A program made the translations under genes and the position numbers. DNA of 33,341 bases from NCBI RefSeq assembly GCF_001194135.2, contig NC_068981.1:50837480-50870820 (forward strand). The letters run 5' to 3'. The stretch is from Octopus bimaculoides (lineage: Eukaryota). The notes under the pieces were generated by a model. It made no database searches, was not told where the DNA came from, and saw only the letters and a list, made by a program, of their open reading frames with translations. Of the stretch, positions 1 to 33,341 are shown piece after piece (within the stretch, counting starts at the first letter, position 1; each line of letters starts with the position of its first letter).

Positions 1-1081
1 CTGGTGCAAAACACTGGTGCGAGTTATACGCCTCGTTTTCTCCCCCACTTTTTTTTATTTCTACTCATTACGAAGCAAACGCATCAGTTGAAGCATATTT
101 TATGACGAATTCTCAAGGTGAAATATAATTATCACTGCATACTCACTGATATACTTTATGATCAATTCTCTCAAAAGATACAGCCATCTCTACATTCAGA
201 TATGTAATATATGTGTGAACTGGGGGGGGGGAGTAATGCGAAATAAGTGTTTCTAAAAATATTCCTTTTGCAGATTATTTAGTTTTAAAATAGCAAATTT
301 ATGACATTTTTTCTATCGAATTCGATCATTTTATTCTTCATTGGCAAATGAACATAAATAAAATACTCACACACTCAAAAACATGCAAAAATTCTGAGAA
401 AATAATACGCTTAACTGAAGAACTGTGATGACATTGACTACATTCACTTTGTTGATATATTAACGCTCAATATTGCTAAAGAATGAACATTACTATTTGC
501 ATGAAATAAGTTGTGAAAAGTAACCTTAATGAAATGGCTATTTGCTGAAAATATTTTCAGCTACTAAGTAAATATGTGTACAGAGAATTACTATTATTAA
601 ATAACGGAATATGGTATAGGTTTTGGTGAGTTCTGCAACCATAAATATTGATTTCTATTGATGAATTACCTGGAATATTTGCGGCACAATCTACAGAATA
701 GAACTAGGTTAGTGCTGGTCCTTAAATATAAATAAATTGCTATGTTATAACATATTGTTAAATCTGCTGGGTTTGGAAAAGTTAGAAAATGTTGCTCCAA
801 AACAACTTTAGATAATTACATAAATGTATATGCACATGTGGGTATATGTGTGTGGGGAGGATGGAAGGATGAATTTTTGTGTGCATGCATGTGCAAGGGG
901 AGAGTGAGAGAGTATAATTAAATAAAGACAAGTAAAACGCAAACATCCGCTACAAGAGAACTGTCCTATTTTATCATCTGTTGAACGAAGTCGAAGGGAA
1001 TTTCGGCACATAATCAATACAGTTGCTATCTAGCATCCGACTACAGTGATAGTGCATGCACACTAGTGTATCAAAATAAAC

Positions 1082-1083
<2 letters not shown>

Positions 1084-1148
<65 letters not shown>
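1084..1148. repeat. (TA)n microsatellite
   Basis: Direct: TA run with one G interruption. Confidence 0.95.
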
Positions 1149-1149
<1 letters not shown>

Positions 1150-2474
1150 GAGGTAATTTTCTATTCACCCAACAAATTACCTCGTGTGGCTATGATAAAA
1201 AAATATAGGACGAAGAGAGGAAAACTTTTAAGCAGTGAAGTCTTTCACCAGGATACAGTAAAATGTCTCGCTAAGGGGGAATAAGAATAGGTAGCTGGAT
1301 GCTAATCACTGAAAAGAGAGACAGGTAAGGCAAAGTAAAGGTTAGCGGATACAAGATAAGAAGCGATGAATATATTTAATCATGAAATTAGTGTGGAAAT
1401 TTTTTGAAATTCAGCAGGGAGGGAGTAAGAGATATAACAGAATAGAATGGGAGAGGGAACAAGAGGAGAAAGATATAGAAACTCGAAAGAGAGATACGAA
1501 AGGTATCAAACCGTTGGTCTCTGAAGGAGAAATATATTTACAGTTTAGGGAATTTTTAGAGTGGTGTTACGGTCAAAAAAGCATGGAAATTTAAGCACAG
1601 AATTTACATACGACAACCCCCACCACACAACTGCACGCATACAAACACATATATCTGTGCATAATTGTACACATATACACACATATACAAGCAATGCATA
1701 TATAAACATATATCTCCGTGTATATGTGCGTATACAAAAGTTTTAGAGTGGCTCAATCAAAATACACCAAAACTACATGTATGTGTGCGTGGGGATGTAC
1801 TTCACTTACAATACTATTCCATCACTCACTCACTGAGCAATAGTCACCTACGATTTTCTAACAATGTATTCTGACCATGGTGAAATCAACTTAGTGCCTT
1901 TCAAATGTTAAATGTTGAGAGTTGAGCTAAGGTTTACATTACTACTAAGATATTATCAATATAGGCTGCCAAACAAATAAGCGCACTCGACCTATAGTAT
2001 TTACGTATTGATTGCAAAACACAGGAACACATAGACTAACGAGAATTAGGCAACAGGCCCTGTGAGCCCTCCAGGCCACTGGTCACTGTGCCTCTACCTG
2101 AAGATGGCACTGTTAAAGCCTTTTATTTCTCAAGTAACATTAATCAGGATGCTCTTATTTCATGATGATCAGAAACTTTGATTTAGGTACATATTTTTAG
2201 TGTAGTCTTTGATGAGTCATGTTTATTTATTTACATTCAAGCAGTACACCCACACACCATCATCCACATACCTACACATTACAGATGTACACACTTACGC
2301 ACACATCCATACGTCAAAGTCACTAGCCCTTATCTACACACACGCACACTCTCACACACGCGCACACATCTGCACCTTCGTTTTGATAAAGACTTTTCCA
2401 CTTTTCCAAACGTCAAACACCTCCTTGTTGTTCATACAACTGTCTTCTTATTTTGATTTTTGGTAAACTTCAAC

Positions 2475-2508
<34 letters not shown>

Positions 2509-2509
2509 T

Positions 2510-2892
2510 GGACCTAACTCTGTTATATGCGTCAACCTAATTGAAGGATCGGAGTTCTCCTTCAAACAAGGTCAATGTTTTACAGTGATAAACAACTTCC
2601 CATATGCTTCGGAAAACTTTATATATGCGTTAACTTGCTTAGGGCGTCGAAAACAATACATTGGTGAAACTAAAAACAGTCTATACCAGAGAATGAGCGT
2701 ATATAGATTCCAGATTAAAGTAAGAGGATACAGAAAAATAGTATTAAGTGAACAAATCGACATTTGCGTCACTAACGAACAACCCAACTTAATTATTTTT
2801 TCCCTCTATTAATTCGGGATCAATGCAACCTGTAATCAGCGCATTAGCGAAAGATCATATTTTATCACAATATATAAATCTCTTTTAAATGC
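2510..2892 (+). mobile_element. Penelope-like element (Neptune-like), decayed GIY-YIG endonuclease fragment
   Basis: ORF 2453-2812 reads EGSEFSFKQGQCF...ENFIYALTCLGRRKQYIGETKNSLYQRMSVYRFQI...LSEQIDIC, the IY..C..YIGET..L..R..H layout of PLE GIY-YIG domains. After a stop it continues RISERSYFITIYKSLLN. It is homologous to 11900-12204 (shared EGSEF, SEN.IY...C, YIG). Confidence 0.85.
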
Positions 2893-3391
2893 TTCCACTG
2901 GAGATGACGCTACTGAAAGGAACTTAATGATATTCATGCATATGTTAAAAACGATAGATATATCAACAACAGTAGCTTCCCACGAAGTTATTTAGAACAA
3001 ATTCAAACCACTACTGCTACAACCACAACAGGTCACTTTTAGATCACTTGACCATCAAAGAAGATTTCACGAAGTGTACTACGGCGTCATACCACTCCCC
3101 TCTTTTTCTTTTCTTTCTTCTTCTTCCTCTTCTTTTCCTATTCATTTTCTTTTTCTCCTCCTCCTCTTCCGTCATCTCCCTCCTCGGCTGCTATTTCTTA
3201 AACCATCTAGCTTCAGTATCAACTTTTTTCTGTACCCATAAAGACTATTTCGTCAAATCTTCTACTACCTACGGAGCCTTCACAAAGGCCTGCCTATTTG
3301 AAGACTATGGAAATATTTACAAAACATTTCATCTAATTTATTTTCCAATTTAATTGCTTTTCTTGCTTTTCTTGCTTTTCTTGCTTTTCTC

Positions 3392-3429
3392 TTAGTTGAA
3401 AAAGTCGAAATGACTGAAACTGGTACTAA
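3392..3429 (+). ncRNA. Decayed minimal type-I hammerhead ribozyme in the PLE 3' region
   Basis: TTAG-TTGAAAA-AGTC gaaat GACT-GAAA-C TG G-T-A-CTAA. Stem I is TTAG/CTAA, stem II is AGTC/GACT, GAAA is intact, the cleavage triplet is GUA. The core differs from CUGANGA by two transitions. It lies about 500 nt downstream of the GIY-YIG fragment on the same strand. Confidence 0.7.
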
Positions 3430-3491
3430 CCTTTACAAAATGTACTTCATGATATTATTATTTTAGCATTTTCTACCTTGTCTAATTTTAC

Positions 3492-3492
<1 letters not shown>

Positions 3493-3576
<84 letters not shown>
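3493..3576. repeat. (CA)n microsatellite
   Basis: Direct: about 40 CA units. Confidence 0.95.
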
Positions 3577-3580
<4 letters not shown>

Positions 3581-4496
3581 AACAAACATAGCCATAGATA
3601 TGTTTGCAAATGTGTTCTGTCTGTGTGTGGGTAAGTGGTTAGCTTTGCTGAAATAAAATTATTTATTGCATTCATATTAAGAAAAAATAAAATTTATATT
3701 TATTCATAAAAAAGTAGTTAATAATCTATGCTTCTGGCATGCCTTTTAGTCTCATTTATGCTTGGAATTGTTTTCAATATTGCCGTCATTGATTTACATT
3801 AATGTTTTTGCTTTACGTGTTTTTTTTTGTTTTTTTTTGTGGTGTTGCGTTTGAAATTGCTTCAGGTAAATTTTGCTAACTTACATATTTTTCTTAATTC
3901 GGATTTAAGTTAATGAGCAGTTATCAAATCGTAAATTGGTTTTACGTGTACACAATATCAAAAATATGAGTAATGTTTATCAATCATTTTTGATAATTTG
4001 GCAAACCATAACATTGATTTAGCAGACACTCAGCAATTCTTACGCAACCCCATACAATTTATTTAATAGTAAATATCGAGACTTTGCATTAAACAAGAGT
4101 TGCTTGATATTCATTCGTAAAAAGCATGAATTATATATTTCATGTAATTTTAAGTTAGATATATTGTAACATTCATATATTTCATATAACGCGAAATTAT
4201 TCATATTGCGTCTGGATATGCATCTACATTGGATAGAGGATGTAATCGATAAAGTTGTAATTTTGCATGAGTAATATCTGTTTTTTGCAAATTAGAATGA
4301 TATGTCAAAGATCTAAACGATGTAAAATCGGTGTCCCATTTTCAATGGGGCAGTTTCCTATGGCACGGGCAATCAGTTAAACTTGAAATCGAATTTTAGC
4401 TACAATAAATATGAAATTCCTGAGAAAAGTTTCATTAGCTTGTGGTGGGATGTGCACATACACACACATATGCGCACATATATAAAGATTTAAATA

Positions 4497-4737
4497 TGTG
4501 AGTGTCTGATCAATAAGTATCCGGACTGTTACGATAGTAACGAAGCTAAAGCACGGAGACTGAAGCCGCGTGAAACAGATTGACCGTTAAGTCTTGTGCC
4601 CGCGTACTAAGTTCTAACGTGCCAGCTTACTTCTGCTGTTAACAGCAGTGTGTAGCATGTGACCATCTCATTAACCATGACAGAGAATCCGCATCACATT
4701 CTGCCAAAAGCTTTGCGATACTTGCTCAGAGGTCTAC
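4497..4737 (+). mobile_element. Mariner (Tc1/mariner) 5' end: TIR, 5' UTR and first transposase codons
   Basis: Mariner-type TIR gagtgtctgatcaataagtatccggactg at about 4500-4528. ATGACAGAGA at 4678 is followed by atccgcatcacattctgccaaaagctttgcgatacttgctcagaggtctac, a decayed MTE...RI.I.FCQKL(G)DTCSE.Y N-terminus. Confidence 0.75.
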
Positions 4738-5192
4738 ACGATGTTTTCAAAAGGTTGTCATCATTCTCGACACAATGAAGGAGATCTCGTGCAACTGACA
4801 CCCGGGTGTTTTTTTGGTCAATTGAAAGCAGTTTTGGCACAAACCTGGCAGAGACGTGTCTCATACCTAAATCTTCATTGATGATGAATTGAACTGAACC
4901 GTAACTAATCTGCACATCCTCTGATAACTCCTCGATGGTGATTCGACGATTTGCCTTCGCAGTTGCTCGCACATTTGCGATGTTTTTCTCTGTTCTGCTG
5001 GTTGTGGGTCTCCCAGAACGTTCATCAATATAGATATTTTTTCAGCCATCTTGGAAACGTCTGAACCACTCCTACACTTGTGTGCGGTTCATACACTCTT
5101 CTCCATGAATTTCTGCAACTTTGCGTGGGCCTCTGAGCAGGTATCGCCATCATAACTTTCTGTGTCATGGCCAACGCGACGATCATGCGCTA
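4738..5192 (-). mobile_element. Mariner transposase fragment (HTH region), frameshifted, ending just before the first catalytic Asp
   Basis: Minus frames give GDTCSEAHAKLQK/GEECMNRTQV*EWFRRF/DERSGRPTTSRTEKNIANVRATAKANRRITIEELSEDVQISYGSVQFIINEDLGMRHVSARFVPKLLSIDQK. These include the mariner RSGRP and (W/F)VP.LL motifs. Confidence 0.92.
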
Positions 5193-5199
5193 TATATAT

Positions 5200-5290
<91 letters not shown>

Positions 5291-5310
5291 TATATATAGA
5301 TAGATAGATA
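5191..5310. repeat. Compound (CA)n(TA)n(GATA)n microsatellite
   Basis: Direct. Confidence 0.9.
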
Positions 5311-5546
5311 ACATTCTGTATGCATAAATAACTATATACATATATACATTGTTAACATCCTTGTTATGCAATGTGTATCGAGAAACACCCATGAATATTA
5401 AGCCACTCAGATGAAAAAAATGGCAACGGAGTGGCGATACTTACTTTGCACGCAGATGCATTTTTTCGCAAATTATAGTGTGGCTCACAACGCGTTGCAC
5501 ACCTATGCTTTTCAATTGAACTGAAGTAAGTGTTGTACGTGTTTTA

Positions 5547-6220
5547 CTAAACTTGCTTATCGGTAAATTTGAATTTTTTTTTTTACTTTTTTTACGTATC
5601 ACCATTATCGATAGGTATTTATGAACTGGTAAACATTGGGAAATTACTCGTAAATAAACGAAACTCTCGAATCCATCACATACACATACGCGCGCCCGCG
5701 CACACACAACGATCTATACACAGGCAGACGAGGGTCGATTCACTTGAAAAAGTAAGTGAACAAAATGAAATATTTATAGAAAATATTGCATAGACTTTGA
5801 ATGTCTTTCAATGATGACAGGTAAATCCCATGAACTATCGTTCGTTGTAGGATATATATAATATGACCACTTGCCTATCGGGAAATTTGTAATTTCGAAT
5901 TTTTAAAACACTTTATTTTTTGTTAAGTACCACCTTTATAGGTATATATATATTCCAGTGAAATTAAGAAATCAATTCCTTAAGGAATGAAACCCTCGAA
6001 TCCATCACTGTAAAGTCGCAGATCTATGTATGTAATCATGTATTTTTGAAGATAATGAAACCAAATTCACATCATTTCGAGTCACTCAAACAATGAGCAT
6101 TTGTGCCAAATTTATTAAAAATCCGTTCAGCTATTTTCCAGTAATTTTGCAAAAACAGAAACAAACAGACTAAGATGAGTGATTACAATACTCTGCTTCG
6201 CTTATGCATGCAGGGTAACT
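5547..6220 (+). repeat. Two related copies of an unclassified non-autonomous repeat (about 5547-5680 and 5870-6220)
   Basis: Both start acttgc(t/c)tatcgg(t/g)aaatttg and contain gaaac(t/c)ctcgaatccatcac, with ataggtat in between. No coding capacity seen. Confidence 0.55.
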
Positions 6221-6504
6221 ATACATTTCATCAGTTGAACGGTTTATTTACCAATAACAATTGACATGAAATAAATGCATTCGAATTTAGAGATGGTACA
6301 TACAAGTAACGGTCAATAGACATTCGGTGCATATGAACGAGCAAAGAATCTAAGAATCGTTATCTAAGAATCAGAATGATTCAGGCTTAATGAGAAACAA
6401 TATTTGATGGGAAACAATATTTAATATAGCAAAAGTAATTCTTAGTGAACATAACAACTTATGGCAAACGAGATAAAGAAGTTTTGCTAAAAATAATACT
6501 GTGC

Positions 6505-6562
6505 TCATTGCCTGTTTTCATACTCAAGAATTAGTTCTTGTAAATGAGATAAGGAAATTTTC
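6505..6562 (-). CDS. Weak candidate terminal coding exon of an unidentified minus-strand gene
   Basis: Acceptor-like gctattcccactAG, then G-AAA-ATT... = (R)KISLSHLQELILEYENRQ*. A minus-strand AATAAA lies at about 6245. It is phase-compatible with the candidate exon at 12737-12806. No homology recognised. Confidence 0.2.
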
Positions 6563-6901
6563 CTAGTGGGAATAGCAGTGCAATGGGAATGGATATTTCT
6601 TTTCTTTTTTAGTACCAAAGACAAATTTAATATTTGGAAAATAAGGAAAATACTGTGAATTAGGAGATCATAATATGCACGAGAAAATGGATGCATAGGC
6701 ATCAAGCATCGTCAAAGACTAGACACGCTAGTTCGGTTGCATTTTCTTGTAGGGTTTCTATTAATAATTAATCATTAAAACATCTGAGACACTATGTTGT
6801 TGGAAGTTCTGTCAGTAACCAATCTCTAGATGCATAAAACTGTTCTTTTTTATGTTATATCCAGAAAGCAAATACACCAATATTGGCAAACAATATAAAC
6901 A

Positions 6902-7053
6902 CGTGTGTGTGTGTGTGTGTGTGTTAGAGAGAGAGAGAGAGAGAGAGAGAGATTGAGTGCGAGTGTGTGTGTGTGTGTGCGAGCGTGTGTGTATGTATGC
7001 GAGCGTGTGTATGTGTGTGTGTATGTATGCGAGCGTGTGTATGTGTGTGTGTG
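6902..7053. repeat. Compound (GT)n(AG)n and degenerate GT-rich microsatellite
   Basis: Direct. Confidence 0.9.
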
Positions 7054-7387
7054 TCTTTAAAAAAACAATGACACAACCTCGTTTAGAAAGAAAGCTTTTG
7101 TATTCTGAAGCGGTTCCAGTGTTTACAATTGATTAATCTTACATGTTGTGAGGTACTGTGAAAGCAGGAAGTTGCTTTTAGTCACTATCTATACGTATTA
7201 CTCCATAAGACATACGCTTGAAAGACTCTAAATAGTGAAAGCACTTAACACGTTACCGCAACTTCCTTATAAAAGGCGTGTGATTCTGATTTGTAAACAT
7301 CTTTCCAACAATTAATAATTTTAAATTAAAAATAACCTTTTCACATATTTTAACTGTACAAAATCTTTTGTAAAAGCTTTATTGAAT

Positions 7388-8010
7388 AAGTAATGTTTAT
7401 TGCCACTTATACATGGCTGATCCGTATGAACAGGTGTTACTGCTATTTTAACCCCAGGATGATATCTGCAACTGCTTTTTCGATGCAATCTGCACCTCTT
7501 ATACATTGCAGGCAGGGGAGTGAACCCCGACAATCTTCCAGCCACGATATCGCCAAACAGTACGGTTTCAATCTCTTTGTCGTCATCCTCGGTACTGGAT
7601 AGTCCTCTGTTAGAGACAGTTGTAGTTAAATCTAGCTCGCAATATATAGAAAACAAATGACCCACAGTCTCATCTTGCAACAAGCAAATTAGCTTGCAAG
7701 AAAATTATAGAAATAAGATATGAAAGTAGTAATTATACAGAGAAGTAAAGTTTATCGCCACTTAAATATGCAGCTGCTCCGTAAGAACAAACGTTACTGC
7801 TATTTTAACCACAGGAGGACGCTTCCTCTAGCTGGTTATTCGACGCAAGATCAGTAAATGCGTCTCACTTGTTTTCTATATCTATCTCCACCGGGCGAGT
7901 ACCCAACACCAAGTATGACCACAAAGAGGTCGAAACCTTACTGTCTGGTGGTCTCGTGGCTGGAAGATGGCAGTGTTTACACTCCTACTTGCAATATATA
8001 AGGAGTGCAG
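7388..8010. repeat. Two copies of an unclassified repeat, one internally inverted
   Basis: Direct repeat 7388-7462 vs 7743-7819 (aagtaa.gtttat.gccactta...gttactgctattttaacc.cagga.ga). Inverted repeat about 7485-7700 vs 7828-8010, visible in the ORF track as DDKEIETVLFGDIVAGR (-) vs DHKEVETLLSGGLVAGR (+). Confidence 0.8.
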
Positions 8011-8229
8011 ATATTTTGGAAATGTTACAGAAATGCACGAGTACTCAAGGCCACCACAAACAACAAAATGCCCTGTGTCACCACCACTGACCGCTATCGA
8101 TACCTTATATGTTACAGCATTATTACTGCTGATTGTGAGGGGCCTTGTAAAGTCCAACCAACGCAAAACCCCATTTCTATGAGATTTAGTTAATGTAATC
8201 AAGCAATATTCATGGTACTTAGAGAAACA

Positions 8230-8860
8230 CGCCTGAGCGTTACTATGCTTGATTCGGAGATACACGTACCAAATTACGCGTTATTTCGAAATGACTGGAG
8301 AGAAAGAATTCATGGTGAAGTGGCGGTGTTCATCCAGGATGTCCGGCTGTCATACTCAAACACTGCTAGTACATATTAACAGATCAAAATTGGAATATGT
8401 ACTACATATTGCCCACCAGATGATCCAAATCATAGGGACTCGTTCGAAAAGAGTTTCATAAGAATGGGGAAAGTATTAACCAACCTATATGACAGCCTTC
8501 CCATACTGCTTGGAAACTTCAGTTTCCCTAATGTTGAATGGCCTGAAGACTCAGGAGGGATTGGCACCAAACTTTAGCATCGGAAGCTATACCAGCACCC
8601 GAACAGGACGTCAATTTGCTGTCCCAACCGCCCTAGTACTCCTGTCTACATTCAAGAACATGTACTCTAATAACTTGGGATATAAGGGTCCATGGGTATT
8701 TAATATGTTGCCACAACATTTGAAAGTTTAACATGGAGTACCGATGTTTAAAAAACTACTTGACCTCCTGCAGGCCAAAGTCCCAATAAAACTACATCAA
8801 GGGAAGAATCCCAAGATACGGCAGCAATTTCGGACTCACTCTTTCACCAAAAGTTAATTT
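8230..8860 (+). mobile_element. CR1/L2-type LINE, decayed 3' end of ORF2
   Basis: INRSKLEY..., EGLAPNFSIGSYTSTRTGRQFAVP...YSNNLGYKGPWVFNMLPQHLK, then FKKLLDLL..KVP. This is the post-RT C-terminus typical of CR1-group elements. Multiple stops and frameshifts. Confidence 0.75.
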
Positions 8861-8911
8861 CATGTTGCAGCATAGGCTGAAATGTATCTAAAAGAATAAG
8901 AGAATGAAAGG

Positions 8912-8983
<72 letters not shown>
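8912..8983. repeat. (TG)n microsatellite running into an assembly gap
   Basis: Direct; N run follows at about 8984-9634. Confidence 0.95.
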
Positions 8984-9691
8984 NNNNNNNNNNNNNNNNN
9001 NNNNNNNNNNNNNNNNNNNNNNNNNNNNNNNNNNNNNNNNNNNNNNNNNNNNNNNNNNNNNNNNNNNNNNNNNNNNNNNNNNNNNNNNNNNNNNNNNNNN
9101 NNNNNNNNNNNNNNNNNNNNNNNNNNNNNNNNNNNNNNNNNNNNNNNNNNNNNNNNNNNNNNNNNNNNNNNNNNNNNNNNNNNNNNNNNNNNNNNNNNNN
9201 NNNNNNNNNNNNNNNNNNNNNNNNNNNNNNNNNNNNNNNNNNNNNNNNNNNNNNNNNNNNNNNNNNNNNNNNNNNNNNNNNNNNNNNNNNNNNNNNNNNN
9301 NNNNNNNNNNNNNNNNNNNNNNNNNNNNNNNNNNNNNNNNNNNNNNNNNNNNNNNNNNNNNNNNNNNNNNNNNNNNNNNNNNNNNNNNNNNNNNNNNNNN
9401 NNNNNNNNNNNNNNNNNNNNNNNNNNNNNNNNNNNNNNNNNNNNNNNNNNNNNNNNNNNNNNNNNNNNNNNNNNNNNNNNNNNNNNNNNNNNNNNNNNNN
9501 NNNNNNNNNNNNNNNNNNNNNNNNNNNNNNNNNNNNNNNNNNNNNNNNNNNNNNNNNNNNNNNNNNNNNNNNNNNNNNNNNNNNNNNNNNNNNNNNNNNN
9601 NNNNNNNNNNNNNNNNNNNNNNNNNNNNNNNNNNTATATATATTATATATATACCTGTAAATATATTATGTGACAATTATTCGGTAGCCAT

Positions 9692-9752
9692 GATAAAACT
9701 CTGAGTTTCGGATGTCGGGGCGGAAACCCACGCCGGCATCCCTTCAGTTATC
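9692..9752 (-). ncRNA. Near-intact type-I hammerhead ribozyme
   Basis: Minus strand: GATAA-CTGAAG-GGATG(ccggcgtgggtttccgccccga)CATCC-GAAA-CTC a GAG-T-T-TTATC. Stem I GATAA/TTATC is perfect. Stem II GGATG/CATCC extends to a GTTT loop. Stem III is ACTC/GAGT. Core nucleotide A9 is absent and the cleavage triplet is GUU. Confidence 0.85.
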
Positions 9753-9759
9753 GAGCCAT

Positions 9760-10322
9760 CAAAAAAATGCTATCAAAATGACCGTTAAACAAAGGGAAAT
9801 TATATGATTGACCGTTATTAAGACAAGAGTTATTAGAATGACCCCCAAGTAAGGGGAGGTTGTAAAGGTAACGGAGTGAAAATGTTCATAGCAATCGCGT
9901 AAGCGCGCATGTCCATGCATAAACATGCGCGCCGGCACACACACGTACATCTGCCTATATGTATATACTCATCCACCCTCACTTGAAACACACTCATACG
10001 CTCACCCACACATTCGCCAAAAATATATATACATACACATACATGCTCGCACACACACGCGCGCACAAAAAAGGTTCACACGCACGTCTATATACGCACA
10101 TGCACAAGAAAAAACAGGGCTAAAGGCAAAATACAGAAAAAATGTAAAAAAGTGTAAAAAAAATATGCAATAGCAATAAAAAGTAAATGAGTGAATATGT
10201 CTATGGCGAACGCGTATGCGCGCCTGTCAATATATACACATGCACGCACACCCACATACATGTGCCTATGTTGCTTATGTGCATATGCTCGACCACACGT
10301 GCTTGAAACATACACATGCGCA
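9760..10322 (-). mobile_element. GT-rich region upstream of the hammerhead, probable PLE 3' UTR/pLTR with internal duplication
   Basis: Leads directly into the minus-strand hammerhead. Composition resembles the GT-rich tail after the PLE at 15.6-16.0 kb. Degenerate direct repeat about 9880-10000 vs 10193-10320. Confidence 0.45.
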
Positions 10323-10324
10323 GT

Positions 10325-11426
10325 GGAAAATGACAGACACCAATCTCAAAGAATGCACTAGTATACCAATAAGAAACTTGATGGAAATGTTGACTTTCTG
10401 TGTAGAAACTATCTACTTCAGTATAGACACGGATATATATCGACATGAGGAGGGTTTAGCTATGGGTTTGCCATTATCACCGATAATAGTCAATATAATC
10501 ATGGAATACTTTGATAAGTTTGCTTTAGGATTAACACCACCAAAATAAACACTATGACTGCGATATGTTGATGACGCCTTCATACTCTGGCCCCACCAGG
10601 AAGATGTCCAAGTGCTGTTAGATTATGTGAACTCAATAAAGCCATCCATACAATTCACAATGGAAAAGGAAGAAAACAATCAGCTGGCATTCCTGGACGT
10701 ACTAATAACACGCACCGAGTATGAATTCAGGACATCCGTATACCTTTACTGGACGATAGCTCAACTTCCATTCCCACCATCCATGCAGTGTAAAGAGAGG
10801 GGATGCTCAGTGCCTAAAACATCGTGCAAAGAATATAAGAAACGATCGTGATACATACCACGAAGAAATGATCAAGCTCAATAACGATTTGTTAAGCAAC
10901 AACTGCCCCAAAAGTATACTATCCACTCCAATTATGAAGAAGAGAGAGGATGAGACCAATAAACTGTCCACAGTCTGTCTACTCTATGTGAAAGGCCTCT
11001 CCAGAAACGTAGAAAAGATATGCAGCCCAGGACAGTATACAACACTTCGAAAATATCTTCTTCGACTAAAAATAGAAGTCAATATGATCAAAGACTGCGT
11101 GTACTCCATCCCATGCAGCTGTGGTAGGTTATACAAAGGCGAACATGCCGCGCCTCAAAATAAAGGTAGACGAACATCGCAAACCTGTAACACGAGAAGA
11201 TATTGATAAATCGGGTATAGCTGATCATGTATGAAAAAATGGAGACCACTTCTCCCTGTGGGATGAAGTTAAAATAATAGACAGAGAACACCACTGGAAA
11301 ATACGAAATCTAAAAGAAGCAGCACATATGCTAGGACACAACAATCTCCTAAGCAGACCAGGTGCAGATATGAATAGCATATGGGAACCGGTATTAAGGA
11401 AGGATAGAAAAATATTAGATTTATAA
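10325..11426 (+). mobile_element. Penelope-like element (Poseidon-like), 5'-truncated decayed RT plus GIY-YIG
   Basis: EGLAMGLPLSPIIVNIIMEYF; LRYVDDAFILWPH; YVNSIKPSIQFTMEKEENNQLAFLDVLI; KDCVYSIPCSCGRLYKGE; SGIADHV; IIDREHHWKIRNLKEAAHM...PGADMNSIWEPVL. These are PLE RT (GLAMG/YVDD) and VY..YIG endonuclease motifs, with stops and frameshifts. Confidence 0.93.
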
Positions 11427-11456
11427 GCCCTAAAATTCACTCTATAAATTGCCAAC

Positions 11457-11529
11457 GGGCATATGGCGTAGTGGTTAAAAGTGCGGGCTACTAACCCCAA
11501 GATTCCGAGTTGGATTCTGAGCAATGACC
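11457..11529 (+). promoter_or_regulatory. tRNA-derived segment with Pol III A/B boxes directly after the PLE ORF
   Basis: A-box TGGCGTAGTGG (11464-11474). B-box-like GTTGGATTC (11509-11517), one change from GTTCGATTC. Anticodon-like arm ggg-ctactaa-ccc. Not an intact tRNA. Confidence 0.7.
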
Positions 11530-11616
11530 TGAACAACAACAACAATAATAATAATAATAATAACATCGAAAAATACCTTAGGAGTGAGAATCCAGGTTCA
11601 GGTTCGATATTTCCTC

Positions 11617-11659
11617 AACACACCTGAAGAGGGTAGTATATCAGCCAAAACGGTGTGTT
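11617..11659 (+). ncRNA. Decayed minimal hammerhead at the end of the PLE terminal region
   Basis: acac-CTGAAGA-gggtag tata tcagcc-AAAA-cggt-gtgt. CUGANGA is intact and stem I is ACAC/GTGT. GAAA is mutated to AAAA and stem II is only partly paired. Confidence 0.55.
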
Positions 11660-11711
11660 AACAACAAACAAGATGAGGAAAATATATCTGTCGAATGTAA
11701 ATAATGTAATG

Positions 11712-12204
11712 TGAAGTTTTGTATTAAAAAATGATTAACCGATGTTGATAAATTTGTTTGTTGGTTGATCAAAAGTTTTATCTCTTTTCTGGCTATTTTA
11801 GACTTTACACACACAAAATCATCAAAAGCCACAAACAACCAAAATCACTGAAAAAGATCCTCACAAAGGCAAAATTACTTTCCGAAACAACAGATGCGAA
11901 AGTAAACAAATGTGGACGACCAAATTGTGCAACATGCCTAAACATTCTAGAAGGTTCAGAATTCCTCTTCAAAGAGGGACACAAATTCAAAGTTAAATCT
12001 AACTTGTGCCTCAGAAAATCTTATTTATGTAATAAGATGTTCGGGCTGCCACGAGAACTAAATAGGGTCCACAGGATTATCGCTCAGACGTAGATGCACT
12101 CTGCACCGCCAGCAGATTGCACACCCAGAATACCGAATGATACCTTTTAGTGATCATATTGAAAAATGCGCAAAACAAATGCTACCACAATTTATAATCT
12201 TTCC
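11712..12204 (+). mobile_element. Penelope-like element (Neptune-like), linker plus GIY-YIG fragment, ending at a gap
   Basis: HKIIKSHKQPKSLKKILTKAK...KCGRPNCATCLNILEGSEF (Cys-rich linker of Neptune-type PLEs), then after a frameshift ASENLIYVIRCSGCHEN*IGSTGLSLRRRCTLHRQQI...SDHIEKC. Confidence 0.88.
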
Positions 12205-12581
12205 NNNNNNNNNNNNNNNNNNNNNNNNNNNNNNNNNNNNNNNNNNNNNNNNNNNNNNNNNNNNNNNNNNNNNNNNNNNNNNNNNNNNNNNNNNNNNNNN
12301 NNNNNNNNNNNNNNNNNNNNNNNNNNNNNNNNNNNNNNNNNNNNNNNNNNNNNNNNNNNNNNNNNNNNNNNNNNNNNNNNNNNNNNNNNNNNNNNNNNNN
12401 NNNNNNNNNNNNNNNNNNNNNNNNNNNNNNNNNNNNNNNNNNNNNNNNNNNNNNNNNNNNNNNNNNNNNNNNNNNNNNNNNNNNNNNNNNNNNNNNNNNN
12501 NNNNNNNNNNNNNNNNNNNNNNNNNNNNNNNNNNNNNNNNNNNNNNNNNNNNNNNNNNNNNNNNNNNNNNNNNNNNNNNNN

Positions 12582-12623
<42 letters not shown>

Positions 12624-12736
12624 CGCGCGTGTGTGTATGCATATCAACATATATGAAATAGTATAAATTAAAACCGAAGGTCCTGCAGACCTTTCTTTGA
12701 TTTGTATGTGTTATTATATTTAAAATATCATCAGAC

Positions 12737-12806
12737 CTCTGTTCAAATATCAATATGCTCAGGAACTCTTCTTTCCAATTTATGCGCTGCACATAATCTT
12801 CAAGGT
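12737..12806 (-). CDS. Weak candidate internal exon of an unidentified minus-strand gene
   Basis: ttcAG|ACC...CAGAG|GTctga flanks; 70 nt, (D)LEDYVQRINWKEEFLSILIFEQ(R). Splice signals are weak and no homology was recognised. Confidence 0.2.
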
Positions 12807-13377
12807 CTGAATTCAGTAAAATCATTATTGATTTTGTGCGTATATATTCCGTTGGTTTTCATAAAATTTGATGAGAGTTGTTTTTTTTATTCTTTCGTAC
12901 TAATAACACTTTTCATGATTTATTAAAATGCATAGCTTTCATGGCAAATGATATGAAACCCATTCCTAAAGTATATTTCATAGCCACTATGCGACATTAC
13001 ATGTTTTGCAAGCTTAGTCAAATGAAAGGAGGGTGATATTTTAGTGTGATGTTAATTTTTGTTATACCATTCATGCTTTTTTTTTTGTACATATATTTCA
13101 GTTTTGTTTTCAGTTGGTATATGTTATTTAGTTTTATAGAATGCATTTCAAAGAGTTAAAAAAAAAAGTTGGCTTTGGTTGTTGCTGAGAGAAATAATTT
13201 CATCAAAATCTATACCACACAGATAATTTGGAGGAAGTAAATTTATAGAGTCAAAACTAAAGGTGTTGATTTCGCGTTACAAATTAACCACACATGAAGC
13301 AAAATGAAAAGAAAGTCTAAAACAAAAAAATATCACGTTGAAGAGCAATAAAACGCAACGCACAACAAACACATATA

Positions 13378-13423
<46 letters not shown>

Positions 13424-15147
13424 NNNNNNNNNNNNNNNNNNNNNNNNNNNNNNNNNNNNNNNNNNNNNNNNNNNNNNNNNNNNNNNNNNNNNNNNNNNNN
13501 NNNNNNNNNNNNNNNNNNNNNNNNNNNNNNNNNNNNNNNNNNNNNNNNNNNNNNNNNNNNNNNNNNNNNNNNNNNNNNNNNNNNNNNNNNNNNNNNNNNN
13601 NNNNNNNNNNNNNNNNNNNNNNNNNNNNNNNNNNNNNNNNNNNNNNNNNNNNNNNNNNNNNNNNNNNNNNNNNNNNNNNNNNNNNNNNNNNNNNNNNNNN
13701 NNNNNNNNNNNNNNNNNNNNNNNNNNNNNNNNNNNNNNNNNNNNNNNNNNNNNNNNNNNNNNNNNNNNNNNNNNNNNNNNNNNNNNNNNNNNNNNNNNNN
13801 NNNNNNNNNNNNNNNNNNNNNNNNNNNNNNNNNNNNNNNNNNNNNNNNNNNNNNNNNNNNNNNNNNNNNNNNNNNNNNNNNNNNNNNNNNNNNNNNNNNN
13901 NNNNNNNNNNNNNNNNNNNNNNNNNNNNNNNNNNNNNNNNNNNNNNNNNNNNNNNNNNNNNNNNNNNNNNNNTGTGTGTATATATATATATGTATATACA
14001 TACGTACATATGTGCGTGTGTGTGTCTGTGTGTATTTGTTTATCAATGCCAACAACAGAAAGAGAGCTTCGAAAAAAAACTACCTATCTTGTCAGGAAAA
14101 TAAAAGAAAAGACTAGTACATATTTTCCAAAGTTACTTGTCTCAGTTTATTTTTATGACAAATTATTAAACTATGAGTTTCCATAATTTTTATTGTAGAA
14201 GATGCATGATTGCTATTTTAATATTAATAGACTCGACACGTGACGCAACCTTTGCCAGATTACTAATCTAATGTTTTTATTTGTTTTTGTTTTTTTTTAT
14301 ATATTTTTCATTTAGCATCACACTTTCCACGACGCACGAAATATTTAATATATTACTTTCTGGCATATCTGACCAGAAAAATATATTGATTCTATAATGA
14401 TTTGTCTACGTCCAATTTCCCATCTACTATAGAATATTTAATGTGTTTACATAGGCAAAAATAGTTTATTTTCTTTGGTCTTTTCAATAACGTGACACTG
14501 ATATTGTATCGATTACGAATTATTTCTTGAAATAAAATATTTTCTAGTCAACTGGAGGTAAATCAATAGGGAATTGTCTACACAGCCTTTCTTTCCTTTT
14601 TTCCTATTAATGCTCCATATAATAAACCACTTCGTATTCCTCTGCTATTGAAATACTAACTTCTTCACATACACTTCTCTATCTATATTTACAGAATTCT
14701 GAATGAAAGGAAATCTATTGAAAACAGATGAACCAACGGAAATAATAGGGATGCAATTGCCTCTCCGCTATGCTGTTCTTGCTTTGTTTTCTGATACAAA
14801 AGTTGTTCAACATAACGTAATCCAGAAAGTGATGAAGATGATAATGTCTTTTCAAGGACTTATATGCTTTCTGTTTGATCTGCACTGCTGTATGCTGTAA
14901 CACAGCTGTATGTGATCTACGTTGAAGATTTAGTGTTTATAGATACATGAGTAAAACGAGTATTTCAGTCATCTGATAGACTAAGGTTGGTCAGTAATAT
15001 ATTACATTCGCTACCATAGATAATTATTGCAAAACTGACAGAAACCTGTATTTTTTACGATGTTCGTTTTTAATAATATATTTTTCTGAATTAATGCATA
15101 TATACTACTCACGTGTTTTGTCATTCAATTCAGTTACAACCAAATGG

Positions 15148-15318
15148 TCAAGAAATTGCCATAAACAACTTCCGAATCACTAGCGAGAGCAATACAGAGA
15201 TAAATACATAGAAATGTTGACTGATTGACCATAACAACTTAATGCCAAATACTCGAAAGGCAGCCGCGTATTGAGAAATATATGCATACATATATGTGTG
15301 TGTGCTTGTGTGTATTTG

Positions 15319-15359
<41 letters not shown>

Positions 15360-15535
15360 GTATATATGAGTGTACGCGTGTGTGTGTATGTATATATACA
15401 TATATATGATCGTATATTCATATATATATATGTAGATATATGAATATATATGCATATATGTGAATGCATACTTATATATGCTTATGGAGGGGTGATTTGC
15501 TGTGCTTTACATGTAATATATATGTGTGTGTGTAA
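15148..15535. repeat. Low-complexity (CA)/(TA)/(TG) tract
   Basis: Direct; core (CA)n at about 15323-15355. Confidence 0.8.
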
Positions 15536-15599
15536 GTAAGATTAATACTCGCGCAGATGTTACGCAATGGACATCAGGATTTCTCTATGCCTGAGCATT

Positions 15600-15990
15600 T
15601 GTTGCTGCCTGCTGTTATTGATCTGTATAGAAGCCTCTTATATAAATGCACAGAGCACACACAAGGTGTTCAGTATGTCTATATAGGTGCAAACTCTGAA
15701 GCATTTAAGTATCAATATCGCAACCACATCTCAAGCTTCAAAAACGTAACTACGAAACATGCAACATCGCTGGCGGCTTTTCTGTGGAAATTAAAACCAG
15801 ACGTTAATTAGGAACTGCCCTGGGTACTTTTAAGACAACCATACATCCATAGACAACCATACATCGACCCGTTTTGCGGATGTGTGGATTGTGCTCTGAA
15901 GAAACTTTGTCCATTCTATTAACAAGAGAAAGATTCATCAACAAATTATTCGACAGGATTGCACGCTGCATACATTCATCCATTTCAGTA
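15600..15990 (+). mobile_element. Penelope-like element, Naiad/Chlamys-like GIY-YIG fragment
   Basis: SLLYKC...YVYIGANSEAFKYQYRNHISSFKN...TSLAAFLWKLK, then W...MCGLCSEETLSIL...INK....RCIH. This matches the FK.RY.NH..SF, LS..IW.LK and C.LC..E..I...LNK.....C.H layout I know from the Naiad/Chlamys group. A GT/AT-rich tail follows to about 16290. Confidence 0.75.
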
Positions 15991-16295
15991 GGAATACCCA
16001 ACAACTCTTAGTCATAAACAGCCAAACTGGTGTACCCCAATACTGTAATAAACACCATACACTGAACACCAGGATACATTTATGTGTATGTATACATACA
16101 CGTATGAATCTACGAGTGCCTATGTATATGTACATGGATGCGGATATCTCGATATGTATGGATATATATGTATATGAAAGCGTATATATACGTATGTGTA
16201 CGTCGTCTATATGAATATGTATGTTTGTGTGTGTGCGAGTGTGTGGGGTCGATGTGTGCGTGCTCGGGCATGAATATATTTATATATAATGTATG

Positions 16296-16338
<43 letters not shown>

Positions 16339-17037
16339 NNNNNNNNNNNNNNNNNNNNNNNNNNNNNNNNNNNNNNNNNNNNNNNNNNNNNNNNNNNNNN
16401 NNNNNNNNNNNNNNNNNNNNNNNNNNNNNNNNNNNNNNNNNNNNNNNNNNNNNNNNNNNNNNNNNNNNNNNNNNNNNNNNNNNNNNNNNNNNNTATATAT
16501 AATGGAACTGTGATTATGTATATCAGAAAAAAATATATGAAATAATATGTTGGAGTTTTATGGTTTTTATAGTTATTTATGTTATATAATATTATTTTAT
16601 TTTATATATTACATTCATAGTATTTAATGTAATATAAATAAATTATTGGATTGTCAATAATATATCTCTATATTTAATTTATCTTTATATATATCTATAT
16701 ATATAAAATTGATTTGTATCTGTGTATGTCTGTGTCTGTATATAAATGTATATATGTATGTGTGTGTGTGTGTGTGTGTGTATGCGTGTGTGTATGAGTA
16801 TGTGTGCGCGCGCGCGTGTGTGTGTATGTTTGTGTGTCTACGTTGCCAAGAATGATACGCATGACCAACTATCAAAGAACTACAAAGCCTTTAGAGCGCT
16901 TTTCATTCAAATGCTATCATGATCTTCCTATTTATTATTTTTTTTATCCTTTACCTACCACTATTCGAATCATACCAAACATCCTGCTTCATTATTTGAT
17001 TTGTTAACTACTATAAACGCACGAAACATACAGATGA

Positions 17038-18184
17038 GTTCAATGCAGTAAATGTCGTGTTTCGATCTGCCTTCGATGTGCCACAAGCTTTCAAAAGATC
17101 CCAGGTCAAAAAAAAAAGGACATCGTACTTCTATGATGGATAAACTCTGAGAAACGGTCCAGCTACCAAACTGGTCATTTCAGTGTCTGACTTCTGTGTC
17201 CTTTTCTACCATTAATGCTGAACAGCAACAATAAGAACCGACAAACGTGTCCTCCTCTGCCATTGCTGCTGAACAGCAACTAAAACCGACTACGTCTCCC
17301 AATACCAATTCTGTTGATGAAGAACAAGAACAAAAACTAAAGCCGCCCTTGTCTTCCTCCCCTGTCACTCTTCCACAACAGCAACAAAAATCGACCATTC
17401 CTGTTGAAGAACATCAACAAAACTAAAGCCACCCGTGACTTCCTCCCCTGTCATTCTTCAACAGCAACAACAACAAAAATGTACATTGCAGCCGAAGAAC
17501 ATCAGCAGGAACAAAATCCAACTATGCCCTCTTCTCCTGACACTTCTCAATTCCAACAAAATTCGACCAACAGTACAGAAGTTGCAGAAATTCGAGAAAT
17601 GTTTTCTACTTTAAGCCTAGAAATAGCAGGAATCACAGCCAGCATCTGTAAAAAATGTCACAATGAAGAATCGTATCGCAATGCCTTGCTCAACAATTTA
17701 CCCGTAGCTCTTACTGAACCTAGCCACGTCGAGGAAGCCACTGAATCAACCACTCATGAGGTAATTGTCATCGGAATATCGGAAGATATAGTTGATCTAC
17801 ATGCATTTACTGGCAACAAATCTGGCACTTCCTCCAAAAAGTGTTTTCTGCCTTGGTCGACCAGGATCCAAACCCGGATTGATTAGGCTGTCCTTTTCGA
17901 ACTCCACTGAGGCGCGGGCATACAATCTAGCCGCTGATACGGCTCGGCGTGAAAACAGAATTACCTTCCAGACACGCCCTGGCCTACCACCTGATGTACG
18001 CGCAAAGCTAAGAACTGTAGCTTCCATAAATCGCAACTCTGTGCCACAGCAAATATTTAGCCTACGCGACGATGAGCAAATATGGAAATTCGTCAAGTCT
18101 GGTGAGTCATGGATAAGGAATATCAGTTGGTCTGAGCATACTGCACACACAATAACCGGCAATACAAAGATCATGGGAAACTAA
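17038..18184 (+). mobile_element. CR1-type LINE ORF1, decayed: PHD-like finger, Q/E/P repeats and C-terminal domain
   Basis: VQCSKCRVSICLRCA...PNWSFQCLT(S); repeated I.AE(E)QQ..KPT.SSSP units; VIVIGISED; LGRPGSKPGLIRLSF...TRPGLPPDVR. Directly precedes the APE domain. Confidence 0.65.
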
Positions 18185-18224
18185 ACAAGAACAATAAGCC
18201 ATCCCCTGTATATCATCATCATCT

Positions 18225-20250
18225 GAAATCTAGATACAAACTGTTGTCCTTAAATGCCCGTAGTTTATGCAACAAGGTACATCTTGTTGACTCTTACGTC
18301 AAACGTATCGACCCAGATTTCATCACAGTTACGGACACATGGGCACATTCCGCACTCTGTGATGGGTTTTTCAGCATAGCCGGCTAGAACCTGTTCCGCA
18401 AAGACTGCATTAATCACCGTGGTGGGTGTGTGATGGTCTACATATGTTCAAACCTAACGGGAATTCCTTGTGATGATTTGAACCAATCTCAACAGGATGT
18501 ATTTTTCTGCAATATACACATGACCATATCAACACTTCTACTTGGAGTTGTTTACCGCCACCAAAATTATCATCAAGACACACACCTTTTTGATATCCTC
18601 AGAGTTGCTGCCATCAAAACAGCCACTTCTGTTTATATTGTAGGGGAATTCAATTTCCCTGAGATTGAATGGGAGGCCTTCCGTTGGCCGCAAAGTGTAG
18701 ACGATTTCCTTGATCTAGTACTGAATTCAAATTGGTCCCAAGTCGTTACCTCGCCCATAAGGGGTAACAACACTTCGGATCTGCTATTTACCACTTCTCC
18801 TGAAACAATTATTAGTGGCAATACTGAGGAACCTTTAGGTGACTCTGATCATTCCATGATCATAGCCGACTTGTCTCTGATTGTTTGTAACAAAAACCAC
18901 AACCATCTTCAAGCTGCCCCCTTTAATTGGAATAAAGCAGACTGGAACCCTTATTGTACCGAACTGCGACGCCCAAACTGGCTCGAATTTTATGTCTATG
19001 GAGATGTGAACACTATACTTCAGAACATTCTGAATTCAATATGGACAGCATGTGCAGCATCGGTAGCACGCAAGCACAAAATCACCCAATAGTGCAATGT
19101 GGGAGAATGCAGCAGTCCGATTTGCCAGGAAAGAACGCCGTAATGCTGAACAGGAATACAAAATGCACAAATCAGAGATCAACAGGCAAAAGCACAATAG
19201 ATCATCCAACCATCTCAAGCAGGTGACTTAAAAAGGCAGTGCTTGAATTCAGACAGTGCATAGCATCTAACCCTGACAGCAAAGTGTTCTAGAAGTATGT
19301 ACATTCAAAGCAGAGACCTCACTCTCTAGTTGGTCTCATTCGCAATCCCCCCACAGGCCAGATTATTGACAATCCCAAAGAATGTGCAGAATTTATTGCT
19401 GGATGCTATGCAGGCATCTTTACTATCGAAAATCAAAATGTTCTCTCTCCATCACCTCTGACATCGGACACTATAACTACAATGAAATTTACACCAGCAA
19501 TGATACAACGCCACCTTAAGAATAAATATAACTGTGCCTCTCCTGGTCTCAATGGTGTTACATACCTACTTCTCAAACGTGGTGGGTACTTTCATCTGAA
19601 CCAACATTCACTATTCTTTCACTTCTGTTTTGACAATGGTGTTACTCCAGAGCAGTGGAAAACTGCCAGTATTATCCCTCTGTTCAAGAAAACTGACCGC
19701 ACATCGCCTGTCAACTATCGCCCCGTCAGTCTTACTAGTTGCATCGCCAAACTGATGGAATCCTGTGTCAGAGAAACCCTCTGGAACATCTGGAAGTCTC
19801 ACAGCCTCATCCAGCCGTCACAATTTGGATTTATTCCTAACTCCAGCTACTGTAATCAACTCATCCAGTTTCTTGAGGTCATAATCCGAATCACTGATGG
19901 CGGATCCTGGGTGGATGTTGTTTACCTGGACTTTGCTAAGGCTTTTAATTCAGTGCCACACAAAAGACTTATGATGAAACTCTCTGCAATGGATGTAAGA
20001 GATGATCTCTATAACTGGTTGAAGTCCGTCATTATCGGCCGAAAAGCGGTTGTCACAGTTCTAGGACAGCACATTTCACCCTATGAGATGACATCTGGTG
20101 TACCACATGGATCTGTTCTTGGACCCCTTTTATTTGTTGCGTATATTAATGACATAGATGTCAACTTAAAGAATGCCACAGTGCTAAAATATGCAGAAGA
20201 CATCAAGCTGTACCTCGAAATAAAGAGGACAGATTTTGGCCTTAAGCATA
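18225..20250 (+). mobile_element. CR1-type LINE ORF2 (APE endonuclease plus RT), decayed and 3'-truncated
   Basis: LSLNARSLCNK; VTDTW; GEFNFPEIEW; RGNNTSDL; LGDSDHSMI; WKTASIIPLFKKTDRTSPVNYRPVSLTSCIAKLME; QFGF; YLDFAKAFNSVPH; SGVPHGSVLGPLLFVAYIND; KYAEDIKL. Homology stops just after the YADD-equivalent motif. Confidence 0.95.
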
Positions 20251-20441
20251 CGTAGTATATCATAAAGAGTTAAATACTTAAACACAACAATCTCACTTAA
20301 CTTGCATTTATGCAATTATCCTTGCATTATATACATATACATATATTTAAGAAATAATCGAGATTCCGTAGAATTAGGTACTTAAATTGAGGCACCAAAG
20401 CAGTTCGGTAAAGTCCTCATAGCTTGTAGTTAGGTGAATAA

Positions 20442-20829
20442 AAAGCAAATAAGTAACAAGGATGTCCAGGTATCAGTGCATTACAACCCGTTTCAAGTGG
20501 GCTCCATTTAGGCAGATCAATGAAAAACATGACATCAATTTGAAATAAACTGCTCTCCCGGGTGCAGCCAACCATAAGAATAGACTATTTTTCATTAGTA
20601 CAACTTACATCAGTACTACCAACCAAAATAATTACAATATTTTTCCCTTCTATTTCTGTGGCAGAATGAATTTAATAAATAAGTAATGCATCCCTACAGC
20701 CCACTATGATTTGGAGGAGCATATTGGAATTGTGGGAATCAAGAACGGGTCATGCTTGACTCCCAACGATACCTGGACATCCTGACTTTATGCACTGATA
20801 TACGGACATCCTTGCCACTTATTTGCTTT
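20442..20829. mobile_element. MITE-like element with 40-bp terminal inverted repeats
   Basis: 20442-20481 aaagcaaataagtaacaaggatgtccaggtatcagtgcat vs the reverse complement of 20790-20829, 35/40 by my count. An extra subterminal copy gatacctggacatcct is at about 20768-20783. No ORF. Confidence 0.75.
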
Positions 20830-21489
20830 ATATATATATATATTTGTATATTTTTACTTTTATGTAGAGATTTAGCTAATGTAATTCTATCGAAGTTAAG
20901 TACAAGAATCTTTTATTGTTTTTTTTTTGTATGTCCTTTATATCAGAGTTTAGTGTATATTACAAGCCATTTTGTTCCTACTGAATTTTATATTACTAGA
21001 CATAGCTACAAAGGTATTTAAACTTTCAAGGTATTTAAATGGTGAGGTTAGACATGTGTGTTCCTATACTAGCTGAATCAGAGAACGTGGTCTTTCATTA
21101 CAGACATTTTATGATGTCTAATTTTTACAATGTTGGTTTCGTGTAGTATTTATTTGATGGTTTAGAATTACCTCAGATGTTTAGGTTGAGCTATGCATTT
21201 CCATGTTTACAGACGATAGTTCCTGACTGTGTAGTACTCTATACTTTTGGAGCGGTACTAGAGTAAGTTGCAATTTTACTAAATATACATAGCCGAGTGA
21301 AATATTCATCGTGATATATCTGCAGCTGCATTTTCATTTCTTAATCTCTCATATATGTAGCAAAAGTTTTGCTGAAAAACTATGGCCCGATTGATTTAAA
21401 AATTCGACGCCACTCTCTTTCGAAAACCTATACCTGACTACAATCAAATGCATTTATCTTTTTGTTTCATTTCATGATTCTTTCTCGAT

Positions 21490-21880
21490 GAAGAGATAAT
21501 TTTCTGTGCTGCCATTTGCAATTAAAGCTTATGTAATTATCATTTTGCTATTCATCCAATCTGAGTGGATAAAATAATTACCAGTCAAATACTAGAGTCG
21601 ATCTCATCGACTAATCCACTTCCCTCCCCACAAAAATGATGTACTTGTGTGCAAATGAGCAAGCATTACTAATTGTAGATTAGCAGAATCATAGCGGATT
21701 TCGAAAATATGTCTCACTATATTTTTTTCCGGATCTCTATGTTTCTGATTTCAAACTCAGCTGAACTCAGCTATGCTCTTCCCCACACAGTGGTCCATAA
21801 AGTCAGATAGTGTAGTGTGTGATACCGACTAACCTTTTCCCCCAAACTCCAGGCCTCGTGCCTACATTGGAATAGGGCAT
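21490..21880 (+). mobile_element. Two decayed tandem copies of a tRNA-derived SINE (about 21490-21640 and 21670-21880)
   Basis: Related to the reverse complement of 23565-23771: ttcatcc...gataaaataattaccagtcaaatactagagtcgat..atcgactaa; gcagaatc.tagc...ttctgatttcaaactc...cgactaacc...ggcctcgtgccta. Confidence 0.55.
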
Positions 21881-22029
21881 TGCATTGTTATTCCTTAATA
21901 CCATGAGTTCATGTATATATTAATATAACAATTAATTTCTTCAGGATCGTTCAAACGTGAAACTATTGTGGTTTGGTCTTGATGTCTGACCGCGTATCTA
22001 GTGATTCTGTTTCAAATCACCGCTTGATA

Positions 22030-22073
<44 letters not shown>

Positions 22074-22100
22074 NNNNNNNNNNTATATATGTATATGAAT

Positions 22101-22153
<53 letters not shown>

Positions 22154-22183
22154 AATATATATATATACAGAGAGAGAGAGGAC

Positions 22184-22216
<33 letters not shown>

Positions 22217-23564
22217 GAGTGAGAGAGAGGCAGACAAACAGATAGGCTGACCACCAGAGAAGTGAGACGTAATCTATATAGGACTGATTTGATTTTTATA
22301 TTATATATTTGTTTTAACATTATGCAAAAATGTAAATAAATTTCGAATAATGTCAAGAAGCGATTCATAGATTTGGGGTGAGGGGTAATTTCGCGTAAAG
22401 TACAACAATTTTACTTCAGAATACAGTTTTCATTTCGAATTGGAGTTGAAAACATAAATTAAGAATAGTCAGAGATTTTATAGTAATGACTTTTTTTGGT
22501 TTTAAGATGTTTATAAATAAGCAGTTACCTCGCTTGTGAACCAACGTGATGACATTGCTTCTGTAAAGGCATAAAATTATGTTGCCAGACAAAATTGTCG
22601 AATGTTTTAGAAAGCTTTTTTGTTTAAACTATTGCCTTGGGTGTGTTTTCATTTTACTTTTACCATAGCTTTGTTCTTTATTGCTTTTATATCTTGCATA
22701 TATGTTTTACTGTATATTTGTTCATTTTCATCTACTAGATTTTATGTATGACATAAAACAAGCATTTCCAAAACAACTTGGTTTGTCGGATTTTTTTAAT
22801 ATTTTTGTTTCGCGTAATGGTAATCGCAGCGTAAAAATTATTGGAAAAACAAAAATTTAGTGCATATAAAGACATATGCTAGCATCTGTACAAATACACC
22901 AGCTGAAAAAAGGGTATTTCAAAATTTGCCACTTAACTTCGATGTGTGTGAGTGTGTGTCTATGCATGAGTTCATGTGTGTCTACTTTTAACAATAGTGA
23001 TAGCATAAGGTATATAATTTACAATGATGAAATGCAGTTACTCAAAGAGTTGTGTATTGCAGTATGTTGATTGTGATTTAATAGTTCTACTGGTGGAAAA
23101 CAAAGTCATTTATGTTGAAGGTATGCTGGATATAATTGGTATTGATCTGTTCCGGCGACGGGTTGGATGAGTTACTTTGTCATGCAACTTTATGTAGCTC
23201 TTTCCTGTAAGCATTTCTTCATTGTCTTCAAGTGCAGATAGAAGTTTGGAGTTTCTTTCTCAGGATTCTGTGATCCATTTTCATTAGAGTGCATTCCTTT
23301 CTGTTGGTAAATTAATTTCCATTTACAAACGTTTTAGAAACTTAGTGGATCTTCGAACCTCACGAGTCACTTAAAAAGGTTGTTTCAAATTCAAAGAAAT
23401 ACATCACATGTACCAATTTTCGATTTATAGAAAATATACCGGCTTGTTATCTGTGACATTCGTATGGATATCTGTAGGTCCGAATCAATTAAAATAGTTT
23501 GATTCCTTAATATCAAATATGATATTATATAATAATATTCATTTTATAAAACTGATTTCAAATT

Positions 23565-23771
23565 TTAGCACAAAGCCGACACGTTAAGAATAGGATTCAA
23601 AACGATTATATCGACCCTTGTGCTCAACTGTTACTTATTTTATTATTTTAATGACCCCAGAAGGGTAAAACGCAAAATCGACCCCGGTGTAATTTGAACT
23701 CAGAAGGAAAAAGCGGATGAAATTCCGCTCATGTTTACCCGGAGTGGTAGCGATTCTGCAATCTAACCGCC
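23565..23771 (-). mobile_element. tRNA-derived SINE (octopod OR/OK-type; family name uncertain)
   Basis: Minus strand GGCGGTTAGATTGCAGAATCGCTAC (A-box-like)...TTCTGAGTTCAAATT (B-box-like)...GGGTCGATTTTGCGTTTTACCCTTCTGGGGTC...AAGTAACAGTTGAGCACAAGGGTCGATATAATCG. It resembles the abundant cephalopod SINE as I recall it. Confidence 0.75.
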
Positions 23772-24515
23772 TGATATTGGTTTTGTAATACTAACTTGTA
23801 TGTGTGTGCAGCATAAGTGGGAAGTGAACTGTTCTCAAAAATTATCTTGTAATTAAATTTACCCGAATATTCCTGAATTCCTGTACTTCTCTTTCGATTT
23901 TAAAAATTAAATGTACTCTTCCTTATAAACGTACAGACACAGATGTAAATATAACATAGATCAACTGGTAATTCTCCTAATTTTCTTTGTTGATAACACC
24001 AAATAAAAATAATATGAATACAACAAAAGAATGTTTACAATTCAAAGTTCTTCATTATACACATGAGTCTACAAAACGTTGAAGCAACGGGGTCTTCACT
24101 TTTATTTTCGATTAGTTATAACGCATCTAAGATGTAGTTGTTGGTGTGATAAACATAACTTTACCTATAAAAATGAAATACGACGTCATATATAAATTAG
24201 AAATAAAACATCATGATACAAAGAAATACATCAAAAGAGAGAATATAATAGTAGAAAGTTATTGAGATACATATTACCGACTCAGCTAGAATAAATCTAA
24301 GAGGCAATAGATGGATAAAACATTTAGAAAAGTTCTTTCATGTAATTCTTCACACGAATTTTCATTTGACACGTATACAAATCTACACAAATAAAAGTAT
24401 TGTGATATAAAGAATGGTTTCGTACACAAAAAATCACTGTGTTTCCAGAAACATTTTATATAACATGGATAATATAATTTACTGTATACATAAATGTGTG
24501 CCTGTGTGGGAGGGT

Positions 24516-24553
<38 letters not shown>

Positions 24554-25344
24554 NNNNNNNNNNNNNNNNNNNNNNNNNNNNNNNNNNNNNNNNNNNNNNN
24601 NNNNNNNNNNNNNNNNNNNNNNNNNNNNNNNNNNNNNNNNNNNNNNNNNNNNNNNNNNNNNNNNNNNNNNNNNNNNNNNNNNNNNNNNNNNNNNNNNNNN
24701 NNNNNNNNNNNNNNNNNNNNNNNNNNNNNNNNNNNNNNNNNNNNNNNNNNNNNNNNNNNNNNNNNNNNNNNNNNNNNNNNNNNNNNNNNNNNNNNNNNNN
24801 NNNNNNNNNNNNNNNNNNNNNNNNNNNNNNNNNNNNNNNNNNNNNNNNNNNNNNNNNNNNNNNNNNNNNNNNNNNNNNNNNNNNNNNNNNNNNNNNNNNN
24901 NNNNNNNNNNNNNNNNNNNNNNNNNNNNNNNNNNNNNNNNNNNNNNNNNNNNNNNNNNNNNNNNNNNNNNNNNNNNNNNNNNNNNNNNNNNNNNNNNNNN
25001 NNNNNNNNNNNNNNNNNNNNNNNNNNNNNNNNNNNNNNNNNNNNNNNNNNNNNNNNNNNNNNNNNNNNNNNNNNNNNNNNNNNNNNNNNNNNNNNNNNNN
25101 NNNNNNNNNNNNNNNNNNNNNNNNNNNNNNNNNNNNNNNNNNNNNNNNNNNNNNNNNNNNNNNNNNNNNNNNNNNNNNNNNNNNNNNNNNNNNNNNNNNN
25201 NNNNNNNNNNNNNNNNNNNNNNNNNNNNNNNNNNNNNNNNNNNNNNNNNNNNNNNNNNNNNNNNNNNNNNNNNNNNNNNNNNNNNNNNTATATATATATA
25301 TATATTTATATATACGTGCTCTGCACACATCTGTTATATATGTT

Positions 25345-25729
25345 TGTGTATTCTTTTATTTGTTTCAGTCATTTGACTGCGGCCATGCTGGATCACCGCC
25401 TTTAGTCGAACAAATCGACCCCAGGACTTACTCTTTGTAAGCCTAGTACTTATTCTATCGGTCACTTTTGCTGAACTGCTAAGTTACGGGAACATATACA
25501 CAATAACATCGGTTCTCAAGCGATTGTGGGGGTACAAACACAGACACACAAACACACACACACACGCACATATATATGCATACATATACGACATACTTCT
25601 TTCAGTTTCCATCTACCAAATGCACTCACAAGGCTTTGGTCGGTCCGAGGCTACAGTAGAAGACACTTGCCCAAGGTGCCACGCAGTGGGACTAAACTCG
25701 GAACCATGTGGTTGGGAAGCAAGCTTCTT
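25345..25729 (-). mobile_element. tRNA-derived SINE body lacking its first ~20 nt (3' part of the split SINE)
   Basis: The reverse complement aligns along its length with the intact copy at 25925-26580 (CAACCACATGGTTCC.GTT.AGTCCCACTGCGTGG...AATAAGTACTAGG...CTAAAGGCGGTG.TCCAGCATGGCC.CAGTCAAA.GACTGAAACAA). It begins at AAGAAGCTTGCTTCC (25715-25729), preceded by a Tx1-type tail instead of the head. Confidence 0.92.
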
Positions 25730-26307
25730 TATTTCATAAATTGGCTATGGAAGCCGTACACAGATGGGACAAACAAGGACAGACAAACATAAAGGGTGAA
25801 GAAGTTGCTTATTACGGATGAAAATGTTTCGTGTGATAAAATATAAATATCATACTGTTAAAAATTATATCTTTTTTTTTTCATTTTAAAAAGTTCAAAA
25901 ATTACTTTAAAAATTTCAATATTAGGCGTAGGAGTGGCTGTGTGGTAACTAGCTTGCTTACCAACCACATGGTTCCGGGTTCAGTCCCACTGCGTGGCAT
26001 CTGGAGCAAGTGTTTTCTACTATAGTCTCGGCTCGGGCTGACCAAAGCCTTGTGAGTGGATTTGTTAGACGGAAACTGAAAGAAGCCCGTCGTATATATA
26101 TATACATANNNNNNNNNNNNNNNNNNNNNNNNNNNNNNNNNNNNNNNNNNNNNNNNNNNNNNNNNNNNNNNNNNNNNNNNNNNNNNNNNNNNNNNNNNNN
26201 NNNNNNNNNNNNNNNNNNNNNNNNNNNNNNNNNNNNNNNNNNNNNNNNNNNNNNNNNNNNNNNNNNNNNNNNNNNNNNNNNNNNNNNNNNNNNNNNNNNN
26301 NNNNNNN

Positions 26308-26363
<56 letters not shown>

Positions 26364-29300
26364 CTGTGTGTCTGTGTGTCTGTGTTTGTCCCCCCAGCAT
26401 CACTTGACAACCGATGCTGGTGTGTTTACATCCCTGTAACTTAGTGGTTCGGCAAAACAGACCGATAGAATAAGTACTAGGCGTCCAAAGAATAAGTCCT
26501 GGGGTCGATTTGCTCGACTAAAGGCGGTGCTCCAGCATGGCCACAGTCAAAAGACTGAAACAAGTAAAAGAGTAAAAGAGTATTACTTGATGATCATTGC
26601 AAATTTTGCAATGTGTGACTAGGAAAGGCACCCAACCGCTAGGTTCGAACCTTACCTGGTTCCAGTCACTCGCAGCTTGTTCACAACTTGCTTCGATCTT
26701 TTCGCGAACATATCCTGTGACAGGTATCTCTTCTCCAGCCAGGTCTTGCTATTGAGGTGGTAACTAACCAACCCCTGGCCGGAGACGAAGGTACCTGTCA
26801 TTACAGCTCTTACACGCGTCTTCCATACTGTTTCTTTCAGTATGGCTGCTACGCATACAAAACAAGCCTTCCTTTCCCTGTTTAGGGAAGGAGGTGGCAC
26901 ATACTTGATAACAGACTCAGGCGATAGCTGTACTGTTCTCACCGTTGACAACAGTTGCTCAACAAAAGCTCGACAAAATCCCGATAATTCCGGACACTCC
27001 ATGAAGGAGTGCAGTTTCTCTGTCCCGCCTGTACCACGGGCAAGAGCCAATATATGCAGAAGTGGTGACAGGGGATATCTCTCTCAATCAAAGATCTGTT
27101 TATGGTATCGCTGCCATGCTGGATCTCTACCGTGCGGGACCACTCGCAACATTAATTCCCTCGCGGCTGAATGCACGTACTTTAGCCCAAACCCTGCATC
27201 CCTCATGTTTAGCTTTGGGGTGACGGTCCAAGGTTGTTCTCGTTGCCAAAATTTGGGAGGCAGAGCCCAATCTCAACGCCTCTTCTTAAGCCTTAAGTAG
27301 GTTTCATTCTATCCTGGCCTTATCAAAACTTAGTTGACGGCTAAATCTAATAGACTCATACGTATGACTCTTTTTATGGCCAAACCACCACCGGTTACTA
27401 ACCACGGTGCCGGTTAATGCCATTTTCACTAACTCCTTTATCCGTTTACGGTATGCTTCACTGGCCCAAATAGACTTGTTCAGTGTTCAGTAGCCGGATC
27501 CCTGTCTATAGGCACTATCTATGTTCAGCCTACACTAAACTACTTTATGGTCTGTGTAGTCTACTTGAACAAACTGTGGACAGCTAAAGCTAGACTTATC
27601 TCTAATCCTTATAACTATCCTGTCTAAGTAAGACTTGAGCTTTCCGTCGCCATTCATCCAGGTCCACACTGGGGCGCTCGGGTGTAACGATCTGCCAGCT
27701 GAAAACGCTTAAGCGAATCGATGAGGCGTTAGTTAACACTCCTACCAGTCGAGCCACACCTATCAAGACGTGCATCTAGGATAGCACTGCAGTCTCCTAG
27801 TACAACTAACACTTGGACGTCACGAGAAATTTCTCTAGGCACCGATAGAAATCTGTTTGCTGCCTTCTTGCACAAGGCGCGTAAATACCGAACAGCTTGA
27901 AGGCCTTGTTGCTGTATGTCACGTCAAGGACGACCAGCCCACCTTCGGGTTCCACAAAGACTGTACTTCTCTGCAGAGCCAAGACTTTTCGGACCAGGTC
28001 TAGTACACCTCCTCGACCTCCGGTCTGGCCAGGAGACATGATTTTCTCATAGCCATTCAGGAGAGCCGAGAAGGTTTATAGCCTATCCAGCTTGGTCTCT
28101 ATTGCAACGATCACATGTATATCATTTGAACGGAGGTCGTCGAGGAAACATGCTTGCTTGCACTTCGAACTCAGACCACGCACATTTAAACAACCAAGGT
28201 TAAGAGTTGACATTTTAAGGAAAAGTAAATGTTCTACTTATTTTTCATTGGCGATGTGGGGGCCGACCTCACGTCTCGTGAGGGGCCCTCTTTTCTCCTA
28301 TTCCCTGAGGTATTTTGGAACGTCTTTTAACCTAGAGATGGCTTCTGGATGCTTCATCTTCAGCTGTTTACATGATATTTCGCCTATACAGGCACATTGT
28401 CTAGGACAGTCCTTGTGGTTTGGAAATAATAATGTAGTGTCGTGTGGCGCTATCACATCATTTGTGTATTTTCCTTTGGGTAGAACTCAGCCAAGATTCG
28501 TCTTTCGCCTGTTTTTTCTGGGTCGGTTGGGCAGGATTTTTTTTTTATAATTGAGTTGCTGTATTTTCCGTTTTGTGGTGTATGTGGACGAGGATTATGT
28601 CAATGCTCTTTTGGTCGGGCCTCGAACAAGAGTGTACTCCCCCTCGACCGCCTCCATGGTGTCATCTGGGGTAGTTGCACTGTCAGGTGCTGTCGACGTT
28701 GAGGGGGTGGGTATTTTTGTTGTTGTCGGGACTAGTGTGTGCGCGAGTTGGGGTTTTTGGAATACTTATTTGGGGACTTGTATGGGCACCACAGTTAGGG
28801 GAGTAGGTGTCTTTGCTAGTGTAGGCGTTGGTGTGTGTGTGGGGGGCAGCTGTTTGGGTTTGTTAGGTGTCAGGTGCATGTGTATCCACAGATGTTTGGG
28901 CCTTTATATTCTCTTCCTTTTTCCTGCGTCGCAGTCAACCCTTATGTGGCCTTTTCGGCCACATTTAAACCATCTGGGGTTTTTGCCTAAAACATGAATT
29001 TTGAGGGCCATGTCCTCGCCCACGAGGGAATCGCTTCTATGTCTTCTGGTGCCGCTTGAATGACGGCCACAATGCTCTGGCCGAGCTAAATTTGGGAGGC
29101 TGAGCTGTTACTTGTAGAATATTAATTTTATCTTCCCTCTTGAACAACAGGGGGGCCATCACCCACGCTGTATCAGACTCCGGCGGTACCTTTGTCGCAC
29201 TGACACGGGACGTGCGTTGCCCCATATTGGTTGGCAGAAGCACCACTTTGTCTTCAACGGGCTGACAGAGTAACGCCATCTCTGTTGTTCTGAATCTGGC

Positions 29301-30286
29301 TTCTATTCTGCGAAATTTCCTTCCTCTTGTTATATAGATAATATATTTCCATATGAGTGCCACGCATTTTTCAATTTTATTCTGTTCTATGTTTCATTCT
29401 TTTTTCTTCTAGGCAGAACGTTTTGAATATAATTGTATTTTTCATCTCTTCAGTTGTGTTGGTGGGAGGGGATATTTTTACTTTGCCCTCCTCCTCTGTC
29501 ACACGTTTAATAATTTCCTGGAAGTCCCCCAGTGGGATTTCCAGACTTTCCATTTGTGCGGCGGCGACTGCCGCAAAACCTTTGGTGACTTGTCTTGGAG
29601 GTTGATTAGCCTCCAAAGCCACATAATCTTAGAGAGAGCATTTTTCTCTTATTATATCCACTGACATTTCGGTCCAGATAAATTAGCAGGAAACACACGA
29701 AATCCCACCCCTGTCAAGGGGAGGGGCGTAGCTCAATGAAGAGCCAAAAACAGCTGAAAAACCAGTTCTTTCTTTCCGAAGGAAAAATTAAAAGATTCCG
29801 TTCTTTTTTTTTTTTTCTGTTCAAAAAAATTACTTCCTCTGAAGAGAAACAACAGCTTAAATAAAGTTCCTAAATACATTTTGCAAAAAAAAACATTTTT
29901 TTGCAAAAGAAAATTGTAGGTTTCCCCCTTTTTTTTCCACTGTTCAAAAAATAAATTCCTCGCAATAGGAACAACAGTTTAAATCCCACCCCCGTTTGGA
30001 GGTGGGCGCAGTTAAACAATGTCTACGTAGGGTAAATTTTAAAAATGCACTCCGTTGAAGAATCCAATCGAATAAACAATCGCCAAATGGCTACAGAAAT
30101 TTTACTATTCCCCGAAATAACGGGAAATAAAAGAGTCCAGCACAGCCTCCAAACAGGCAACAGTCCACACTAACAATTTCCAGCAATAAATTTCAACTAC
30201 AGTTTACAATAAATAACAGAGTTTCAACAATAAACATGACAACACACAGATTGCCAAAAACAGAAACACGACCGAAGTCTTCAACC
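25730..30286 (-). mobile_element. L1/Tx1-clade non-LTR element 1: 5' UTR, ORF1, APE and C-terminal CCHC; RT deleted; 3' UTR interrupted by a SINE
   Basis: ORF1 starts about 29622 (MALEANQPP...FAAVAAA) and has the knuckle (W)FKCGRKGHIRVDC near 28960. ORF2 starts at 28213 (MSTLNLGCLNVRGL...FLDDLR...ETKL; GIYAP; SYLDRI; YTDHK; SGY*TLN). C-terminal CPW...ETAL/HSFMECP at about 27050-26990. The tail GCCAATTTATGAAATA is at 25730-25745. Confidence 0.85.
25925..26580 (+). mobile_element. Full-length tRNA-derived SINE of the same family, with internal microsatellite and gap
   Basis: GGCGTAGGAGTGGCTGTGTGGT (A box)...CCGGGTTCAGTCCC (B box), central TA/TG tract, tail gagtaaaagagtaaaagag. TATTA flanks both sides (25920-25924 and 26581-26585), a candidate target-site duplication. 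Confidence 0.93.
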
Positions 30287-30301
30287 GGAAGCAAGCTTCT
30301 T

Positions 30302-31868
30302 TATTTTATGAAATTGGCAATGAAGGTCTTACATAGAGGGGATAGCACAAGGTGGGGACAAAAGAACAAAACAAATGAAAAGAATGAATTAATATAATGA
30401 GAGATGAAATGAAACTGTTCGGGCACACCTACGAGTGAACCAGTTAATAGAACCTATTTTTTTAAACTAGTTTATAACGATTTTTTGTTTCTTTTTAGCG
30501 ACAACTAATTACCATGAAATTCTTACATAGAGGGGACAGCACAAGGTGGGTACAAAAAGAAAAAAAAACAAAATGAATGGGTCTGCCATTACACAACAAA
30601 TGTACTCGGGCACCCCCTTCACTCCTGATATATTCACTTTTATAGCATTGTCCCACAAGTCTATTTTGTTATACAGTTCTTCGTTTTCTCCATTATACAA
30701 TATAATATACTTTTTCAAGGGCGAGGGTGGGGAAATGTGGGGCTCCCGAGTGCTTGTGTTTCTCTTCATGTCAGGGAGGGCTGATGTCTGTAGAGGGTGA
30801 TTGGAGTAAAGTGGGTGTGACTTTTTTTCTCTTCTTTTTCTCCCAGCTGTTTACCATTCATTGTCCATCTCCTCTTCGACGCTGGTACTAGTCTTTGTCT
30901 TCGGTGCCGTTTCACTCTCCTTTTCTACAACCTCCACGGGTAGTGGAGCACCAGCCACTTTCTCATTCTCTTGTCTCTCTTTAGCCTTCACGGGTGGTGG
31001 AGGACAATTTGCTTTAATGTGGCCCAAAGGGCCACATTAATAGCACCGCGGAATCCTCCCTTCCACTCTGACTCAGTGTTGCCTCTCCGACCGTGATTGT
31101 CTCTACCATATTTTCGATATTTTCCACTGCAACGTGTACACCCATAACGAGGCTTTGTCCTTTCCAGTTCCTGTGGGGTGTTCTGGTGGCCTGGAGGAAC
31201 ACCACTTTCCCTTCCGTGCATAGCAGTATGGCAGCTACAAGCCAGGCTACATCCACTTCTGGAGGTATATCTTCTACTCTAAATCTAGAAGCCCGCCTCC
31301 CAAGGTATACCGGTGGAAGCACCACTGCATCGGTTCCCAACGGTGTTGCTGAGTACAGCCTAGCAGTATCCGCCTCCCGAGACTGCACTTCCACTCTTCC
31401 AAATATTCTACCTCTGGCAAGGTAGGTAATTTCCTGCCAAATTGGTTTAAGTGCCTTTTTTATTTGAGCCGTTGACATGACTTCAATCTTCCTGGCTGCC
31501 ACCGAGTATGCTCTGTAAAATTATGGTTTTCTCATTGTTCTCTTTTAACCCTTCTTTGGTGGGGAAACACCTTCATTTCGTCCCCCTCACGTCTTTGATT
31601 CTTTCCTTTGTCGCCTCTGCGTAATTTTTCGTCTCCCTTGCTTCATCACTCCTCTTCAAATACGCCATCATTTCTTCCTCAGACGACACAAAGTCTGAAG
31701 AAGGATAGTTCACAAACTATGAGGAAAAATGATTGCAATTTTTGCAACTCGTCACCCGATGCCCATCCATTACACAAGAGGGAAAATGTCACAGTTACGA
31801 AAGCAAAAAAAAAAAAAAATGCGTGTGTTACACGCAAAACCAACAATTCAACTGACAAACGCAATACC
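30302..31868 (-). mobile_element. L1/Tx1-clade element 2: ORF1-only derivative, with a duplicated or third 3' tail
   Basis: ORF 31014-31502 is homologous to element-1 ORF1 (ITYLARGRIFGRVEVQ vs IIYITRGRKFRRIEAR; VVLPPVYLGRRASRFRV..IPPEVDVAW vs VVLLPTNMGQRTSRVSATKVPPESDTAW). Knuckle CY*CGPLGHIKANC. ORF1 end ISGVKGVPEY runs into the 3' UTR with no ORF2. Confidence 0.85.
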
Positions 31869-31900
31869 GGAGGCAAGCTTCTTATCACACAGTCACACCT
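31869..31900 (-). mobile_element. SINE head (5' part of the split SINE) including the target sequence
   Basis: Minus strand AGGTGTGACTGTGTGAT-AAGAAGCTTGCCTCC vs the intact head AGGAGTGGCTGTGTGGT-AACTAGCTTGCTTAC at 25930-25961. SINE homology stops here and element 2 starts. Confidence 0.8.
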
Positions 31901-31929
31901 ATATATATATTTATATATATGATATATTC

Positions 31930-32008
31930 CCTTTTTTTCTATTTCTTTAACCTGTCATTTGACAGCGGCCATGCAGGAGTATCGCCTTTAGTCGAACAAA
32001 TCGACCCA
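31930..32008 (-). mobile_element. 3' fragment of another copy of the same SINE
   Basis: gtcatttgacagcggccatgcaggagtatcgcctttagtcgaacaaatcgaccc matches 25368-25421. Confidence 0.85.
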
Positions 32009-33207
32009 TGACAAAATACCTCTAAGCAGTTTGGCCGGCGTGCTATATCGGTTCTACTAGCATACTATATTTCTAGGGAAAACGTTAAAGATATTTCACT
32101 GAAGTAGATAAATTAGGTAAAACATGATTGATTAAAATATGAATATTAGATAGACAGCTTAGCACTTGTGTCATGATTTTTAATCAACTCTTTTCTTAAG
32201 TATAATCAATGCCAATAATATCCCTGATGAGATTGAGTCGCCGGATCATAATGAAACAAATTCTTGAGGTGTTGATACCAGTGACTGTGCTTAAATTTCA
32301 TCTTATTGTCGTGGTTTGTAATATGCGTCAGTAGTTGTATCTGTTAACAATAATAAGATTTATATGAATATGTGAATGTCTGATTCTTTGTGCACCAGTG
32401 ACCAAAACGGCGTGGTATGCTTTTCTTGCATTACAAAATTAGTTATAGTCTTTCTTTTTATTCAAAGATGAAATATTATCATTCTTGAGTGTAACATTGA
32501 TTTGATACAAATACAAAGGGATAACTGTTAAAAACAAATATTGTACCAAGTAAAAAATATATTTAAATTTAGAACAAGGATTTAGTGTCCATTACATGTA
32601 CTGATATTTTAAACGTAATTTCTAGTTCATATCAGCATAAATTATTTCTTTTCGCATTAGTAATTGGCAATTCTTCATCGACATGTTTTTGAGGTCGATA
32701 TCCCTCCCCGAAACCTGTTAGCCTTGTAACCAATTTGAAACCAACATTTTCCTTAGAAGATATCACTACTCCCTGCCGAGTCTGAATTTTCCCGAATATT
32801 TCCCAAAAATATATCCTGAGTGTTCTTTGAGATACAACTCTAGTATTTATAGTCAAACAGATCAAAATATTTTTAGTCTTCTTCCAACTAAATATAATGA
32901 AAAAAGATTATTCCAAACAATGTGTCATTAACATCTCTGATGAAAAGTAAAAGAATAAGAAATATGTTTCATTATTATATAGCTGAGTATAAATTAAATT
33001 CATAAAGGTTATTTGTTTCTAATAAAAAATACATAAATACGTTTAACAACAGGAAAATCATAACTTTATATTTAATTTCAATCCTTTGGCACTTTTTATT
33101 TTAACCATAGGTGTCAAACTAAAAAAATAGTGAATAGTAATTATTTACCAAAATGGACTTTCATACTTAATATATTGATTATTTTTTTCCTCACCAACGG
33201 AAAAGCA

Positions 33208-33286
33208 TTCTAGATAGATAGATAGATAGATAGATATGTGTGTGTGTATATATATATATATAGATAGAGAGAGAGAGATGTATGTG

Positions 33287-33341
<55 letters not shown>
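33208..33341. repeat. Compound (GATA)n(TG)n(TA)n microsatellite
   Basis: Direct. Confidence 0.9.

Follow-up and report, generated by a model that had tools for sequence, protein, structure and literature searches.

On the minus strand of a 33,341-nt stretch of Octopus bimaculoides DNA (the window), a SINE (SINE-A) is split by two non-autonomous LINE copies, E1 and E2, which lie head to tail in the order SINE head, 15-mer, E2, 15-mer, E1, 15-mer, remaining SINE (Table 1). Both elements are bounded by AAGAAGCTTGCTTCC, as is characteristic of target-specific LINEs, whose independent insertions use the same nucleotide and carry the same duplication. Because E1 and E2 belong to different families and neither is a duplicate of the other, two separate insertion events took place, and their boundaries imply that both must be insertions at one phosphodiester bond. 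We favor a sequence-selective hot spot located just after an A-box-like motif and regenerated by the duplication as the explanation, with a probability of about 0.45.

The 15-mer is present in three copies, all on the minus strand, against 0.05 matches expected by chance, and three copies were reached in none of 100 shuffled sequences. All three copies lie at exact element boundaries, which supports the hot spot. An uninterrupted SINE-A copy at 25925, which shares 85% identity with the split one, has its head and body contiguous, and the same arrangement was seen in five SINE copies from O. bimaculoides loci. The A-box-like TGACTGTGTGA at 31895-31885 (minus strand) ends 1 nt ahead of the 15-mer, and the B-box-like AGTTTAGTCCC at 25698-25688 (minus strand) starts 16 nt past it; in the uninterrupted copy, direct reading gave the box-like TGGCTGTGTGG at 25935-25945 and GGTTCAGTCCC at 25978-25988. 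These results agree with the sequence-only reading, which had claimed that the 15-mer flanks both elements inside the SINE, that head and body are normally contiguous, and that the two inserts share one insertion point and one 15-bp duplication, located between the A-box-like and B-box-like motifs. Of the Pol III A and B boxes that it had described, box-like motifs are present; ARAGORN recognized no tRNA in either SINE head (SINE-A or SINE-B), and Rfam found none in the SINE heads even at E<=10.

Table 1. Features of the split SINE-A and its two inserts (window coordinates).
Feature	Position	Strand	Basis or remark
Split SINE-A head, 5' part ...TGACTGTGTGAT, includes A-box-like motif	31884-31902	-	alignable to the head of the uninterrupted SINE-A (25925)
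Target-site duplication copy 1, AAGAAGCTTGCCTCC, one mismatch (GCCTCC)	31869-31883	-	15-mer match
E2, 1567-bp non-autonomous LINE; starts GGTATTGCG, ends GCCAATTTCATAAAATA; 5'UTR and 3'UTR, no ORF2	30302-31868	-	
E2 ORF1 remnants, decayed	about 31671-30854	-	CCHC knuckle 31036-31004, CGPLGHIKANC
E2 internal partial tail copy	30557-30521	-	
E2 conserved 3' tail, ends GCCAATTTCATAAAATA	30302-30375	-	
Target-site duplication copy 2, exact	30287-30301	-	15-mer match
E1, non-autonomous LINE; starts GGTTGAAGAC, ends GCCAATTTATGAAATA	25730-30286	-	sequence reading; 77% nucleotide identity to RT-bearing O. bimaculoides copy
E1 5'UTR, present; 3'UTR, interrupted by nested SINE	within 25730-30286	-	
E1 ORF1, decayed	about 29622-28930	-	CCHC at 28963-28931, CGRKGHIRVDC
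E1 APE endonuclease, with stops and frameshifts	28213 to about 27500	-	weak Exo_endo_phos match, stitched ORF2
E1 RT deletion	near 27084	-	RT lost
E1 C-terminal C..C/H..C region	27083-26655	-	
Later full-length SINE-A copy nested in E1 3'UTR; microsatellite contains gap 26109-26307	25925-26580	+	flanked by TATTA
E1 conserved 3' tail, ends GCCAATTTATGAAATA	25730-25810	-	shares 30-nt block with SINE-B subfamily tail
Target-site duplication copy 3, exact	25715-25729	-	15-mer match
Remaining split SINE-A (CAACCACATGGTTCC... / CAACCACATGG...): B-box-like motif, microsatellite, 3' domain	25345-25714	-	alignment and direct reading

The window contains seven gaps, and junction 3 (E1 tail / 15-mer / SINE body) is on an 820-bp contig (25289-26108) with a gap at each end, as might be expected if the tandem were an artefact of assembly or scaffolding and absent as a single locus. 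This possibility, which had been named beforehand as one that would overturn the reading, was examined first. Junctions 1 and 2 share one gap-free stretch from 26308 onwards, and a repeat of 15 bp is not long enough to create a false join. The gap at 26109-26307 falls inside the nested SINE-A copy, is crossed by no reading frame and touches no junction; the SINE head and body on its left and the (TA)n(TG)n microsatellite and tail on its right are in the correct order and orientation and form one collinear SINE with TATTA at both flanks. Moreover, a wrong scaffold join would make junction 3 a separate locus carrying an identical junction, and thus a further independent example. An artefact is accordingly highly improbable.

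The ORF1s of E1 and E2 are homologous (33% identical, E=1e-25), whereas blastn detected no similarity between the two elements outside the tail, of which the last 20 nt are nearly identical. It is therefore apparent that E1 and E2 are not duplicates of each other, and what had been taken for two diverged subfamilies proved to be different families, a point in favor of the hot spot. Judging from sequence, both are diverged, decayed non-autonomous L1/Tx1-type LINE copies: E1 has an APE endonuclease at the ORF2 N-terminus, and an ORF1 with a CCHC zinc knuckle was found in both. The prior claim of APE-type LINE inserts was thus borne out at the L1/Tx1-group level by APE homology and the CCHC ORF1s. 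That the lineage is a real LINE is seen from P0180 (O. bimaculoides LOC106873154), which shares 78% identity with the E1 APE and has a PF03372 match (E=9e-11); the nearest solved structures are human L1 EN for its APE and human L1 ORF2p for the RT encoded by that copy. In octopus repeat surveys, L1-Tx1 is the only L1-like group listed (PMC13282606), at most an indirect hint that the elements belong to the Tx1 clade. A protein search with the stitched E1 ORF2 gave no match, and none of 11 ORFs of the window was found by exact look-up in the collection searched.

A representative search with an 89-aa piece of the APE yielded 59 short ORF fragments of decayed relatives, of which a profile search left 7 eligible for DNA retrieval, and 12 contigs were examined. 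A metagenome scan for the tail/15-mer junction and scans of genome and viral contigs for the SINE core, in collections without octopus DNA, gave 0 matches; the 26 matches from a scan for the SINE head plus 15-mer were random and of bacterial type. The Logan contigs L029-L032, L036 and L037 contain mainly internal E1-like fragments, with a tail junction in L031 alone, and neither SINE was present at the ERZ22157276 loci of another species (L035, L038). One O. bimaculoides relative of E1, L002, retains the RT, has both ends in assembly gaps, and is followed after a 1.7-kb gap by the 3' half of SINE-A in the same relative orientation. No copy of E1 or E2 with readable ends was found elsewhere in the 12 contigs, which counts against the hot spot.

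Three junctions with related tails were obtained besides those of the window, a tiny sample, and the window itself had been selected for its striking look. One of the three, L034, a locus fetched for another reason, is a copy of SINE-B, a second SINE family, inserted in the head of another SINE-B; its tail shares 27 of 30 nt with the E1 tail. The insertion point, TGGCA/GAATC, is homologous to the window's TGGTA/AGAAG, and its duplication is 15 bp (GAATCATTA[A/G]CATGC), so that this independent event also speaks for the hot spot. The other two, which speak against it, lie outside SINE heads: L001 has a 40-nt truncated tail in non-SINE DNA with the duplication (AG)AATGTACTTCTTTTC, and in L031 a related LINE has its 5' end within about 10 nt after a tail, the spacer AGAAAATTTC being non-SINE. 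All sites start with A/(A)GAA, the two-sided duplications are 15-17 bp and the L031 tandem spacer is about 10-12 nt; some flanks are related (two SINE heads) and others are not. The elements at these extra junctions are unlike E1 and E2 in the last ~35 nt of their tails, and may owe their movement to a sister LINE having a preference of its own. The SINE-site specificity proposed from sequence gained a homologous head site with a 15-bp duplication, whereas two of the three junctions did not conform to it. What these two have in common is just AGAA opening a duplication of ~10-17 bp, which in part is the generic, L1-like pattern that the same reading had named as refuting it.

Two other explanations of target choice bear on these sites. 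A short L1-like motif, TTCTT/A, might suffice without any preference for SINEs, in which case the SINE would be incidental and the second element would have been drawn to the A-rich tail/duplication junction of the first or to its homologous tail. With the stagger fixed at about 15 bp, the same duplication would be automatic, and the near-identity of the last 20 nt means that one tail could guide the other. The (A)GAA start and 15-17-bp two-sided duplications of every site, the second head-to-tail tandem at a non-SINE spacer (L031) and the choice of the window as unusual are all consistent with this. On the other hand, the window's first insertion was also in a SINE head, and the unselected L034 event fell at the homologous position, the chance of which is about 0.03 if any AGAAK site serves; in 72.9 kb of non-gap sequence from these loci, the SINE-head sites (13 intact and 1 occupied) make up about 2.7% of the 517 AGAAK sites. 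We consider a lack of preference somewhat unlikely. Conversely, the endonuclease might recognize an extended SINE-head sequence, like Tx1L/Tx1D, so that this position would hold almost every copy belonging to the E1 and E2 families. Families diverged to 33% ORF1 identity used an identical site and 15-bp duplication, and specificity conserved across families is typical of target-specific lineages. The E1-like copy followed by the SINE-A 3' half (L002) points the same way, weakly, since assembly gaps are usually in SINE microsatellites and an orientation match has a 50% chance. Tx1-clade families also often target repeats, including other transposons (PMC4494074). However, the 12 contigs yielded no further E1 or E2 junction, and elements with related tails also occur outside SINE heads (L001, L031). 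Strict SINE specificity is unproven and, in our judgement, improbable.

The E1 tail matched the SINE-B subfamily tail at 27 of 30 nt, a score reached by 0 of 1000 shuffles; the match of the E2 tail was weaker, its score being reached by 6 of 1000. Profile matches between the LINE tails and SINE-B extended over about 55-70 nt. The 3' ends of the LINEs and the SINE are therefore homologous, as in stringent-type LINE-SINE pairs such as eel UnaL2/UnaSINE1 (Kajikawa and Okada 2002, as cited in PMC4494074), in which a SINE subfamily likewise has the LINE 3' tail. Unlike that pair, RNAalifold predicted no conserved stem-loop or other RNA structure in the octopus tails, and the last ~35 nt differ between the window LINEs and SINE-B, so that mobilization of SINE-B by the E1/E2 families is putative at most. 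A 4-bp hairpin seen by eye (GGCT..AGCC in E1, GCCC..GGGC in SINE-B) was left uncounted owing to a one-column alignment offset. In Octopus vulgaris, SINEs account for about 11% of the genome (PMC13282606). It is a tentative and rather doubtful extension that a cephalopod L1/Tx1 lineage and a tail-bearing SINE subfamily home to the site that follows the A-box-like motif in the heads of Pol III SINEs, and perhaps in tRNA genes, splitting the internal promoters of other SINEs and using the octopus genome's most abundant repeat as a safe landing pad.

The human L1 endonuclease has the consensus TTTT/AA, and L1 duplications are 7-20 bp. The octopus elements resemble L1 in the closest solved structures for APE and RT (of the P0180 copy), a putative short T-rich nick motif, duplications of about 15 bp and putative primer pairing with an A-rich RNA 3' end; in contrast to L1, a specific conserved tail takes the place of poly(A) at the ends of E1 and E2, their ORF1 has a CCHC knuckle, and one exact site was reused by two families. 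The target duplication of Tx1L is long. Tx1L in Tx1D of Xenopus laevis is similar to the present case as an APE-type LINE with a CCHC ORF1 that occupies a single site in a different mobile element and has a long, precise duplication; its target is a DNA transposon, whereas here it is a SINE head, with specificity seen at one locus only. An overview of Tx1 targets is available (PMC4494074). Crocodilian Tx1-Mar LINEs and SINEU both target Mariner-N4_AMi (Kojima 2015, PMC4494074), and the target flanks 77 of 88 SINEU-3 copies (PMC4494074). There, too, one position in an abundant transposon family is preferred both by a Tx1-type LINE group and by short retroposons that this group apparently mobilizes; the octopus parallel is the tail common to the LINEs and a SINE-B subfamily, one copy of which is in the homologous site. 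Many copies are known there, whereas here 3 events fell in SINE heads and 2 outside them. Dewa, Keno and Mutsu are Tx1-clade elements in tRNA arrays, U2 snRNA and 5S rRNA genes, respectively (Kojima and Fujiwara 2004, as cited in PMC4494074); they share with the octopus elements abundant, harmless targets that are small Pol II/III RNA genes or their derivatives, although the octopus SINEs are not scored as tRNA by ARAGORN or Rfam. In the literature searched, no paper linked Tx1 with SINE targets or printed the SINE and tail sequences. Tx1 elements that insert specifically into other transposons have been described before, so that the octopus case, as a SINE-targeting LINE/SINE pair, would at most add to these. 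If the preference is true, SINE heads join DNA transposons, LTR elements, snRNA, 5S and tRNA genes and microsatellites as Tx1-type targets, one retroposon lineage inactivates another by splitting its Pol III promoter, and specificity studies gain an APE endonuclease whose target is defined and abundant. If the short motif acts alone, the locus amounts to a nested, tandem cluster of repeats of an ordinary kind.

Under the preferred hot-spot reading, E1 and E2 would be internally deleted, trans-mobilized copies of two related L1/Tx1-type families that inserted successively, both integrating by target-primed reverse transcription at one and the same bond of a Pol III-type SINE head. The bottom strand would be nicked at 5'-..CTTCTT/A (top strand A/AGAAG), the RNA 3' end (..AUAAAGAA) would pair with the TTCTT primer, and a second nick would follow about 15 bp downstream. 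In a great many copies, SINE heads have this motif, together with an extended match (TGGYA(A)GAAKC..TT..GC), immediately past the A-box-like motif, and for this reason the heads would be a preferred target. Since the 15-bp duplication recreates the site, repeat insertion and a head-to-tail tandem would be possible. The single T-to-C change in the upstream 15-mer is compatible with both orders of insertion of E1 and E2.

The 15-bp target-site duplication (15-mer), AAGAAGCTTGCTTCC, occurs on the minus strand exactly at 25715-25729 and 30287-30301 and with one mismatch at 31869-31883, compared with a chance expectation of 0.05 matches. These three copies bound E1 and E2, two decayed LINE copies arranged head to tail within one split SINE-A. 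Both begin with GGT immediately after the 15-mer, and their 3' ends, GCCAATTT(C)AT(G/A)AAATA, abut the next 15-mer. The head and body of SINE-A are contiguous in an uninterrupted copy at 25925, which shows 85% identity to the split copy, and in five copies from O. bimaculoides loci; therefore, the two parts are normally contiguous. The minus-strand order and the 15-mer copies at the boundaries confirm the split of a SINE by tandem elements at one 15-bp site, as described in the sequence-only reading. The 15-mer starts 1 nt after the A-box-like motif and ends 16 nt before the B-box-like motif. Just upstream of the split head lies the 3' portion of another SINE-A copy (31931-32040, minus), separated from it by an A/T-rich microsatellite alone and forming a SINE-SINE tandem.

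Features of the split SINE-A, other elements and assembly gaps in the window
Feature	Position	Strand	Remarks
SINE-A head, 5' part	31902-31884	minus	First in minus-strand order, followed by the 15-mer
E2	31868-30302	minus	Between 15-mer copies, after the SINE head
E1	30286-25730	minus	Between 15-mer copies, after E2
Remainder of the split SINE-A	25714-25345	minus	After the last 15-mer
Further LINE with fairly long open frames	17404-20255	plus	Exo_endo_phos_2, 18430-19089; RVT_1, 19482-20252
Penelope-like fragments (by appearance)	2453-2812, 10216-12093	plus	Weak GIY-YIG and RVT_1 matches
Assembly gaps	8984-9634, 12205-12581, 13424-13972, 16339-16493, 22074-22083, 24554-25288, 26109-26307

Between a 5'UTR and a 3'UTR, E1 carries a decayed ORF1 that has a single CCHC knuckle, an APE endonuclease interrupted by stop codons and frameshifts, and a C-terminal C..C/H..C region; it lacks an RT. 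A copy in the O. bimaculoides locus L002 aligns with E1 at 77% up to window position ~27084; past this point the L002 copy continues into an RT (KSPGLDG ... YADD), whereas E1 passes straight to the C-terminal region. In E2 (1567 bp), only ORF1 remnants, including a CCHC knuckle, lie between the 5'UTR and the 3'UTR. Both copies are non-autonomous. Their ORF1 regions are homologous (33% identity, E=1e-25), and no blastn similarity between E1 and E2 was detected outside the tail. Therefore, E1 and E2 represent two diverged families and two separate insertions. E2 also contains a second, internal partial tail copy (30521-30557, minus; 35/37 identical to the terminal tail) ~190 bp upstream of its end. 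The protein of O. bimaculoides LOC106873154 (P0180; CM046626.1, 8.51-8.53 Mb) shows 78% identity to the E1 APE and carries PF03372, and the nearest solved structures of its APE and of the RT of that copy are human L1 endonuclease and human L1 ORF2p, respectively. It is therefore apparent that the lineage, a real LINE, belongs to the L1/Tx1 group, and it is a candidate member of the Tx1 clade proper. In octopus surveys, "L1-Tx1" is the L1-like component (PMC13282606, PMC8967140).

A later SINE-A copy (25925-26580, plus), nested in the E1 3'UTR and flanked by TATTA, contains the gap at 26109-26307. This gap separates the head and body of the copy from its microsatellite, (TA)n(TG)n, and tail, all in correct order and orientation, and does not interrupt any reading frame. 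The sequence from 26308 onwards, which carries junctions 1 and 2, is free of gaps. Junction 3 is on an 820-bp contig with a gap at each end; were the scaffold join wrong, the same tail/15-mer/SINE junction would simply be present at a second locus. That the arrangement is an artefact is thus considered highly improbable. All window gaps are edged by (TA)n or (TG)n, the microsatellite type present inside SINE-A, and short reads probably failed to span SINE microsatellites at these places.

Comparison DNA, obtained via protein look-ups only, consisted of four O. bimaculoides loci (L001, L002, L033 and L034; 72.9 kb without gaps) and six short Logan contigs. The sole E1-like copy with long flanks in this sample, in L002, has both ends in gaps; a SINE-A 3' half in matching orientation beyond the 3' gap supports SINE-head targeting weakly at best. 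A second SINE family, SINE-B, with the 3' end ...CCCTTTGTCTGTCCTTCTTTGTCCCCTCTATGTTTAGCCCCTTGTGGGCAACGAAAAAATAA, was found in L034. The tails of E1 and SINE-B have a 27/30 block in common, the score of which was reached by 0/1000 shuffles; the likeness of the E2 tail was weaker (6/1000). Because the final ~35 nt differ between the window LINE tails and the SINE-B tails, SINE-B copies may be moved by a sister LINE.

In L034, a near full-length SINE-B (10432-10204, minus) lies within the head of another SINE-B, with the junction ...GAGTTGGCA / GAATCATTAACATGC / copy / GAATCATTAGCATGC / CAGGG.... The rebuilt target aligned collinearly with seven uninterrupted SINE-B heads, and its site, TGGCA|GAATC...GC|C, is at the position homologous to the SINE-A site, TGGTA|AGAAGC...CC|C. 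The target SINE-B itself (10050-10203 and 10448-10480, minus) has another 3' tail (..CTGGCCTTGTGTCAAAATGTGAAACCATTAT) and another duplication, C[C/T]ACACTAA. This different tail indicates that SINE-B subfamilies carry several tail types, and they probably have several LINE partners. In L002, a 5'-truncated SINE-B in inverse orientation (9419-9548, minus) adjoins the 5'-truncated E1-like copy, beginning no more than 1-2 nt from the 3' boundary of the SINE-B target site (..GC|CGGGC), perhaps by coincidence or as a nested insertion. In L029 (1123-1224; Logan SRR11869384), an E1-like APE runs directly into a SINE-B-like 3' domain and tail (..AACTAGTTACGTACTGGAGGTCGATCTAATAGACTAGCCCAGCTACCTTGTCTATCTTTGTTTGTC), representing either a chimera or an internally deleted LINE with a SINE-B 3' domain in its 3'UTR. 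The window contains one diverged SINE-B-like copy (23643-23759, minus; 72% to the L034 copy) without a LINE-type tail.

Insertions with the same tail type as the inserted L034 copy also lie outside SINE heads, which bears on strict specificity. A 40-nt truncated tail in L001 (20503-20464, minus) lies in non-SINE-head DNA with the duplication (AG)AATGTACTTCTTTTC. In L031 (1-68), a spacer of no more than about 10 nt (AGAAAATTTC) separates a tail from the 5' region of the related LINE that follows; this second head-to-tail tandem lacks the SINE 15-mer. Even with two families at one bond in the window, strict specificity is regarded as improbable.

Every site starts with (A)GAA after an A, and duplications measured on both sides were 15-17 bp. 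A bottom-strand nick at TTCT(T)| would fit both features, with a stagger of about 15 bp between the putative nicks, and the RNA end ..AAGAA could pair with the primer. The 72.9-kb sample contained 1067 AGAA, 517 AGAAK and 43 YA(A)GAAKC sites, as well as 13 intact SINE-head sites and one occupied. If any AGAAK site suffices, the chance that the L034 event landed in a SINE head is ~0.03. With recognition of a 7-8-nt motif, roughly a quarter of all sites would lie in SINE heads, and this motif together with SINE abundance would by itself yield a "SINE preference". A purely generic motif with tail-directed reinsertion ranks second among the readings and is considered rather unlikely. The weight of the window is limited because it was chosen for looking unusual. 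Two different families at one bond are nevertheless the product expected of target-selective lineages. Our tentative reading (probability about 0.45) is that the site after the A-box-like motif is genuinely, though not exclusively, preferred and that the duplication regenerates it.

Tx1-clade families that hit other repeats are established: Tx1L inserts in Tx1D, Tx1-Mar and SINEU target Mariner-N4_AMi, and further targets include LTR elements, U2, U5, 5S, satellites and microsatellites (PMC4494074). The SINE head would thus be a new target for a mechanism already known. No paper describing SINE-head targeting was found in the literature, Repbase and Dfam being outside the search. A candidate SINE/tRNA-targeting site-specific retrotransposon had been proposed from the sequence alone; this proposal is supported in part, and its tRNA component was unsupported by all tests, neither SINE head being called a tRNA by ARAGORN or Rfam.

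Other elements were also observed in the window. Annotated O. bimaculoides relatives of the further LINE are 69-73% identical to it (LOC106872658, LOC128249179 and LOC106874498). Among the Penelope-like fragments, the weak GIY-YIG match is at 2453-2809, and 11758-12093 carries a similar CGRPNCATCLNILEGSEF motif; the weak RVT_1 match is at 10216-10545.
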